Source of the DNA: Thermoleophilaceae bacterium
Lineage (GTDB): Bacteria > Actinomycetota > Thermoleophilia > Solirubrobacterales > Thermoleophilaceae
Assembly: GCA_036269895.1 (NCBI GenBank)
Contig: DATBDN010000004.1
Span: 4,759-68,758, forward strand
Length of the DNA stretch: 64,000 bases
Direction of reading: 5' to 3'
The notes below the pieces were generated by a model. The model was not told the DNA's origin. It saw nothing but the letters and a program-made list of their open reading frames with translations, and did no database searches. Positions 1-64,000 of the stretch are shown in pieces (position 1 is the first letter of the stretch; each line of letters opens with the position of its first letter). The translations under genes and the position numbers were made by a program.

Positions 1-357
1 CGCCAGATGGACCCGGATGCATGACTCGTAATCCATCACCGTCGAGGTCGCGAGCTGGCGACGGCGGCAGTCGCGGATGAACTCCGTGCCGGCTTCCGCG
101 AGCGTCACGCGCTCGGCTACGGGCGGTGGGGCCGCCGTCTGGATTAGTTCCCGCAGGCGCTTCTCGGCTTGGACGCGGGTCAGCCCCTCGCGAGATCCGA
201 CAGCACGCTTAGGACCGAGCGCACGACGAACGACGCGCCCGTCGACCCGAACCTGCCCGTACCACGTCTCGCCGCCGCGGGCGTTGCGCCGGGTCCAGAG
301 CGACCCGCTGCCGTAACCCCTCGCTGTGCCGCCGCGCCTGGCCGTCACGAGCCACAT
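1..357 (-). CDS. int: Tyrosine recombinase / phage-type integrase, N-terminal part (gene runs off the left edge)
   Basis: Own translation of the minus strand from ATG at 355-357: MWLVTARRGGTARGYGSGSLWTRRNARGGETWYGQVRVDGRVVRRALGPK..GLTRVQAEKRLRELI..VTLAEAGTEFIRDCRRRQLATSTVMDYESCIRVHLA. This looks like an integrase arm plus core-binding region. It is absent from the ORF track because there is no stop inside the window. It lies 45 bp downstream of xis. Confidence 0.7.
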   Translation of the reverse strand, partial: MWLVTARRGGTARGYGSGSLWTRRNARGGETWYGQVRVDGRVVRRALGPKRAVGSREGLTRVQAEKRLRELIQTAAPPPVAERVTLAEAGTEFIRDCRRRQLATSTVMDYESCIRVHLA

Positions 358-402
358 CGTGCGGGCCGCCTGGCGAGACCGCCAGCAGTTGTCGCAGAGT
401 TG

Positions 403-609
403 TTACACACCGCGCGCGTACGCCCGGGCGCCTCGCGCCGGCGCCTCGATCTCTGCGATCCAGGCCTCGATCGCGTCGCGCCGGTAGCGGCGGTAGCGGC
501 CGAGCGTGACGGTCGGGATCCGCCCGCGACGCGACTGCTCGTACACCCACGAGGTGGGAACGCCAAGCAGCGTCGCCACCTCTCCGGCGGTGAGCAAGGA
601 AGGGCTCAC
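403..609 (-). CDS. xis: Excisionase-family helix-turn-helix DNA-binding protein
   Basis: 68 aa: LLTAGEVATLLGVPTSWVYEQSRRGRIPTVTLGRYRRYRRDAIEAWI matches the excisionase/MerR-like HTH_17 pattern. It sits directly upstream of int on the same strand. Confidence 0.8.
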   Translation of the reverse strand: MSPSLLTAGEVATLLGVPTSWVYEQSRRGRIPTVTLGRYRRYRRDAIEAWIAEIEAPARGARAYARGV

Positions 610-872
610 ACGCTCTCCTTTGCCGCCGAACGCGAGCGCGCACCGTGCCAGGTCACACGACTCAGCGCGACGCGCGCCGGGTCCCAGATGGTTACATGCG
701 GCGTGAAGACGAGCTCGTCTTTGCTGAGGCCCCGAGCGGTCGCGTAGCCCTCGTAGCCCTTGACCTCGATGTAGGCGATGTCGCCCGGTCTGATGTCGAG
801 GTTGCCGCGGCGCCGCCCGATCCTTCGCGAGCTACTTCTCACCGGACGAATGACTTCGCTGATCGTCGCCAT
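606..872 (-). CDS. Hypothetical 88-aa protein, translationally coupled to xis
   Basis: Internal ATG (MATISEVIRPV..) is preceded by GGAAAGG. Its stop TGA overlaps the xis GTG start (GTGA at 606-609). The longer track ORF (to 1094) has an Arg/Pro-rich, non-coding-looking N-terminus. Confidence 0.45.
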   Translation of the reverse strand: MATISEVIRPVRSSSRRIGRRRGNLDIRPGDIAYIEVKGYEGYATARGLSKDELVFTPHVTIWDPARVALSRVTWHGARSRSAAKESV

Positions 873-1399
873 GGTCACCTTTCCGGCACCACTCACGGGC
901 GGCACCTTGTCGGGGGTCAGGACTAGGTCGTGTGTGGCCCTCACCTCCTCGACGCCTCGTGGCGCCGGGGGTGCCCTCGCCCCTAGAGCGAGTGGTCGGG
1001 ACCGCAAGAGTCCCGGCCGAGCCGAACCGCGCGGTCTCGTCCCGCGCGTCTTAGGAGCCCGCCGGCCGGTCGCCACCCTCGGCTGTTCACCCACCCCGGC
1101 TGGCCGGTCTATCGCCCGCGCCGGGGGGCCTGCGGCCGCGGAGCTCCGCTGTGGCGAAATGCGCTGGGGCGCGGCACGGCTTGCTCCTGCAGAGCACTGG
1201 CCGACTTCACGGCTCTGCGCGCCTCCGCAGGCGACTTGTCACTCTCGGGAATTGCGCGACGCCTGCGCGGCTGCTGCTTTCCACTGCTGACCGTGACTTG
1301 CAGCCCATCGGTCTCCGGCTTGTGCCTGTCGGTCTCTGACGCGTGCTTCTTCGGCAGGGCCGGCTTGCGCTGCTGGCCACGCGCACAAGCCTTACCGGG

Positions 1400-1617
1400 C
1401 TAATGCTCGTTCGTGCTTCTTCTGTCTTCTTGTTCGTCGTTTGGCTTTTTCGTTTCGGGTCGACGCGCTTCTTGGCTTCTTAGAATTTCTGTCTTTGTGT
1501 TTCTTGTGTCTTGATCAATTTCTTGACCTTTGACATCTGGAATATTCAGTTGCTGCTCTCTGTCTCTGTTTGTCTCTTTGTCTCTGTAGTTCTTCTCGAC
1601 AACCACATCGATCTCTT
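1400..1617. other. Anomalous low-GC (~40-47%), T/C-skewed segment inside a ~70% GC region
   Basis: Hand counts of 60-nt blocks give 24-28 G+C. The plus strand is almost all pyrimidine. It contains short direct repeats (TGTCTCT at 1561-1567, 1571-1577, 1579-1585) and several TTCTTG units. Confidence 0.8.
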
Positions 1618-1708
1618 CCGCTCCCGCCGATCCGACCCCGGTTCCCCACCTTGTGTGGGGGGGCGGGGTCGGATCGGCGGGAGCGGACCACCAGCGCTGA
1701 TTCGCCAC
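1400..1708 (-). CDS. Questionable ORF encoding a highly charged low-complexity peptide
   Basis: 102-aa track ORF (..VVVEKNYRDKETNRDREQQLNIPDVKGQEIDQDTRNTKTEILRSQEARRPETKKPNDEQEDRRSTNEH). It uses AT-rich codons (AGA, ACA, AAA, GAA) that are atypical for this genome. Its N-terminal part is read through the 23-bp hairpin. Confidence 0.2.
   Translation of the reverse strand: MANQRWWSAPADPTPPPHTRWGTGVGSAGAEEIDVVVEKNYRDKETNRDREQQLNIPDVKGQEIDQDTRNTKTEILRSQEARRPETKKPNDEQEDRRSTNEH
1618..1686. repeat. Perfect 23-bp inverted repeat with a nested 6-bp stem in the loop
   Basis: CCGCTCCCGCCGATCCGACCCCG (1618-1640) is the exact reverse complement of CGGGGTCGGATCGGCGGGAGCGG (1664-1686). The loop contains CCCCAC (1644-1649) and GTGGGG (1655-1660). 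There is no T-tract on either side. Confidence 0.9.
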
Positions 1709-1998
1709 CGAAACCCCCAGCGCGGCGCTGGGGCGCCAACTGGGGGTCTAGGTAGCCCGCGGAGAAACGCCTCGCGACCGAGAGCCCTGGCCTCCACGAG
1801 GCCAGGCCCGAAACCGGCTGTGCAAGTCCGGGTCGTCAACTCCGCCGCCCGGTGACTTCGGACTCGCCGAGAAGCCGGGATGCCACGTTGAGCGACGGAG
1901 TTGCAATGGGCTGGGGGCGACCCCGGTCGAGCAAGAGGACCTCAAGCGGATGGCGGCGGGAGGTCACCATCCTCCTGAGCCGCCAGTCGTGCGCGTCG

Positions 1999-2328
1999 CT
2001 AGCCCAACTGAACGACGGCGGTACGCCCGTCGGCGGACAGTGCGAGCGCACCGACCGCCGACCCGACTCCGGGTTCGAAGACGGTTTCACCTCGCTGACT
2101 GCCGCCATAGGTCCCGCGATAGCGGAACCGAAGCCCGGTCTCGTCGTGTAATTGTATGTTCGAGAACAGCTCTCGTCCCACGCGAACGGTCTCCGGGAGG
2201 TCATCGGTGCCGTTCGGAAGCCGCCACTGAATACGCACGCGCGCCTCCTCGAGGACCATCGCATCCACGACGAGGCGGCCGAGTTCGAGCGGCGGGTTGA
2301 GATCGACCTGCATGTCACGTGGATTCAT
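1999..2328 (-). CDS. Hypothetical 109-aa protein, translationally coupled to the giant surface protein
   Basis: ATG overlaps the stop of the 2325..6713 gene (ATGA, 2325-2328). Third-position GC is high and the amino-acid composition is balanced. I recognise no family. Confidence 0.55.
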   Translation of the reverse strand: MNPRDMQVDLNPPLELGRLVVDAMVLEEARVRIQWRLPNGTDDLPETVRVGRELFSNIQLHDETGLRFRYRGTYGGSQRGETVFEPGVGSAVGALALSADGRTAVVQLG

Positions 2329-5300
2329 GGCTTCTCCACCCCCTCCTTACAAGCGACATCGCCGACGGGTTCGGGTTCTTCCCCGCCCTCGATGTACGCC
2401 TTTACTTCCCACGTGACGCAATCCCGGTCTCCCAGAACTACGTTCACGTTGTCCGAGTAAAACGCCGGTCCGCAATGCTGTGTATTAGTACACGACCAAT
2501 CCGGCGGCGGGGGACTCGGCGTGCTCTCTACCTTCTCTATGAAGAAGCGGATCCTGATAAAGCTCGCCGGCTGGTCGCAGTCAACGGTCGCACCAAGAAT
2601 CAACAACCACTCATCACCGGACGGTGCCAGATCTTCGCCGCCCTCCGTCGACAGAGTGCAATGGTTCGGGTCCTCCTGCAAGTTGTCCCGCGTGTTCCAA
2701 GATCCGCAGAAACTTAGGCTTCCGCTTAGCACGGTCGTCTGACTACCGGGGCGGTTCACGCGAAGGAAACAGATCCGAGTGGTCCCAGACCCTTGATCCT
2801 TGGTGAGCAGGCCGTGGTTCACAAGCGCGGCCAGTTCGGGTCCGCTGCCCGTATCCATTGCGCCAGCCTCGGACCGGGCTCGGAATGTGCCAACGTTAGA
2901 AACGATCGCTCCTGTCAGACCCTGCAGCGCCCCGGAAGACCACGTCAGGTCTCCCCGATTGACTAACCATCTGCGGTTAAGCGTGACACTCCCACCAGTT
3001 GGCCCGCCGATCGTTCCGGTGTTCGTCGGGCATAACACCGTCTTGCCCGTGCCCGACATCGTTCCGCCGGTCCAATACAGCGAGCCGCAGATGTCGAGCT
3101 CGGCTGAACCCGTGAGCGCCCCCGAGAACAGTTTCAGGTTCCGCAGGGTCGAGGCCGTGGATGTCCCCTCGAGATCGAGCGTGCCGCCGTTGATCGCGAT
3201 GTTGCCGTCCGGCGCGTCGAGCGTCACCGTGGAGATCGTCCCGCTATCGATGTCGATCTCGCCGTCGCCGTATGTCCTCAGCGAAGCGGGAGCGAGACAC
3301 TGGTCGGGCGTCATCCCGAAGGTGAGCACGCCGCCCGCCTGCCAGGCCCCAGTCGGGCTCGTTAACGAGCACTGCGGGTCGTAGAGGCTTTCAATACCGA
3401 GCGCGCCGGCCTCGACGTCGACCGTGCCATGATTGTCGACCGGGATCTTGACGGTCGTCGTCGACGCGTCGCTCTTGCGCAAGGTCCCGGTGATGTGCAA
3501 CCGAGGGAGCGGGCCGCTCGGGTAGACGTCGAGGGCGTTGCCAGAGCCGTTCAGAGTGAACGTCCCCGGGTCGTCGATCAACGCCGCCTTGTCGGCCAGG
3601 ATCTGCCCGCCCGTGTAGGTCAGCGTGCCCTGGTTGCGGAAGGTGGCGCCGTCGATCGAGAGCGTGCCGCCGGAGACGGTGGCAGTCGCCGTCGGAGCGA
3701 CGATCAGCGTGGCGCCGGGGTATGCGGTCATCCAGGCGCCCGAACCGACGGCGTCGAGCCGGCTCGCGACCGTGAGCGGCCCGGCGCCGCCGAAGCCGCC
3801 GCCGCGCCAGGTCAGCGAGTCGACCGTCGAACCGGTCTGCGCGTCGGTAAGGGTGAGGAAAGGCGCGTTGACGTTCGCCTCGAGCGCGCCGCCATGGATC
3901 GAGCCGGCGGTCGCGTCGCCGCCGTCGAAGAGCATGTGGCCGATGAGCTGCGCCGACTGGCCGAGGTAGAACGAGCCGCCGTTGAAATCGACGGTCGCGC
4001 CCGACTCCGCCTGCCATGAGCCGCCGGCCGGCTGGCCGGCGCCGCCGCCGCCCTTAAAGCGGAGCGTGCCGGTCTGGGCATCGATCGTGCCCGTGCCCTC
4101 GTTGTCGACCGCGAACTCGACCGTCGTCGTCGCGCCGCCCTGGCTCTTGCGGATCACGCCAGTGTTGCGCAGCTGCGGGCGTGTGCCGCTCGGGTAGTAC
4201 CAGAGCGCGGTTCCCTCACCGTTCAGAACGAGCGTCCCGGAGTTGTCGAGCAGCCCGGCGTTGTCGCCGGCGATCTGCCCGCCCGTGTAGGTCAGCGTGC
4301 CCTGGTTGCGGAAGGTGGCGCCGTCGATCGAGAGCGTGCCGCCGGAGACGGTGGCAGTCGCCGTCGGAGCGACGATCAGCGTGGCGCCGGGGTATGCGGT
4401 CATCCAGGCGCTGCCATCGCCGAGCGCGCGGAGTTGACTCGTGATCGTCAACGTGCCCGCGACGGAGATTCCGCCGCCGTGCCAGGTCAGGGAGCCAACG
4501 GTCGAGGCCGTCTGTGAGTCGGCGAGCGTGAGCGCCGTGCCGTGGCTTGAGACGTCGAGGGCGGCAGCGCCGCCGAGCGAGCCGGCCGTGGCCCCGTCGC
4601 CGACGTAGATCGTGGCGCCGTCGGCCGCGCACGCGCGGTCGCTCGAGCCCGGCGCGCGGCTCGCCGACCAGTTCCCCGCAGTCGTCCACTGGCCGTCGCC
4701 GGCGCGGCCGTTCCAGACATCGGTGCAGCTGCCGGCTGCCGCCGGGGCGACGACGCCCGAGGCGGCGCTGGTCGCCGAGACGCCGGCGGGCGAAGCCGAG
4801 TTCGAAGCGGTCACGACCGCGCGCAGCGTGTTGCCGACGTCGGCCGCGACGACGACGTAGGTCGTCTTGGTCGCACCGGCGATGTCGGCGCAGCTCGCCC
4901 CGCTCGCGTCGCAGCGGCGCCACTGGTAGCTGTAGGTCTGCGGCGTCGTCCCGCCCCAGGCGCCGCGGTGGACGATCGTCGTCTGGCCCTGCTCGGGCGT
5001 GCCGACGAGCGTCGGCAGCCGGGTATTGACAGGAGCCGCGGCTCCGACGACCGCCGTGGCGGCGGAGCTCGCCGTCGTCGAGCCGCCGGAGTTGGCGGCG
5101 GTGACGGCCAGGCGCAGCGTCCCGCCGACATCGGCCGAGACGAGCACGTACGTCGAGCTGGTCGCGCCGGCGATGTCGGCGCAGCTCGCGCCGCCGGAGT
5201 CGCAACGGCGCCACTGGTAGGCATATGAGATCGGCGCGGCGCCGGACCAGCTGCCGGCGTCGCCCGTGAGCGTCTGGCCATCCTGCGCGCCGCCTGAGAT

Positions 5301-6713
5301 CGTCGGCGACGAGTTATTGGTCGGCGCGCCGCCGGTCACGACCGCGCTCGCCGGTGACGGCTTGTTGGCGGAGCCGGCGACGTTGCTGGCGCTGACGACG
5401 ACGCGCACGGTCTGGCCGACGTCGGCGCCGGCGACCGCATAGGTGTCTTGGGTCGCGCCAGTGATGTCGGCGCAGCCCGCGCCGCCGGAATCGCAGCGCT
5501 GCCACTGGTAGGCGTAGCTGAGCGGGGTCGTACCGCTCCAGCTGCCCTTGTCGGCGGTCAGCGTCTGGCCGGCCGCCGCGGTCCCTGCTAGCGACGGCGC
5601 CGCCGTGTTGGCGGGCGCCGTGCCGGCAACGGTCGCCGTCTGCCCCGAGGTCGCCGTCGAGTTGCCGGCGCTGTTCGTGCCCTTGACCTTTACCTGCAGC
5701 TTCTGGCCGACGTCCGGGCTCGTCAGCGCGTAGGTCGCGCCGGTGGCGCCGGAAACGTCGGCGCAGTTTGCGCCGGCTGAGTCGCAGCGCTGCCACTGGT
5801 AGCCGAACGTGATCGGGCTGAGCCCCGACCAGCTGCCGTCCGAGGTCGTCAGCATCTGGCCGTCCTGCGCCGTTCCCGTCAGCTGCGGCAGCGCCGTGTT
5901 GACCGGGAAGTTGGCGGCGTTCCAGTGCGCCTCGATCTGGGCGGCGCTGAGCGCGCTCGTGTAGAAGGCGACGTTCGAGAGCGAGCCCGCGAAGAGCGGG
6001 TCGCTCGTCGAGCGCGACTTACCGAGCCAACTGTTGGTCGTCGCGCCGAGCGTCGCCGGGTTGATCGTGGCGCCGCTCTGGCTCGCCGCGAGCGCGCCGT
6101 CGACGTAGAGGCGCAGCGTGCCGGCGCTGTCCTCGGTAACGGCGAGGTAGTGCCAGGCGCCAGCGGCGAGCGTCGTCGTGTCGACACTGAAGACGGTGCT
6201 CGAGCTCGAGCGGATCTCGAAGCGCAGCGGGTGATTGGTCGCCGTCGAGGCCGGCGTCAGGAACATGTAGCTCGTGTTCGACGAGCCGAAGTAGAAGACG
6301 CGCTGGTTGTACGAGGCGCCGCCGGTCCAGTTGACCCAGGCCTCGGCGCTGAAGGCGCTCGCGCCAGACAAGGGCGTTGACGGGATCGTCGCCACCGAGC
6401 TCGAGCCGTTGAAGCTCCCGGCCTTCGAGCCGCCGAACGGCCCGGCGCCGCCGAGCGTGATCGCGGTGTTGGTGGCGTTGCGGGTGCCGGCTGAATCGCT
6501 GAGGGTCGTGGCGCCGGCCGCCTCGTCGAAGCGGTACTGGGTCGCGGGACTGTCGCCCGCGACTGTGGTCTCGTAGGTCGTGTAGGGCTCGACCGGGCCG
6601 GACGCTGTCGCGGCGACGACGGCGAGCAAGGCGACGGCGAGGGCGGTAGCGAGGCCGAGCTTGCGCGTCCGTGCGAGCGCAGCCGTCAGCGTCCGGCGAA
6701 GACCAGCGAGCAT
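2325..6713 (-). CDS. 1462-aa secreted/anchored multidomain protein: N-terminal signal/TM, LamG (concanavalin-A-like) domain, 4 Ig-like repeats, repeated beta-helix-like modules, Cys-rich C-terminal domain
   Basis: Hydrophobic LGLATALAVALLAVVAATASG lies near the N-terminus. The LamG_3-like segment is FNGSSS..AEAWVNW..WHYLAVTEDSAGTLRLYVDGAL..GSLSNVAFY. Four ~95-aa repeats carry G.WSG..P..Y.YQW.RCD..G..C.DI.GAT..TY. Gly/Thr-rich ~160-aa modules are duplicated at 224-aa spacing. Confidence 0.9.
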   Translation of the reverse strand: MLAGLRRTLTAALARTRKLGLATALAVALLAVVAATASGPVEPYTTYETTVAGDSPATQYRFDEAAGATTLSDSAGTRNATNTAITLGGAGPFGGSKAGSFNGSSSVATIPSTPLSGASAFSAEAWVNWTGGASYNQRVFYFGSSNTSYMFLTPASTATNHPLRFEIRSSSSTVFSVDTTTLAAGAWHYLAVTEDSAGTLRLYVDGALAASQSGATINPATLGATTNSWLGKSRSTSDPLFAGSLSNVAFYTSALSAAQIEAHWNAANFPVNTALPQLTGTAQDGQMLTTSDGSWSGLSPITFGYQWQRCDSAGANCADVSGATGATYALTSPDVGQKLQVKVKGTNSAGNSTATSGQTATVAGTAPANTAAPSLAGTAAAGQTLTADKGSWSGTTPLSYAYQWQRCDSGGAGCADITGATQDTYAVAGADVGQTVRVVVSASNVAGSANKPSPASAVVTGGAPTNNSSPTISGGAQDGQTLTGDAGSWSGAAPISYAYQWRRCDSGGASCADIAGATSSTYVLVSADVGGTLRLAVTAANSGGSTTASSAATAVVGAAAPVNTRLPTLVGTPEQGQTTIVHRGAWGGTTPQTYSYQWRRCDASGASCADIAGATKTTYVVVAADVGNTLRAVVTASNSASPAGVSATSAASGVVAPAAAGSCTDVWNGRAGDGQWTTAGNWSASRAPGSSDRACAADGATIYVGDGATAGSLGGAAALDVSSHGTALTLADSQTASTVGSLTWHGGGISVAGTLTITSQLRALGDGSAWMTAYPGATLIVAPTATATVSGGTLSIDGATFRNQGTLTYTGGQIAGDNAGLLDNSGTLVLNGEGTALWYYPSGTRPQLRNTGVIRKSQGGATTTVEFAVDNEGTGTIDAQTGTLRFKGGGGAGQPAGGSWQAESGATVDFNGGSFYLGQSAQLIGHMLFDGGDATAGSIHGGALEANVNAPFLTLTDAQTGSTVDSLTWRGGGFGGAGPLTVASRLDAVGSGAWMTAYPGATLIVAPTATATVSGGTLSIDGATFRNQGTLTYTGGQILADKAALIDDPGTFTLNGSGNALDVYPSGPLPRLHITGTLRKSDASTTTVKIPVDNHGTVDVEAGALGIESLYDPQCSLTSPTGAWQAGGVLTFGMTPDQCLAPASLRTYGDGEIDIDSGTISTVTLDAPDGNIAINGGTLDLEGTSTASTLRNLKLFSGALTGSAELDICGSLYWTGGTMSGTGKTVLCPTNTGTIGGPTGGSVTLNRRWLVNRGDLTWSSGALQGLTGAIVSNVGTFRARSEAGAMDTGSGPELAALVNHGLLTKDQGSGTTRICFLRVNRPGSQTTVLSGSLSFCGSWNTRDNLQEDPNHCTLSTEGGEDLAPSGDEWLLILGATVDCDQPASFIRIRFFIEKVESTPSPPPPDWSCTNTQHCGPAFYSDNVNVVLGDRDCVTWEVKAYIEGGEEPEPVGDVACKEGVEKP
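3600..3739 (-). repeat. Copy 1 of a 140-bp perfect intragenic direct repeat
   Basis: Identical to 4272-4411. The offset is 672 bp (224 codons). It encodes ..AWMTAYPGATLIVAPTATATVSGGTLSIDGATFRNQGTLTYTGGQI in both copies. Confidence 0.9.
4272..4411 (-). repeat. Copy 2 of the 140-bp perfect intragenic direct repeat
   Basis: Same 140 nt as 3600-3739. The flanking module sequence is clearly diverged. Confidence 0.9.
4749..5894 (-). repeat. Four tandem Ig-like coding repeats (aa ~274-655 of the giant protein)
   Basis: Protein-level repeats each contain SWSG..P..Y.YQW.RCD..GA.CADI.GAT..TY.....DVG..L...V.A.N. Confidence 0.8.
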
Positions 6714-6979
6714 CCAAGCCCTCCTCGGTGCGGGACGGCCGCGGGCAGCCGCCGCAAGTCCAGATTCCGTCCCCGGCGCACCGAAAACGGATGATCTGTC
6801 GACGGTAACACCAGACGACGCGGTGTGGCATTTTTTGGGTAAGCAGCTTGTCTAGTGGGCGAACCCCGCCGCGCCGCGCGACGGACCAGGTGTCGCGTCG
6901 GACTTGGGCCGAGGCTCGGGGGCCACAATCCGATGCAGACGCAAGTGTCCGGTCATTGGCCGCCGATCTGTGCGACCTC

Positions 6980-7030
6980 TGGAAGCAGGCCCGGCAGGAT
7001 TCGAACCTGCAGACCTAGGGACTAGGAGCG
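6980..7030 (-). pseudogene. tRNA-like 3' fragment (T-arm, acceptor 3' strand, hairpin resembling a variable arm); no 5' half
   Basis: Minus strand reads ..CCTAGTCCCTAGGTCTGCAGGTTCGAATCCTGCCGGGCCTGCTTCCA, with a canonical GCAGG-TTCGAAT-CCTGC T-arm. No complementary 5' acceptor strand or foldable anticodon arm lies within 100 nt. Confidence 0.4.
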
Positions 7031-7057
7031 CCTCACTTCGAAGTCCGCGTTCCGAGA

Positions 7058-7079
7058 ATCGATGTCATATCGATGTCAC
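7058..7079. repeat. Tandem 11-bp direct repeat ATCGATGTCA(T/C) x2
   Basis: ATCGATGTCA occurs at 7058-7067 and at 7069-7078. Confidence 0.7.
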
Positions 7080-7108
7080 GCCGGAGCACCGAACAGCTGG
7101 ACCGAACG

Positions 7109-7134
7109 AAAAAACCCCGCCGTAGCGGGGCTTT
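7109..7134 (-). terminator. Intrinsic terminator downstream of tRNA-His
   Basis: Minus strand is GCCCCGC-TACG-GCGGGG followed by TTTTTT (stem 7115-7120 / 7125-7130, A-run 7109-7114 on the plus strand). Confidence 0.75.
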
Positions 7135-7140
7135 ACGAGG

Positions 7141-7214
7141 GGTGAGCGAGGGGACTCGAACCCCCGACCGCCTGGACCACAACCAGGAGCTCTACCAGCT
7201 GAGCTACGCCCACC
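7141..7214 (-). tRNA. trnH: tRNA-His (anticodon GTG), CCA not encoded
   Basis: Minus strand is G(-1)GTGGGCG TAGCTCAGCTGGTAGAGC T CCTGG-TTGTGGT-CCAGG .. GGGGGTTCGAGTCCCC(T) CGCTCAC C. It has the extra 5' G paired with discriminator C, and the acceptor, D, anticodon and T arms all fold. Confidence 0.9.
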
Positions 7215-7260
7215 AAGCGGGGCCGAAGTCTAGCCCGGCCCCGCCCGGCGTTCGTAACAG

Positions 7261-8028
7261 TTACAAGCTGCGCCAGTGCGTCGCGCTGTAGCCCGAGCCC
7301 GAGCGCATGTCGGTGTGCCAGTGCGGGCCGCGGCCGCCGCCACCCGACGTATCGAGCCGCAGGCCGGCGATCACTGCATAGGCGTGGCCGCCGTTGTAGT
7401 AGACGGTCATCCAGCTGCCCTTGCCGCCAACGCCCCAGCTGCCGAACTCGCCCGACGACAGCGCCCGGTTCAGCAGGCCGGCGCCATGCAGTGCGTAGGA
7501 GACGGTGCCCGAGCAGTCGTAGCCCGAGTCCTCCCACTGGCCGTGGCCGCCGCCGTACTTGTACGGCTTGCCGACGATCCGGTTGGCCGCGGCGATCGCG
7601 TCCTTCACCTCCTGCGGCGCGTCCGATGGCGCGACGGCGTGCAGGCCGTCGGACGACATCGTCGCGTGCGAGCCCGGACCGACCTCGGTGGTGGGCGGCT
7701 CGTCGGCCGTGTACGAGTAATGCGCCGCCATCGCGCGCCGCATCACCGCCGCGTCGGAGCGCGTCAGCACGCCGTTGACCGGCAGGTGCTGGGCCTGCTC
7801 GAAGCGACGGACGTTCCAGCGCGTGTTGCGCCCGAAGTTGCCGTCGACGCTCGTGTTGAAGCCCATGTGGTTGAGCCACGACTGCAAGACCTTTACGTCG
7901 TGGCCGGTTGAGCCCGTCGACAGCGTGTGATCGCCGAACTGCGCGAACGCCGTCGCGGGCATGACTACAAGCGCCGCCACCGCGACGGCTGTTGCAATGC
8001 GAGCACCTGCCCGCAACCCCAGTTTCAT
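7261..8028 (-). CDS. Secreted peptidoglycan-binding / NlpC-P60 (C40) cell-wall hydrolase
   Basis: Signal peptide (..VVMPATAFA). PG_binding_1-like GHDVKVLQSWLNHMGF..VDGNFGRNT. C-terminal GKPYKYGGGHGQWEDSGYDCSGTVSYAL carries the catalytic Cys motif. Confidence 0.85.
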   Translation of the reverse strand: MKLGLRAGARIATAVAVAALVVMPATAFAQFGDHTLSTGSTGHDVKVLQSWLNHMGFNTSVDGNFGRNTRWNVRRFEQAQHLPVNGVLTRSDAAVMRRAMAAHYSYTADEPPTTEVGPGSHATMSSDGLHAVAPSDAPQEVKDAIAAANRIVGKPYKYGGGHGQWEDSGYDCSGTVSYALHGAGLLNRALSSGEFGSWGVGGKGSWMTVYYNGGHAYAVIAGLRLDTSGGGGRGPHWHTDMRSGSGYSATHWRSL

Positions 8029-8056
8029 GTTTGGACCGGCTCCTCTCTTCCAAGAG

Positions 8057-8188
8057 CGCCTCCGGGGTTAGCTGACGGGCTCGCACGGGAAAGAGTCGCG
8101 CTACGCCTTTTTCAAGGCGATTCGCCCCTACAACCAACATTTGGGTCCCCCGGTCGCGTCCCCGCTAGGGGCGGGTCGGCGATTAGGC
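8057..8188 (-). promoter_or_regulatory. ydaO/yuaA-class (c-di-AMP) riboswitch in the leader of the NlpC/P60 gene
   Basis: The minus-strand leader contains, in order: GCCUAAUCGCC, hairpin CCCGC-CCCUA-GCGGG, CGGGGGACCCAA, GGGGCGAAUC, hairpin GCCUU-GAAAA-AGGC, GCCCGUCAGCUAACCCCGGAGGCG. These match the conserved blocks of the ydaO motif as I recall the B. subtilis example. AGGAG and the ATG (8028) follow. Confidence 0.75.
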
Positions 8189-8303
8189 AAAGGTTCCGTT
8201 TTCATGCCGAACACCCACAGGCATGCGGTTGTTGCGGCGCGGAAAAGGTAGCGCAGATCGCAACGAGAGGCTCAGCCGCCGGGGGCGAGGCTACGATCGC
8301 CGC

Positions 8304-9152
8304 GTGCCGAGGACTCTGCTGGCTCTCCTCGCGGGCGCCTTTGCGCTGGGGCTGATCGGCGTGGCGATGGCCTCCGGCCACGACGCCAGCCGCCCCGGCG
8401 GTGCGCCGCTCGCGATCAATCCTGCTGCCGTCGTGACCGACACGGTGTCCGTGCCGGCTGCACGCGGAACCGTGCTTGCGGAGATGACACGGCGGCTGGG
8501 CACGCCGCGGCGCGTCATTCTCGAGGCGCGCAAGCATGCTCGCCAGCTCGCGCGCCTGATGGCACAGGTACGCGCGCGCGAAGCCGCTGCACGCGCGGCG
8601 GCTGCCGCAGCCGCGGCGACGCGCCGAGCCGCTGCCCAGCGCGCGGCGCCACAACCGTCGTACTGGTTCGACTCGCAGGCGGCTGCCGTCGCGAACTCGA
8701 CCCCGGGCTCGCCGGCAGAGAACGCCTGGCTTCGGGGTGGCCGCGGCGGCTGGGTCGAGGGCAGCGGCTTCGCTCGTGCGCCGGTGAACGCGCCCGCCGC
8801 GATCAAGCGCGTGGTCCAGGCCGGTAACCAGATCGCTCGCTCGCCGTATCTCTGGGGCGGCGGCCACGGAGCGTGGCAGGACAAGGGCTACGACTGCTCG
8901 GGATCGGTCAGCTATGCACTTGCGGCGGGCGGAATGCTCGGCTACACGCAAACGTCGGGCCAACTCATGAACTGGGGCGTGCAGGGCCCTGGTCGCTTGC
9001 TCACGATCTACGCCAGCGCGACCCACGTCTTCATGTACGTCGCCGGCATGCGCTTCGACACGAGCGGCCGCGCCGGCGACCATGCCAGCCGCTGGCAGCT
9101 GGCCAACCGCTCTGCAGACGGCTTCGTCGCACGGCACTATCCCGGCTTGTGA
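8304..9152 (+). CDS. Secreted NlpC/P60-like hydrolase (paralog of the C-terminal domain of 7261..8028)
   Basis: ARSPYLWGGGHGAWQDKGYDCSGSVSYAL..THVFMYVAGMRFDTS. The start is moved to GTG 8304 (VPRTLLALLAGAFALGLIGVAMA signal peptide). ATG 8223 would add an Arg-rich extension. Confidence 0.8.
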   Translation: MPRTLLALLAGAFALGLIGVAMASGHDASRPGGAPLAINPAAVVTDTVSVPAARGTVLAEMTRRLGTPRRVILEARKHARQLARLMAQVRAREAAARAAAAAAAATRRAAAQRAAPQPSYWFDSQAAAVANSTPGSPAENAWLRGGRGGWVEGSGFARAPVNAPAAIKRVVQAGNQIARSPYLWGGGHGAWQDKGYDCSGSVSYALAAGGMLGYTQTSGQLMNWGVQGPGRLLTIYASATHVFMYVAGMRFDTSGRAGDHASRWQLANRSADGFVARHYPGL

Positions 9153-10000
9153 GCAAGGGCTACATACTCATCACGGGCACCTCGTCGGGAATCGGCGAGG
9201 CCTGCACCCACCATCTCGCCGGCCTCGGCTTCAACGTCTTCGCGGGCGTCCGCAAGCAGGAGGACGCCGAGCGCATCGCCGGGCCGCGCGTCGAGCCGGT
9301 GATAGTCGATGTGACCGACGATGCGTCGGTGTCCGCAGCCGCCGAGCACATCCGCGCAGGCGCGGGCAACACCGGCCTGGCGGGACTTGTCAACAACGCC
9401 GGCATCGCGGTCGCCGGGCCGCTCGAGTTCGTCGCGCTCGACGAGTTCCAGCGCCAGCTCGAGGTCAACGTGACCGGGGTGCTGCGCACAACGCAGGCGA
9501 TGATCCCGCTGCTGCGTCAAGCCCGCGGGCGGATCGCCAACATCAGCTCGATAGGGGGCCGGGTCGCGATCCCGCTGGTGGGCCCCTACAACGCGTCGAA
9601 GTTCGCGCTCGAGGGGATGAGCGACGCGCTGCGGCGTGAATTGCGGCCGTGGGGCATCCGCGTAGCGCTGATCGAGCCGGGTGCCGTCGCCACGCCCATC
9701 TGGGACAAGGGCGTCGACCAGGCAGAGACGCTCGAGCGCGAGGCACCGCCTGAGGTTCGCGAGCGCTACGGCGAGGTCATGGACGCGATTCGCAAGCAGT
9801 CCGAGAAGAACCGCACCGACGGCGTGCCGCCACAGGAGGTCGCCGAGGCGGTCGCGCACGCGCTGACCGCCGACAAGCCCAAGACGCGCTACCTGATCGG
9901 TCGCGACGCGAAGATGCGCGGACCGGTGGCGAAGATGCTGCCCGACCGCTTGATGGATGCGGCGATTGCGCGCGCGCTTGGGCAACGCAAGGCAGGCTGA
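9149..10000 (+). CDS. Short-chain dehydrogenase/reductase (SDR)
   Basis: TGTSSGIG NAD(P)-binding motif, NNAG, YNASK catalytic motif. The GTG start overlaps the upstream stop (GTGA). Confidence 0.9.
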   Translation: MSKGYILITGTSSGIGEACTHHLAGLGFNVFAGVRKQEDAERIAGPRVEPVIVDVTDDASVSAAAEHIRAGAGNTGLAGLVNNAGIAVAGPLEFVALDEFQRQLEVNVTGVLRTTQAMIPLLRQARGRIANISSIGGRVAIPLVGPYNASKFALEGMSDALRRELRPWGIRVALIEPGAVATPIWDKGVDQAETLEREAPPEVRERYGEVMDAIRKQSEKNRTDGVPPQEVAEAVAHALTADKPKTRYLIGRDAKMRGPVAKMLPDRLMDAAIARALGQRKAG

Positions 10001-10032
10001 TCGACATCGACGCGCAGGAGATCCGCGAGCTC

Positions 10033-10410
10033 GTGGAGCGATGGTTCACCGCGCTTGACGAGCGGCGCGCGGACGTCCTGGTCGGGATGTGCAACTCCGA
10101 CGTTGCCATCCGCCCGTTCCTGGCGCGCCAGACCGTCGACGCCGTCGGCTACTACGGACACGACGGGATCCGCCAGTGGGTCGACAGCCTGGACGCCGAC
10201 ACGCGGATCGAGCTCGAGCTGATCTCGATCGAGGTCACCACCGAGCAGTCGGCCGTCGTCGAAGCCGAGGTGTGGTTCGCGCGCGAAGCGACGCGTACGG
10301 GTGGGCTGACGTTCTCGCTGTGGCGGTTCGACGCCGGCAAGGTCTCCGAAGCGATCGGCTACGGCAGCAAGGAAGAGGCGCTCGACGCCGAAGCCGGCGG
10401 CTGGCACTAG
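10033..10410 (+). CDS. SnoaL/NTF2-like small protein
   Basis: 125 aa: ERWFTALDERRADVLVGMC..DVAIRP.. has the cone-like alpha+beta pattern typical of SnoaL-like domains. The match is weak. Confidence 0.55.
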   Translation: MERWFTALDERRADVLVGMCNSDVAIRPFLARQTVDAVGYYGHDGIRQWVDSLDADTRIELELISIEVTTEQSAVVEAEVWFAREATRTGGLTFSLWRFDAGKVSEAIGYGSKEEALDAEAGGWH

Positions 10411-10416
10411 CGCGCC

Positions 10417-10656
10417 TTGCCTGCCTACATGGGGACGCTGGATCCGGGAATAAAGCAGCACATGCAGCGCTATATCCAGTCCCTGGGGCTTTCTGCGCGC
10501 TGGTGGTGGGGTGCCGTCGGCGGCTGCGTCCTCATCGCGCTCATCTTCCTGGCCGCCGGCTCGACAGCCGCGGCGCTCGTTTGCATCGTCTGCGCCATCG
10601 GGATTGCAGCACTCGCGCTCTACGCAGGGTCCTCTCGCTCGACCGAGCAGCCCTGA
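10417..10656 (+). CDS. Small membrane protein (2 predicted TM helices)
   Basis: 79 aa with WWWGAVGGCVLIALIFLAAG and ALVCIVCAIGIAALALYAG hydrophobic spans. Confidence 0.4.
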   Translation: MPAYMGTLDPGIKQHMQRYIQSLGLSARWWWGAVGGCVLIALIFLAAGSTAAALVCIVCAIGIAALALYAGSSRSTEQP

Positions 10657-10722
10657 CGGCCCGCGTCTCCGCGGCCCTCGGCGTGAAAGGAACCGGCCCA
10701 AGCCGGACACTTAGCCAAGGGA

Positions 10723-11241
10723 ATGGACGAGCAGGCCTTTGAACAGCTCTACAGCGAGCACGCCGGCGCCGTGCGGCGGTATGTCCGGCGTCGGCTCGCT
10801 GCGGACGACCTTGACGATGCCCTGGCCGAGATCTGGCTCACCGCCTGGCGGCGGCGCGACGATCTGCCTCCCAGTCCCCTGCCCTGGCTCTACGGGACCG
10901 CGCGCCGCGTCCTCGCCAATCAACGCCGCGGGCGCTCGCGGCTGCGCGCACTCATCGACCGAGTCGCCGCATCGCGGCCGGCCGGCGGCACCGCTCCCGC
11001 ACTCGCCGACGCCCCACTCGGTGAGGCTTTGGCACGACTGCCGGAACGGGATCGCGAGGCGCTGCTGCTGACGAGCTGGGAGGGGTTGAGCTCTCGCGAC
11101 GCGGCAGTGGCGATCGGCTGCTCGCCCGCCGCGTTCAACAGCCGGCTCCATCGCGCGCGGACGCGCCTCGCCGCGGAGCTGGCGGCTACCGACGTGCCAC
11201 CGGACCGAGCACCACTGATGACCGTGGAGGCCAAGCCATGA
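10723..11241 (+). CDS. ECF-type RNA polymerase sigma factor
   Basis: Region 2 (FEQLYSEHAGAVRRYVRRRL..DDALAEIWLTAWRR) and region 4 HTH (LPERDREALLLTSWEGLSSRDAAVAIGCSPAAFNSRLHRAR). Confidence 0.9.
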   Translation: MDEQAFEQLYSEHAGAVRRYVRRRLAADDLDDALAEIWLTAWRRRDDLPPSPLPWLYGTARRVLANQRRGRSRLRALIDRVAASRPAGGTAPALADAPLGEALARLPERDREALLLTSWEGLSSRDAAVAIGCSPAAFNSRLHRARTRLAAELAATDVPPDRAPLMTVEAKP

Positions 11242-12041
11242 CCGATGCGCTGATGACACGGCTGCGCGCCGCCGATCCGCTCACCGGTGACGACCCCGCG
11301 CGCGATGACGCGGTCTGGCAGGTCGTGGCCCGCGAGCTCCGGCACCGCCCTGCCGCTCCACCGCGGCGACGCTGGACCGTTGCCGCCGCGGCGGCGCTGA
11401 CCCTCGCGGTTCTGGTCGGTCTGTTCGCCCTCGGCTTCGCGCCGGGCGGGACCAGTGGGAACGGCGGCTCGACCCTTGACGCCGGCGCCAAGGCAAACGC
11501 GGCGCTCGGCGGCAGGCGATCCGTCTATCACTTCTTCTCCGTCTCGCGCCTGGCCGAGGACCCCCACGGCGAGAGCTTCACCGTCGCCTTCCGCTACCCG
11601 ATCGGGTTCGCGACCCGGATCGGCAAGCCGGCGTACGAGGAGTACTGGATCGCCGCCGACGGCAGCAGGGTTCGCGGCGCTCAGTACCGCGGGCCGCAGG
11701 GGCCTGCAAACGGCACGATCCACTCGTTCACCGTGCAGATCCCGATTCACGATCCCAGCTACATCCGAGGCGCCGGGGAGCTCGACCCCGTGCATGCCTT
11801 CCGCGCGGCCTACCGGGCGAAGCTCCTGCATTCGATCGGCGCGACCACCCTGGCCGGCGTCCCGGCGTGGCGGTTCACCGCCAAACACGGGAAGCACGGC
11901 CTGTGGCAGGAGTGGATCGTCGACCGCAGGCGCTGGCTGCCACTGCGGTACCGCTACGTGGACCACAACCGGCAGGGCAGGTACAAGGTCACGAACCGGC
12001 TTACGATTCGCTTCCTGCGGTTCGAGGTTCTGCGCGGCTGA
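11238..12041 (+). CDS. Putative anti-sigma factor / membrane protein (one TM, extracytoplasmic domain)
   Basis: ATGA overlap with the ECF sigma gene. One TM helix (WTVAAAAALTLAVLVGLFALGF) follows a short cytoplasmic N-terminus. Confidence 0.6.
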   Translation: MTDALMTRLRAADPLTGDDPARDDAVWQVVARELRHRPAAPPRRRWTVAAAAALTLAVLVGLFALGFAPGGTSGNGGSTLDAGAKANAALGGRRSVYHFFSVSRLAEDPHGESFTVAFRYPIGFATRIGKPAYEEYWIAADGSRVRGAQYRGPQGPANGTIHSFTVQIPIHDPSYIRGAGELDPVHAFRAAYRAKLLHSIGATTLAGVPAWRFTAKHGKHGLWQEWIVDRRRWLPLRYRYVDHNRQGRYKVTNRLTIRFLRFEVLRG

Positions 12042-12044
12042 CCG

Positions 12045-12320
12045 CTACTCGACCAGCGGAACGACCTGCTCGGATACAGCCTCGACGACCTCCTGCTCCT
12101 CTTCCTCGAGGCCAGGCTCGTCGCCTCCGCAGATGATCCGGAAAGAGCCGGTGCCCACGTTGGGATCCTGGCGGATCGGCAGACCGCGTATCTCCTCCCA
12201 GCCGAGGCGCTCGACTTCGAACGGATTCATCGCCACCGCGACAGCCGGAAACGGGCAGTTGCGGTTGTGAGTGTCAATCGCCTTGCTGATCGCTTCGAGG
12301 TTCTTGGCTTCCGAGCTCAT
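12045..12320 (-). CDS. Hypothetical 91-aa protein with acidic C-terminus
   Basis: Track ORF with good coding composition. No family recognised. Confidence 0.45.
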   Translation of the reverse strand: MSSEAKNLEAISKAIDTHNRNCPFPAVAVAMNPFEVERLGWEEIRGLPIRQDPNVGTGSFRIICGGDEPGLEEEEQEVVEAVSEQVVPLVE

Positions 12321-12334
12321 CGCGTTCCCTCTCC

Positions 12335-13279
12335 CTACGCCGGCCGCGCCAGCTCCTTCATAGCGTGCTCGATCGTCTTCGACAAACCCTGGCGCAGCTC
12401 CACCTGCGGCTCCCAGCCCAGCAGGTCCTTCGCCCGCGAGATGTCCGGCTGACGCACCTTCGGGTCGTCGACCGGCAGCGCCTCGAAGACGATCTCAGAG
12501 CGCGACTCCGTCAACTCGATGACGGCCTTCGCCATCTCGAGCAGCGTCATCTCGTTCGGATTGCCGATGTTGACCGGCTCGTGCACGCCCGACTCCGTCA
12601 GCGCGATCAGCCCCCGCACGAGGTCATCGACGTAACAGAACGAGCGCGTCTGAGAGCCGTCGCCGAACACCGTGACCGGCTTCTCCGACAGGGCCTGGCG
12701 CAGGAAAGTCGGAATCGCTCGCCCGTCGTGAGGTCTCATTCGAGGGCCATAGGTATTGAAAATGCGCACGATCCCCGTGTCCACGCCCTGCTGCCGCAAG
12801 TACGCCATCGTCATCGCCTCGGCATACCGCTTCGCCTCGTCGTAGACGCCGCGCGGCCCGATCGGGTTCACGTTGCCCCAATAGGTCTCCTTCTGCGGAT
12901 GCACCTCGGGGTCGCCGTAGACCTCCGACGTCGACGCCAACAGGAAGCGCGCTCGCTTCGCCTTCGCCAGCCCGAGCGTGTTGTGGGTGCCGTAGGCGCC
13001 CACCTTCAGCGTGTGCAGCGGCAGCCGCGCGTAGTCGATCGGGCTCGCCGGCGACGCCATGTGGTAGACGAAGTCGAGCGGCTCGTCGATCTCGTAGTGC
13101 TCGGTGATGTCGGCCTGGACGAAGCGGAAGTTGTCTCCGTCCTTGATGTGGCTGATGTTGTTGAGGTTGCCCGTCTCGAGGTTGTCGACGCAGATGACGC
13201 GGTAGCCCTTCGCAATCAGGTTGTCGCACAGGTGCGAACCGAGAAAGCCGGAACCGCCGGTTACGAGACAGGTCGCCAT
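12335..13279 (-). CDS. UDP-glucuronate decarboxylase (UDP-xylose synthase) family NAD-dependent epimerase/dehydratase
   Basis: [14 protein letters not shown]..; [40 protein letters not shown] is the characteristic UXS signature, including YxxxK. Confidence 0.85.
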
Positions 13280-13320
13280 GGGATGCAGACTAGTACTGCC
13301 CCGGTCTTAGAGTCCGACAG

Positions 13321-13761
13321 GTGATTTGGTTGCTGCGCCACGGCGACGCCGACGACGGCGAGCCTGATTTCGAGCGCAAATTGACAGAGAAGGGCGAGCG
13401 TCAGTCGCGCGACGCAGGCGCAGCGCTCGCCGCGCTCGGCGTCGAGCCGGAGCTCTGCCTGACGAGTCCGCGCGTGCGGGCGCGTGACACGGCGCGGCTC
13501 GCGTGCGAAGCGCTCGGCGTCGAGGTGACGGAAGACGAGCGCCTGGCCGGCGGCCGCTTCGATCCGCTCGACGTGGCGGCCGGCCTCGACGAAGTGCTGC
13601 TCGTGGGCCACGAGCCCGACTTCTCGAACGCGATCGCCGAGCTCACGGGCGCCCGCGTGGACATGAAGAAGGGCGGCCTGGCCGGCGTCCAGGACGGCGA
13701 GCTGCGCGTGCTGCTGCGCCCGAAGGAGACGAAGCTCATCGCTACCGTGAACAGGAGATGA
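13321..13761 (+). CDS. Histidine phosphatase family protein (SixA-like)
   Basis: LLRHGDA catalytic RHG motif, short ~146-aa size, ..LLVGHEPD.. Confidence 0.75.
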   Translation: MIWLLRHGDADDGEPDFERKLTEKGERQSRDAGAALAALGVEPELCLTSPRVRARDTARLACEALGVEVTEDERLAGGRFDPLDVAAGLDEVLLVGHEPDFSNAIAELTGARVDMKKGGLAGVQDGELRVLLRPKETKLIATVNRR

Positions 13762-14228
13762 GTACTGAGCCGACCCAGATCACTGCCGAAGGGCTTGCCG
13801 AGCTCAAGGCAGAGTTAGAGCACCTCGAGACAACGCGCCGCAAGGAGATCTCCGAGCGGATCAAGATCGCGCGCGACTTCGGTGACCTCAAGGAGAACTC
13901 CGAGTACCACGACGCCAAGAACGAGCAGGCGTTCCTCGAGACCAAGATCCTGAAGCTGCGCGAGCGCCTTACGACCGCCGTGGTCGTCGTCGAGGACGAG
14001 GAAGGCGCGCACGCGCGCTTCGGCTCCCAGGTCAAGCTCCGCGACGAGGAGTCCGGCAAGGAGCTGACCTACCGGCTTGTAGGCGCAACCGAGGCCAGCC
14101 TGGCCGACGGCAAGCTGTCGGTCGAGTCGCCCGTCGCTCAGGCGATCGTCGGCAAGATGGCGGGCGAGAAGGTTGTCGTCCCGACGCCGCGCGGCGACCG
14201 CGGCTACACCCTCATAAGCGTCGACTGA
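13758..14228 (+). CDS. greA: Transcription elongation factor GreA
   Basis: ITAEGLAELKAELEHLE..RKEISERIKIARDFGDLKENSEYHDAKNEQAFLE..I..L. The ATG overlaps the upstream stop (ATGA). Confidence 0.95.
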   Translation: MSTEPTQITAEGLAELKAELEHLETTRRKEISERIKIARDFGDLKENSEYHDAKNEQAFLETKILKLRERLTTAVVVVEDEEGAHARFGSQVKLRDEESGKELTYRLVGATEASLADGKLSVESPVAQAIVGKMAGEKVVVPTPRGDRGYTLISVD

Positions 14229-14242
14229 GGGCGCCCTTCCGG

Positions 14243-14677
14243 GTGTACGTTCGGGTCATGCCCAAGGCCCGCGCTGCGCTCCTCGTCCTACTGATCGCGG
14301 CGCTCGCGCCGATGACCGTCGGCGCCGCGATCCCGCGACCCACTCCGGTCTCGCCGAAGAACGGCGCGCAGTTGACGGTTGACAAGACACCTACCTTCCA
14401 GGTGCGCTCCACGGGTGAGGGAACGGTTTGGGTCCACGTCTCGAAGTCGGCCAAGCGCTCCGGCGACGGCGTCATCGGCAACGACGCGGTCATCGTCCAG
14501 GCCCACAAGAAGGGCAAGTACTACGTCGTCAAGCCGAAGTTCTTCAACTACCCCGGGTTCTGGGCCAACCAGAAGAAGAAGTGGTACTGGCAGGCCTACC
14601 GGATCGCGTGCGGCGAGGAGCCGAAGTCGAGCGACTGCAAGGTCGAGGGCCCGGTGCGCAGGTTCAGGTTGCGCTAG
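14243..14677 (+). CDS. Secreted hypothetical protein
   Basis: Signal peptide MPKARAALLVLLIAALAPMTVGAA (the start may be ATG 14258). Lys-rich mature part with 2 Cys. Confidence 0.55.
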   Translation: MYVRVMPKARAALLVLLIAALAPMTVGAAIPRPTPVSPKNGAQLTVDKTPTFQVRSTGEGTVWVHVSKSAKRSGDGVIGNDAVIVQAHKKGKYYVVKPKFFNYPGFWANQKKKWYWQAYRIACGEEPKSSDCKVEGPVRRFRLR

Positions 14678-15491
14678 ACCCGGTCGCCACGAGCACCACG
14701 ATCACGATCAACGCCAGCGCGACGCGATAGGGCACGAACCAGCTGATCGGGTTGTGCGCGACGAAACGCAGCAGCCACGCGATCGTCGCGTACGCGACGA
14801 CGAACGAGACGACGGTGCCGACCAGTGTCGGCGCAAAGCCGACGCCCTGGCCCACGTCCTTCAGCTCGAACAGGCCGGCGGCGACGAGCGCCGGGATCGC
14901 CAGGAAGAATGACAGCCGCGTCGCGGCGACCCGGTCGAAGCCGCGCAGCAGGCCCGCGCTGATCGTCGCGCCCGAACGGGACACGCCCGGGATGAGCGCG
15001 AGACACTGGTAGAGGCCGATCACAATCGCATCGCGTGGCCTCAGCTGGGCCTCGCCGCGGTTCTGACGCGCCTGGCGCTCCGCGTAGACCATCACCGGCG
15101 ACCACAGGAGCAGGCCAGCGGCGACCACCCAGAGGTTGCGCAGGTGGTCCTCGATGAAGTGCCGCAGGAGGAAGCCGACGATGCCGATCGGGATCGAGCC
15201 GATCACGATCAGCCAGGCGAAGCGCCAGTTCGGGTCCCGCCGCCGTCGCTCCTCGTTGCGGAAGCCGCCGAAGACGGCGCTCAGCAGCTTGAGGATGTCG
15301 TCGCGGAAGTACAGGAGCACGGCGACGATCGCTCCAACCTGGATCACGGCGGTGAACGCCGTCAGCGACTTGTCATCCAGGTTCATGCCGAGCAGCTTCT
15401 CGGCGATCGTGAGATGCCCGGTCGACGAGATCGGCAGGAACTCCGTCAATCCCTCGACGACGCCGAGGATGATCGCGTCGAGGATGCTCAC
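14664..15491 (-). CDS. uppP: Undecaprenyl-diphosphate phosphatase
   Basis: ILGVVEGLTEFLPISSTGHL and PGVSRSGATI motifs of BacA/UppP. Multi-TM. Confidence 0.95.
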   Translation of the reverse strand: MSILDAIILGVVEGLTEFLPISSTGHLTIAEKLLGMNLDDKSLTAFTAVIQVGAIVAVLLYFRDDILKLLSAVFGGFRNEERRRRDPNWRFAWLIVIGSIPIGIVGFLLRHFIEDHLRNLWVVAAGLLLWSPVMVYAERQARQNRGEAQLRPRDAIVIGLYQCLALIPGVSRSGATISAGLLRGFDRVAATRLSFFLAIPALVAAGLFELKDVGQGVGFAPTLVGTVVSFVVAYATIAWLLRFVAHNPISWFVPYRVALALIVIVVLVATGSSAT

Positions 15492-15612
15492 GCTTCGGTC
15501 ACCACGAAGCGCGGCAGGCTAACCGCGAAAGATGAGAAATGGCGTGCTCGGGCTCCGGCCGACGTCCCGAATCGGTAGCGTTCACCGAAACCCGGGAGAG
15601 CACACCTGGCGG

Positions 15613-15639
15613 GGTTCACTTTCCCACCAGCCCGGGCAC
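15613..15639 (+). promoter_or_regulatory. Possible SigB/SigF-type promoter (GGTTC-N16-GGGCAC) upstream of the STAS gene
   Basis: GGTTC at 15613-15617, a 16-nt spacer, GGGCAC at 15634-15639. GGGAGGG ribosome-binding site lies before GTG 15680. It resembles the actinobacterial GGTTT-N15-17-GGGTAT consensus only partly. Confidence 0.25.
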
Positions 15640-15679
15640 TAGTCAACCGACCAAGTCCGCCGCCAGGGAGGGCTGATTT

Positions 15680-16072
15680 GTGAGTTCCGCTTCCCATGAC
15701 GACCTAGCTCGCTCGACGTTCAACGTCAGCGACGAGGAGATCGATCAGACCACTCAGGTGGTCGACGTCTCCGGAGAGGTCGACCTCTACTCCGCGCCCG
15801 ATCTCAAGAAGCACGTGATCGGCGCGATCGAGGGCGGGAAGACCAACATCGTCGTAGACCTGTCGAAGGCCACGTTCATCGACTCGACCACGCTCGGCGT
15901 CCTCGTGGGCGCGCGAAAACGACTCCGCACCCACGGCGGCTCGCTCGCGGTCGTCTGCCCCGACCCCGACCAGCTCGGGCTGTTCGAGATGACCGGCCTC
16001 GATCGCGTGTTCTCGATCCACTCCGATCGCGCGTCGGCGCTGAGCGCCGTCCAGGCCGGGCACACGGACTGA
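15680..16072 (+). CDS. STAS-domain anti-sigma-factor antagonist
   Basis: VDVSGEVDLYSAPDLKKHV...IVVDLSKATFIDSTTLGVLVGA.KRLR..GG.L.VVC has the conserved phosphorylatable Ser context (DST). Confidence 0.85.
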   Translation: MSSASHDDLARSTFNVSDEEIDQTTQVVDVSGEVDLYSAPDLKKHVIGAIEGGKTNIVVDLSKATFIDSTTLGVLVGARKRLRTHGGSLAVVCPDPDQLGLFEMTGLDRVFSIHSDRASALSAVQAGHTD

Positions 16073-16111
16073 CACGACTACGCGCGGGCCCGGGGCGGGT
16101 AATACGGATGA

Positions 16112-16957
16112 ATGGCCAGCATCCCCAACATCGAACTCAACGACGGAAACTCGATACCCCAGCTCGGCTTCGGTGTCTTCCAGATCGAACCCGGCCAGAC
16201 CGCTGAAGCGGTCACGCACGCGCTGAACGTCGGCTACCGCCACATCGACACAGCCGAGATGTACCGGAACGAGCGCGGCGTCGCGGACGGCATCCGCGCG
16301 GCCAGCATCGACCGCGGCGAGGTCTACATCACCAGCAAGCTCAACAACGGCGCGCACGAGCCGGACGCCGCGCGTGCGGCGTTCGAGCAGACGCTGTCGG
16401 AGCTGCAGTCGGACTACGTCGACCTGTTCCTGATCCATTGGCCGCTGCCGACGCTCTCCGACGGTGACTTCGTCTCGACTTGGAACGTGCTCGAGGAGTT
16501 CAAGCGCGACGGCCGCGCGCGCTCGATCGGCGTCTCGAACTTCGAGCCGGAACACCTGGAGCGGCTGATCGAGGAGTGCGAGGTCGTGCCGGCCGTCAAC
16601 CAGATCGAACTGCACCCGTACTTCCAGAACGCAGAGGCGCGCGCCTCCGACGAAACGCACGGAATCGCCACTGAGGCGTGGTCACCGATCGCGCAGGGTG
16701 AGGTGCTCGACGACGCGGTCATTGTTGAGATCGCCGAGAGCGCCGGGAAGACGCCGGCGCAGGTCGTGCTGCGCTGGCATGTCCAACGGGGCAACATCGT
16801 CTTCCCGAAGTCGACGACCCCGGACCGGATCGAAGAGAACTTCGAGATCTTCGACTTCGAGCTCGACGACGATCAGATCGAGCAGATCGACTCGCTCGAC
16901 AAGGGCGAAAGCGGGCGCACCGGGCCGCACCCTGAGTCGTTTGCCTACGTGCCGTAG
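16112..16957 (+). CDS. Aldo/keto reductase (2,5-diketo-D-gluconate reductase-like)
   Basis: IPQLGFGVFQ..GYRHIDTAEMYRNE..; LFLIHWP; SIGVSNF motifs. Confidence 0.9.
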   Translation: MASIPNIELNDGNSIPQLGFGVFQIEPGQTAEAVTHALNVGYRHIDTAEMYRNERGVADGIRAASIDRGEVYITSKLNNGAHEPDAARAAFEQTLSELQSDYVDLFLIHWPLPTLSDGDFVSTWNVLEEFKRDGRARSIGVSNFEPEHLERLIEECEVVPAVNQIELHPYFQNAEARASDETHGIATEAWSPIAQGEVLDDAVIVEIAESAGKTPAQVVLRWHVQRGNIVFPKSTTPDRIEENFEIFDFELDDDQIEQIDSLDKGESGRTGPHPESFAYVP

Positions 16958-18126
16958 GAGCCGAGCTCGGCCAGGCGCCGCTCGAGCGTGCGGCGTTCCG
17001 CCTCAGAGTGCACGAGCTCGAGCGCGCGCTGGTAGGCGGCGCGCGCTTCGTCCACTCGCGCCAGGCGCCGCAGCAGCTCGGCGCGCGTGGCGTGCAGGTA
17101 GTGGTAACCGTCGAGCTCGAGCCCGTCGACGATGCCGAGCGCGCTCTCGGTGTTGCCGGCTTCGGCGAGTGCGGCGGCGCGGTTCAGCTCGACCACCGGT
17201 GATCGGGTGAGGCGCCCGAGCTCGCCGTAGAGCGCGGCGATCTGCGGCCAGTCCGGCGGATCGTCCAGGTGCAGCGACGCGAGCGCCGCTTGGAGCACAT
17301 ACGTGCCGCGACCGCCGAGCGCCAGCGCGCGATCCAGGTCCGCTCGCCCCGCGGCGATCTGGTCCAGGTCCCATTTCGACCGGTCCTGGTCGCGCAGCAG
17401 CACTGCCGCGCCGTCGGCGAAGCGCGCGTCGCGGCGGGCGTCGTTCATCAGCATCAGCGCCACGAGCGCGTGCACCTCGGGCTCGTCCGGCATCAGCTCC
17501 GCCAGGGCGCGACCGAGCCAGATCGCCTCCCCCGCCAGGTCGCCGCGGCCGCTGTAGCCCTCGTTGAAGATCAGGTAGACGACCGCCAGCACCGCCACGA
17601 GCCGGTCCGGCAGCAGGTGTGCAGGTGGCACGCGGAACGGGATGCCGGCGGCAGCGATCTTGCGCTTGGCGCGCACCAGCCGCTTCGCCATCGTCGGCTC
17701 GGGAACGAGGAACGCGCGCGCAATCTCCTCCGTCGTCAGGCCGCCGAGCGTGCGCAGGGTGAGCGCGACCTGCGCGTCGAGCGCCAGTGCCGGGTGGCAG
17801 CAGGTGAAGATGAGCTCCAGGCGCTCGTCGGGAATTTCGGTCTCGTCCACGGTGTCCTCGATCCACTCCTCGACTTCGAGCAACCTGGTCTTCTCGCTGA
17901 GCGTGCGGTTGCGGCGGATCCGGTCGACCGCGCGGTTGCGCGCTGTCGTCACGAGCCATGCGCGCGGATTCGACGGCGTGCCCTCGCGGGGCCAGCGCTC
18001 GGCGGCCGCCGCGAACGCATCCTGGGCGGCCTCCTCGGCGAGCTCGAAGTCGCCGAGGAAGCCGATCAGGGCAGCCAGGACGCGGCCCCACTCGTCGCGG
18101 AAGACCTGCTCGAGGATCCCTACCAC
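16945..18126 (-). CDS. ECF-family sigma factor with long C-terminal extension (the type usually paired with YciI/DGPF proteins)
   Basis: N-terminal regions 2 and 4 (WGRVLAALIGFLGDFELAEEAAQDAF; LGGLTTEEIARAFLVPEPTMAKRLVRAKRKI) plus a ~220-aa TPR-like tail. It overlaps the YciI gene by 7 nt. Confidence 0.85.
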   Translation of the reverse strand: MVGILEQVFRDEWGRVLAALIGFLGDFELAEEAAQDAFAAAAERWPREGTPSNPRAWLVTTARNRAVDRIRRNRTLSEKTRLLEVEEWIEDTVDETEIPDERLELIFTCCHPALALDAQVALTLRTLGGLTTEEIARAFLVPEPTMAKRLVRAKRKIAAAGIPFRVPPAHLLPDRLVAVLAVVYLIFNEGYSGRGDLAGEAIWLGRALAELMPDEPEVHALVALMLMNDARRDARFADGAAVLLRDQDRSKWDLDQIAAGRADLDRALALGGRGTYVLQAALASLHLDDPPDWPQIAALYGELGRLTRSPVVELNRAAALAEAGNTESALGIVDGLELDGYHYLHATRAELLRRLARVDEARAAYQRALELVHSEAERRTLERRLAELGSYGT

Positions 18127-18479
18127 TCCTGGACTGGCCGCACCTCGATCGCGCCGCCCAGGCGCGCCGCGGGGATCCGTCCCGCCAGCTCGATTGCCGC
18201 GTCGAGATCGTCGGCCTCGTAAACGAGGTAGCCGTTGAGCGCTTCCTTGACAGCGACGAACGGGCCGTCGGTGGTGAGCGTCTGGCCGTCCTGAACGCGG
18301 ACGGTCGTCGCGGTCTCCGCCGGCTGCAGTCCCACGCCCGGCGTAACGCCCGGCGTCTGGTTGATCGCCTGGTAGTCCGTGTAGACCGCCTTCTGCTCGT
18401 CCGGCGACAACGTCGCCCAGGCCTCCTGGTCGAGCGGCGTCGGGGCGTCGCCCTGGTGAATCAGCAGCATGTACTTCAT
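18120..18479 (-). CDS. YciI-family protein
   Basis: MKYMLLIH...DGPFAE-like TTDGPFVAVKEALNGYLVYEADDLDAAIELA. Confidence 0.85.
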   Translation of the reverse strand: MKYMLLIHQGDAPTPLDQEAWATLSPDEQKAVYTDYQAINQTPGVTPGVGLQPAETATTVRVQDGQTLTTDGPFVAVKEALNGYLVYEADDLDAAIELAGRIPAARLGGAIEVRPVQEW

Positions 18480-18527
18480 CGCTTTGTCCTTTCCTCGTGG
18501 TTCGGGTTCGCCATCTAGACGAACGAG

Positions 18528-20405
18528 CTAACGGGAAATGGACACCTCCATCTGCGGCGGCTTTGCCAGTTCCCGCGCCAGCCGGCGAAGCAGCGGGTCG
18601 AGCTCGGGATCGCCCTGCGGCTCCCAGTCCGCGATCAGCTCACGCAGGCAGTCCGTGCGCGCCGCGACGAGCTGGTCACGGATCGCATTCCCCGCGGGCG
18701 TGAGCCCGTCGCCGTCGTACCAGCCGCGTTCACGGACTGCGACGAGGGTCGCCTGGAACGACTCCGGATCGACGTGCGGCAGCATCTTGATCTCGTCGTG
18801 TTCGTCCGGGCCTGGTGCGCGCAGCAGGAACCAAGCCTGCCGCGGCGGGACGTCCAGTCCCGCGCGGGCTGTGGCGCCTTCGAGGAACTGCATCGTCCTT
18901 TCGCGCCCGACCAGGCGCGTGAGCCCACGGGTGACCTCGCGCAGTGAGTCGGTGTCGACCGGCGCGCCGAACGACTCGCCCACACCCGCGGACGTCTCAA
19001 CGGTCTGGCGCAGCGGCTTCTCCTCGATCAGCCACGCGAGCGCGAAGGCGACGAGCACCACGATGGTCGCGACCGTGAAGACCAGTTGCAGCGCGTCGGT
19101 GAAGGCGGTCGTCCGGGACAGGTGCGCGTGCAGCCCGTCGGTCAGCTTCGCGTTGAAGATCGCGCCGAGTACTGCCGTGCCGAGCGAACCGCCAATCGAA
19201 CGGAACAGCGTCGCGCCGGAAGTGGCAACGCCGAGCTGCTCGTACGAGACGGCGTTCTGGGTCGCCAGGACCAGCACCTGCATGACCATGCCGAGGCCAA
19301 GGCCGAGGATGAGCATGTGCAGCGCGGTCACGCCCGTGCTGGTCGATGCATCGAGCGACGACAAGAGCCACAGTCCAACCGCGGCGACCGCCGTGCCGAG
19401 GATCGGAAAGATCTTGTAGCGGCCGGTGCGCGTTATGAGCTGACCCGACACGATCGACGAGACCAGCAGCCCGCCGATCACCGGCAGCAGCTGCAGGCCC
19501 GACGCCGTCGGGCTCAGCCCGCGCACCACCTGCTGGAACAGCGGCAGGTAGGTGAGCGCGCCGAACAGCGCGAACCCGACCACCAGGCCGACGGCGCTGC
19601 AGATCACGAAGACACGGTTGTGGAACAGCTCCAGCGGCAGGATCGGCTCGGCCGCGCGGCCCTCGACGCGCACGAATGCGATTAGGGCAAGGACGCCGAT
19701 CACGCCCAGGCCGACGGTCTCGGGCGAGCCCCAGGCATAGGTGTTGCCACCCAGCGTCGTCAGCAGCACGAGCGCGGTGAGGGCGATCGCCAGCAGGACG
19801 GTGCCGGCGTAGTCGATCGCGTGGCTGCGCCGCTCCGCGACGCTCGGCAGTGTGACGGCGATCACCGCGAACGCGATCAGGCCGAGCGGCAGGTTCACGT
19901 AGAAGATCGACTGCCACGAGACGTGGGTGGTCAGGAAGCCGCCGATCAGCGGGCCGGCGACGCTGGAGACGCCGAAGACGGCACCGAAGAGGCCGGTGTA
20001 GCGGCCACGCTCGCTCGGCGGAACCACGTCGCCGATCGCGGCCTGTGCGCTGACCAACAGGCCACCGCCGCCGAGGCCCTGGATCGCGCGGAACGCGATC
20101 AGCTCGGTCATGCTTGTCGCGAGGCCGCAGAGCGCCGAGCCGATCAGGAACAGCACCAGCGCGCCCTGCAGCACGACCTTGCGGCCGAACAGGTCGCCGA
20201 GCTTCCCGTACAGCGGCGTCACGATCGTCACAGCCAGCAGGTATGCCGTAACGACCCACGACAGGTGCGCGAGCCCCCCGAGGTCGCGGACGATCGTGGG
20301 CAGCGCCGTCGACACGATCGTCTGGTCGAGCGACGCCAGCAGCATCACCAGCATCAGGCCCGCCATCACCAGGCGGACGTGCGTGCGCTGCGCGGTAGCG
20401 GGCAT
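18528..20405 (-). CDS. MFS transporter (DHA2/EmrB-QacA type, 14 TM) with ~160-aa soluble C-terminal extension
   Basis: LASLDQTIVSTALPTIVRDLGG, GKLGDLFGRK. The start is moved to ATG 20405 (MPATAQRTHV), 10 nt after the upstream gene. Confidence 0.9.
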   Translation of the reverse strand: MPATAQRTHVRLVMAGLMLVMLLASLDQTIVSTALPTIVRDLGGLAHLSWVVTAYLLAVTIVTPLYGKLGDLFGRKVVLQGALVLFLIGSALCGLATSMTELIAFRAIQGLGGGGLLVSAQAAIGDVVPPSERGRYTGLFGAVFGVSSVAGPLIGGFLTTHVSWQSIFYVNLPLGLIAFAVIAVTLPSVAERRSHAIDYAGTVLLAIALTALVLLTTLGGNTYAWGSPETVGLGVIGVLALIAFVRVEGRAAEPILPLELFHNRVFVICSAVGLVVGFALFGALTYLPLFQQVVRGLSPTASGLQLLPVIGGLLVSSIVSGQLITRTGRYKIFPILGTAVAAVGLWLLSSLDASTSTGVTALHMLILGLGLGMVMQVLVLATQNAVSYEQLGVATSGATLFRSIGGSLGTAVLGAIFNAKLTDGLHAHLSRTTAFTDALQLVFTVATIVVLVAFALAWLIEEKPLRQTVETSAGVGESFGAPVDTDSLREVTRGLTRLVGRERTMQFLEGATARAGLDVPPRQAWFLLRAPGPDEHDEIKMLPHVDPESFQATLVAVRERGWYDGDGLTPAGNAIRDQLVAARTDCLRELIADWEPQGDPELDPLLRRLARELAKPPQMEVSISR

Positions 20406-20415
20406 CACGGATGTT

Positions 20416-21549
20416 CTAGCGACAGAGGCGCTCGGCCACAGCGACCAGGATCTCGGCGACCGCCTCCGTCGCCCGCAGGCTGACCCACTCCTCGAGCGCA
20501 TGTGCGCCTTCGCCGCCCGGGCCGAACATCACGGTTGGGATGCCGGCGGCGGCGATGAAGGCTGCATCGGCCCAGTAACTGGCGCCGGCGATCGGCGGCG
20601 CCTCCCCAGTCACCGCGACGGCGGCTTCGCGCACGGCCGTCACGGGCTCCGCCTGTTCGTCGACCTCGAACGGCTCGCGCACGAGCAGGGTGCGCTGCTC
20701 CGCCTGCAGCTCGGGATCGCGTGCGCGGCAACGCTCGAGGAGCGCTTCGACCTCCGCTTCGACCCCGGCGCCCGTCTCGCCGGGCAGCGTCCGCCGCTCG
20801 AGCCCGAGCACGCAGCGTCCCGGATAGCTCGACAGCTCCACCCCGCCCTCGATGACCGACGCGTGCATGGATCCGCGTCCGAGCAACGGATGCGTGGGTT
20901 CGCCAAGGGCGGCGTCGAGCGCCGCGAGCTCCGTCAGGATGGGTCCCATCTTCGCGATCGCGTCGACGCCCAGGTCCGGGCGCGACCCGTGAGCGGGACG
21001 CCCCGTGACCTCGATCTCGGTCCAGACGAAGCCCTTGTGCGCGACGACGAGCTCCATCTCGGTCGGCTCGGTCACGACCGCGGCGTCCGCCTGCACCGAG
21101 CGGAGCGCGTCCTGGACACCAAGGCTGGCGTGCTCCTCGTCGGCAACGGCGGCGACCACGACGTCGCCGCGCAGCCCGGCGCGCGCAGCGTCGCGTGCGG
21201 CGATCAGCGCCGCGGCGACGCCGGCCTTCATGTCGTAGGCGCCCCGTCCGTAGAGGCGGTCGCCGTCGACGCGCGGCACGTGGGCGTCAGTCATTCCCTC
21301 GACGTTGACCGTGTCGATGTGGCCGCACAGCAGCAGCGTGCGACCGCCGCTGCTGCCGGGCGCGCGCACCAGGACGCTCGGCCGGCCGGGCGTGTCCTCG
21401 AGCACGTCGGCAACCAGTCCCTGATCGCGGGCCCAGCGCGCGATGAAGGCGGCAATCTCGCTCTCGCCGGCGCCACCGGGGACGATCGATGGATTGACGG
21501 AGTCGATGGCGACCAGGTCGGACAGCAGCGTGACGAGCTCTGACGGCAT
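20416..21549 (-). CDS. M20-family metallopeptidase (ArgE/DapE/ACY1-like deacylase)
   Basis: LLLCGHIDTV, GRGAYDMKAG, ADEEHASLG metal-ligand motifs. The start is moved to ATG 21549 (MPSELVTLLSDLVAIDSVNP). Confidence 0.85.
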   Translation of the reverse strand: MPSELVTLLSDLVAIDSVNPSIVPGGAGESEIAAFIARWARDQGLVADVLEDTPGRPSVLVRAPGSSGGRTLLLCGHIDTVNVEGMTDAHVPRVDGDRLYGRGAYDMKAGVAAALIAARDAARAGLRGDVVVAAVADEEHASLGVQDALRSVQADAAVVTEPTEMELVVAHKGFVWTEIEVTGRPAHGSRPDLGVDAIAKMGPILTELAALDAALGEPTHPLLGRGSMHASVIEGGVELSSYPGRCVLGLERRTLPGETGAGVEAEVEALLERCRARDPELQAEQRTLLVREPFEVDEQAEPVTAVREAAVAVTGEAPPIAGASYWADAAFIAAAGIPTVMFGPGGEGAHALEEWVSLRATEAVAEILVAVAERLCR

Positions 21550-21687
21550 CCGCGAATGGTCGTTGAAACGGGCCCAGCTGGGTAGCCGAGGCGCATGCAG
21601 TCGCACGCCGATGGCAATACGCAGCGCGGAGCCGGACCAGCCGGGACCGGATCGCGGATGGAAGCCGCCGGGGTCGCGGTTGACCCC

Positions 21688-22344
21688 ATGGCCGTTACCC
21701 GCATCACCCTGCGGCCGATAGCGTCGCCACTGCCACTCGGCCTGCTCGCCGTGATGACCGGCGGCCTGCTGCTGGCGTGCGAGCAGATCGGGGCGCTGGC
21801 GCCCGCGGAGCAGCACACGATCGCGCTGATCCTGCTTGGCTTCGTCGTGCCGCTCGAGCTGCTCGCGACTGTGTTCTGCTTCCTGGCGCGCGATACCGTC
21901 GCCGCCACCGGGCTCGGCCTGTTCTCAGGAGCGTGGTTGGCAAGCGGGTTGACCTTGCTGAGCGCTCAGCCCGGCCAGACCGACAAGGCCTTCGGGGTGT
22001 TCATGCTGTCGCTCGCCGCGGCGCTGTTCGTGATCGTCGCGGGCGCCTCGTTCGGCAAGGCGGGCGCGGCGTTCGTGATGGTGTTTGGGTCCGCACGCTT
22101 CGCGCTGGCCGGCCTATACGAGCTAACGGGCAGCGCGGGTGTGGAGCACGCGGCGGCGATCGTGGGCTTCCTACTCGTGGCAACTGCCCTCTACACGGCA
22201 GTCGCGACCGAGATCGAGGACGTGCGCGGCGAGCGGAAGCTCCCGATCGGTCGCAAGCGCGAGGCGGCGATGGCACTCGACGAGCCGCTGCCCAGCCAGC
22301 TGAAGCGGCTGGAACACGAGGCGGGAGTCCGACAGCAGCTGTAA
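21688..22344 (+). CDS. GPR1/FUN34/YaaH-family (acetate/succinate channel, SatP-like) membrane protein
   Basis: Six hydrophobic spans. N-terminal IASPLPLGLLAVMTGGLLL resembles the family NP(A/L)PLGL motif. The start is moved to ATG 21688. Confidence 0.7.
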   Translation: MAVTRITLRPIASPLPLGLLAVMTGGLLLACEQIGALAPAEQHTIALILLGFVVPLELLATVFCFLARDTVAATGLGLFSGAWLASGLTLLSAQPGQTDKAFGVFMLSLAAALFVIVAGASFGKAGAAFVMVFGSARFALAGLYELTGSAGVEHAAAIVGFLLVATALYTAVATEIEDVRGERKLPIGRKREAAMALDEPLPSQLKRLEHEAGVRQQL

Positions 22345-22379
22345 CCAGCCGTCCTGGCCTTCGCCGATGATGGACGGGC

Positions 22380-23036
22380 TTGCCGTACCAGGCCCTCCCC
22401 CTTGCACTTGCCGCGGCCTTCTTCCCCTTCGGCCTGATCGTGTTCACGCTGCTCGTCTCGAGCGAGCCGTTCCGGGCGCGCGCCGTGAGCTTCCTCGCCG
22501 GCGCGTTGGCCATGACGTTCGGCTGCGGCGTCGTCGGCGTGACGCTCGCGCACGACCTCGACCTGGCCGGCGTGCGCGGCTCGCATCACGTCAGCGGCGT
22601 CGTGGACATCGCGGTCGGCGCATTGCTGCTGATCGCCTTCGTCGTCATCCGCCGGCGACCTGCGAAGGAGCGCGCCGCCCGCGAGCCCGCGCCGTGGATC
22701 CGCGCGCTCATGCGCTCGCCGCTGCTCGCATTCTTGCTCGGTGCGGGGCTCTACGCCCCGTCGCCGCTTTATCTCGGAGCGTTGACGATCGTCGCCGACG
22801 CCGGCCTGTCGACAGCGGGCGACGTCGTGTGGGTCGCAATCCTGACTGTCATCGTCACCTCGCTGATCGAGGTGCCCGTGATCCTGATGCTGCGCGAGCC
22901 CGAACGCGGGCGCGCCGGGCTCGTGCGGCTCAACGGCTGGATGAGCAGCAACGGCAGAGCGCTGTTGATGTGGCTCGTCCTAGCGGCAGGCGTCTACCTG
23001 GTGGTACGCGGGGTGGCCCGCGTCAGTGCTCTGTGA
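22380..23036 (+). CDS. GAP-family (Sap-like) integral membrane protein
   Basis: 218 aa with about 6 TM and a central basic loop (RRRPAKERAAREP). It has the same architecture as 45982..46665. Confidence 0.55.
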   Translation: MPYQALPLALAAAFFPFGLIVFTLLVSSEPFRARAVSFLAGALAMTFGCGVVGVTLAHDLDLAGVRGSHHVSGVVDIAVGALLLIAFVVIRRRPAKERAAREPAPWIRALMRSPLLAFLLGAGLYAPSPLYLGALTIVADAGLSTAGDVVWVAILTVIVTSLIEVPVILMLREPERGRAGLVRLNGWMSSNGRALLMWLVLAAGVYLVVRGVARVSAL

Positions 23037-25653
23037 TGCCCGGGTTGAGCAGGCGGAGCTCGCGCCCCCGGCGGACCGCATCGCGGCGGTCGGCCACGTC
23101 GAGCTTGCGGTAGACGTGCTTGAGGTGCGTCTTCACCGTGTTGACGGAGACGAACATCTCAGACGCAATCTCGGTGTTCGACATCATCGTCGGCAGGAAG
23201 CGCAGCACGGCGATCTCCCGCTCGGTGAGGGGCTCGAGCAACGGCCCGTTCGACTGACGCTCCGACGCTCCGTTGCCGTCGAGGTGGGCCAGCACGTCGC
23301 CTGCCAGCGCACGGTGCGAGGTGCCTCGCCGGATGTGGCGGCGGACCAGTGACCGCACCGGCGCGCCATTGCGCGTGAGCGGCCACACGAGCCCGCGCGG
23401 CTCGGCCAGATCGAGCGCGCGCTCCAGGGCGCGCAGTGCGCCGTCCTCATCACGCAGTTCGTCGCGGGCGATCGCGTCGAGCGCCCAAGCATCGACCCGC
23501 GCCGTCGGCCCCATCGCGTCGCGCTCGTCGGCGAGGAAATCCGCGACCGCGCGGATGGCCGCCTCGGGAGCGCCGCTCGCGAGCTCGATCCGCGCCAGCC
23601 CAACGGCCGGGTCGGACGCGTCCTCGTGCGCGTCGAGGTCGACCAGCAGCTTTCGTGCCTGGGCGGACTCGCCGAGCGTCATGAGCAGATCTGCCTCGAC
23701 CAGCGCCGCGACGACGCGCAGGAACGTCGGCAGCAGGTCGCCGGCGGCGCCTCGCGCGGCGCGGACCATGTCGAGAGCGACGAGCGGGTTACGGGTGGCG
23801 ACGAGCTCCGCTTCGAGGAGCGCAAGCGAAAGTGCCAAAAGCGGCTCTTCCGGAACGGACAGAGCGGCTTTCGCGCGACCCGCAAACTGAGCCGCGGTCG
23901 CCGGGTCGTTCGCGAGCAGCGCGAGCGACCCCAGCGTGACGCATGCCGCGGCTGCCGCCGCCGTCTTCGTCCACCCGCGCAGCTCCGCGATGTCGAGTGC
24001 GCCGAACGCGCGCACCCGTGCCTCTTCGAGCTGGTCGGTCCGCAGCGCGGCCAGCGACCCCCAGCCCTGCGCGCCGAACAGCAGGTAGTCGTTCTCACAG
24101 TCCCTGGCAAGGCCGGCGGCCTCTTGAAGGTGCTGGAGCGCCGAACTCGCGTCGCCGGTCCAGAACTCGGCCACACCGAGGCTGCCGAGCGTCAGCGCCC
24201 GCACGTCCTGCGAGACCGCGCGGTCCCAGTGGCCGCTGAGCACGGTCCGCGCCGCGCGCAGTGCGTCCTCGAGCTCGCGGCCGAAGCGCGCGCGGTAGAG
24301 CTGCGTCGAGGTGGCGGCGATGTCGAAGTGGCGGCGGCGCGCCTCCGGCAGCGGGTCGGCCGCCGCGATCGCGCCGTCGATCAGCTCCCCCACATCCATG
24401 ACGCCTGCGTCCAGCTGGATCCCTGCGAGCGCCAGCGCCAGCTCGGGACTCGCTCGCGTCACATCCTCGGGAATGGCGGCCAGAGCATCGCGCAGCATCG
24501 GACCCTCACCGCGGATCACCAGATGAACCCAGTGCTCGCCGATGATCTCGGCGCTCAGGTCCCAATCGTGGGCGGCGACGGCGTGGCGGATCGCCTCGTG
24601 CGGACTGTCCTGCGTGCGGAACCACAGTGCCGCTCGGCGGTGCAGTGGTGCGACCTCGTCCGGCATGGCCCGCGCCAGCTCGAGGCGGAGCACCTCGAGG
24701 AACATCGGGTGGTAGCTGTACCACCCTCCCGCGCCGTCGAGGGGCGTTATCAGGCCGTCGCGGTGCATGAGCGCGGACAGCAGGTCATCGCCGTCGCTTT
24801 GCTGCGTGAGCGCCTTGACGAGATCAGCGGTAAAGCGATCGGGGACTGACGTCCTGAGCAGGAACGTGCGCGCCGCGGGCGCCTGGCGCGAGATGACCTC
24901 GGACATCAGGTAGTCGCTGACGGCGTGGTCGGTGCCGGCGAAGCCATCGATGAAGGCGTGCGGGTCGGGATCGCCCTCGAGCGACAGCGCCGCCAGGCGC
25001 AGCCCGGCAGCCCAGCCCGCCGTGCTCTTGCAGAGAGTGTCGAGATCGTCGTCGGCCACTGCGAGGTCCAGCGCCGCGATCAGCTCGCGCGTCTCCTCGA
25101 GCGTGAACGCCAGGTCCTGTGCGCGGATCTCGCACATGCGGCCAGCCACGCGCAGCCGCTGGAGCCTGAGTGGAGGATCCGATCGCGTCAGTACGACCAG
25201 CCGCAGCCGGCTCGGCGCATAGTCGAGCAGGGTCTGGAGGTCGTCCATGACCGCCAGCTGCTCGACCTCGTGGAAGTCGTCGAGCACCAGGACAACGGGG
25301 TCGCCCGGCTCGGCGAGCGCCTCAACCAGAGCCGGCAGGAGCAGGTCGATGCGCACGCGCGGCGGCGCGGCAGGACCCCGTGCGATCGCGAGCGCCGGTT
25401 TCAGCGCCGTCACGACCGCGGTCCAGAAGCCACGCCGATCGTCGTCCTCCTTGCCGAGTGAGAGCCATGCGACCGTCCCGGGTGCCCTGCCTTCGCTCAG
25501 CCATGAAGCGACCAACGCGGTCTTCCCGGAGCCTGCGGGCGCCGAGACGAGCGTGAACGGATGGGTCGCGGCGCCGTCGAGCGCGTCGAGCAGCCGTGGC
25601 CTGCGCACCGTGACGGGTGGCGGCTGAGGCACGACGAGCTTCGTGGCGAACAA
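23023..25653 (-). CDS. Large ATP-binding LuxR-family regulator (LAL / MalT-like)
   Basis: N-terminal Walker A (SAPAGSGKT), a long TPR-like middle part, and a C-terminal LuxR HTH (LTEREIAVLRFLPTMMSNTEIASEMFVSVNTVKTHLKHVYRKLDV). Confidence 0.9.
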   Translation of the reverse strand: MFATKLVVPQPPPVTVRRPRLLDALDGAATHPFTLVSAPAGSGKTALVASWLSEGRAPGTVAWLSLGKEDDDRRGFWTAVVTALKPALAIARGPAAPPRVRIDLLLPALVEALAEPGDPVVLVLDDFHEVEQLAVMDDLQTLLDYAPSRLRLVVLTRSDPPLRLQRLRVAGRMCEIRAQDLAFTLEETRELIAALDLAVADDDLDTLCKSTAGWAAGLRLAALSLEGDPDPHAFIDGFAGTDHAVSDYLMSEVISRQAPAARTFLLRTSVPDRFTADLVKALTQQSDGDDLLSALMHRDGLITPLDGAGGWYSYHPMFLEVLRLELARAMPDEVAPLHRRAALWFRTQDSPHEAIRHAVAAHDWDLSAEIIGEHWVHLVIRGEGPMLRDALAAIPEDVTRASPELALALAGIQLDAGVMDVGELIDGAIAAADPLPEARRRHFDIAATSTQLYRARFGRELEDALRAARTVLSGHWDRAVSQDVRALTLGSLGVAEFWTGDASSALQHLQEAAGLARDCENDYLLFGAQGWGSLAALRTDQLEEARVRAFGALDIAELRGWTKTAAAAAACVTLGSLALLANDPATAAQFAGRAKAALSVPEEPLLALSLALLEAELVATRNPLVALDMVRAARGAAGDLLPTFLRVVAALVEADLLMTLGESAQARKLLVDLDAHEDASDPAVGLARIELASGAPEAAIRAVADFLADERDAMGPTARVDAWALDAIARDELRDEDGALRALERALDLAEPRGLVWPLTRNGAPVRSLVRRHIRRGTSHRALAGDVLAHLDGNGASERQSNGPLLEPLTEREIAVLRFLPTMMSNTEIASEMFVSVNTVKTHLKHVYRKLDVADRRDAVRRGRELRLLNPGITEH

Positions 25654-25744
25654 CGGCGCTCCCTTCCGTGTGCATCGTCCCTCCTGCCCTGGGGCCGTAC
25701 ACCACTGACAGAGTCAGCATAGTGACGTCGTGTTAAGTAGGAAG

Positions 25745-26101
25745 CTACCCCAAGCGGCAGTCACGCCACAATCCCTGCAACGCGCTTGGCGTCAACTCCG
25801 CTTTCGCCGTGTGGGCTGCGGCCCCAGCCGCCTCCCGAGCCGGCTCTGAGACCGGCACTCCGTCGGACAAGAGGATCACAACCGTGCGCGGCCTGACCGC
25901 GACGAGTCGCTGACAAGTCTCGTACCCGTCGAGGCCGGGCATGTCGACATCTACGATCGCCAGATCGGGCTCCAACTCGATCACGGCCTCGATCGCCTCC
26001 TCTCCCGACGCGACCTCGCCGACCGACGTGAAGCCCGGCGCCGCGACAACCACCGCCCGTGCCGCCCGCCGGGCAGCCTCGTCGTCATCGACGGTGAGCA
26101 C
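25745..26101 (-). CDS. Stand-alone response-regulator receiver domain
   Basis: TVDDD acidic pocket, DLAIVDVDMPGLDG phospho-acceptor Asp, VVILLSD, conserved Lys (AKAEL). No output domain. Confidence 0.8.
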   Translation of the reverse strand: MLTVDDDEAARRAARAVVVAAPGFTSVGEVASGEEAIEAVIELEPDLAIVDVDMPGLDGYETCQRLVAVRPRTVVILLSDGVPVSEPAREAAGAAAHTAKAELTPSALQGLWRDCRLG

Positions 26102-26134
26102 CGTGATCTGCGTCGCCGCGCTGATGAGCCGAGA

Positions 26135-26353
26135 CTAGCCGCCGCCGGGCTCGTCGAGGCGGCGTACCTCGATCAACTCGAGCCCGAGCGAGCGGATCCG
26201 CTCGAGCACGCCGTGCAGCTCGGCCTGGTCACGCAGGTCGCCGCGCACGATCGTCTCGGCGGGCTTCACCGACGTCGTGAAGTCCTGGAAGGCGTCGGTG
26301 ACGGAGTCGCTCAGCCTGCCTTTGATCCGGAACTCGTAGCTGGAATCCGGCAC
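26135..26353 (-). CDS. Small conserved actinobacterial protein (~72 aa) of unknown function
   Basis: YEFRIKGRLSDSVTDAFQDF..PAETIVRGDLRDQAELHGVLERIRSLGLELIEVRRL matches a family I recognise by pattern only. The start is moved to GTG 26353, because the longer ORF would be translated across the operator array. Confidence 0.5.
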   Translation of the reverse strand: MPDSSYEFRIKGRLSDSVTDAFQDFTTSVKPAETIVRGDLRDQAELHGVLERIRSLGLELIEVRRLDEPGGG

Positions 26354-26388
26354 GCCAGCAACATCCCCGCGAAGGGGGTGATCTTGCG

Positions 26389-26405
26389 TCACCCCCACCG
26401 GGTGA
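26389..26405. promoter_or_regulatory. Palindromic site P1: TCACCC-CCACC-GGGTGA
   Basis: Perfect 6+5+6 inverted repeat in the divergent region between 26353(-) and 26502(+). It is preceded by GGGGGTGA (26374-26381). Confidence 0.7.
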
Positions 26406-26426
26406 GAGAGCAATGCCAACAGCGGC

Positions 26427-26443
26427 TCACCCACGGTGGGTGA
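26427..26443. promoter_or_regulatory. Palindromic site P2: TCACCC-ACGGT-GGGTGA
   Basis: Perfect inverted repeat. It is followed 24 bp later by the half-conserved site TCACCC-GCGCG-CCCCAG (26451-26467). Confidence 0.7.
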
Positions 26444-26501
26444 AGCCTGCTCACCCGCGCGCCCCAGAGGATCGCCGGACAGGCAACGAAGGAGGACGCG
26501 A

Positions 26502-26996
26502 ATGAGCAATCTCGTGGCGATCGCCTACGAGGACGAGGCAACTGCGCAGGAAGTGATGTCGGGACTGGCGCGGTTGCAGACCGAACATGCGATCGAGCTC
26601 GAGGATGCGGTGCTCGCGACACGCGACTCAGACGGAAAGGTCAAGCTCCATCAGCCGAGCACGGCCGGCGCCGGAGCGGCGGGCGGTGCGCTGTGGGGCG
26701 GCCTGATCGGCCTGCTCTTCCTCGCACCACTGCTCGGAATGGCGATCGGGGCGGCGACCGGCGCAGCCGCGGGAGCGCTTACCGACGTCGGCGTCGACGA
26801 CAACTTCCTGAAGGAGCTCGGCGGCAAGCTGGGTGAGGGCAACGCCGCGGTGATCGTCCTCGTGCGGAAGGCGACGCCCGACAAGGTGCTCGCCGAGATC
26901 GGCCACTATGGGGGCCACGTCCTTCAGACCTCGCTCAGCAACGAGCGCGAGGCGGAGCTGCAGGCCGCGCTCGACCGGCGCGGGGCGGCCGCCTGA
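26502..26996 (+). CDS. DUF1269-family membrane protein
   Basis: MSNLVAIAYEDEATAQEVMSGLARLQ..IELEDAVLATRDSDGKVKL., a Gly-rich TM segment, then VGVDDNFLKELG..L..G.AA.IVLV. The start is moved to ATG 26502 with a GAAGGAGGA ribosome-binding site. Confidence 0.8.
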   Translation: MSNLVAIAYEDEATAQEVMSGLARLQTEHAIELEDAVLATRDSDGKVKLHQPSTAGAGAAGGALWGGLIGLLFLAPLLGMAIGAATGAAAGALTDVGVDDNFLKELGGKLGEGNAAVIVLVRKATPDKVLAEIGHYGGHVLQTSLSNEREAELQAALDRRGAAA

Positions 26997-27007
26997 GGCC
27001 TCATGGG

Positions 27008-28081
27008 ATGCGCCGCCTGCCGGGAATACTCGTCGTACTCGCGAGCTTCGTCTTGTTCTTCGCAGCGCTCTCGGTGTGGGTCGCGCGCCAGGCGCTCGAC
27101 ACGAGCGACTGGGTCACCACCTCGAACGCGCTGGTACGCGATCCCCACATCCAGCAGGAGACGGCCAGCTACGTAGCCGACCAGCTCGTCGACCAGGCGG
27201 CAATCACGGACCGCATCCGGCAGGTCCTGCCGCCGCGCGCCGACAAGCTCGCTCCGACGATCGCCGGCGCGGTTCCCGAGCTGGCGGAGCGCGCGACGCT
27301 GCGCGCGCTGCGCTCGGGCGCGTTCCAGAAGCTCTGGGAGAACACGAATCGCCTCGCCCACAGGCAGCTGGTCAGGGCGGTCACCGGAGATACCAGCCGC
27401 ACGGTCGTGTTCGACCTGCGGCCGATGCTCGGCCAGGTCGCCACGCGCATCGGCCTGGGGCCGGACGTCGTCAACAAGCTCCCCCCGGACCGCGGCAAGA
27501 TCACGATCGTGCGGCCCAACCAGCTGGTGACCGCGCGTAAGATCGCGCACGCCCTGAGGACGCTGGCGATCGTTCTCGTCCTGCTTGCGCTGGTGTTGAT
27601 GGTGGCGGCCGTGTGGAGCTCGCACGATCGTCGCCGGACGCTCATGCAGACGGGGCTCGGCATCCTCTTCGCGGGACTGCTCGTGCTGGTGCTCAGGCGG
27701 GTCCTCGGCCACGTGATCGTGGATGACCTCACATCGGGCGGGGCATCCGAGCCAGCGGCCCAGTCGACCTGGGACATCGGCACGTCGTTGCTGCGCCAGA
27801 TCGCGGCCAGCGTCGTCGCGCTGGGGATCGTGGTGATGTTCTGCGCGTGGCTCGCGGGGCCGGCCCGGTGGGCGACCCGCGCTCGCGGCTGGATCAGCCC
27901 ATCGCTGCGGGAGCAGCCCGCGATCGCGTACACGATCGCCCTGGTGTTCCTCGTCCTGCTGCTCGCACTCGGCGTGATCCCGGGCAGCAGCCGGCCGGTG
28001 CTCGTGCTGATCTACGTCGTCTTGGTGGTCGCGGGCGTCGCGGCGCTGCGGCGTCAGGTGCAGGCCGAGGCCGGCCCCTGA
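27008..28081 (+). CDS. Integral membrane protein of unknown function
   Basis: 357 aa with an N-terminal TM, a soluble middle part and 4-5 C-terminal TMs. It starts 11 nt after the DUF1269 gene. Confidence 0.65.
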   Translation: MRRLPGILVVLASFVLFFAALSVWVARQALDTSDWVTTSNALVRDPHIQQETASYVADQLVDQAAITDRIRQVLPPRADKLAPTIAGAVPELAERATLRALRSGAFQKLWENTNRLAHRQLVRAVTGDTSRTVVFDLRPMLGQVATRIGLGPDVVNKLPPDRGKITIVRPNQLVTARKIAHALRTLAIVLVLLALVLMVAAVWSSHDRRRTLMQTGLGILFAGLLVLVLRRVLGHVIVDDLTSGGASEPAAQSTWDIGTSLLRQIAASVVALGIVVMFCAWLAGPARWATRARGWISPSLREQPAIAYTIALVFLVLLLALGVIPGSSRPVLVLIYVVLVVAGVAALRRQVQAEAGP

Positions 28082-28090
28082 CGAGATGCC

Positions 28091-28495
28091 TCAGCCGTCG
28101 TAGCCCTCTTCGAAGCCACGCCAGAACTCGTTTGCCGCCGAATCGTGGCTATGGCGGAAGGCGTCCGCCTGCGCACGGACCTCCTGGGCTGAGTCCTTGA
28201 CCTGCGTCAAGTTGCCCTGCTTGAGCCCCTGAGCCGCCTGCTGCAGCGTGTCGCCCTGCGTTGCGACCTGCGTACGGACCGTCTTGCGCACGTCGTCACT
28301 GATGCCGTTCACCGTGTTGCGGAGCTCCTTCACCGCGTTCCGCGCATCGTCGACCGAGCGCGAGTCGAACACCGCCCGCGTCGCCTGGCCGACCTTCTTG
28401 CCGTCGTTGTGCGCCTTGTCCTCGGGCGAGTCGCCACAGGCGCCGAGCACGACGACTGCGGCGAGAGCAGCCGCGACCAAGCGAGCGCGCCTCAT
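28091..28495 (-). CDS. Lipoprotein (helical, Gln/Ala-rich)
   Basis: MRRARLVAAALAAVVVLGAC has a lipobox. Its ATG overlaps the stop of the HdeD-like gene (ATGA). Confidence 0.7.
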   Translation of the reverse strand: MRRARLVAAALAAVVVLGACGDSPEDKAHNDGKKVGQATRAVFDSRSVDDARNAVKELRNTVNGISDDVRKTVRTQVATQGDTLQQAAQGLKQGNLTQVKDSAQEVRAQADAFRHSHDSAANEFWRGFEEGYDG

Positions 28496-29064
28496 GCAAT
28501 CCCCGCCTTGTGCAGGTCGCGCAGCTGCCAGCCGGCCACCGCCTCGAGCGTGCCCTGAAGGATCAGGCCGATCGCCGAGATCAGCACGAGCGTGGCGAGG
28601 CCGATTGTCGGCTCCGCGAGGATGATCGTGCCCGCCGCGATCCCGAGGATCCCGAGGCCGATGTTCCAGGCACGCCCGTACGGGATGACGATCCCGCGAG
28701 TCAGCTGTACCACGCCGCTCACGACCCACCAGAAGCCGATCACCCATGCGATCGCGAGCACCGAGTCGGCGGGACGAACAACCAGGAAGAGGCCGGCCAG
28801 CACCGTTATCAAGCCCAGCAGCACGAGCGCGATCCGCAGCCCGACGCTCATCGCGTCCGAGCCGCCGATACCACGCACGAGCGTCGCGACTCCAACGACA
28901 AGCAGGTACGCGCCGATGATCACCCCCACCACCAGCAGGCTCGGACCCGGCCAGACGAGGATGATGATCCCGATCAGGATCGTCAATAAGCCTGCCATGA
29001 ACGGGATCCACCAGTACTGCCCTGGATTGGCCGGCTGAAGAGCGGTGGGGTCCACCATTGCCAT
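28492..29064 (-). CDS. HdeD-family (DUF308) membrane protein
   Basis: Six TM helices with the repeated G..L...G pattern (WWIPFMAGLLTILIGIIILVWPG.SLLVVGVIIGAYLLVVG). Confidence 0.8.
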   Translation of the reverse strand: MAMVDPTALQPANPGQYWWIPFMAGLLTILIGIIILVWPGPSLLVVGVIIGAYLLVVGVATLVRGIGGSDAMSVGLRIALVLLGLITVLAGLFLVVRPADSVLAIAWVIGFWWVVSGVVQLTRGIVIPYGRAWNIGLGILGIAAGTIILAEPTIGLATLVLISAIGLILQGTLEAVAGWQLRDLHKAGIA

Positions 29065-29100
29065 ACGCAGAATGGTCCGTCCGCGTGGAGGCAGCGGGCA

Positions 29101-29117
29101 TCACCCGCGGTGGGTGA
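29101..29117. promoter_or_regulatory. Palindromic site P3: TCACCC-GCGGT-GGGTGA
   Basis: Perfect inverted repeat. Its centre is 45 nt upstream of the HdeD-like start (29064, minus strand). Confidence 0.7.
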
Positions 29118-29176
29118 TCAGACCGCGTGGCGGGCGCTGCACGGCTGTGGCTCCTCGGTCCCCCTAGGGCGGCTTC

Positions 29177-29401
29177 TCAATGCGACAGGAGCTTGCGCTT
29201 GGCGGCGCCGAACTCCTGCGGCGTGAGCGAGCCTGCGTCGAGCATCGCCTTCAGCTGCGTGAGCTGCGCGGCCATGTCGGGTGGTTGGGTAGGCGGCTGG
29301 GCGTGGCGCGCGCGGACGCGGCGCCGGGCATACCAGGTGCCGCCGATCACAGCCGCTCCCAGGAACGGGCGCCGCCCGAACACTGGCGGACGTAAAAGCA
29401 T
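29177..29401 (-). CDS. SHOCT-domain small membrane protein
   Basis: C-terminal QLTQLKAMLDAGSLTPQEFGAAKRKLL matches the SHOCT pattern. There is one N-terminal TM. The start is moved to ATG 29401. Confidence 0.6.
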   Translation of the reverse strand: MLLRPPVFGRRPFLGAAVIGGTWYARRRVRARHAQPPTQPPDMAAQLTQLKAMLDAGSLTPQEFGAAKRKLLSH

Positions 29402-29436
29402 GCGCAGAGCGTCCTGAAGACGGGGGTGACGGCGGA

Positions 29437-29453
29437 TCACCCCCGCTGGGTGA
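29437..29453. promoter_or_regulatory. Palindromic site P4: TCACCC-CCGCT-GGGTGA
   Basis: Perfect inverted repeat in the divergent region between 29401(-) and 29480(+). It is preceded by GGGGGTGA (29422-29429). Confidence 0.7.
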
Positions 29454-29479
29454 GCCTCGCGCAGATACCGTCCCCGCCG

Positions 29480-30565
29480 ATGGCACAGGGCGTGCGCCTA
29501 GGCGACAGGGTCGAGCAGGCGATCGAAGAGCATGCGGACGCCGAGCTCGAGATCGCACGCGGCGAGCACGAAGCGCAGCGGACGCACCCCCGCAGCCTGC
29601 GGCGCACGATCATCTGGCTCGCTATCACGGGCATCTCCCTCTACCTGGTGGCCCCCAGCGTCCTGGACACACTCGCGTCGTGGCGCGACATCAAGAGGTT
29701 CGCCCCACAGTGGCTGCTCGTGATGCTGGTCGCTCAGACGGCCGCCATGGCGTGCCTGTGGGCGCTCCAACACATCGCGATCGGCGTCGCCAGGTGGTCT
29801 GCCGTGATCACGTCCCAACTGGCGGGGAACGCGATGGCCAAGGTCGCCCCCGGCGGCGGCGCGGTCGGCTCGGCGCTGCAATACCGGATGCTCGTCACGG
29901 CCGAGGTGCCACCGCGGCCGGCGGTCTCGGGCCTCACCGCAGCCAACGTCCTCACCTTCGCCGTCGTCCTTGCGCTGCCCGTGCTCGCGATCCCGGCTCT
30001 CATCCGCGGCTCCGTCGACCGCACCCTGACGGAGACGGGGATCGCGGGGCTCGTCGTCTTCGTCGTCCTCGCCGCGCTCGGTGTCGTCGTCCTCGCGCTC
30101 GACGGGCCATTGCGGTGGATCGGCCGAACGGCGCAGCGAATCCGCAACCGCGTGCGGCGCAACTGCGAGCCGTTGCAGACGCTGCCCGACCGCCTCATCC
30201 GCGAGCGCGACCGGCTCCTGAACACGCTCGGTCCGCGCTGGAAGCGGGCGCTGCTGGCCACCGTCGGCCGCTGGGCCTTCGACTACGCAACGCTGCTGGC
30301 CGCGCTCGCCGCTGTCGGCGTGCATGCGCGCCCCGCGCTCGTGTTGCTCGCGTTCTGCGCCGCTCAGCTGCTCGCGCAGATTCCTATCACCCCGGGCGGA
30401 CTCGGATTCGTCGAGGCCGGGCTGACGGCGATGCTCTCACTCGCCGGCGTCGGCCCGGGCAACGCCGTGCTGGCGACATTCGCGTACCGGCTGTTCTCGT
30501 ACTGGCTGCCGATGCCGGTGGGGCTTGGCGCCTGGGTCTGGCACCGCCGCCGCTACGGCGCCTGA
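29480..30565 (+). CDS. Lysylphosphatidylglycerol-synthase-TM-region (UPF0104, flippase-like) membrane protein
   Basis: Multi-TM protein with the C-terminal motif QIPITPGGLGFVEAGLTAML. The start is moved to ATG 29480. Confidence 0.75.
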   Translation: MAQGVRLGDRVEQAIEEHADAELEIARGEHEAQRTHPRSLRRTIIWLAITGISLYLVAPSVLDTLASWRDIKRFAPQWLLVMLVAQTAAMACLWALQHIAIGVARWSAVITSQLAGNAMAKVAPGGGAVGSALQYRMLVTAEVPPRPAVSGLTAANVLTFAVVLALPVLAIPALIRGSVDRTLTETGIAGLVVFVVLAALGVVVLALDGPLRWIGRTAQRIRNRVRRNCEPLQTLPDRLIRERDRLLNTLGPRWKRALLATVGRWAFDYATLLAALAAVGVHARPALVLLAFCAAQLLAQIPITPGGLGFVEAGLTAMLSLAGVGPGNAVLATFAYRLFSYWLPMPVGLGAWVWHRRRYGA

Positions 30566-30586
30566 CCGCCGATGGACAGCGGGGAA

Positions 30587-30603
30587 TCACCCGTTCCGGG
30601 TGA
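30587..30603. promoter_or_regulatory. Palindromic site P5: TCACCC-GTTCC-GGGTGA
   Basis: Perfect inverted repeat, 22 nt after the upstream stop. Its centre is 45 nt before ATG 30640. The degenerate site TCACTC-CGGCT-GGGCAT follows at 30611-30627. Confidence 0.7.
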
Positions 30604-30639
30604 GCGCCGGTCACTCCGGCTGGGCATACCGTCGAACGC

Positions 30640-32646
30640 ATGATCCTGAGGCGCCTGCCCGCGATGCTGGCCATCTGGGTCTCGGCAGCGCTCGCGGTCC
30701 TGCTCTGCAGCTGGATCTTCTCGAGCGTCAACGTGACCACCTTCGGAGCGGCGCTGGTCGCCGCGCTCGCGATTGGCCTGGCCAACGCGCTCCTCTGGCC
30801 GCTGCTGATCCGCCTGACGCTTCCGCTCACGGTGCTCACGCTTGGACTCGGCGCGCTGGTCCTGAACGGCGCGATCGTGCTGCTCGTCGCCGCCATAACC
30901 CCAGGTCTGACTGTCAAGGGCCTCGGCGGCGGGATCGTGTTGGCGCTGGCCATGACCGCCGTCACGACGTTCGCCTCGTCGATCTTCTTCATCGACGACG
31001 ACGCACGCGTGGCGCGTCATCTGGTCCGCCGCGCGGCGGAGCGGCGCGACGAGGTGATCAAGACCGACGTGCCCGGCGTTCTGTTCCTCGAGATCGACGG
31101 GCTCGCGCACGAAGTGCTGCGCCGCGCGATGCGCGACGGCAACGCGCCCGAGCTGGCGCGCTGGGTGCGGGACGGATCTCACCATCTGATCGGCTGGGAG
31201 ACTGACTGGTCGTCGCAGACAGGTGCATGTCAAGCCGGTTTGCTCCACGGCAACAACGACGACATGCCTGCCTTCCGCTGGTGGGAGAAGGACCGCGACG
31301 CCCCGATCGTCACGAACCACCCGCGCGACGCTGCCGAGCTCGAACGCCGGGTGTCGAACGGCCGCGGGCTGCTGCACGCCGACGGCGCCAGCAGGGCCAA
31401 CATCCTGTCCGGCGACGCGGTGTATTCGCTGCTCACGATGAGCCGCGTGCTCGACGCACGCGTACGTGGCTACGGTCGCGACTACTTCACGTACTTCGCG
31501 AGCCCCTTCAACACGGCGCGCACGCTGCTGTTGTCGATAGTGGACATCGCCGCCGAGCTGCGCGCTGCCGCGGTGCAGCGACGGCGCGACGTGCGCCCGC
31601 GAATCGAACGCGACTGGAAGTACGCGCTCGTGCGCGCGTGGGGCACGACCGTGCAGCGTGATCTGCAGGTCGAGTCGGTGCTCGGAGACGTGTACACCGG
31701 CCGGCCGGTCGTCTACTCGACGTTCCTTGCCTACGACGAGGTGGCGCATCATTCCGGCCTGGAGCGTGCGGACACGCTGGGGGTGCTGCGGCACGTCGAT
31801 CAGGCGATCGGGCGCATCGCGCGCGCGGCACGCAACGCTCCGCGTCCTTACGAGATCGTCGTGCTCTCGGATCACGGCCAGACCCAGGGCGAGACCTTCC
31901 TGCAGCGCTACGGCGAGACGCTCGAGCAGCTCGTCCAGGCCGCGTGCGCGACCGAGGACGTGCGGGCGGACAGCTCCGGCGAGGACGAGGCGATGGGCCG
32001 GCTCTCGGCGGCGCTCACGGAGGCGGGCGGCACCGGCAACACGGCGGGCCGCGCGGTTGCCCGCGTCACCCGCGGGCGCCAAGTCGACGGCGAGGTGAGG
32101 CTCGAGAAGAGCGACCGCAAGGAAGGCGACGAGATCCCCGAGATCAGCGTGATGGCCTCGGGCTGCCTTGGGCTGATCACGTTCCCGCGGATGCCTGGCC
32201 GCGCGACCTACGCTCAGATCACCGAGCGATACCCGAGCCTGATCGACACGCTCCGCAACCACCCCGGCATCGGCTTCGTGATGGTCGACGGCGTGGTCTA
32301 CGGCGCCCACGGCACGCGCAATGTCCGCGCCGGCGACGAGGCCGAGGGCCAGGACCCGCTCGCGCCGTACGGGCCCAACACCGCGCAACACGTGGGGCGC
32401 ACCGATGGGTTCCCTCACTGCCCGGACATCGTGGTCAACAGCACGTGGTGGGCAGAGACCGAGGAAGTTGCCGCGTTCGAGGAATTGGTCGGCTCGCACG
32501 GCGGCCTCGGCGGACCGCAGTCGTACCCATTCGTGCTGGGCCCGGCAAAGCTGCCGCAGCCTGAGGGTGCGGTGGTCGGCGCCGAGTCGATGCACCGCGT
32601 CCTGCGGGGGTGGCTCGCGCACCTCGGGCAGGACGCCTACCGATGA
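30640..32646 (+). CDS. Fusion protein: N-terminal 4-TM holin-family-4-like domain plus alkaline-phosphatase/nucleotide-pyrophosphatase superfamily domain
   Basis: N-terminal ~120 aa form 4 TM helices (LANALLWPLLIRLTLPL..). The rest has metal-site motifs LFLEIDGL, YDEVAHHSG, VVLSDHGQ and GSHGGLGG. Confidence 0.8.
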   Translation: MILRRLPAMLAIWVSAALAVLLCSWIFSSVNVTTFGAALVAALAIGLANALLWPLLIRLTLPLTVLTLGLGALVLNGAIVLLVAAITPGLTVKGLGGGIVLALAMTAVTTFASSIFFIDDDARVARHLVRRAAERRDEVIKTDVPGVLFLEIDGLAHEVLRRAMRDGNAPELARWVRDGSHHLIGWETDWSSQTGACQAGLLHGNNDDMPAFRWWEKDRDAPIVTNHPRDAAELERRVSNGRGLLHADGASRANILSGDAVYSLLTMSRVLDARVRGYGRDYFTYFASPFNTARTLLLSIVDIAAELRAAAVQRRRDVRPRIERDWKYALVRAWGTTVQRDLQVESVLGDVYTGRPVVYSTFLAYDEVAHHSGLERADTLGVLRHVDQAIGRIARAARNAPRPYEIVVLSDHGQTQGETFLQRYGETLEQLVQAACATEDVRADSSGEDEAMGRLSAALTEAGGTGNTAGRAVARVTRGRQVDGEVRLEKSDRKEGDEIPEISVMASGCLGLITFPRMPGRATYAQITERYPSLIDTLRNHPGIGFVMVDGVVYGAHGTRNVRAGDEAEGQDPLAPYGPNTAQHVGRTDGFPHCPDIVVNSTWWAETEEVAAFEELVGSHGGLGGPQSYPFVLGPAKLPQPEGAVVGAESMHRVLRGWLAHLGQDAYR

Positions 32647-33389
32647 AGCTGACCTGGCTCGGCCACGCCACCGTCGTGATCGACACCGCCGGCGGCCGGC
32701 TGGTGACCGACCCGCTCCTGCGCTCGCGCGTCGCACACCTCCGCCGGCACGCCGCGCCGGTCAGGGCCCCGGAGAAGGTCGACGTGGTGCTCTTGTCGCA
32801 CCTTCACTACGACCACCTCGACGTGCCGTCGCTGCGCAAGCTGAAAGCGCCCGTTGTCGCGCCGCCGGGCAGCGAGCGGACGCTGCAGCGGCTGCACTTG
32901 GAGGTCTCCGAGCTGGCGGCGGGCGAGCAGATCGCAGTCGGCGGCGCCGAGGTCACCGCCGTCCGCGCGGTGCACGACGGCCGCCGCTCGCCGTTGGCGG
33001 GGCGCCGCGACGACGACTCGATCGGGTACCTCGTCGAGGGCGACGACCAACGCGTCTACTTCGCCGGCGACACCGAGGTCTTCGCCGGCATGCAGGATTT
33101 CGGGCCGCTGGACGCCGCGCTCGTCCCGATCTGGGGCTGGGGGCCGCGGCTGGGGCCCGGCCACATGGACCCGAGCCAGGCCGCCGAAGCGCTGACGCTG
33201 CTGCGGCCGGCGGTCGCCGTGCCGATCCATTGGGGCACGTTCCTGCCGATAGGGGGCTACCGCCGCCACCACGACCTGCTGCATACGCCGGTCGAGCAGT
33301 TCCGCCTGCGCGCCGCCGAGCTGGCGCCCGACGTCCGCATCGAGGTCCTGGACCCCGGCGGTTCCCTCGTCATCACCCAGCGTGGGTGA
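32643..33389 (+). CDS. MBL-fold metallo-hydrolase
   Basis: MKLTWLGHATVVI..; VLLSHLHYDHLD (HxHxDH). ATGA overlap with the upstream gene. Confidence 0.85.
   Translation: MKLTWLGHATVVIDTAGGRLVTDPLLRSRVAHLRRHAAPVRAPEKVDVVLLSHLHYDHLDVPSLRKLKAPVVAPPGSERTLQRLHLEVSELAAGEQIAVGGAEVTAVRAVHDGRRSPLAGRRDDDSIGYLVEGDDQRVYFAGDTEVFAGMQDFGPLDAALVPIWGWGPRLGPGHMDPSQAAEALTLLRPAVAVPIHWGTFLPIGGYRRHHDLLHTPVEQFRLRAAELAPDVRIEVLDPGGSLVITQRG
33373..33389. promoter_or_regulatory. Palindromic site P6: TCACCC-AGCGT-GGGTGA (occupies the last 17 nt of the MBL gene, stop codon included)
   Basis: Perfect inverted repeat. The half-conserved site TCACCC-GTCGA-GCGCCC follows at 33397-33413. Confidence 0.7.
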
Positions 33390-33445
33390 TGGCCCGTCAC
33401 CCGTCGAGCGCCCAGGATTGAACAACGACCGAAAGGAGTTCGTGG

Positions 33446-33859
33446 ATGTCGACGCAGTACGACATACCCCCGCAGGAGGAGCCGTCAGCTTGGGCCAGCG
33501 GCGGCTTGGTGTTCGCCGGGACACTGCTGGTACTCGGTGGGATCTTCCAGGCGATCGACGGGATCGTCGCGATCGCCAACGACGACTTCTTCGTCAAGAC
33601 CCAGCACTACACGTTCAACCTGGACGTGACGGCGTGGGGATGGATCCACCTGATCCTCGGCATCCTGATGTTCGCTATCGGGCTCGGCCTATTCAGCCAG
33701 GCCGCCTGGGCCGGCGTCGGCGCGATCGCGATCGCGATGTTGAGCGCGATCGCGAACTTCTTCTTCATCCCCCACTACCCGATCTGGTCGCTGGTCATCA
33801 TCGGGCTCGACATCTGGGTGATCTGGGCCCTGACGCGCCCAGGCGTTATTCGCACCTAG
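33446..33859 (+). CDS. 137-aa four-TM membrane protein (paralog A)
   Basis: MSTQYDIPPQEEPSAWASGGLVFAG..FFVKTQHYTFNLDVTAWGWIHLILG..IANFFFIPHYPIWSLVIIGLDIWVIWAL. It is clearly homologous over its full length to 35216..35629. Confidence 0.75.
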   Translation: MSTQYDIPPQEEPSAWASGGLVFAGTLLVLGGIFQAIDGIVAIANDDFFVKTQHYTFNLDVTAWGWIHLILGILMFAIGLGLFSQAAWAGVGAIAIAMLSAIANFFFIPHYPIWSLVIIGLDIWVIWALTRPGVIRT

Positions 33860-35119
33860 GCCGACGAGCCAGGCGGTCACGGCCGCCAGAATCGCGATCG
33901 GCGCGGTCTCTGCGGCAACGCTGCCTGCGAGCAGCGTCGCCAGCACCGCCCCGAAAAACGGCAGGCCGGAGACTGCCGCTGATCCCGCTGCGATGCCGGC
34001 GACGGCCGCCGGGGTGAGCGCAAAGCCGGGCAGGACGTGCGAGCCAAGCACGCCGGCCGCACAGCCGAGCGAGATCGCCGGGAAGATCGGGCCCCCGCGA
34101 AAGCCGCTGGCCAGCGACAGCAGGTAGCCCGCGCCCTTGAACGCGAGAACGGCGAGCAGGACACCGGCGGAGCCCTCGGCGATGTAGTCCCCCGAAGCGG
34201 CTTGGCCGGAGAAGAGCACGAAGTCCACCGGGCGGTCGGTAAGCCCGCGGAACACGGCCGCCAGGCTGCCGATCGCGAGGCCCGCGACCACGAGACGCGA
34301 GAGCACGGGCGCCGACCAGCGAGCAGCGACCGCCGCGGCTGCCGGGCGGAAACTTGCGATTGCCACGGCGACGATCGCCGCGACCGGCAGCGACCACAGG
34401 ATGTCGACGACGTGAACAGTCGGATAGTCGGGCAGCCCTGGCAGGCCGAGCGACTGCTCGTGAACCCCAGGCCAGCCGGCCACACCGGTGAAGACGAGTG
34501 AGCCGACGCCGGCGGCCACGAACCCTGGGAGCAGCGCCCGCCCGACGACTGCCGCGGGCACCCTGCCGGAAGCGGAGACCGCCTCGAAGAAGAAAAGCAG
34601 GACCGGCAGCGGCCCTCCGAACAGCCCGGCCATCGCCGCGAACGCCCCTGCCAGCGCAAGCGGCATCGCCTGCGGCCCTGTCGCGCGCAGGGCGCGCGCC
34701 GCGACTACCCCGACCGTCAGCCCCAGCGCCAGGAGCGGCGCCTCGGGGCCAAGCACGATGCCGCCTGCCAGGGCGATCAGGGTGACAGCAAGCACCGAAA
34801 CGACGTTGATCGGCGGGGCTTGCTCCATCGACAAGCCCTGTAGCGGTGAATGGCCGCCGTGGCCGGGCAGTCGCAACGCGAGCGCCACGATGACGCCGGC
34901 GAGCGCGGGCACCAGCACGACATACCACCACGACGGCTCCTGCCAGCCGAACCAATCCGGCACGTCGTTCCAGACCAGCGTTGTGGCGCCGTGGAGCACC
35001 GACTCGAAGATCGCGGCTGCCGCCGCCGCGGGCACGCCGATGAGCGCGCCGGCCACGAGACCGCCCACGAGCGTGCGAGTCCCGTCACTCGTGTTCACGG
35101 CCACCGGCCCGACGTTCAC
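33689..35119 (-). CDS. ClC-family voltage-gated chloride channel / H+-Cl- antiporter
   Basis: GHGGHSPL(QG), GGIVLGPEAPL and GFRGGPIFP selectivity-filter-like motifs, 10+ TM. The last ~55 codons are antisense to 33446..33859. Confidence 0.85.
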   Translation of the reverse strand: MNVGPVAVNTSDGTRTLVGGLVAGALIGVPAAAAAAIFESVLHGATTLVWNDVPDWFGWQEPSWWYVVLVPALAGVIVALALRLPGHGGHSPLQGLSMEQAPPINVVSVLAVTLIALAGGIVLGPEAPLLALGLTVGVVAARALRATGPQAMPLALAGAFAAMAGLFGGPLPVLLFFFEAVSASGRVPAAVVGRALLPGFVAAGVGSLVFTGVAGWPGVHEQSLGLPGLPDYPTVHVVDILWSLPVAAIVAVAIASFRPAAAAVAARWSAPVLSRLVVAGLAIGSLAAVFRGLTDRPVDFVLFSGQAASGDYIAEGSAGVLLAVLAFKGAGYLLSLASGFRGGPIFPAISLGCAAGVLGSHVLPGFALTPAAVAGIAAGSAAVSGLPFFGAVLATLLAGSVAAETAPIAILAAVTAWLVGLGANNAWARQGPDHPDVEPDDDQRPDRVVGDEEEVRDRAQHRDRDRADAGPGGLAE

Positions 35120-35140
35120 GGCCGCCAGGGTGACGACGCG

Positions 35141-35157
35141 TCACCCTCGCCGGGTGA
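35141..35157. promoter_or_regulatory. Palindromic site P7: TCACCC-TCGCC-GGGTGA
   Basis: Perfect inverted repeat flanked by TCACGG-N6-GGGTGA (35116-35133) and TCACCC-GCGGT-GGCCCG (35165-35181). Confidence 0.7.
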
Positions 35158-35215
35158 GGCCCGATCACCCGCGGTGGCCCGACTATGGGCTCAAATCCGA
35201 GTGAGGAGCGGCTCG

Positions 35216-35629
35216 ATGAGTACTCAATACGACCCGCCGCGGACTGACCAGCCCTCAGGCTGGGCGACCGGCGGTCTGATGTTCGCGGCATGCGCGCTGA
35301 CGCTGGTCGGGATCTTCCAGTTTCTCACCGGGCTCGTCGCGATCATCAACGACAACTTCTTCGTCGTCTCGCACAACTACACGTTCAACCTCGACACGAC
35401 CGCATGGGGCTGGATCCATCTGCTGATCGGCGTCGCGGTGTTCCTCGTCGGTCTCGGCCTGTTCACCGGCAGGGAGTGGGCGGCTGTCGGCGGCATCGCC
35501 CTCGCGATGCTGAGCGCAATCGCCAACTTCTTCTTCATCCCCTACTACCCCATCTGGTCGCTGCTCATCATCGGGCTCGACGTCTGGGTCATCTGGGCGC
35601 TGTCGCGGGCGGGCGTGCTACGCAGCTGA
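35216..35629 (+). CDS. 137-aa four-TM membrane protein (paralog B)
   Basis: MSTQYDPPRTDQPSGWATGGLMFAA..FFVVSHNYTFNLDTTAWGWIHLLIG..IANFFFIPYYPIWSLLIIGLDVWVIWAL. GAGGAG ribosome-binding site. Confidence 0.75.
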   Translation: MSTQYDPPRTDQPSGWATGGLMFAACALTLVGIFQFLTGLVAIINDNFFVVSHNYTFNLDTTAWGWIHLLIGVAVFLVGLGLFTGREWAAVGGIALAMLSAIANFFFIPYYPIWSLLIIGLDVWVIWALSRAGVLRS

Positions 35630-36718
35630 TCTCTCGCCGGCGCCGCTCAGGTCGTGCGATATGTGCACGATCGCCGAGGTGACCGGCGCCGCCAGCACCA
35701 GGCCGGCCATCCCGAACAGCGCGCCGCCCGCGAGCGTCACAACGAGCACGGCCAGCGGGTGTATGTCAAGCGCAGCGCCATACGCAAACGGCTGTACTAG
35801 CTGCTGAAGCACGCCGTTGCCAAGCAACGCGATCACGGCCATCGCGAGGGCACCGTCGGCACCCTGTGCTCCGAGGGCCAGCAGCACCGCGAACACCCCC
35901 GCCGTCCATGCGCCTAGGTACGGCACGTAGGCGCCGAGGAAGGTGACAATCGCGATCGCTCCTGCAAGGGGCACGCCGATGATCAACGCGCCGAGCCCGA
36001 TCACGACCGCGTTGAAGGCGGCCACAACGGTGACACCGCGGAAGTAGCCGCGCAGCGCGCGCAGCATCTCGCTGACGACCGTGTGCGCGATCGGCCGCGG
36101 CACGCCCGCGTGACGCTCGACCCAGTCGCGCAGCGACGGGCCGTCTTTGAGCAGGAAGAACAGCGCCAAAGCGGTGAACGCGGCGAACGCGGCCAGCGAC
36201 GCCAGCGCCGACAAGCCGCTTGCCACACCGTGGAGCAGCGCCGCGCCCGCCGACGAGACCGACGACTTGGCCTCGGCCTCTCCGTTGTCCGCGGCCGACT
36301 GGTCCACGCCCACGTCCTTCACGGCCGTCCCGACCTTGTCGACCGCCGCAGAGAGACCGTTGCTGATCCGGTCCGACTGCCCCGTGATCCCGCCGATCAC
36401 GACGACCGCGACGACGGCGCCGAGCGCGACGATCGCCAGGAGCACCGACGCGCTACCGAGCGCGCGCGGCACACGGTGGTGCGCGAGCCACCCGATCACC
36501 GGGGCCGCCACCGCAGCGATGATCGTCGCAGTCAGCAGTGGCAAGACGATGACGCTCGTGAGGGCGAGCAGCCAAACCGCGCCCACGACGATCAGGACGA
36601 TGCCGACCAGCAGCCACGCGACCCCGCCGGCATCTCGCAGCCATTTCGGGGCTGCGAACACGCCCGTCAGTTCGCCTGCGTCGACAGCGCCGGTGTCAGC
36701 AGCCGCGTCCTCCACCAC
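35618..36718 (-). CDS. AI-2E family (PerM-like) transporter
   Basis: 8 TM with the characteristic FLGAYVPYLGAW and LLGNGVLQQLVQP segments. Confidence 0.85.
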   Translation of the reverse strand: MVEDAAADTGAVDAGELTGVFAAPKWLRDAGGVAWLLVGIVLIVVGAVWLLALTSVIVLPLLTATIIAAVAAPVIGWLAHHRVPRALGSASVLLAIVALGAVVAVVVIGGITGQSDRISNGLSAAVDKVGTAVKDVGVDQSAADNGEAEAKSSVSSAGAALLHGVASGLSALASLAAFAAFTALALFFLLKDGPSLRDWVERHAGVPRPIAHTVVSEMLRALRGYFRGVTVVAAFNAVVIGLGALIIGVPLAGAIAIVTFLGAYVPYLGAWTAGVFAVLLALGAQGADGALAMAVIALLGNGVLQQLVQPFAYGAALDIHPLAVLVVTLAGGALFGMAGLVLAAPVTSAIVHISHDLSGAGERSAA

Positions 36719-36751
36719 CCAGATCCTGCGAGCGCAGCGGGTGAGCCAGCA

Positions 36752-36768
36752 TCACCCCGCGCGGGTGA
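36752..36768. promoter_or_regulatory. Palindromic site P8: TCACCC-CGCGC-GGGTGA
   Basis: Perfect inverted repeat in the divergent region between 36718(-) and zwf. It is preceded by GGGTGA at 36739-36744. Confidence 0.7.
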
Positions 36769-36792
36769 GGCCCAGGTCGAGGCCGACCCAAG

Positions 36793-36809
36793 TCACCCGT
36801 GATGGGTGA
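36793..36809. promoter_or_regulatory. Palindromic site P9: TCACCC-GTGAT-GGGTGA
   Basis: Perfect inverted repeat. Its centre is 43-46 nt upstream of the zwf start (GTG 36844 / ATG 36847). Confidence 0.7.
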
Positions 36810-36846
36810 TTGACGGCGCAATGACCACCTGAAATGAATCGCGGTG

Positions 36847-38286
36847 ATGGCAACCACAACGGCCCCGCGCGCGGCTGACGCCCAGGTCACGCGCGATTCT
36901 GGCCCACTTCAAGCCGACGTGTTCGTCGCATTCGGCATCACGGGCGACCTGGCAAAGGTCATGACGCTTCGCTCGCTCTACCGCCTCGAGCGGCGCGGCC
37001 TCCTCGAGTGCCCGATCGTCGGCGTCGCCGTCGACGATTGGACCGTCGACGACCTGCGCGAACGGGCGCGCAGCGCGATCGTCGACGGCGGCGACGAACT
37101 CGACGAAGCCGTCTTCAAGCGGTTCGCGGACCGACTCTCATACGTCAGCGGCGATTTCGGCGATCCGGAGACGTTCGAACGGCTCAAGAAACACCTGGGC
37201 GAGGTGCAATCGCCGGTCTTCTACCTCGAAATCCCGCCGTTCCTCTTCGGTCGCGTCGTGAAGGGCCTGCATGACGCCGGCATGACGAAGAATGCGCGCG
37301 TCGTCGTCGAAAAGCCGTTCGGCCACGACCTCGGGTCCGCCCACGAGCTCGCGGACGAGCTGCACCAGTACATCGACGAGTCGCAGCTGTTCAGGATCGA
37401 CCACTTCCTCGGAAAGATGGGACTGGTCGAGATCCTCTACCTCCGGTACGCGAACGCGATGTTCGAACCGGTCTGGAACCGCAACTACATCGGCTCCGTC
37501 CAGATCACGATGGCGGAGTCCTTCGGCGTGGCCGACCGTGGGCATTTCTATGACCCGGTTGGCGCCCTGCGCGACGTGGTGGTCAACCACCTGATGCAGG
37601 TGGTCGCGGCCACCGCAATGGAGCCGCCGGGCGCGCGCGACGCACGGGCACTGAAGGACGCGATCTACTCGCTGTTCTCCTCGATCCCGGCGGCAGACCC
37701 GCACCATTACGTGCGCGGCCAGCACGACGGCTACCTCGACATCGACGGCGTCGCTCCCAACTCGACCACCGAGACCTACGCGGCGCTGCGCATCGACATC
37801 GACAACTGGCGCTGGTCGGGCGTCCCGTTCTTCATCCGCACCGGGAAGCTGATGCCGGCGACCCAGACCGAGGTGCGCGTCGTGTTCCGCGAGCCGCCAC
37901 GGCTTGGCTTCCACCACGGCAATCGGCGGCCGGAGCCGAACCAGCTAGTCGTCAGGCTCGACCCGACGACCGGGATCCGCCTGCAGGTCGACGCGAAGCG
38001 CCACGACGCCGCCGACGCGGGCGAGATCGCGCTGGACATGGAGTTCGCGCTCGAGGGCGGCGAGGGCGCGGCTCCGTACGAGGTCCTGCTGCTCGCCGCG
38101 ATGCGCGGCGACGCGACGCGCTTCACCCGCCAGGACGGAATCGAGCAGGCGTGGCGGATCATGGCTCCGCTGCTCGAATCGCCGCCGCCGGTGCATCCGT
38201 ACGCGCCCAGCACATGGGGGCCGAAGGAGGCTGACGAAGTCGTCGCGGGCTTCGGCCGCTGGCACGAGCCCTGGATCGTCCAATGA
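36847..38286 (+). CDS. zwf: Glucose-6-phosphate 1-dehydrogenase
   Basis: FGITGDLAK dinucleotide motif, EKPFGHD, RIDHFLGK active-site signature. The start could be GTG 36844. Confidence 0.9.
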   Translation: MATTTAPRAADAQVTRDSGPLQADVFVAFGITGDLAKVMTLRSLYRLERRGLLECPIVGVAVDDWTVDDLRERARSAIVDGGDELDEAVFKRFADRLSYVSGDFGDPETFERLKKHLGEVQSPVFYLEIPPFLFGRVVKGLHDAGMTKNARVVVEKPFGHDLGSAHELADELHQYIDESQLFRIDHFLGKMGLVEILYLRYANAMFEPVWNRNYIGSVQITMAESFGVADRGHFYDPVGALRDVVVNHLMQVVAATAMEPPGARDARALKDAIYSLFSSIPAADPHHYVRGQHDGYLDIDGVAPNSTTETYAALRIDIDNWRWSGVPFFIRTGKLMPATQTEVRVVFREPPRLGFHHGNRRPEPNQLVVRLDPTTGIRLQVDAKRHDAADAGEIALDMEFALEGGEGAAPYEVLLLAAMRGDATRFTRQDGIEQAWRIMAPLLESPPPVHPYAPSTWGPKEADEVVAGFGRWHEPWIVQ

Positions 38287-40232
38287 CGACCTCCAAGACA
38301 CGCAGTGACGGTGCGAAGCCGAAGTCGAAGCCGCTCGAGTCGCTTCCGGTCACCGCTTCGATCCCGCAGAGCGCCGCCGCACCGTCACCGTTCACCCCGA
38401 TCGCCGACTATGCGTTCCTGTCGAACTGCCACACCGGGGCGCTTGTAGCGCCGGATGGCGCCATCGACTGGCTGTGCGTGCCGCGCTTCGACTCGCCCAG
38501 CGTCTTCGGCGCCCTCGTCGACCGTGAGGCTGGCTTCTTTCGACTGGGGCCATACGGCACCCGCGTCCCCGACTCGCGCATCTACGAGCCGGGCACCAAC
38601 ACGCTGCTCACGACCTGGCGCGCGCCCGGCGGCTGGATCATGGTGCGCGACGCGCTCACAATGGGGCCGCGTCGCGGCGAGGACAACGTAACGCCGCACA
38701 CTCGCCCGCCGACCGACGAGGACGCCGATCACGTGCTGCTGCGCAGCGTGCTCTGCTTGGAGGGCTCTGTAGAGCTCGAGCTGGTCTGCGAACCCGGCTT
38801 CGACTATGGCCGTGCACCCGGAGAGTGGGAGCTGCTCGGCAACGACCGACACACCGCCGACGTCAGCGGCGCGGGTCTGACTATCCGCCTGACCACCGAC
38901 CTGCCGATTGGCATCGAGGGCAACCGCGCGCGCTGCCGCCACGTGCTGCGGCAGGGCGAGCAGGCCTTCTGCGCGCTCTCCTGGGCGGAGGACTCCGGCG
39001 CGCCGCGGACTATCGACGAGGCGAACGCTTCGCTTGCCGCAACCACGCGTTTCTGGCGTGACTGGATCGCGCGCGCCCGCATCATCGACCACCGCTGGCG
39101 CGCCCCGGTCCAGCGCTCGGCGCTGGTGATCAAGGGCCTCACCTACATGCCAACCGGAGCGACAGTCGCGGCGCTCACGACATCGCTTCCGGAGACGCCG
39201 GGCGGCGCCCGTAACTGGGACTACCGCTTCACGTGGATGCGCGACTCGACGTTCACGCTGCAGGCGCTCCACTGGCTCCAGCTGGACTGGGAGGCAGACG
39301 AGTTCATGCAGTTCATCGCCGACCTCGAGCCGAACGACGACGGCGGTCTGCAGATCATGTACGGGATCGACGGGCGCCGCGACCTGACCGAATCGACACG
39401 CGACGAGCTCTCCGGCTACGCCGGCGCCTCCCCCGTCCGCGTCGGCAACGGCGCCTTCGATCAGCGCCAGAACGACGTCTTCGGCGCCGTTCTCGACTCG
39501 ATCTACGTCCACACGCAACACAGTCAGCGCCTGCCGCGGCGGCTGTGGCCGATCGTCCAGGCGCAGGCGGAGTGTGCGACCGCCGTCTGGCAGAACCCCG
39601 ACCAGGGGATTTGGGAGGCGCGCGGTGCGCCGCAGCACTACGTGTCGTCGAAGCTGATGTGTTGGGTCGCGCTCGATCGCGCCGCCAAGCTCGCCGACGT
39701 GCGCGGCGATTCGGACTCGAAGAAGCGCTGGGCGGCGACTGCCGAGGCGATCAAGGCGGACATCCTTGAACACGGCGTGGACAAGCGCGGCGTGCTCCGC
39801 CAGCACTACGCGACCGACTCACTCGATGCCTCGACGCTGCTGGCGGCGGTCTTCGGCTTCCTGCCCGCCGACGACCAGCGGCTGCGCGCGACCGTCGAGG
39901 CGATCGCGAGCGAGCTGACCGAGGACGGCTTCGTCCTCCGTTACCGCACCGACGAGACCGATGATGGCCTGTCCGGCAAGGAGGGCACCTTCATCATCTG
40001 CTCGTTCTGGCTCGTCTCCGCGCTGGCCGTGATCGGTGAAGTCCAACGCGCACGCGACCTGTTCGAGCGACTGCTGCGCGAGGCGTCGCCGCTCGGCCTC
40101 TACGCCGAGGAGTTCGACGCCGTGACCGGCCGTCACCTGGGCAACTACCCGCAGGCCTTCTCACACCTCGCGCTGATCGAAGCGGCGGCCCGGATCGTCC
40201 TGCACGAGCGACTGGAGGAGATGGATCGATGA
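38283..40232 (+). CDS. Glycoside hydrolase family 15 (glucoamylase/trehalase-like)
   Basis: IADYAFLSNCHTGALVAPDGAIDWLC.PRFDS.., NWDYRFTWMRDS, EEFD..TG..LGNYPQAFSHLALI. ATGA overlap with zwf. Confidence 0.85.
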   Translation: MTTSKTRSDGAKPKSKPLESLPVTASIPQSAAAPSPFTPIADYAFLSNCHTGALVAPDGAIDWLCVPRFDSPSVFGALVDREAGFFRLGPYGTRVPDSRIYEPGTNTLLTTWRAPGGWIMVRDALTMGPRRGEDNVTPHTRPPTDEDADHVLLRSVLCLEGSVELELVCEPGFDYGRAPGEWELLGNDRHTADVSGAGLTIRLTTDLPIGIEGNRARCRHVLRQGEQAFCALSWAEDSGAPRTIDEANASLAATTRFWRDWIARARIIDHRWRAPVQRSALVIKGLTYMPTGATVAALTTSLPETPGGARNWDYRFTWMRDSTFTLQALHWLQLDWEADEFMQFIADLEPNDDGGLQIMYGIDGRRDLTESTRDELSGYAGASPVRVGNGAFDQRQNDVFGAVLDSIYVHTQHSQRLPRRLWPIVQAQAECATAVWQNPDQGIWEARGAPQHYVSSKLMCWVALDRAAKLADVRGDSDSKKRWAATAEAIKADILEHGVDKRGVLRQHYATDSLDASTLLAAVFGFLPADDQRLRATVEAIASELTEDGFVLRYRTDETDDGLSGKEGTFIICSFWLVSALAVIGEVQRARDLFERLLREASPLGLYAEEFDAVTGRHLGNYPQAFSHLALIEAAARIVLHERLEEMDR

Positions 40233-41818
40233 CCGAGCACTACGACGTGATCGTGATTGGCAGCGGCGCAGGCGGCGGGACGCTCGTCCACAAGCTCGCG
40301 CCGTCCGGCAAGAAGATCCTGCTGCTGGAGCGCGGGGACTGGCTCCCGCGGGAGCCCTCCAACTGGAGCGCGTACGACGTGTTCGTGGACAACCGCTACG
40401 TCTCCCCCGACACGTGGTACGACGCCAACGACAAGGCGTTCCAGCCACAGATCCATTACTTCGTCGGCGGCGCCACCAAGCTGTACGGAGCAGCGCTCTA
40501 CCGGCTGCGCGCCGAGGACTTCGGCGAGCTGCAGCACCACGACGGCGTGTCTCCCGCGTGGCCGATCTCATACGACGAGCTCGAGCCTCACTACACGGAG
40601 GCCGAGCAGCTCTACGAGGTCCACGGAGCGCGCGGCGAGGACCCGACGGAGCCGCCGGCGAGCGCGCCGTACCCGTTCCCGGCGGTATCGCACGAGCCGC
40701 GGATCCAACAACTCTCCGACGATCTTGCAGCGCTCGGCTTGAACCCCTTCCACGCCCCGTGCGGCATCCGCTTGAACGAGCAGAACATGCCGTACAGCGT
40801 CTGCGTGCGCTGCCAGGACTGCGATGGGTTCCCCTGCGTGCTGCACGCGAAGTCCGATGCCGAGGTCATGGCCGTGCGGCCCGCGCTCGAGAACGACAAT
40901 GTCACGCTCCTCACCGGCGCACACGTCGTGAGGCTCGAAACCGACGCGACGGGCACCTCTGTGGCCCGGGTTGTGGTCGAGCGCGACGGCTTGGTGCTGG
41001 GCTACTCAGGCGACATCGTCGTCGTCGCCTGCGGCGCGGCGAACACAGCGAAGCTGCTGCTCGCATCGGCGAACGACAAGCACCCGAACGGGCTGGCGAA
41101 CAGCTCGGACCAGGTCGGGCGCAACTACATGTTCCACAACAGCCAGGCCGTGCTCGCGCTGTCACGTGAGGAGAACCCGACGATCTTCCAGAAGACGCTC
41201 GGGCTGAACGACTTCTACCTCGGCGCCGACGACTTCGACTACCCGCTCGGCAACATCCAGATGGTCGGGAAGTCGCAGGCGGACATGTTCCGCGGGGAGA
41301 AGCCGCTCGAGACGCTGCTGGCTCCGCAGGGGGCGCTCAAGCGGGTCGCCACCCACGCAGTCGACTTCTGGCTCTCGACCGAGGATCTGCCACGGTCGGA
41401 GAACAGAGTCACGCTGCGCGATGACGGCAGCGTCCGGCTGCGCTACACGCCCAACAACGACGAACCGAAGCGACGGCTGTTCGAGCGGCTGAAGGCGATG
41501 CTCGGCAAGCTCGGGATGGAGGAGGGTCACCTCCACCACCGCCACGCCTACCTCAAGAACGACATCCCCGTCGCCGGCGTCGCCCACCAGGCGGGTACCT
41601 GCCGCTTCGGCAACGATCCTGCGACGTCGGTCCTGAATCCAGAGTGCCGCGCACACGAGCTCGACAACCTCTACGTGACCGACACGAGCATCTTCCCGTC
41701 GATCGGCGCGGTGAACCCTGCGCTGACCGCGATGGCGAATGCGCTGCGGGTGGGCGACCACCTGCTCGAACGGCTCGGCGCGACCGCCGAGAGGGAGGTG
41801 CAGCATGTCCAGAAGTAA
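40229..41818 (+). CDS. GMC-family FAD-dependent oxidoreductase
   Basis: YDVIVIGSGAGGG FAD motif. C-terminal GTCRFG..P..SV....CR.HE..NLYV.D.S.FPS motif. ATGA overlap upstream. Confidence 0.85.
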   Translation: MTEHYDVIVIGSGAGGGTLVHKLAPSGKKILLLERGDWLPREPSNWSAYDVFVDNRYVSPDTWYDANDKAFQPQIHYFVGGATKLYGAALYRLRAEDFGELQHHDGVSPAWPISYDELEPHYTEAEQLYEVHGARGEDPTEPPASAPYPFPAVSHEPRIQQLSDDLAALGLNPFHAPCGIRLNEQNMPYSVCVRCQDCDGFPCVLHAKSDAEVMAVRPALENDNVTLLTGAHVVRLETDATGTSVARVVVERDGLVLGYSGDIVVVACGAANTAKLLLASANDKHPNGLANSSDQVGRNYMFHNSQAVLALSREENPTIFQKTLGLNDFYLGADDFDYPLGNIQMVGKSQADMFRGEKPLETLLAPQGALKRVATHAVDFWLSTEDLPRSENRVTLRDDGSVRLRYTPNNDEPKRRLFERLKAMLGKLGMEEGHLHHRHAYLKNDIPVAGVAHQAGTCRFGNDPATSVLNPECRAHELDNLYVTDTSIFPSIGAVNPALTAMANALRVGDHLLERLGATAEREVQHVQK

Positions 41819-43133
41819 CGGGAGCGGTGAGCATCCACACGTCCTCGTGGTTGGCGGCGGCTTCGCAGGTGTCGGCTGCGTCCGCGAGCTCGCCGAGCAC
41901 GACGACGTTCGCGTCACCTTGATCGACGCGAACAACTACCACCAGTTCCAGCCTTTGCTCTACCAGGTAGCAACTTCGCAGCTGGCGCCCGGCGACATTG
42001 CCTTCTCGCTGCGCCGGCTGTTCCAGGACAACCCGAACGTCGACGTGAAGATGGCCACGGTCGAAGCGATCGATCCGGTTGCGCACACCGTCACGTCCAC
42101 CGACGGCCATGTCTACGAGGGCGACGCGGTCGTGCTTGCCGCCGGGTCACAGCCGAACTTCTTCCGTACAGCGGGCGCGCGCGAGCACGCGTTCCCGCTC
42201 TACTCGCTGACCGACGCGGAAGCGCTGCGCTCGCGAATCCTCGGTGTCTTCGAGGACGCGGATCGGGACCCGTCGCTGGTCGAGCAGGGTGCGCTCAACT
42301 TCGTGATCGTCGGCGGCGGACCGACCGGTGTCGAGATGTCGGGCGCGCTCGCCGACCTGATCCACAACACGATGGTGCGTGAGTACACCGACTTCGCGGT
42401 CAGCGCGGCCGAGATCCACATCGTCGACCTTGGTCACGCACTGCTCGGGCCGTTCTCCGAGACCGCCCACGACTACGTCTCCAAGGTCCTCGGGAAGCGC
42501 GGGGTGCGCATCCACCTCGGCACAGCCGTCAAGGAGATCAGCCCCGGCCACGTGACCCTCGCGGACGGGACGACGATCAGGACGCGCTGCGTGGTCTGGG
42601 GTGGCGGCATCAAGGCGCCCGACGTAGCGGGCTATGCCGGCGTGCCGCAGGGCCGCGGCGGCCGGATCGATGTGGAGCCCGACCTGACCGTCGAAGGCTT
42701 CCCCGGCGTCTACGTGATAGGCGACGCGGCGAACATCCCGGCGCCAGATGGCAGCACGTGGCCGCAGCTCGGCTCCGTCGCGCTGCAATCGGGCACCTGG
42801 GCGGCTCGCAACCTGCTCGCCGACTTCGCCGGCAAGCAGCGCAAACCGTTCCACTACAAGGACAAGGGCATCATGGCGATGATCGGCCGCGGCTCTGCAA
42901 TCGCCGAGGTCGGGCCCCACCGCCACGAGTTGCACGGGGTGATTGCGTTCTCCGCATGGATCGGCGTGCACGCGATGTTGATGACGGGCGTGCACAATCG
43001 CATCGACGCGTTCGTGAACTGGGCTTGGGACTACTTCTCGACCAACTCCGGGCCGCAGGTGCTCGACCGCGCGGGCGCGGCACGCATCGACTGGGGAGAG
43101 GACCGCGTTGAAGTTCCCGTGGCCCATTCGTAG
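41805..43133 (+). CDS. ndh: Type II NADH:quinone oxidoreductase (NDH-2)
   Basis: HVLVVGGGFAGV, YHQFQPLLYQVA, VIVGGGPTGVE, GDAA motifs. The start is moved to ATG 41805. Confidence 0.9.
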   Translation: MSRSNGSGEHPHVLVVGGGFAGVGCVRELAEHDDVRVTLIDANNYHQFQPLLYQVATSQLAPGDIAFSLRRLFQDNPNVDVKMATVEAIDPVAHTVTSTDGHVYEGDAVVLAAGSQPNFFRTAGAREHAFPLYSLTDAEALRSRILGVFEDADRDPSLVEQGALNFVIVGGGPTGVEMSGALADLIHNTMVREYTDFAVSAAEIHIVDLGHALLGPFSETAHDYVSKVLGKRGVRIHLGTAVKEISPGHVTLADGTTIRTRCVVWGGGIKAPDVAGYAGVPQGRGGRIDVEPDLTVEGFPGVYVIGDAANIPAPDGSTWPQLGSVALQSGTWAARNLLADFAGKQRKPFHYKDKGIMAMIGRGSAIAEVGPHRHELHGVIAFSAWIGVHAMLMTGVHNRIDAFVNWAWDYFSTNSGPQVLDRAGAARIDWGEDRVEVPVAHS

Positions 43134-43557
43134 CGTCATCGCCGGCGCCGCGGGAACCGCGGCCATGACCGCCGCATACAACCTCGAGCGCCGCTGGCGC
43201 CACGCGCGCGGCCCCTTGGACTACGACGACTCGCTCGTACCCGGCGAGATCGTCGCGGGGATCATGCACCTCCCGCATGTGACGGCCAAGGAGGACTACG
43301 AGCTCGGCATGGCGCTGCGCTGGGGCTATGGCTCGGTGTTCGGCATCTGGCACGGCATCCTGCGCCGCCGCGTCGGCGAACCACGCGCCAGCCTGGGTTT
43401 CTTCGCCACGCTGATGACGGCAACCCTGTCGCTGTTCCCGATCCTCGGGCGCACGCCGCCGCCGTGGCGATGGCGGAAGGACGTCATGGCGACGGCCGTC
43501 GGTACGCACGTTGCCTACGTGACCGGGCTCGCAGCCGTCGACGACCTGCTCGCCTGA
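43108..43557 (+). CDS. Hypothetical membrane protein
   Basis: 149-aa track ORF (TTG start) with 3-4 hydrophobic segments. It fills the gap between ndh and cydA in the same orientation. Confidence 0.45.
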   Translation: MKFPWPIRSVIAGAAGTAAMTAAYNLERRWRHARGPLDYDDSLVPGEIVAGIMHLPHVTAKEDYELGMALRWGYGSVFGIWHGILRRRVGEPRASLGFFATLMTATLSLFPILGRTPPPWRWRKDVMATAVGTHVAYVTGLAAVDDLLA

Positions 43558-43565
43558 GGCCCGCC

Positions 43566-44951
43566 GTGCTCGTCCACTCGTTGCCGATCGCCGCATCGCA
43601 GCTCGAGGCGGCGCGCAGCCAGATGGCCTTCACGCTCGGCTTCCACATCATCCTCGCGTCGTTCGGCGTGGCATTCCCGGCGATGATGCTGATCGCCAAC
43701 TACCGCGGCCTGAAGCGCGACGATGCCGACGCGCTGCTCCTCGCGCGACGCTGGTCGAAGGTGGTCGCCGTGACGTTCGCCGTCGGCGCGGTCACCGGCA
43801 CCGTCCTGTCGTTCGAGTTCGGCCTGCTCTGGCCGGCGTTCACGGGGCGCTTCGGCAAGGTCTTCGGCGTCCTGTTCGCAATCGAGGGGATCTTCTTCTT
43901 CCTGGAGGCGATCTTCATCGCGATCTACATCTTCGGCTGGGAGCGCCTGAAGCCGTGGCATCACTTCTGGGCCGGCGTCCCCGTTGTCGTCTGTGGCCTC
44001 GGCGGCGCGTTCTCTGTGGTCGCGGTCAACTCGTGGATGAACCAGCCGCAGGGGTTCTCGCCTACCAGTGGCAATGTCACGTCGGTCCAGCCGCTCAAGG
44101 TGATCTTCAACAAGGCGGTGCCGTACGAGGTGCCGCACATGATCCTGGCGGCCTACCTGGTCACCGGCTTCATCGTGGCGTCGGTCTACGCCGTCGGGAT
44201 GCTGCGCGGGCGACGCGACCGCTACCACCGGCTCGGCCTCTTGATCCCGCTGACGGTGGCCTGCATCGCGACGCCGATCCAGTTCGTCGTCGGCGACACC
44301 GCGGCGCGCGCGATCGCCAGCGACCAGCCGCTCAAGTTCGCTGCCATCGAGTGCGTCCAGAAGACCTCGACCGACGTCACCGAGTACATCTACGGCCGCT
44401 GCACCGCGAAGGGGATCAAGGGCGGGATCGGCATCCCGGGCTTCGACTCCTTCCTCGTCGGGGGCAGCAGCTCGACCCAGGTGACCGGGCTCAACACGGC
44501 ACCGGCTAGCAACGAGCCACAGGCGAAGACGCTGCTGCACTGGGCCTTCGACACGATGGTCGGGATCTGCACCGTGCTGATCGCGCTCGGGCTCTGGCTC
44601 GGCTTCGTCTGGTGGCGCAGGCGCGACATCCCGCAGACGAAATGGTTCCTGCGCGCCGTCGCGCTGTCGGGCATCTCCGCCGTCGTCGCGCTCGAGTCGG
44701 GCTGGATCGTGACCGAGGTCGGCCGCCAGCCGTGGATCGTCTACAACGTGATGCGGACGAAGGACGCCGTCACGAACTCCAACGGGATCTGGGTGACGTT
44801 CGCGCTCGTGCTGCTGCTGTACGCGCTGCTCGCCGCCGTGCTCGTGACCACGTTGCGTGCAATGTCGCGGCGTTGGCGCGCTGCCGACGAGAGTGAGTCG
44901 GATGTGCCGTACGGGCCGTCCGGAGCAGTTCCGTCGGAGGTGGTCTCTTGA
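43566..44951 (+). CDS. cydA: Cytochrome bd ubiquinol/menaquinol oxidase subunit I
   Basis: LEAARSQMAFTLGFHIILASFGV, GWIVTEVGRQPW signature. The start is moved to GTG 43566. Confidence 0.9.
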   Translation: MLVHSLPIAASQLEAARSQMAFTLGFHIILASFGVAFPAMMLIANYRGLKRDDADALLLARRWSKVVAVTFAVGAVTGTVLSFEFGLLWPAFTGRFGKVFGVLFAIEGIFFFLEAIFIAIYIFGWERLKPWHHFWAGVPVVVCGLGGAFSVVAVNSWMNQPQGFSPTSGNVTSVQPLKVIFNKAVPYEVPHMILAAYLVTGFIVASVYAVGMLRGRRDRYHRLGLLIPLTVACIATPIQFVVGDTAARAIASDQPLKFAAIECVQKTSTDVTEYIYGRCTAKGIKGGIGIPGFDSFLVGGSSSTQVTGLNTAPASNEPQAKTLLHWAFDTMVGICTVLIALGLWLGFVWWRRRDIPQTKWFLRAVALSGISAVVALESGWIVTEVGRQPWIVYNVMRTKDAVTNSNGIWVTFALVLLLYALLAAVLVTTLRAMSRRWRAADESESDVPYGPSGAVPSEVVS

Positions 44952-45985
44952 GCACGGCCGATGCAGTCGCGGCCGCCCTGTGGATCGGCGTGACCGCGTA
45001 TGCGGTCTTCGGCGGCGCTGACTTCGGCGCGGGGTTCTGGAGTCTGGTCTCGGGGCAACACGAACAGGGGAAACGCGCGCGGGAGCTCTGCGACTGGGCG
45101 ATCGGCCCGGTATGGGAGGGAAACCACGTCTGGCTGATCTTCGTGCTCGTCGTGCTCTGGACCGGGTTCTCGTCGACGTTCGAGGCTGTCTTCTCGACAC
45201 TCTTCATCCCGCTCAGCCTCGCGGCATTCGGGATCGTGCTGCGCGGCGCGGGTTTCGCCTTTCACAAGACGGCACGGCGGCTGGCGGGTCGAAGCATTTC
45301 GGAGCGCGTGTTCGGGATCTCGTCGCTGTTCACGCCGTTCTTCATGGGTACGGTCGTCGGCGCCGTGGCGTCCGGCCGGGTTCCACTCGGCAACGCTGCC
45401 GGCGATCCCGTCACGAGCTGGCTCAATCCGCTGTCGGTCGTGATCGGCGCGCTGTTCGTCGCGACCTCCGCGTACCTGGCCGCGGTGTTCCTGGTCAGCG
45501 ACGCCCGGCGCGCAGGCGCGCGCGACCTCGAGCGCTACTTCACCAACCGTGCGCTGGTGGCCGCCGTTGCCGCGGGCGCGCTGGCGGTGGCCGGGCTGTT
45601 CGCGCTGCACTCGCACGCCCGCTACGTCTACGACCGGCTGATGAGCAACGCGCTGCCGCTCGTGATCGCGTCGGCCATCTGCGGGGTCGCGGTGGTCGTG
45701 CTGCTGTGGCGCGGGGCGCGGCGGGCAACTCGCCCACTCGCGATCGGCGCGGTCGTCGCAATCGTCTGGGGCTGGGGCGTCGCGCAGCATCCGTATCTCC
45801 TGCCCAAGCACCTGACGATCAGCGCAGGCGCGGCTCCGAACTCGACGCTGATCGGGATCCTGATCGTGTTCGCGGCAGCCGTGGTTCTGGTGATCCCCTC
45901 GATCGCCCTGCTCTACATGCTCGCGCAGCGGGGAATGGTCGAGGAGTCCGCCGGTCCGGACGCCGTCCCACACGGCCCGCCGTGA
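44948..45985 (+). CDS. cydB: Cytochrome bd oxidase subunit II
   Basis: YAVFGGADFGAG, GPVWEGNHVWLI. 4-nt overlap with cydA. Confidence 0.9.
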   Translation: MSTADAVAAALWIGVTAYAVFGGADFGAGFWSLVSGQHEQGKRARELCDWAIGPVWEGNHVWLIFVLVVLWTGFSSTFEAVFSTLFIPLSLAAFGIVLRGAGFAFHKTARRLAGRSISERVFGISSLFTPFFMGTVVGAVASGRVPLGNAAGDPVTSWLNPLSVVIGALFVATSAYLAAVFLVSDARRAGARDLERYFTNRALVAAVAAGALAVAGLFALHSHARYVYDRLMSNALPLVIASAICGVAVVVLLWRGARRATRPLAIGAVVAIVWGWGVAQHPYLLPKHLTISAGAAPNSTLIGILIVFAAAVVLVIPSIALLYMLAQRGMVEESAGPDAVPHGPP

Positions 45986-46665
45986 TCGGCGACGTCATCC
46001 TCCTCGCCCTCACGGCGTCGCTCAACCCGACGCTCGTGGCAGCGACGACCGTGATGCTGCTGCTTCCCAACCCGAAGCGGCTCATGATCGGCTACCTGCT
46101 CGGGGCGTACTTCACCAGCCTCACGCTCGGGCTGATCATCGTCTTCGCGCTGCCGAGCTCGAGCGCGACGAAAACGACGCAGCACACCCTCAGCCCGGCC
46201 GTGGACATAGGCCTCGGTTGCATCGCGATCGCGGGCGCGTTCGTGCTGTCAGGCAGTCGTCGCGAACGACGCGTTGCAAGGCGGCACGCCAAGAAAGCGG
46301 CGCACGACGACCGGCCGCCGCGGTGGCGACGCGAGCTGGCAAAGGGGTCGCCGCGGACGACCTTCGTGGTCGGCGCGCTGTTGACACTGCCCGGCGCGTC
46401 GTACCTGGCCGGCCTGACCGAAATCCACAAGCTCGGCGACTCCACAGTCGCGACCGTGCTGCTCGTGATCGGCTTCAACGTTGTGATGCTCTGGCTGCTC
46501 GAGGTGCCGCTGGCGTCCTTCGCGATCGCGCCGGATTGGACGCGGCAAACGATCGACCGCGTGACGGCCTGGGTGAGCCGCCACATCCACCAGGTCGCGG
46601 TCTGGGGCTTGACCGTCGTCGGCTCACTGCTCGTGATCAAGGGAATCGTCGGGCTGATCGCCTAG
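45982..46665 (+). CDS. GAP-family (Sap-like) integral membrane protein
   Basis: GTGA overlap with cydB. VIGDVILLALTASLNPTLVAATTVMLLLP.., central basic loop. Same architecture as 22380..23036. Confidence 0.6.
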   Translation: MIGDVILLALTASLNPTLVAATTVMLLLPNPKRLMIGYLLGAYFTSLTLGLIIVFALPSSSATKTTQHTLSPAVDIGLGCIAIAGAFVLSGSRRERRVARRHAKKAAHDDRPPRWRRELAKGSPRTTFVVGALLTLPGASYLAGLTEIHKLGDSTVATVLLVIGFNVVMLWLLEVPLASFAIAPDWTRQTIDRVTAWVSRHIHQVAVWGLTVVGSLLVIKGIVGLIA

Positions 46666-46672
46666 CGGCCGA

Positions 46673-46693
46673 CCGCCCACGTGGGTGGTTGAT
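46673..46693 (+). terminator. Weak candidate terminator hairpin after the zwf-cydAB operon
   Basis: CCGCCC-ACGT-GGGTGG followed by TTGAT. The U-tract is poor. Confidence 0.25.
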
Positions 46694-46740
46694 GGCGATA
46701 CGTGCCTATTCACCCGCGCGGGCACGGAGAAGATCACCAT

Positions 46741-46989
46741 GTGATCCTCACCGACGCCGCACGTTTCTCGGTTGACGACATGGACGCACTCGTCACCGCG
46801 TCGTTTGCGTGCCCGTACTGCCTGAGGACGCCGTCCACGGCGGTCTTCAACTACGAGGAGCCGAACGGTTCGGCGGTCCTGTGCCATTGCGACGACTGCC
46901 AGGCCAACTGGGTCATCGCCGTGAACGTCGGCCAGGCCATGCGGCTGGCGATTGCGCCGCCGGAGGGCCTCGAGCTGGAGGCGGCATGA
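46741..46989 (+). CDS. Small Cys-rich (zinc-ribbon-like) protein
   Basis: 82 aa with CPYC..(19)..CHCDDC. GTG start after GGAGAAG. Confidence 0.4.
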   Translation: MILTDAARFSVDDMDALVTASFACPYCLRTPSTAVFNYEEPNGSAVLCHCDDCQANWVIAVNVGQAMRLAIAPPEGLELEAA

Positions 46990-47222
46990 GCGCGGTCGTG
47001 TCGCTGTTCCCAGACCCGCAGCATTCGTCGGCCGCCGCGCAGATGGTCGGGCGCGTCGCTCGCGCGCTGGACGTCGAGCCGCGCGCCGGCGCAGACGGGT
47101 CCTGGGAGCTCTGCTTCGAGCTTCCCTACGCGCAGGCTCACGCACGCGTGGCGGACGCACTCGCGGCTATCGACGGCGAGTGGCCGTCGACCGTGACGCT
47201 CGACTACGTGCTGGCGGTCTGA
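46986..47222 (+). CDS. Hypothetical 78-aa protein, coupled to the Cys-rich ORF
   Basis: ATGA overlap at 46986-46989. No family recognised. Confidence 0.35.
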   Translation: MSAVVSLFPDPQHSSAAAQMVGRVARALDVEPRAGADGSWELCFELPYAQAHARVADALAAIDGEWPSTVTLDYVLAV

Positions 47223-48280
47223 GCCGCACGCGAGCGCGCGGCCTCGCGCGAAAGCATCCGCTTGCCCCAGCGGGCGGCCCGTGCGTACTCGAGGATCTGC
47301 GGCAGGTAGTCGAACGGCTCGGGCGCAGGTCCGGCGAGGTCGCGTGCACGGCGATCGTCGAAGCGGGTCTTCACGTCGAAATAGGCGGCGAAGACCCCGG
47401 CCGGGTGGTCGGCAGGCAGGCTCCCGGGCTCGCTGAGCGTCGGCACGCGCCGATCCATCTCGCGGCAGATCTCCGTGATCAGCTCGTGCACGCTCGGCGC
47501 ACGCTCCCCGGCCACCGCGTGGAAGCGGCCGCTCACCTCGGGGGCGAACACCACGCGCTCGATCACCTCGGCCACGTGATCGACCGGGACCATGTCGACG
47601 ACCCCGTCCGGATCGGCCGGCACGGTCTCGAGCAGTCCGCGCGTGAATGCCTGCAGCGGCCAGTAGAGAACGTTGAAGGCCGAGGTCCAGCCGCTGTCGG
47701 ACTCGCCGACGACGATGCTCGGACGCACGATTGCGCTCGGCAGGTCGGACTGCGTGACCGCGCGTTCGGCCTCGAGCTTGGTCTGCTCGTAGGTGTTGCG
47801 AAAGCTGCTGCCGCCGGCGTCGTCTTCGCTGAACAGCGCCGGGGATCGGCCGGCGACGTAGGCCGTCGACACGTGCACGAAGCGCTCGAGGCGCGGTAGC
47901 CGGCGCGCCAGTTCCATGACGCGACGCGTGCCCTCGACGTTGATCTCGCGCGCTTCCTCCAGCGGCAGCGTGAACGAGATCGACGCGGCGCAGTGCACCA
48001 CGCGCTCCACGTTCGCGCGCAGCTCTGTCCGGTGGTGCGAGTTGACGCCGAGGCCTGCCGCCGTCAGTTCTGCGGGGATCGGACGCAAGCGGTCGACCGC
48101 GTCCGGCCAGGTGTCGTAGAGGCGGCCGAGGATCTCGTCGACCCGACCGCGGGCGCCATCCATGTCGGGCGCTCGCACCGCCAGGTAGATGTCCGGCCCG
48201 TCGCCCGTCTCGAGCATGCGGGCGATCAGCTCCATGCCCAGGAAGCCGGTGCCGCCGGTGAGGAGCAGCGCGCCGCTCAT
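47204..48280 (-). CDS. Extended-SDR / fatty-acyl (thioester) reductase-like protein (NAD_binding_4 type)
   Basis: LLTGGTGFLGMELI, VHCAASISF, STAYV, YEQTK (YxxxK). The start is moved to ATG 48280, overlapping the upstream stop. Confidence 0.75.
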   Translation of the reverse strand: MSGALLLTGGTGFLGMELIARMLETGDGPDIYLAVRAPDMDGARGRVDEILGRLYDTWPDAVDRLRPIPAELTAAGLGVNSHHRTELRANVERVVHCAASISFTLPLEEAREINVEGTRRVMELARRLPRLERFVHVSTAYVAGRSPALFSEDDAGGSSFRNTYEQTKLEAERAVTQSDLPSAIVRPSIVVGESDSGWTSAFNVLYWPLQAFTRGLLETVPADPDGVVDMVPVDHVAEVIERVVFAPEVSGRFHAVAGERAPSVHELITEICREMDRRVPTLSEPGSLPADHPAGVFAAYFDVKTRFDDRRARDLAGPAPEPFDYLPQILEYARAARWGKRMLSREAARSRAAQTAST

Positions 48281-49089
48281 CCGGCCGGCGCACCCATCGC
48301 GTGATAGCCGCCGTCCACGTGGATGATCTCGCCGGTCACGCCGCGCGACAGATCCGACAGCAGGTAGCAGACCGTCCCGGCCACCGACGACGGATCGCTC
48401 GTGTCCCAGCCGAGCGGCGCCGTTTCGCCCCAGATCCCAGCCAGCTTTTCGAAGCCGGGGATGCCGCCTGCCGCGAGCGTCTCGATCGGGCCGGCTGAGA
48501 CCAGGTTCACGCGCACCTTGCGCGGGCCGACGTCGCGGGCGAGGTAGCGGGCGACGGCTTCCAGCCCCGCCTTGGCCACCCCCATCCAGTCGTACACCGG
48601 CCACGCGACCGACGCGTCGAAGTCCAGGCCAACCACGCTGGCGCCGCGCTCGGAGCGCTCGAGCAGCGGCAGCAGCGCCGCCGTCAGCGTCTTCAGCGAC
48701 ACTGCGCTCGTCTCGAAGGCGGTCAAGGCGCTTGTCGTCGGCGTGTCGAGGAAGCCGCCCCCCAGCGCGTCGCCGGGCGCAAACGCGATCGCGTGCAGCA
48801 CGCCATCGAGCGCGCCCCAGCGCGACTCGAGCTCGTCCTTGACGACCGCCAGGTCGTCGTCTGAGTTGACGTCGAGCTCGAGCACGTCGACCGGCTCGGG
48901 CAGCTTCGCCGCCGCGCGCTCGGTCATGCGCCGCGCGCGGCCGAACCCCGTCAGCACGATCTCCGCGCCCGCCTCCTGCGCCTGGCGCGCCACCTCGAAC
49001 GCAATCGAGTCGCGCGTGACGACGCCGGTGATCAGCAGCTTCTTGCCCTCCAGAATCAGGCCGCGTCCGTTTCCGTTTCCATTCAGCAT
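48277..49089 (-). CDS. fabI: Enoyl-[acyl-carrier-protein] reductase (NADH), FabI/InhA type
   Basis: LEGKKLLITGV..DSIAF, HAIAFAP, MGVAKAGLEA (Y/M-x6-K region), GEIIHVDGGYH. Confidence 0.9.
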   Translation of the reverse strand: MLNGNGNGRGLILEGKKLLITGVVTRDSIAFEVARQAQEAGAEIVLTGFGRARRMTERAAAKLPEPVDVLELDVNSDDDLAVVKDELESRWGALDGVLHAIAFAPGDALGGGFLDTPTTSALTAFETSAVSLKTLTAALLPLLERSERGASVVGLDFDASVAWPVYDWMGVAKAGLEAVARYLARDVGPRKVRVNLVSAGPIETLAAGGIPGFEKLAGIWGETAPLGWDTSDPSSVAGTVCYLLSDLSRGVTGEIIHVDGGYHAMGAPAG

Positions 49090-49505
49090 CAGGCGGTCAC
49101 CTCCGAGCGTTCCCTGCACAGCGCTTCGATCACGAGACGACAGACCATCTCGCCGTCCTGGTTGACGATCCGCCAGTTCCAGGCGACGAGCGCGGTGTCG
49201 TCGCCGATCTCGCGGCGCTCGGCCTCGCTTCCCTCGACATGAATCGTGTCCCCGAGCCGAACGGGCCGCTTGAACACGACCTCGCGCAGCCGCCGCAGCG
49301 CGACGACCTCCTCCGGGTCGAACGCAACGAGCCCGACGGCGAAGCTGACGATCAGCATGCCGTGCGCGATGCGCTCGCCGAAGGCGCTCTCGGCGGCCCA
49401 GGTGGCGTCCGAGTGCTGCGGGTGCCAGTCGCCGGTGAGGGCCGAGAACGCGACCACGTCGGCCTCGGTGACGGTGCGGGCACGGCTTGTGAACGGCGCG
49501 CTCAC
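49089..49505 (-). CDS. MaoC-like (R)-specific enoyl/3-hydroxyacyl dehydratase
   Basis: Hot-dog fold motif SALTGDWHPQHSD...FGERIAHGML. Confidence 0.85.
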   Translation of the reverse strand: MSAPFTSRARTVTEADVVAFSALTGDWHPQHSDATWAAESAFGERIAHGMLIVSFAVGLVAFDPEEVVALRRLREVVFKRPVRLGDTIHVEGSEAERREIGDDTALVAWNWRIVNQDGEMVCRLVIEALCRERSEVTA

Positions 49506-50953
49506 AGCGGCAGGTTCCCCGCCGGCGTGGGCGTGCGCCGGGCTGTTTCCATGCTCGCGAGGCCGGCCGCAATGCGCGAGCGCGTGTCGACCGGCCAGAC
49601 GATCTCGTCGACGTGGCCGTCGCCGACCGCCGCCGCCGCGCTCAGGTTCTCACGAGCGTAGATGCGCGCCAGTCGCTGCCGCTCGCGCGCGGGATCGGGC
49701 GCGGCGGCGATCGCGCGCCGCTCGACGATCCCGACGGCCTGCTCCGGGCCCATCACGCCGATCTGCGCGTCGGGCCAGGCGAAGACCAGGTCGGAACCCA
49801 GGTCCTTCGAGTTCATCGCGATGAAGGCGCCGCCGAACGCCTTGCGCGTGATCACGGTGACGCGCGGAACTGTCGCCTCGGAGAACGCGTAAACGAGCTT
49901 CGCGCCGTGGCGGATGACGCCGGCCTGCTCCTGCTTGGTGCCGGGCAGGAAGCCGGGGGTGTCGACCAGCACCACGAGCGGCAGGCCGAACAGGTTGCAG
50001 GTGCGTACGAAGCGCGCCGCCTTCTGCGACGCGTCGGCGTCGAGGACGCCGCCGAGGTAGCGGGGGTTGTTCGCAACCACGCCGACCGCACGTCCGTCGA
50101 GGCGCGCGAAGGCGCAGAAGACGTTGCGAGCCCAGCGTGCCGACACCTCCTGGAAGCGCCCACCGTCGACCAGGCTGCGCGCCAGGTCGGCCACGTCGTA
50201 GACCTTGCGCGGGTTCTCCGGCACGGTGTCAACAGGACTGACATCAGGTGGCGCCACCGCCGGCCAGCGGCGCGGCGAGTCGGCGGAGTTCTGCGGCAGG
50301 TAATCGAGCAGGTCGCGCACCAGGAGGCCGGCGTCGACCTCGGTCGGCGCAGTCATGTGGCAGACGCCCGAGCGCTCATGCACCTTGGGGCCGCCGAGTT
50401 CCTGGGCTGTCACCGTCTCGCCCATGACCTCGGCCACGACGCCGGGCCCGGTCAGGAACATGCTGGCGCGGCCAGTCATGATCACGAAGTCGGTGAGCGC
50501 CGGCGCGTACGAGCCACCACCGGCGGACGCGCCGCAGATGACCGAGATCTGCGGAACCTCGCCCGACAGCATCACGTGCTGGCGGAAGATGCGCCCGTAG
50601 CCGGACAGGCCCTCGAGGCCCTCCTGCATGCGCGCACCGGCCGACTCGATGAAGCCGACGACCGGCACCCGGGCGCGCTTGGCGAGCTCCAGCACGCGCA
50701 CGACCGAGTCGGCGTGCGCCTCGCCGAGCGAGCCGCCCGCGAACGACGGGTCCTGCGCGAAGCAGAAGATCTGGCGGCCGTCGACCGCGCCGGCGGCGGC
50801 CAGGATGCCGTCGCCCTCGCGGGCCTTGTCGCCCATGCGACGTGACCGCACCTGCGTGCGGATCAGTTGCAGCGAGCCGGGGTCGCACAGGACCTCGAGC
50901 CGCTCAAGCGCGCTGAGGCGCTCGTCCTGGCGTTCGACGAGTGTGAGGGTCAC
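49502..50953 (-). CDS. accD: Acyl-CoA carboxylase carboxyltransferase beta subunit (AccD-type)
   Basis: FAGGSLGE, GARMQEG, ICGASAGGGSY, TRKAFGGAFIAM motifs. Confidence 0.9.
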   Translation of the reverse strand: MTLTLVERQDERLSALERLEVLCDPGSLQLIRTQVRSRRMGDKAREGDGILAAAGAVDGRQIFCFAQDPSFAGGSLGEAHADSVVRVLELAKRARVPVVGFIESAGARMQEGLEGLSGYGRIFRQHVMLSGEVPQISVICGASAGGGSYAPALTDFVIMTGRASMFLTGPGVVAEVMGETVTAQELGGPKVHERSGVCHMTAPTEVDAGLLVRDLLDYLPQNSADSPRRWPAVAPPDVSPVDTVPENPRKVYDVADLARSLVDGGRFQEVSARWARNVFCAFARLDGRAVGVVANNPRYLGGVLDADASQKAARFVRTCNLFGLPLVVLVDTPGFLPGTKQEQAGVIRHGAKLVYAFSEATVPRVTVITRKAFGGAFIAMNSKDLGSDLVFAWPDAQIGVMGPEQAVGIVERRAIAAAPDPARERQRLARIYARENLSAAAAVGDGHVDEIVWPVDTRSRIAAGLASMETARRTPTPAGNLPL

Positions 50954-52149
50954 GCTGCCTCCAATACGAGGACGGCGTTGTGTCCGCCGAACCCGAACGA
51001 GTTGGTGATTGCGATCGGCGCATGGCCGTTGCGCTGCTCGAGCGGGCGCGACGAGCCCGGCACGTAGTCCAGATCGAGCCCCTCGTCGGGCTGCTCGTAT
51101 CCAAGCGTGGGCGCCACGACACCCGCGCGCAGCGAGGCGATCGTTGCGATCGCTTCGACCGCGCCCGCGGCGCCGAGCAGGTGGCCGATCGCCGATTTCG
51201 TCGAGCTGACGGGAATCTCGTGAGCGTGGTCGCCGAGCGCCTTCTTGATCGCCACCGTCTCGGAGCGGTCGTTGAGTGGCGTCGACGTGCCGTGCGCGTT
51301 CACGTAGTCCACGTCCTCGGGGCCGATGCCGGCGTCCGCGAGCGCGGCCTCGATCGCCGCGGCCGCGCCTTCGCCGTCGGCGCGCGGCGCGGTCAGGTGA
51401 TGCGCATCAGAGGTTTGCCCGATGCCGCGAACGACAGCGAGGATCTCGGCGCCGCGCGCGCGCGCCTTCTCACCGTCCTCCAGCACCAGCACGCCTGCGC
51501 CCTCGCCCATGATGAAACCGTCGCGACGCGCGTCGAACGGGCGCGAGACGCCGACCGTCGAGGTCGCGTCGAGCGCGCCGAAGGCCGCCCGCGAAAGCGG
51601 CGTGAGCGCTGCCTCCGAGCCGCCCGTGAGCACGGCGTCGGCGTCGCCCGTCTGGATCATGCGGACCGACGTGGCAAACGCGTTCGCGCCCGCTGCGCAG
51701 GCGGAGACGATGCCGAAGACGGGGCCGCGCAGGTCATGGCGCATCGCTATCGCGGCCGAGCCCGCGTTGCCCATCATCAGGGGGACCGCCAAAGGCGCGA
51801 CCTTCTCCGGCCCACCGTCGTACAGCGCCTCGACGTTCTGCTCGAGCGTGATCAGCCCGCCGATGCCGGTGCCGAGCACGCAGCCGACCCGGCTCGGGTC
51901 GTACGGGCGATCGTCACTCCAGCCCGCCTGGCCGACCGCCTGATCGGCGGACGCCAGCGCGAACTGGGTGAAGCGGTCCGCTCGCCGCGCTTCCTTGCGG
52001 GTGAAGAAGTCGAGCGGGTCGAAGTCCTTGCAAGGAGCTTCTCCGTCCTCGACCGCGACCTCGCCGGCGGCCCATTGCGTGAAGAGAGTGTCGGCGCCCA
52101 CGCCCAGCGGCGTGATGGCGCCAACTCCGGTGACAACGACTTCTCTCAT
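50950..52149 (-). CDS. fabF: Beta-ketoacyl-ACP synthase II (KAS II; FabF/KasA-like)
   Basis: VVVTGVGAITPLG, SACAAGA (active Cys), VNAHGTSTP, NSFGFGGHNAVL. Confidence 0.95.
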   Translation of the reverse strand: MREVVVTGVGAITPLGVGADTLFTQWAAGEVAVEDGEAPCKDFDPLDFFTRKEARRADRFTQFALASADQAVGQAGWSDDRPYDPSRVGCVLGTGIGGLITLEQNVEALYDGGPEKVAPLAVPLMMGNAGSAAIAMRHDLRGPVFGIVSACAAGANAFATSVRMIQTGDADAVLTGGSEAALTPLSRAAFGALDATSTVGVSRPFDARRDGFIMGEGAGVLVLEDGEKARARGAEILAVVRGIGQTSDAHHLTAPRADGEGAAAAIEAALADAGIGPEDVDYVNAHGTSTPLNDRSETVAIKKALGDHAHEIPVSSTKSAIGHLLGAAGAVEAIATIASLRAGVVAPTLGYEQPDEGLDLDYVPGSSRPLEQRNGHAPIAITNSFGFGGHNAVLVLEAA

Positions 52150-52151
52150 GA

Positions 52152-52397
52152 CTACTTGTTGGCGACGATGAAGTCGATCGCGTCGCCGACCGTCTTCAGG
52201 TTCTCGACGTCCGACGACTTGAACTTGACGCCGTACTCGTCCTCGACGATCTGCGACAGCTCGGCGAGGTCGAGCGAGTCGACATCGAGCTGCTCGAACG
52301 TCGCGTCACGCTTGATCTCTGCGGGATCGGCGCCGAAGGTCTCGAGCGACTTGTAGACGGTCGCCTCGACCTGGCTTGTATCGGTGGTGGTGGACAT
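52152..52397 (-). CDS. acpP: Acyl carrier protein
   Basis: 81 aa with LDVDSLDLAEL (phosphopantetheine Ser). Confidence 0.95.
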   Translation of the reverse strand: MSTTTDTSQVEATVYKSLETFGADPAEIKRDATFEQLDVDSLDLAELSQIVEDEYGVKFKSSDVENLKTVGDAIDFIVANK

Positions 52398-52409
52398 TGG
52401 TTTCTCCTT

Positions 52410-53147
52410 TCAGGCGGCCATGCCGCCATCGACATACAGCGTGGTTCCGGTTACGTAGGCGGCCGCGTCGGAGGCGAGGAAGCGCACACATGCGGCAACC
52501 TCTTCGGGTTGACCTGCCCGGCGCGCCGGGACCGCCTCCAGGACCTCGGGGGGCACATCCTTGGTCATCTCGGTGGCGATGAATCCGGGTGCGACGGCGT
52601 TCACCGTCACCCCCTTGCGCGCGACCTCCGCCGCGACCGTTTTCGTCATCCCGATCAGGCCCGCCTTCGAGGCGGCGTAGTTCGCCTGGCCGGGATTCGC
52701 GCGCGGCCCTACTACGGAGGCGACGTTGACGATGCGCCCGTAGCGCGCGCGCAGCATGCCGCGAATCGCCCGTCGCGTCAGCCGGAAGGCCGCGCTCAAG
52801 TTGGTGTCGAGGACCAGCTGCCAGTCCTCGTCGGAGATGGACAGCGCCAGGTTGTCCGCGCGCACGCCTGCGTTGTTGACCAGCCCGAGCACCGGCCCGA
52901 GCGCCTCCTCCGCCGCACCGAACGCCTCGTCGAGCTCGGCCGGCTCGCGCAGGTCGGCGCGAATCGCGACCGCGCGACCGCCGGCGTCGACGATCTGCTC
53001 GGCCAATGCCGTGGCCGCGTTGCCGCCATTGCGGTGCAGCACGGCGACCGCCCAGCCGTCGTCTGCCAGCTGCCCGGCCGTGGCTGCGCCGATGCCGCGA
53101 GCAGCTCCGGTCACGATGACGGCGGCGTTCTCCGGACGTGCGCTCAT
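52410..53147 (-). CDS. fabG: 3-oxoacyl-ACP reductase
   Basis: VTGAARGIG, NNAG, YAASKAG. The start is moved to ATG 53147 (ATGA overlap with the fabH stop). Confidence 0.9.
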   Translation of the reverse strand: MSARPENAAVIVTGAARGIGAATAGQLADDGWAVAVLHRNGGNAATALAEQIVDAGGRAVAIRADLREPAELDEAFGAAEEALGPVLGLVNNAGVRADNLALSISDEDWQLVLDTNLSAAFRLTRRAIRGMLRARYGRIVNVASVVGPRANPGQANYAASKAGLIGMTKTVAAEVARKGVTVNAVAPGFIATEMTKDVPPEVLEAVPARRAGQPEEVAACVRFLASDAAAYVTGTTLYVDGGMAA

Positions 53148-54136
53148 GCGTTCCCCCACTCCACAACGACGGCGCCCCAGGTGAAGCCGGCGCCGACGGC
53201 GCCGAGCAGCACCTTCGCGCCGTCCGCCAGCAGGCCGCGCTCGCGCGCCTCGGCGAGCGCCAGCGGGATGCTCGCGGCAGAGGTGTTCCCCATCTCCGCG
53301 ATCACGTCGAGCACACGCTCGGGCTCGACGCCCAGGCCCTCGGCGACCGCGGCGACGATCCGCCCGTTCGCCTGGTGCAACACGAACAGGTCGATCTCGT
53401 CCAGCTCGAGGCCGTTGGCGGCGACGGTTTCGATCGCGTTGTTGACAAACGTCTTGATAGCCCGCTTGAAGGTCTCGTGGCCGTCCATGCGCATCAGCCC
53501 GGTGTCGCGCGGCGCGAAGATGTACGGCGCGGCCGAGCCGTCTGAGCCGAGCACGCCGCGGCCGACCGTTCCCTGCTCGCGCGGCGCCAGCAGCACTGCG
53601 CCGGCGCCGTCGCCGAAAAGGCCGGCGGTGGAGCGGTCGTCGTAGTTGGTGTGGCGCGAGAGGATCTCAGCGCCGATCACGAGCACGCGCTCGGCGCGCC
53701 CGGACTCGATCAGGCCCGCGGCGAAGTTGAGCCCGCTCACGAAGCCGCTGCAGGCGGCGCCGATGTCGGCGGCGGAGGCGCCGTAGGCCCCGATTGCGTA
53801 CGCCACCTGCGGCGCTGCGTTCGGAGTGACCTCGTCGGCCGACAGCGTCGCCACGAGCACGGTATCCACCTCGCCCGCCTCGACTTCGGCGTCGATCAGC
53901 GCCGCACGCGCGGCGTCGGCGGCCAGGTCGCTTAGCCGTGCATCCGGTGCGGCACGGCGGCGCGACGCGATCCCGGTGCGGCGCTCGATCCAGCCGTGCG
54001 GCACGCCGACGCGCTCCGCGATCGTGTCGCTCGGCACCGCCTCCGGCGGCAGCGCGGCGCCCAGGCCGACGATGCCGGCGGTCACCAGCGAGCGCTCGCC
54101 CTGCGTGGGTGCAGGCGCCTCAACCGGCCAGCGCAT
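53144..54136 (-). CDS. fabH: Beta-ketoacyl-ACP synthase III
   Basis: AACSGF (active Cys), LHQANGRI, EMGNTSAASIP. The start is uncertain: ATG 54136 or GTG 54085. Confidence 0.9.
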   Translation of the reverse strand: MRWPVEAPAPTQGERSLVTAGIVGLGAALPPEAVPSDTIAERVGVPHGWIERRTGIASRRRAAPDARLSDLAADAARAALIDAEVEAGEVDTVLVATLSADEVTPNAAPQVAYAIGAYGASAADIGAACSGFVSGLNFAAGLIESGRAERVLVIGAEILSRHTNYDDRSTAGLFGDGAGAVLLAPREQGTVGRGVLGSDGSAAPYIFAPRDTGLMRMDGHETFKRAIKTFVNNAIETVAANGLELDEIDLFVLHQANGRIVAAVAEGLGVEPERVLDVIAEMGNTSAASIPLALAEARERGLLADGAKVLLGAVGAGFTWGAVVVEWGNA

Positions 54137-54971
54137 GTGCCTTGAGGGTCGGGAGGTTGCGGGGTACGAGGCGCGCAAGCACGCGACCCGGCCCGACATC
54201 GACGAAGTCGCGCGCGCCCATCTCGGACAGCGCCACCATGACCTCGCGCCAGCGCACCGGGGCGATGAGCGCATCCGCGAGCTGCTGCGCGAAGTCCGTG
54301 AACGGCGCCGCCGTGACGCCCGAGACCACGGGCACGCTGGGATCGCTCCAGTCGGTGGCGCGCAGCTCTTCGAGGAACGGCTCGCGCGCCGACGCAACGG
54401 CCGGCGAGTGGAACGCACCCGCGACATCGAGCACCATCGCCTTGAAGCCGGCATCGCGAGCGGCGTGCGTGAGCGCCTCGATCTGGCTGGTGTGGCCGGA
54501 GAGCACGAGCTGACCGGGAGCGTTGTCGTTGGCGATCGCGAGGCCGTGATCGGCTGCGAGTCGTTCCGCGTCCTCAGCGTCGCCGCCGAGCAGCGCGACC
54601 ATGCCGCCATCCGCGCCGTGCTCGACGGCGGCCACCTGCATCAGGCGGCCGCGCAGCACGACGAGGCGGAGCGCGTCTTCGACGGCCACGGCACCGGCGG
54701 CCGCGAGCGCAGACAGCTCGCCCAGCGAGTGGCCTGCCATCGCGAACACGTCGGCGACGTCGTTCTCGCGCCAGCCCGCGATGCTCGCGAGGAAGATCGC
54801 CGGCTGGGCGAACTCGGTGCTCTCGTGGGCGCGCTCGAACGGGTCGCTGCCGACGAGCTCGATGGCCTGATTGACAAGGTCGGGGCACACGGCGCGCGCG
54901 TGATCGCCCGCATCGGACGTCAGGCTGCCTTGCCCCGGAAAGAGGACTGCGGTCGGCGTCATCACAAACAC
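54120..54971 (-). CDS. fabD: Malonyl-CoA:ACP transacylase
   Basis: LFPGQGS, GHSLGE (active Ser), AFHS. Confidence 0.9.
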   Translation of the reverse strand: MFVMTPTAVLFPGQGSLTSDAGDHARAVCPDLVNQAIELVGSDPFERAHESTEFAQPAIFLASIAGWRENDVADVFAMAGHSLGELSALAAAGAVAVEDALRLVVLRGRLMQVAAVEHGADGGMVALLGGDAEDAERLAADHGLAIANDNAPGQLVLSGHTSQIEALTHAARDAGFKAMVLDVAGAFHSPAVASAREPFLEELRATDWSDPSVPVVSGVTAAPFTDFAQQLADALIAPVRWREVMVALSEMGARDFVDVGPGRVLARLVPRNLPTLKAHALAG

Positions 54972-55039
54972 CCAATCCCCGGGGAACTGCGATGGCTACG
55001 CCGGTACGGCCACTAACCCCCCGCCCGGGTGGAAGGCGT

Positions 55040-55666
55040 TCAGGCGAGCAGACCCATCCGCTGGGCGCGCTGTACCGCCTCCGTCCGATTGCGGACCCCG
55101 AGCTTGCGAAACAGCCCGCTTGTGTGCTCCTTGACCGTGTTCGGCGAGAGGTAGAGGCTGCCGGCGATTTCGCGGTTCGTGGCGCCCGACGCCATCAGCT
55201 CGAGCACCTCGCGCTCGCGATCGGTCAGCACGAACGCGGGGCGATCGCTTTGCGGCGGGAACACGGTCTTGCCGAGCCCAACCAGGCGCACCGCACGCAC
55301 GATCTCGGTGCTCGACCAGTCCTTCGACACGAAGCCGGATGCGCCGGCGGCGCGCGCAGCGCTCTTCGAGATACGCCCCGCGCCGGAGATCAGGAGCACC
55401 TTCGGCGCCGGCGCCTCCTGGCGCAGGCGCTCGCAGATCTCGGCGCCCGACTCCTCGCCGACGAACAGGTCGACGAGCGCGACGTGCGGCTCGAAGCGGC
55501 GTGTATGTCCGATCGCCTCCTCGGCCGTGCGCGCGCTCAGGCAGCGCGTGACCCACGGCTGCTGGCTGAAGAGAAGCCGGAAGCCCCAGTGGACCACGTC
55601 GTGGTCATCCACGATCAGGATGGAGAGCTTGCGGCCGCCGTCTTCCACGACTGCCTCAGTCGCCAC
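55040..55666 (-). CDS. NarL/FixJ-family response regulator
   Basis: Receiver (ILIVDDHDVV.., VALVDLF) plus LuxR HTH (LTDREREVLELMASGATNREIAGSLYLSPNTVKEHTSGLFRKLGV). Confidence 0.9.
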   Translation of the reverse strand: MATEAVVEDGGRKLSILIVDDHDVVHWGFRLLFSQQPWVTRCLSARTAEEAIGHTRRFEPHVALVDLFVGEESGAEICERLRQEAPAPKVLLISGAGRISKSAARAAGASGFVSKDWSSTEIVRAVRLVGLGKTVFPPQSDRPAFVLTDREREVLELMASGATNREIAGSLYLSPNTVKEHTSGLFRKLGVRNRTEAVQRAQRMGLLA

Positions 55667-56810
55667 CCGTCGGCACCACCAGCCGAACCTGCCATTTATT
55701 GCCGTCGCGGGCGCCGAACTCGACGAAGCCGCCCACCTGCAGCGCCTCGAACGCAGCCAGGCGCAGGCCCATACCCGTCGATTGCGTCGCTCCTGAGCCG
55801 TTGACGCCGTCGTTGACGACCTCGAGCACGAACACGCCGTCGCGCCGGCCTGCGGTGACGGTTACGAGCGTCGGCTGCGCGTGCTTCTGGGCGTTGCGCA
55901 GGGCCTCGCGCAGGATGGACTGTGCAAGCGGCTCGAGCTCCGCGGGGACTTCCAGGTTCGAGTCGGGGTGCAGCTCGATGCGTGGCTTGGTGTTGCTGCG
56001 AGTGAGGCGCTTCACTTCTTCGGCGAGCGTGGTCGCGGTCGGCCGCGGCGTGCGGCCGAGCGGTTGCTGCACCACCGTCTTCAGCTCGCTGAGCGCGTGC
56101 TGGATCTCACCGGCTGCACGCCTGCGCGCCTCGGCCGGGAAGTCGCCCTGGGAGTCGAGAGCGAGCGACACACCGAACAGTCGCTGCACCACTCGCTCGT
56201 GTACCTCGCGGGCGATGTCGATGCGCTCCTGCAGTTCGCGCGCCCGCTGGCCCTCGAAAGTCGCTATGCGCGCGGCCGACGCCAACGCCGCCGTCTTGCC
56301 GAGCGTCCACAGCAGATGCTGCTCGCGCTGGTCGAGCGCGGCGCCGCTGCGGCGGTCGCACAGTGCGACGCCGATCCAGCGCCCGGCGGCGGCGAGCGGC
56401 ACGCAGACGAGCGTGCCGCCGTGGATGAGCGATCGGTAGCGCTCCGGGACCGCGTCCGGGTCCGGCGACTGAATCTCGATCACGGCGTCGCGCTCGAGCG
56501 CCTGGCGCGCGATCGGAGCCGACTCGACCGACACCTCGTCGTCGTGGAACAGGTTGATGTCGAGGTTGTGCGTGCCCGCCACCGTGACCCGGCGGAGGGC
56601 GTCGTCATAGCGAAAGAGCACCGCCCGGTCCATCGACGCGAGCGTGCAGATCACGTAGCAAAGTCGCCCGTAGAAGGCGTCCTGGCTTGTGCCCGCCTCG
56701 GCGTCCACGAGCACTTCGGCGAAGGCGTCGAGCGCTTCTATTGGGCCTGGTGGATAGGCGGCATTCATTGGCCTGGGCTCAGGGATTGACACATGGTCGC
56801 ACTTCGTCAT
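55656..56810 (-). CDS. Cytoplasmic GAF-domain sensor histidine kinase (HisKA_3 / HATPase_c)
   Basis: No TM segment. GAF-like N-terminal half. H-box IAREVHERVVQRLF. N/G boxes (REALRNAQKHA, GMGLR). It overlaps the regulator gene by 11 nt. The start may be ATG 56768. Confidence 0.85.
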   Translation of the reverse strand: MTKCDHVSIPEPRPMNAAYPPGPIEALDAFAEVLVDAEAGTSQDAFYGRLCYVICTLASMDRAVLFRYDDALRRVTVAGTHNLDINLFHDDEVSVESAPIARQALERDAVIEIQSPDPDAVPERYRSLIHGGTLVCVPLAAAGRWIGVALCDRRSGAALDQREQHLLWTLGKTAALASAARIATFEGQRARELQERIDIAREVHERVVQRLFGVSLALDSQGDFPAEARRRAAGEIQHALSELKTVVQQPLGRTPRPTATTLAEEVKRLTRSNTKPRIELHPDSNLEVPAELEPLAQSILREALRNAQKHAQPTLVTVTAGRRDGVFVLEVVNDGVNGSGATQSTGMGLRLAAFEALQVGGFVEFGARDGNKWQVRLVVPTGGD

Positions 56811-56884
56811 AACCGGCTTCGCAGCACCGGGTACACGTGCATGCGCACTGGCACCCCCCGGTTGGGTGGGTAGCGTGCGCGCAC

Positions 56885-58024
56885 ATGGAGTCCGTGTTCA
56901 TCACGGAGCTTGACACGGACCGCGACGGTCTGACGCTGGCGGTCAAGGACCTGTTCGACACCGCCGGCATCCGGACGACCTACGGCTCGGCCATCTTCCG
57001 CGACCACGTCCCGGATGCGACCGCGTCCGCCGTGGCGCGGTTGGAGGACGCCGGCTACGTGAACGCGGGGAAAGCAAACTTGCATGAATTCGCCTGGGGC
57101 ATCACTTCAGAGAACGAGCACTATGGCTGGGTGCCGAACCCGGTCGCGCCGGGGCGGATCGCCGGCGGCTCGAGCGGCGGCTGTGCGGCCGCACTCGCAG
57201 CCGGGCTCGTGGACGCCGCACTTGGCACCGACTCGGGCGGCTCTGTCCGGATCCCGGCTGCGTGCTGCGGCATCACCGGCTTCAAGCCCACGTACGGGCT
57301 GATCCCACTCGACGGCTGCTTCCCGCTCGCCCGCAGCTACGACCACGCCGGGCCGATGGCTCGCGACGTCGCAGGGTGCGAGCGCATGATGGAGGCGCTC
57401 GTGCCCGGCTTCAGCGTGGCTGAGGTGGCCGTCGACGAGCTCGCGATCGGGGTCGCCTGGACCCAGCTCGCCGATCCCCTGGTGCGCGAACGGGTCGAGC
57501 GGGTGGCCGAGCTGCTGCCCGGCGCACGCTGGCTGGACGTGCCGCTGCCGCCGGGCACGGCCTACCCCGGCTTCCAGCGCGAGGCTGCCGAAGTGCACGA
57601 GCCGCTCTGGCGCGAACACCGCGATCTGTATGGCGAGAACGTGGCGACCAAGCTGCAGCGCGCGCTACGCGTGAGCGACGGCGACGTCGAGCGCGCCGCG
57701 CGCGAGCGGCAGCTCTACCGCGAGCGAGTGGCCGCCGCCATGGAAGGCGTCGACCTGCTGCTCACTCCCACGCTCACGATGGTCGCGCCGCCGGCCGGGG
57801 CCGGCGACCTCGCGCTGCGCGACTCGGTGCTACGGCTGACGCTGCCGTGGAACGCGGTCGGCGCGCCGGCACTCGCTTTTCCCTGCGGCCCAGCGGAACA
57901 CGGCCTGCCGGCATCGGCGCAGTTGGTCGGCCCGCCTGGACGAGACGCGCTCGTGCTTGCGGCGGGACACGCGCTGGAAGAGCGACTGCGTGCTCAGAGG
58001 GGCGGGGGCGGCGGCTCGCGGTAG
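56885..58024 (+). CDS. Amidase-signature family enzyme
   Basis: AVKDLFDTAGIRTTYGS, GGSSGGCAAA. The start is moved to ATG 56885. Confidence 0.85.
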   Translation: MESVFITELDTDRDGLTLAVKDLFDTAGIRTTYGSAIFRDHVPDATASAVARLEDAGYVNAGKANLHEFAWGITSENEHYGWVPNPVAPGRIAGGSSGGCAAALAAGLVDAALGTDSGGSVRIPAACCGITGFKPTYGLIPLDGCFPLARSYDHAGPMARDVAGCERMMEALVPGFSVAEVAVDELAIGVAWTQLADPLVRERVERVAELLPGARWLDVPLPPGTAYPGFQREAAEVHEPLWREHRDLYGENVATKLQRALRVSDGDVERAARERQLYRERVAAAMEGVDLLLTPTLTMVAPPAGAGDLALRDSVLRLTLPWNAVGAPALAFPCGPAEHGLPASAQLVGPPGRDALVLAAGHALEERLRAQRGGGGGSR

Positions 58025-58194
58025 CGCGACCCGCGGCCGAACTCGAGAAACAGGCCGAGGATCAGGCCGACGATGCCGACGACGATCAGGATCGTCCCGA
58101 CCGTCTGGATGTCGACGCCCGCGACCGTCGCGGTTACCGCGTAGTGCAGGATCGCGCCGATCGCGATCATCAGCAGGGAGCCTCCGATCGTCAT
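57994..58194 (-). CDS. Small two-TM membrane protein
   Basis: 66 aa: LLMIAIGAILHYAV.. and TILIVVGIVGLILGLFL. It overlaps the amidase 3' end convergently by 31 nt. Confidence 0.45.
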   Translation of the reverse strand: MTIGGSLLMIAIGAILHYAVTATVAGVDIQTVGTILIVVGIVGLILGLFLEFGRGSRYREPPPPPL

Positions 58195-58235
58195 GCCCCA
58201 CGAGCCTAACGTGCCCTGCCAGTAGCGTGCCGCCC

Positions 58236-59402
58236 ATGGAGAGACGAGGACCGTTGCAGGACGTCCGCGTGCTCGAGATCGCCGGAATCGGACCTGGCCC
58301 GTTTGCAGCGATGATGCTCGCGGACATGGGCGCCGATGTCCTGCGCCTCGACCGTGTTGGCGGCAGTGGGCTCGGCACGGGGCGCGCGGCCCTGCTTAAC
58401 CGCGGCCGCCCGTCCGCAGCCATCGACCTCAAGCATCCGGACGGCCGCGTGCTCGTCCTGCGGCTTGCCAAATCCGCCGACGCGCTGCTCGAGGGCTTCC
58501 GCCCGGGCGTGATGGAGCGCCTCGGGCTCGGCCCCGAGTCGCTGCTCGCAGCCAACCCACGCCTCGTGTACGGGCGGATGACCGGCTACGGCCAGGACGG
58601 GCCGCTCGCGCCGGTCGCCGGACACGACATCAACTACATCTCGATCGCAGGCGCGCTCGGCGCGATCCGGCGCGAGGACGAGCGTCCGCTCGCGCCACTC
58701 AACCTGGTGGCCGACTTCGGCGGCGGCGGGATGTTGCTGGCGTTCGGCGTCGTCTGCGCACTGCTCGAGGCGCGCATGTCGGGGCGCGGCCAGGTGGTTG
58801 ACGCTGCCATGGTCGAGGGGTCCGCGCTGCTGATGACGATGATCCACGGGATGCGCGCCCAGGGCATCTGGGACGGCGCGCCCGGCACGAATTGGCTCGA
58901 CAGCGGCGCGCACTGGTACGACGTCTACGAGGCCGCGGACGGCGGCCATGTCGCGGTCGGCGCGCTCGAGCCGCAGTTCTACGCGGAGCTGTTGAGGCTG
59001 ATGGAGCTAGACCCAGACGACCACCCGCAGTGGGAGCGGGATCGCTGGCCGGAGCTGAAGGAGCGGTTCGCCGCAGTCTTCCGCACGCGCACGCGCGCTG
59101 AGTGGGCGGAGCTGCTCGAGCGCGGTGACGCGTGCGCGACGCCGGTGCTGGAGCTCGAGGAGGCACCCGAGCATCCGCACAACGTCGCCCGCGAAGCGTT
59201 CGTGGCCGTCGACGGCGTAGTCCAGCCGGCGCCGGCGCCGCGCTTCAGCCGCACGCCCGGCGCAGTGCAGCGGCCGCCGGCGGAGCCGGGCGGCGACACC
59301 CGTGAGGCGCTAGCCGACTGGGGGCTCGAGCGGGCCGAGATCGAGGCGCTGCTCGAGAGCGGCGCGATAGCCGAGGCGGCGGTCAGCGCGCGACGAGCGT
59401 GA
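58236..59402 (+). CDS. Family III CoA-transferase (CaiB/BaiF; alpha-methylacyl-CoA racemase-like)
   Basis: GPLQDVRVLEIAGIGPGPFAAMMLADMGADVLRLDR, GHDINYI. The start is moved to ATG 58236. Confidence 0.85.
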   Translation: MERRGPLQDVRVLEIAGIGPGPFAAMMLADMGADVLRLDRVGGSGLGTGRAALLNRGRPSAAIDLKHPDGRVLVLRLAKSADALLEGFRPGVMERLGLGPESLLAANPRLVYGRMTGYGQDGPLAPVAGHDINYISIAGALGAIRREDERPLAPLNLVADFGGGGMLLAFGVVCALLEARMSGRGQVVDAAMVEGSALLMTMIHGMRAQGIWDGAPGTNWLDSGAHWYDVYEAADGGHVAVGALEPQFYAELLRLMELDPDDHPQWERDRWPELKERFAAVFRTRTRAEWAELLERGDACATPVLELEEAPEHPHNVAREAFVAVDGVVQPAPAPRFSRTPGAVQRPPAEPGGDTREALADWGLERAEIEALLESGAIAEAAVSARRA

Positions 59403-59410
59403 AGCGTTCG

Positions 59411-59443
59411 GTTCACAACTTGTTCACGACATGTTCACGTCGG
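59411..59443 (+). promoter_or_regulatory. Three direct GTTCAC repeats at exact 11-bp spacing (PHO-box-like, PhoP/OmpR-family site)
   Basis: GTTCAC occurs at 59411-59416, 59422-59427 and 59433-59438. The units are GTTCACAACTT / GTTCACGACAT / GTTCACGTCGG. They lie directly upstream of the CHAD operon. Confidence 0.5.
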
Positions 59444-59475
59444 CAGGGCTTTCCTGTTGCAAGATTTGGCCGTCT

Positions 59476-61011
59476 GTGTCCCTAGACGACCTCGAGTACC
59501 TCCCCCCTTCCGAGTTCGACCTGACCACGGTCGCGGAGCGCCTGCCTGCGCCGTTGCACCTCGACGGCGCTGAGTCTCAGAGCGGCGAGCGCGCCTTCTA
59601 CGACACGTTCGACCGGCGCCTGCGTGGCAAGGAGCTGCGACTCGTCCACGAGAACGGCTACCTGCGGCTGTTCGGTCCCGGCCGTGAGCTCGCGTCGGTC
59701 TCCTGGTCGTCTCCGTCCGAGACGATCCGCTGCAACGAGCTCGATGCCGGGCCGTTGCGCGACGCGATCGCGCCTGTCTGCGAGGTGCGCGTGCTGATGC
59801 GCACCGCACGCGTGCGCAGCGACCGTCGCGTTACGCCGGTGCTCGACGAGGAGGGCAAGACAGTCGCGCGACTCGTGACCGAGCACGCCGCGGTCGTCGA
59901 TGGCTCCGGCGCGAGCGCGCTGCGGCCGCGGCTACGGCTAGTAGGCGTGCGTGGATACGACAAGGAGCTCGGCCGCGTGCGTGGCGTGCTCGAAGACCAG
60001 TTGGAGCTGACGACAGCGCCCGAGCCGCTCGAGGACGAGGCGGTAATCCGCACGAGCGGCGCGCCGGCGTTCGCTTCGGACTCCGACGTCGAGCTCACGC
60101 CCGACATGCCGGCCGACCGGGCAGCCCAGGCGCTGTCGCTGCGGCTGCTGGCGGTGATCGAAGCGAACGTGCCGGGCACTCTCGCGGACCTCGACACCGA
60201 GTTCCTGCACGACCTACGCGTGTCGGTGCGCCGGACGCGCTCGCTGCAGCGCGAGCTGAAGAAGGTCTTCCCACCGGATGAGCTCAAGCGCTTCCGCGCG
60301 GACTTCAAGTGGATCCAGCAGGTCACGGGGCCGACCCGCGACCTCGACGTGTACCTGCTCGAGTTCGACGAGTTCGCGGCGACGGTGCCGGAGGCCCAGC
60401 GCGCAGACCTTGATCGCCTGCGCGACCTCTTGGCCGACCACCGCACGGCGGAGCGGCGGGCGATGGAAGCCGCCCTGCGCTCGGAGCGGATGACGAGCAC
60501 GCTCCGCGACTGGGAGGCGCTCCTGAAGCGCCTGCCAACCGAGGTGGTCGACGACCGGCCGTTCGGCGTCATGCCGATCAGCGAGGTGGCCGCCCGCCGC
60601 ATCGACAAGGTCTACCGGCAGATGGTCAAGATGGGCAAGGCGATCGACGACGACAGCCCGCACAGCGACCTGCACGAACTGCGCAAGAAAGGCAAGGAGC
60701 TGCGCTACCTGCTGGAGTTCTTCTCCCCGCTGTTCTCGAAGCGGGTGACCAAGCCGATGGTGCGCACGCTGAAGGCGCTCCAGGACACGCTCGGGCGCTT
60801 CCAGGACCGCGAGGTGCAGGTGGCGATGATCCGCGAGGCGGCGTCGGAGGTCGGCCCGCGCGAGGGTGGCTCGCAGGCGCTGATGGCAATGGGCGTCCTG
60901 GTAGAGCGCCTCGAGGAGCAGCAGGACGCTGCACGGGCAGAGTTCCACGACCGGTTCGAGGCGTTCTCGAGCTCTGAGCAGCGCGCACTCGTGAAGAAGA
61001 CGTTCGGATGA
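59476..61011 (+). CDS. CHAD-domain protein with degenerate CYTH-like N-terminal domain
   Basis: FYDTFDRRLRGKELRLVHE (CYTH-like strand, no ExExK). CHAD helices with conserved HDLRVSVRRTRS, TGPTRDLDV, HELRKKGKELRYLLEFF. The start is moved to GTG 59476, because ATG 59431 lies inside the repeat array. Confidence 0.8.
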   Translation: MSLDDLEYLPPSEFDLTTVAERLPAPLHLDGAESQSGERAFYDTFDRRLRGKELRLVHENGYLRLFGPGRELASVSWSSPSETIRCNELDAGPLRDAIAPVCEVRVLMRTARVRSDRRVTPVLDEEGKTVARLVTEHAAVVDGSGASALRPRLRLVGVRGYDKELGRVRGVLEDQLELTTAPEPLEDEAVIRTSGAPAFASDSDVELTPDMPADRAAQALSLRLLAVIEANVPGTLADLDTEFLHDLRVSVRRTRSLQRELKKVFPPDELKRFRADFKWIQQVTGPTRDLDVYLLEFDEFAATVPEAQRADLDRLRDLLADHRTAERRAMEAALRSERMTSTLRDWEALLKRLPTEVVDDRPFGVMPISEVAARRIDKVYRQMVKMGKAIDDDSPHSDLHELRKKGKELRYLLEFFSPLFSKRVTKPMVRTLKALQDTLGRFQDREVQVAMIREAASEVGPREGGSQALMAMGVLVERLEEQQDAARAEFHDRFEAFSSSEQRALVKKTFG

Positions 61012-61769
61012 CGAGCGTTCTCGCGACCTACAACATCAAGGGCGGCGTCGGCAAGACCTCGACGGCGGTCAACCTGGCGTACCTCGCAGCCTCAGGCGGC
61101 GCTCAGACACTGCTGTGGGACCTCGACCCGCAGGGCGGCAGCACCTTCCTGTTCCGGGTCAAGCCGCACGTGAAGGGCGGCGCGCGCAAGCTCGTGCGCG
61201 GGAAGAGCGACGTGGACGCGCTGATCAAGGGCACCGACCACGAGCGACTCGACCTCCTGCCCGCCGACTTCTCGTACCGCCACATGGACCTGGCGCTGGC
61301 CGACACGAAGAAGCCCACACGGCGTCTGGCGCGTGTGGTCGAGCCGCTGCGCGACAGCTACGACTACGTATTCCTGGATTGCCCGCCAAGCATCTCGCTC
61401 GTGTCCGAGGGCGTGTTCGAGGCCGCCGACGCGCTGCTGGTGCCGCTGGTGCCCGCGACGCTGTCCTCGCGGACGTTCGACCAGCTGCGCGACATCGTGT
61501 CGAACGGGGACGGCGGCCCTCAAGTGCTTGCGTTCCTGTCCATGGTCGACCGCCGCAAGCGCCTGCACCGCGACCTGACGCAGAGTCTTCAGGCGGACTA
61601 TCCGGAAGTGCTGCGCGCGGGCATCCCGGCGGCCAGCGACGTCGAGCGGATGGGCGCCTACCGCACTGTGATCGAGGCGTTCGCGCCGCGCAGCCGAGCG
61701 GCTCAGGCGTACCGCGACCTCTGGGTCGAGATCGGCGAGCGCCTGGAGCGACCACAGGCGTCGCCGTGA
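61008..61769 (+). CDS. ParA/MinD-family P-loop ATPase (orphan, no ParB nearby)
   Basis: Deviant Walker A NIKGGVGKTS, YVFLDCPPS (Walker B region). ATGA overlap with the CHAD gene and GTGA overlap with the next gene. Confidence 0.85.
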   Translation: MTSVLATYNIKGGVGKTSTAVNLAYLAASGGAQTLLWDLDPQGGSTFLFRVKPHVKGGARKLVRGKSDVDALIKGTDHERLDLLPADFSYRHMDLALADTKKPTRRLARVVEPLRDSYDYVFLDCPPSISLVSEGVFEAADALLVPLVPATLSSRTFDQLRDIVSNGDGGPQVLAFLSMVDRRKRLHRDLTQSLQADYPEVLRAGIPAASDVERMGAYRTVIEAFAPRSRAAQAYRDLWVEIGERLERPQASP

Positions 61770-63217
61770 CCAAGGCCGACCAGGTCGAGCGCGAGCTCAA
61801 GCTCGGCGCCTGGCCTGAGTTCGTCCTCCCAGACCTGAACGGCTTCGTCGACGGCGCCAAGCCCGGCGAGCCGGAGCGACACGATCTCGACGCCGTCTAC
61901 TACGACACGCCGGACCTCAAGCTCCTGCGCCGCGGGGCCACGCTGCGCTTCCGCCGCGGCGAGCCGCCGAGCGACCTGTGGACGGCAAAGCTCCCCTCCG
62001 ACGCGTCGGCCCAGGGCCTCGCGCGGCGGGAGATCAGCGTGTCAGGCCGCCGCGACGTCGTGCCGAAACAGTTCGTCGACGTGATGCGCGGCTGGGCGCT
62101 GGGGCGTGCGCTGCGACCGGTGGCTCGCGTCTCCACGACGCGCGAGGCGATACCGCTCTGCGACGACGGTGGGCGCATGCTGGCGACGATGGACGACGAC
62201 ACGGTCACGGTGCGGCGCGGGCGCCGCGTGGTCGCGCGCTTCCGCGAGCTCGAGGTCGAACTGGTCGGCGACGCGCCTGCGGAGATCCTCGGCGCCATCG
62301 ACGAGGCCTTGCGCTCGGCCGGGGCCGAGCACGTCGCGCAGATCCCGAAGCTGACGCGTGCGCTCGGCCGTGAGGCAGCGCTGCCCTGGGACCTCGAGGT
62401 GCCGCCACTGGGCTCGAAAACGACGATGGCGCAGGCGGCGCAGTCCCGCTTGCGGGTCAGTGTCGCGCACCTCGTCGACCTGCATGCGCCGCTCGTGCTT
62501 GACGCGGAGGACAGCGCGCAGCGCGCGCGCGATGTGGTGCAGGCGGTGGGCGCCAAGCTCGACCTGTTTGCGGCGCTGCTCGAGCCGGAGCAGTCCGAGC
62601 CGATGCGCGAAGAGCTGCGCCGGCTCGACAATGACCTAGCCCGGGTCGCGGAGCTCGACGCGCTGCTGGCCCGCGCGCCCCAGGCGAGCGACGCACGCAA
62701 GCTGTCGGCTCGCTTGGGCGACGCGCGCGCACGCGCGCACGCGACGCTGCTCAGGTCGCTCCGGGCGCGGCCTTACGTCGCGCTGCTCGAGCGCCTGGCG
62801 GAGATAGCGACCAAGCCGCCGCTGGAAACCGACGCGGGGCGTCGTCGCGCCGCCCCGGCCGCAGGCAAGTTCGTTCGCCCGTTGTGGCGGGAGCTTCGCC
62901 ACGAGGAGGAGGCGCCCGCGCGGCGGGTCGCGAAACTGGAAGCAGCGGTGGAGCTGGCAGCCGCAGTGCTCGACGAGGAAGCGCAGCCGGCGCTCGAGCG
63001 GGTGCGTGAGCTGCGAACGCTCATCGCCGAACACGACCGCCTGCTCGCAATGGCGCGCAGGCTGCGGGCGATCAGGCGCCGCCTCGATCCAGACGAAAGC
63101 TGGGCAGCAGGAATGCTCGCCGGCACGGCGGCGGCGCAGGCGGACGCGATCCGCGCGCGCTTCCCGGCCGTGTGGCAGAACGCGGCCGACAAGGCGATCT
63201 GGAACTGGGCGGACTGA
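61766..63217 (+). CDS. CYTH-domain (triphosphate tunnel metalloenzyme) plus CHAD-domain protein
   Basis: VERELKL (ExExK), YYDTPDLKLLRRGATLRFRR, RELEVEL, then an Arg-rich helical CHAD region. The start is set at GTG 61766 within the longer track ORF. Confidence 0.85.
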   Translation: MTKADQVERELKLGAWPEFVLPDLNGFVDGAKPGEPERHDLDAVYYDTPDLKLLRRGATLRFRRGEPPSDLWTAKLPSDASAQGLARREISVSGRRDVVPKQFVDVMRGWALGRALRPVARVSTTREAIPLCDDGGRMLATMDDDTVTVRRGRRVVARFRELEVELVGDAPAEILGAIDEALRSAGAEHVAQIPKLTRALGREAALPWDLEVPPLGSKTTMAQAAQSRLRVSVAHLVDLHAPLVLDAEDSAQRARDVVQAVGAKLDLFAALLEPEQSEPMREELRRLDNDLARVAELDALLARAPQASDARKLSARLGDARARAHATLLRSLRARPYVALLERLAEIATKPPLETDAGRRRAAPAAGKFVRPLWRELRHEEEAPARRVAKLEAAVELAAAVLDEEAQPALERVRELRTLIAEHDRLLAMARRLRAIRRRLDPDESWAAGMLAGTAAAQADAIRARFPAVWQNAADKAIWNWAD

Positions 63218-63292
63218 CCGAGGCTGCGGCACTGTCGGCGCGAACCCGCTAGAACTCCCTAACGCGGAGGCGTTAGCGGCTTGGGGGAGTCG

Positions 63293-64000
63293 ATGAACAG
63301 ACGGGGTACGTGGGCGTTCGCGCTCGTCACGTGCGCAAGCGTGTTGCTATCGGGAGCGCCGGCTCAGGCGCGGACAGCGGCGCCTCGGATTGCGGTGCTC
63401 TCGAACAGGGCCGACCTGGTCTCAGGCGGCGACGCGCTGGTGCTCGTGACCGTGCCGCCGGGCGTGAACGTCGCCCGGGTCCGGCTGACCGCCGGCGGCC
63501 GCGACGTCACCGGCGTCCTGCAGCGGGTCGGCGCGCGGCGCCTGGAAGGCCTGGTCGACGGGATGCCGGTGGGACGCGTCGCCCTGGTCGCGCGCATCGG
63601 TGGCAGTGCGCCGCACACGCGCGTGCGTCGCCGCACCCGGCGGATCGCCTTCACCGGCCGTGCACGAGCCGGCAGCGCCGCGCGTCTCTACGTCACGAAC
63701 CATCCGATCGGCGGCCCGATCTTCGCGGGCCCGCAGATCCAGCCATGGACGTGCCAGGCGGGAGCGCAGGATGCGCAGTGCGACCAGCCGCCGTCGTATC
63801 GCTTCCTATACCTCCCGAAGGGCGCGTCGACCCAGGGCGCCACGCTGCCGGGCACGAACTCGAACAGCAGCGGCGGCTCGTTCCAGCCCTACGACCCGAA
63901 CAACCCGCCGCCGTCCGACACGGTCGCCACCACGACAACGACTGACGGCGTGACAGTGCCCTTCATCGTACGGCTGGAGTCCGGGTACATCGACCGCGAC
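63293..64000 (+). CDS. Secreted protein, N-terminal 236 aa (runs off the right edge)
   Basis: Own translation gives MNRRGTWAFALVTCASVLLSGAPAQA signal peptide, then ..LYVTNHPIGGPIFAGPQIQPWTCQAGAQDAQCDQPPSYRF... The frame stays open to position 64000, so it is not in the ORF track. Confidence 0.6.
   Translation, partial: MNRRGTWAFALVTCASVLLSGAPAQARTAAPRIAVLSNRADLVSGGDALVLVTVPPGVNVARVRLTAGGRDVTGVLQRVGARRLEGLVDGMPVGRVALVARIGGSAPHTRVRRRTRRIAFTGRARAGSAARLYVTNHPIGGPIFAGPQIQPWTCQAGAQDAQCDQPPSYRFLYLPKGASTQGATLPGTNSNSSGGSFQPYDPNNPPPSDTVATTTTTDGVTVPFIVRLESGYIDRD

Follow-up and report, generated by a model that had tools for sequence, protein, structure and literature searches.

The window, the whole 64,000-nucleotide stretch that was analysed, carries near its end three overlapping genes on the forward strand, preceded by a short triple repeat:

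59411..59438, + strand: GTTCAC triple repeat, candidate operator (sequence read)
59476..61011, + strand: g1, CYTH-like plus CHAD protein, 511 aa (Pfam, gene calls, AF2 model, Foldseek)
61008..61769, + strand: g2, ParA/MinD-family ATPase, 253 aa (Pfam, motifs, AF2 model, Foldseek)
61766..63217, + strand: g3, CYTH-CHAD protein, 483 aa (Pfam, hhalign against the g1 family)

Read directly from the sequence, the stop of g1 overlaps the start of g2 in ATGA at 61008, and the stop of g2 overlaps the start of g3 in GTGA at 61766. The translational coupling of the three genes named in the original prediction is thus visible in the sequence, and the JGI gene calls made independently on three metagenome contigs recover this trio at 511, 253, and 483 aa. 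The open reading frame of g1 begins at either 59431 or 59476. The start proposed earlier, ATG 59431 (526 aa), is displaced by GTG 59476 (511 aa) as the most likely one, because the ATG sits within the third GTTCAC repeat, the alignment of homologues begins only at approximately residue 16, and the JGI calls are 511 aa long. No ParB gene adjoins the operon; an amidase and a CoA-transferase lie upstream and an unannotated ORF lies downstream.

The upstream element is a perfect GTTCAC-N5-GTTCAC-N5-GTTCAC array of direct repeats with an 11-bp period (GTTCACAACTT GTTCACGACAT GTTCAC). The exact triple occurs nowhere else in the window, with a chance expectation of 0.02 even when up to three mismatches are allowed, and the pairwise pattern occurs twice against 0.26 expected. 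The triple presumably resembles Streptomyces PhoP sites and PHO boxes, and we take CAAGAT at 59460–59465, after the repeat, to be −10-like; a scan for a sigma-70 consensus promoter found none. The triple is a candidate response-regulator (PhoP/PHO-box-like) operator situated over the expected −35 position. In one closely related locus (L081), GCTCAC/GTTCAC/GTTCAC stands equally far from the g1 start behind a different upstream gene, and 62 other loci lack the repeat upstream of g1. The phosphate-type promoter suggested earlier is a reasonable lead as regards the triple, but one unconserved beyond close relatives.

In g1, a CYTH/TTM-like β-barrel (approximately residues 1–195) is followed by a C-terminal 'long' CHAD domain (approximately residues 210–511). 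The CHAD domain is recognized by Pfam (residues 239–467, E=1.9e-56), the N-terminal domain has no match in the Pfam search, and among PDB sequences g1 matches the Chlorobium tepidum CHAD protein (6qv7/6qva, E=1e-42). The AF2 model (pLDDT 90.5, pTM 0.81) superimposes in Foldseek on the polyphosphate (polyP) complex 6qva with a TM of 0.92 and an rmsd of 2.0 Å, and matches full-length YgiF (5a60, E=1.5e-8); its N-terminal domain also matches thiamine triphosphatases and CYTH cyclases (E ~1e-3), so that, on the model, this domain is CYTH-like in fold. Six residues are invariant in the family (H245, R248, R252, R288, R410, and Y411), and these align with H253, R256, R260, R296, R418, and Y419 of CtCHAD, whereby all six central-cavity residues are retained. 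Mutants of these residues in CtCHAD bind polyP 6- to 150-fold less (PMC6537752).

The CYTH-like domain of g1 has lost its catalytic signature, as had been predicted. ExExK is absent from the N-terminal domain of every g1 orthologue examined, and LRxR is replaced, with its arginines lost in all orthologues. The domain nevertheless keeps the DTFD, RAL, KT, and VRGY motifs across phyla, and a domain that lacks ExExK yet is conserved so widely is probably retained for a non-catalytic role. The 150 best relatives of the N-terminal domain include no g1-ParA fusion protein, and g1 has no basic ATPase-stimulating peptide at either terminus that is shared across phyla; the LVKKTF tail at its C-terminus is specific to Thermoleophilia. 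We propose that g1, a phosin-like protein, acts as granule-binding adaptor and ParA partner.

The second gene encodes an AAA_31/CbiA/ParA-type protein (Pfam AAA_31, E=3e-32) with the deviant Walker A motif NIKGGVGKTS, the switch motif DLDPQ, and the Walker B motif FLDCPPS, which bears out the earlier assignment to the ParA/MinD ATPases on the KGGVGKTS motif without an adjacent ParB. Both an N-terminal extension and a C-terminal membrane-targeting helix are absent from g2. The best PDB sequence matches are M. xanthus ParA (8ray, E=3e-21), Soj (1wcv), and McdA (6non, E=1e-10). In Foldseek, the AF2 model (pTM 0.84) matches Soj/ParA with a TM of 0.80–0.85, McdA with 0.76–0.78, and BcsQ and FlhG/FleN with 0.70–0.76, so that g2 is Soj-like in modelled structure. 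R183 of g2, aligned with the 'DxR' DNA-binding arginine of Soj, is invariant in the subfamily. The second Soj DNA-binding arginine (R218 in B. subtilis numbering) is an Asp in g2, and a conserved Arg lies three residues further. As just one of the two arginines aligns, nucleoid binding by g2 is uncertain.

In M. xanthus ParA, the ParB peptide is held in a pocket formed by helix H4 (D110–L118) and a Walker-B-proximal loop (L150–L152) (PMC12462528). At the equivalent segments, the g2 subfamily carries DFSYRxMDL (H4) and PPSISLVSE (Walker-B loop), both invariant from actinobacteria to gammaproteobacteria, unlike chromosomal ParA. Across phyla, identity is 59–66% for ParA vs approximately 36% for g1. 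Every NCBIfam match of g2 falls under the cut-off (the best, ParA_partition, reaches 79.8 bits vs 180). By sequence, the g2-type ParA is a distinct subfamily with invariant private motifs that lies under all NCBIfam cut-offs.

The third gene combines a CYTH domain (E=9e-10) with a CHAD domain (E=2.8e-8) in Pfam and has no match among PDB sequences. Its ExExK motif is intact (ERELK, residues 8–12), and g3 is probably a YgiF-like hydrolase of triphosphate or short-chain polyphosphate. The hhalign comparison of the g1 and g3 families gives a probability of 97% (E=7e-11, 414 columns), and H245/R248/R252 and R410/Y411 of g1 face non-basic residues in g3. Hence the description of g3 as a canonical CYTH-CHAD protein holds for its CYTH domain, but its CHAD domain is divergent and devoid of the polyP-contact residues, so the presence of two granule-binding proteins is not established. 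Among 94 loci, g3-like genes occur only in L081, L082, and L092–L094, and on the divergent strand in L010; g3 is a lineage-specific accessory gene limited to the closest relatives of the window plus L010. The picture of a ParA sandwiched between two granule-binding adaptors has to be given up on both counts.

The association of g1 with ParA is far wider. In a survey of the 80 best ParA relatives from species-representative genomes, a g1 homologue lies directly upstream of ParA on the same strand in 66. One further locus (L002) begins at a contig edge, and the other 13 fall into a single nested paralogous clade, that is, one derived duplication, in which ParA adjoins a PHP phosphoesterase; as this clade lives without g1, the ATPase is re-usable in another context. 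At the 57 scorable g1-ParA junctions, start and stop overlap in 46 (by 4 nt in 41 and by 1 nt in 5), and gaps of 1–10 nt occur in 6. A g1-type CHAD gene also precedes ParA in all additional loci sampled, and a reverse search seeded with g1 homologues recovers the same pairing. The pair spans at least three phyla, including Thermoleophilia, Acidimicrobiia, Actinomycetes (Streptosporangiaceae and Propionibacteriaceae), Myxococcota (Myxococcales), and Gammaproteobacteria (Sedimenticola, Endoriftia, and Thiodiazotropha), and thus reaches from soil actinobacteria to sulfur-oxidising proteobacteria. From phylum to phylum the flanking genes change and the pair alone is kept, with no ParB beside it in any annotated locus. 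The conserved unit is therefore the g1-ParA pair and not the tricistron, and the predicted ParA-CHAD synteny in other genomes is strong for g1 but does not extend to g3.

Several neighbourhoods touch phosphate metabolism. In L083, pstB-phoU lies upstream of the pair, and in Endoriftia a PPK2 gene lies within 6 kb; across the loci examined, no polyP synthesis gene is consistently adjacent. [quoted passage not shown] Apart from this listed adjacency, the searched literature, reviews of 2023–2026 included, bears out the earlier statement that no ParA system dedicated to polyP granules is known, and reviews of 2025–2026 call the positioning machinery of polyP granules and its ATP-dependence unknown. 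Deleting phosin-like proteins in several organisms did not substantially disrupt granule formation (PMC13081873, a 2026 preprint).

With moderate confidence, we read the core as an operon of two genes for a cargo-specific ParA/MinD-type system that acts on polyP granules. Genomic and structural evidence makes the pair probably a new system of this kind, from which we infer the function. Weighing against it are the missing fusion proteins and shared stimulating peptide, the half-conserved arginine pair, the inconsistent polyP-synthesis neighbours, the paralogous ParA clade without g1, and the phosin deletions that left granule formation largely intact. In the proposed mechanism, the intact CHAD domain of g1 would dock the protein onto polyP granules or let it coat them, and the dedicated ParA would form ATP-sandwich dimers that bind a matrix in the cell, most probably the nucleoid. 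The g1 protein would meet the ParA dimer at the pocket used by ParB peptides in chromosomal ParA, probably via its conserved, catalytically dead CYTH-like domain, and this contact would stimulate ATP hydrolysis. Granules would then chase a self-generated ParA gradient, becoming spaced along the cell and split between daughters, as carboxysomes are by McdAB. In this Thermoleophilaceae genome, the coupled g3 would add a probably active tunnel hydrolase of triphosphate or short polyP, and a phosphate-type response regulator may control the operon via the GTTCAC triple. On this reading, the coupled g1 and ParA would form a machinery, so far undescribed, for the spacing or partitioning of phosphate-storage granules.

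Three other readings bear on this one. The pair might sit on polyP granules with ParA as an ATP-dependent switch or assembly factor and not as a nucleoid positioning ratchet, deciding how granules nucleate, how many form, or how large they grow, or governing the binding and release of polyP by g1; ParA might even bind polyP itself as a polyanionic surface instead of DNA. The synteny and coupling fit this equally, g2 keeps half of Soj's pair of DNA-binding arginines, and polyP, as a polyanion, could fill a basic DNA-binding patch. BcsQ and FlhG are ParA/MinD-family members that organise assemblies and do not segregate cargo, and they are among the structural matches of g2. However, g2 is closest to the chromosome-segregating Soj/ParA and then to McdA, with BcsQ and FlhG lower; the partner-pocket architecture is kept, and g2 lacks a membrane-targeting helix. 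We regard this reading as fairly unlikely.

A role outside granule organisation, in metal (copper) homeostasis, which has been suggested for CHAD proteins, or in CYTH-like nucleotide/triphosphate signalling, with ParA as a generic regulator in both cases, is improbable. The copper-sensitive ygiF mutant of E. coli is complemented by the parA-neighbouring CHAD protein of A. ferrooxidans (PMC10892726), an RND efflux transporter adjoins the pair in Sedimenticola (L061), and phosphoesterase genes (Metallophos and CpsB_CapC) recur close to the pair or its paralogue. Against this, CHAD domains are specific polyP binders without nucleic-acid binding, and their metal-binding histidines are unconserved (PMC6537752); g1 keeps the polyP-contact residues and lacks the catalytic residues of a CYTH enzyme, and metal-resistance genes were not found in the Acidithiobacillus neighbourhood (PMC10892726). 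Mere hitch-hiking, with ParA as an ordinary orphan or chromosome/plasmid-partition ATPase in inherited synteny, draws on Solirubrobacterales, in which the pair lies among arginine-biosynthesis genes (argC-J-B-D ... argG) whose cluster is inherited vertically, so that much of the within-order synteny reflects shared ancestry. The persistence of the pair alone across phyla, the overlaps at most scorable junctions, the absence of an adjacent ParB from the annotated loci, and the distinct ParA subfamily with its sub-cut-off scores and private motifs bring this reading close to refutation, and we give it hardly any credence.

Compared with chromosomal ParA/Soj, its closest match in both sequence and fold (8ray, 1wcv/2bek, and HpSoj), g2 is of equal size without an N-terminal extension and shares the Walker A/A'/B motifs and the 'DxR' arginine. 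However, identity is just approximately 27–29%, ParB and an oriC-type context are missing, and the ParB-peptide residues of H4 and the Walker-B loop are swapped for subfamily-specific invariants. With the phosins (R. eutropha PptA-type, CtCHAD, and YgiF), to which the searched literature assigns no function beyond polyP binding, g1 shares the 'long' CHAD domain with an intact central basic cavity and, in the case of E. coli YgiF, the two-domain CYTH+CHAD architecture; the differences are the loss of ExExK and the LRxR arginines and the genetic coupling to ParA. AlgP of P. aeruginosa and PhaM/PhaF/PhaH address the same problem, keeping storage granules evenly spaced along the nucleoid and passing them on at division, but do so as single histone-H1-like tethers that bind DNA and have no known ATPase, whereas the g1-ParA system lacks H1-like repeats and would be ATP-driven. 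McdA/McdB is likewise a two-gene module of a small ParA/MinD ATPase and a non-ParB partner on an organelle built of protein or mineral and not on DNA, and the proposed logic of a nucleoid-bound ATPase gradient and adaptor-stimulated hydrolysis would be common to both. McdA is a clear structural relative of g2, which has the classical signature lysine (KGGxGK[ST]) that cyanobacterial McdA reportedly lacks. Meanwhile, g1 is a folded CYTH-like/CHAD protein unrelated to the intrinsically disordered or coiled-coil McdB, the gene order is adaptor and then ATPase, and the cargo would be polyP granules.

The conserved element around this ParA ATPase is a gene pair, formed by the ParA gene and the gene directly upstream of it (g1), and the flanking genes are entirely replaced between lineages. 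In the window, three same-strand genes lie within 59411–63217, in a genome of 70% G+C, and the region contains the following features:

55656–56810 (−): 384-aa ORF 5′ of the amidase gene, sensor histidine kinase-like by eye
57957–59402 (+): 481-aa ORF called as a CoA-transferase
57994–58194 (−): 66-aa membrane ORF
59411–59438: GTTCAC triple repeat, 5′ of g1
59476–61011 (+): g1, N-terminal CYTH-like domain and C-terminal CHAD domain
61008–61769 (+): ParA, 253 aa
61766–63217 (+): g3, CYTH–CHAD protein
63259–63276: perfect 7-bp hairpin

The two translational overlaps of the original prediction, ATGA at 61008 between g1 and ParA (ggATGAcg) and GTGA at 61766 between ParA and g3 (ccGTGAcc), are both correct on reading the sequence. 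Three JGI metagenome contigs independently carry the same operon, its genes called at 511, 253 and 483 aa; in NCBIfam, every model falls below its cut-off for g1, ParA and g3 alike. The GTG at 59476 appears better placed as the g1 start than the ATG at 59431 and is preferred, because the alignment with homologues starts only at residue ~16, the database protein copy has 511 aa, and ATG 59431 falls within the third upstream repeat. The genes 5′ of the operon encode an amidase and a family-III CoA-transferase (Pfam). The Pfam domain of the latter begins only at residue 100 of the called ORF; hence, the gene probably starts near 58250. The 66-aa membrane ORF appears to resemble a 65-aa minus-strand gene, with a weak DUF6458 Pfam match, located between the amidase and g1 in L081, the locus of a close relative whose ParA is 89% identical. 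The hairpin (CTAACGC-GGAG-GCGTTAG) is situated 42 nt past the g3 stop and before ATG 63293; it gives no evidence of a terminator, having no T-run and a stability no better than that of shuffled sequence (z = 0.98). A generic scan for sigma-70 promoters and intrinsic terminators gave none.

The ParA protein was scanned against one genome per GTDB species, and at least 467 relatives were confirmed in species-representative genomes. The best 80 of these (59–76% identity) constitute the synteny sample and derive from Solirubrobacterales, Thermoleophilaceae, Acidimicrobiales, Microthrixaceae, Streptosporangiaceae, Propionibacteriaceae, Myxococcales and Gammaproteobacteria. A g1 homologue lies directly 5′ of ParA on the same strand in 66 of the 80 best loci, and in most of these 66 the match covers both the N-domain and the CHAD domain. 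One locus begins at a contig edge. The 13 loci lacking g1 all fall in a single clade, monophyletic and nested within Solirubrobacterales sequences, which is one derived duplication relocated beside a PHP-type phosphoesterase. The pair is translationally coupled across phyla: where g1 is intact in a single frame (57 loci), the gene runs 4 nt into ParA in 41 loci and 1 nt in 5, and in 6 a gap of 1–10 nt separates stop from start. The reverse search from g1 homologues agrees, with ParA next and a 4-nt overlap. Cultured hosts of the pair include Sedimenticola selenatireducens, Solirubrobacter soli, S. deserti and, from published work, Acidithiobacillus; the pair is also present in the symbionts Endoriftia and Thiodiazotropha, for which polyphosphate (polyP) is relevant.

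The flanks comprise an arg cluster in Solirubrobacterales, PepN in Sedimenticola, PPK2, PPi-PEPCK and FolD in Endoriftia, HSP20 in another gammaproteobacterium, and pstB–phoU–NUDIX in a Thermoleophilia relative. A conserved third partner 3′ of ParA was considered and rejected, the ~420-aa ORF of Solirubrobacterales being the argininosuccinate synthase of the arg cluster and the other lineages having unrelated genes in that position. Neighbour clustering found no polyP kinase or phosphatase as an obligate neighbour; polyP and phosphate genes occur only sporadically (PPK2, pstB–phoU, plus ppk1 in the literature). The ParA was also said to be an orphan without ParB, and this holds: its neighbours in the window are the amidase, the CoA-transferase and the CHAD proteins, and no ParB-family Pfam match occurs in any annotated locus of the window or its relatives.

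Several lineage-specific arrangements were observed around the pair. In Solirubrobacterales it is located within the arginine biosynthesis cluster, in the order argC–argJ–argB–argD–[g1–ParA]–argG (L095, 1–8108; e.g., also L011, L016, L033 and L047), and in L095 g1 and the aminotransferase gene before it share 4 nt; this insertion and overlap may imply co-transcription with the arg genes. In loci of the Streptosporangiaceae type (L062, L068, L070, L071, L074 and L080), two small genes conserved in that lineage lie on either side of the pair, an upstream one of ~200–300 aa beginning MAELLI(L/V)VV...RKLRARARQM and a downstream one of ~170–190 aa containing MSRRLIRLEMPVFPDRRMFRVHD; both could be lineage-specific accessory components. 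In the g1-less clade (L013, L017, L020, L023, L026, L027, L028, L034, L044, L048, L059, L060 and L073), ParA lies at ~6001–6740 in most loci and is 64–71% identical to the window ParA. A ~250-aa PHP-type CpsB/CapC-like phosphoesterase (HFHLLPGIDDGP) comes next on the same strand in at least 7 of these loci, and a large zinc-ribbon protein is often encoded divergently upstream. Phosphoesterase genes (CpsB_CapC, Metallophos) also lie just 3′ of g1–ParA in L083 and L081. The CpsB-like phosphatase beside the g1-less paralogue gave rise to the idea of ParA as a BY-kinase, which was rejected, as tyrosine-autokinase models score 38 against a 108-bit cut-off and the C-terminus lacks a tyrosine cluster.

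In g1, Pfam identifies a CHAD domain (E = 1.9e-56), and the first ~220 residues have no match of any kind, CYTH included. The AlphaFold2 model, built from 34 sequences, has a pLDDT of 90.5 and a pTM of 0.81. Its C-terminal domain superposes on the polyP complex of Chlorobium tepidum CHAD (CtCHAD, 6qva) with a TM of 0.92 and 2.0 Å (Foldseek), and the two CHAD sequences match at E = 1e-42. Mutation of H253, R256, R260, R296, R418 or Y419 in CtCHAD lowers polyP affinity 6- to 150-fold (PMC6537752). The equivalents in g1 are H245, R248, R252, R288, R410 and Y411; all six are family-invariant, and the motifs around them hold across phyla. Thus g1 has the two four-helix bundles, the basic central cavity, H-x2-R-x3-R and the counterparts of R296 and R418/Y419 that characterize a CHAD domain.

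According to the model, the N-terminal domain of g1 folds as a CYTH/TTM-like barrel. Foldseek matches the full model to E. coli YgiF (E = 1.5e-8) and its N-domain to thiamine triphosphatases and CYTH cyclases (E~1e-3, TM~0.5). None of the 17 orthologues displayed, which span 3 phyla, has ExExK, and the orthologues carry LVHE, LLHD or LEQE in place of the tunnel LRxR. The degenerate CYTH-like N-terminus without ExExK proposed earlier is borne out, with a modelled CYTH fold whose catalytic motifs are missing. Still, the N-domain is conserved in its DTFD, RAL, KT and VRGY motifs, so that g1 illustrates a CYTH domain retained for a non-catalytic role. Its family comprises 813 representatives at 50% identity (E ≤ 1e-3), with full-length members of ~510–550 aa; two long matches, P0369 and P0379, look frameshifted or mis-called.

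The third protein, g3, shows the opposite pattern. Pfam detects CYTH above its cut-off (E = 9e-10) and CHAD weakly (E = 2.8e-8, 34.5 bits), and the CYTH motifs are present as VERELKL at residues 7–13 and YYDTPDLKLLRRGATLRFRRG (ExExK, YxDTxD...LRxR). Direct BLASTP between g1 and g3 gives no match; the relationship is visible only by profile–profile comparison (prob 97%, E = 7e-11), which shows the two to be distantly related paralogues over the length of both domains. In this alignment, the polyP-contact residues of g1 face D/E/Q and E/A in g3. The degeneration is, as judged from these residues, reciprocal: g3 retains ExExK (ERELK) and the CYTH arginines and has lost the polyP contacts; hence, it is best read as a putative YgiF-like tunnel hydrolase. 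The original prediction of a canonical CYTH plus CHAD protein therefore stands for the CYTH domain but not for polyP contact by the CHAD domain, and ParA cannot be described as lying between two granule-binding proteins. In addition, g3-like genes occur only in the nearest relatives of the window (L081, L082 and L092–94), with a further copy divergent beside g1 in Ca. Solirubrobacter pratensis (L010); tblastn and an HMM of g3 relatives matched these alone, and g3 was rejected as part of the conserved system.

The candidate operator is similarly restricted. The sequence at 59411–59438, GTTCACaacttGTTCACgacatGTTCAC, contains three perfect hexamers with an 11-bp period and is unique in the 64-kb window, where the chance expectation is 0.02 even with three mismatches allowed. 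L081 keeps GCTCAC/GTTCAC/GTTCAC despite a different upstream gene, and also retains the downstream ttgttgcaagatttgg at an equal distance to the g1 GTG. The motif is absent 5′ of g1 in 62 other loci, and a family-wide GTTCAC operator was rejected, being present in the window and L081 only. In actinobacterial PHO boxes, an 11-nt unit with a GTTCAC-type core is directly repeated at least twice over the −35 region, a consensus derived from Streptomyces. The triple repeat resembles these Streptomyces PhoP boxes and is a candidate PhoP site. The last repeat would occupy the expected −35 position relative to a −10-like hexamer, CAAGAT, in which case the transcript would be leaderless or nearly so.

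We therefore redefine the unit as g1 plus ParA; g3 and the GTTCAC operator are additions confined to particular lineages. The original prediction is retained for its CHAD–ParA core, whose synteny recurs in other genomes through g1, but not for a three-gene unit, because g3 is lineage-specific.

ParA itself is a complete deviant-Walker-A ATPase, with the signature lysine, the DxDPQ aspartate and the Walker B hhhhDxPP; the motifs NIKGGVGKTS, WDLDPQG and FLDCPPS are invariant in 39 actinobacterial and gammaproteobacterial members. Pfam assigns AAA_31 (E = 3e-32) and CbiA (E = 3e-11), and there is neither an N-terminal extension nor a MinD-like C-terminal amphipathic tail. The AF2 model (pTM 0.84) has 377 PDB matches at E ≤ 1e-3 (Foldseek), with TM of 0.80–0.85 to Soj/ParA structures, and the nearest solved relatives are chromosomal ParA/Soj (8ray, E = 3e-21 by sequence), followed by McdA. 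Between Actinomycetota and Gammaproteobacteria, ParA is 59–66% identical and g1 ~36%. Two invariant blocks are private to this family, D87-F88-S89-x-R91-x-x-D94-L95 and P127-S128-x-S130-L131-V132-S133-E134. In M. xanthus ParA, the pocket for the ParB peptide is formed by helix H4 (D110, T112, G113, E117 and L118) and the Walker-B-proximal loop L150–L152 (PMC12462528). Mapped to that study through the 8ray alignment, the private blocks coincide with helix H4 and this loop, so that the partner pocket is present, unlike that of chromosomal ParA, and frozen across phyla. Such a pattern would be expected of an ATPase with a dedicated, conserved partner. Residues 89–104 (window 61272–61319; DFSYRxMDL...KKPT), which correspond to H4 and form the most distinctive family-invariant segment, have a pLDDT <50 in the monomer model, and this segment may fold only in the dimer or in a partner complex.

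From sequence and models, the best-supported reading of the g1–ParA pair is a cargo-specific ParA system. In this mechanism, g1 would dock on polyP granules via its CHAD domain; ParA–ATP dimers would bind a matrix, most likely the nucleoid; and g1 would engage the ParA pocket, plausibly by its dead CYTH-like domain, triggering ATP hydrolysis. The outcome would be a gradient-driven spacing and inheritance of granules. We infer here the physical interaction of g1 with ParA, the nature of the matrix and any consequence for granules. We consider it very probable that g1 and ParA work together on polyP, and their specific function in granule positioning or partitioning has a slightly better than even prospect. 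The fuller claim, that the pair is the first dedicated ATP-driven system positioning or partitioning polyP granules, with a dead triphosphate-tunnel domain fused to CHAD as the adaptor, seems to us evenly balanced.

Non-functional synteny is essentially excluded by the pairing, the overlap and the cross-lineage flank data. A rival reading within granule biology is an ATP-dependent assembly or size switch on granules, perhaps with polyP as the matrix; a bolder variant of the positioning mechanism likewise takes polyP itself, not DNA, as the polyanionic matrix of ParA. The 'DxR' arginine found in Soj and MxParA has an invariant aligned counterpart here, R183. However, the second DNA-binding arginine of Soj aligns with Asp211, with a conserved R214 nearby, which counts against the mechanism. 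Also counting against it are the lack of natural g1–ParA fusions among the best 150 N-domain relatives, the failure to find, across phyla, any conserved basic peptide at a g1 terminus that could stimulate the ATPase, the existence of the g1-less paralogue, and the report that phosin-like deletions in several organisms do not substantially disrupt granule formation (2026 preprint, PMC13081873). [quoted passage not shown] As that context (FolD, PepN and an RND transporter) resembles the Endoriftia and Sedimenticola loci, the Acidithiobacillus parA–CHAD genes are probably the same pair.

In a full-text search of open-access papers and preprints, no ParA/MinD ATPase dedicated to polyP granules was described, in agreement with the earlier claim. 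AlgP of Pseudomonas is the only known positioning factor according to two 2025 reviews and a 2026 preprint, and reviews of 2025–2026 give the granule-positioning machinery and its ATP-dependence as unknown in Caulobacter, E. coli and cyanobacteria. Neither a 2023 survey nor a 2024 review of ParA/MinD cargos mentions polyP or CHAD. Phosins, the CHAD proteins universal to granules, have not been assigned a function. The spacing and inheritance of bacterial polyP granules is an acknowledged open question, and the pair is of clear interest because it makes this question directly testable in cultured organisms. A phosin–ParA operon gives phosins a candidate function as cargo adaptors and ParA/MinD ATPases a candidate new cargo class; if true, their cargo list would extend to an inorganic-polymer organelle, through a module widespread among species-representative genomes.

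Compared with known systems, the pair differs from ParABS, in which a cognate ParB adjoins parA, whereas none is adjacent here. McdAB employs an McdB-type partner, whereas the partner here is a CYTH-like/CHAD protein, and carboxysome (cso/ccm) genes are found in none of the loci examined; the proposed likeness to McdAB would lie in gradient-driven spacing and inheritance. Both the motifs and the Soj/MinD-like α/β fold of the ParA/MinD superfamily are found in ParA, and the pair may be regarded as a ParA/MinD cargo system with a new type of adaptor and a probable new cargo.
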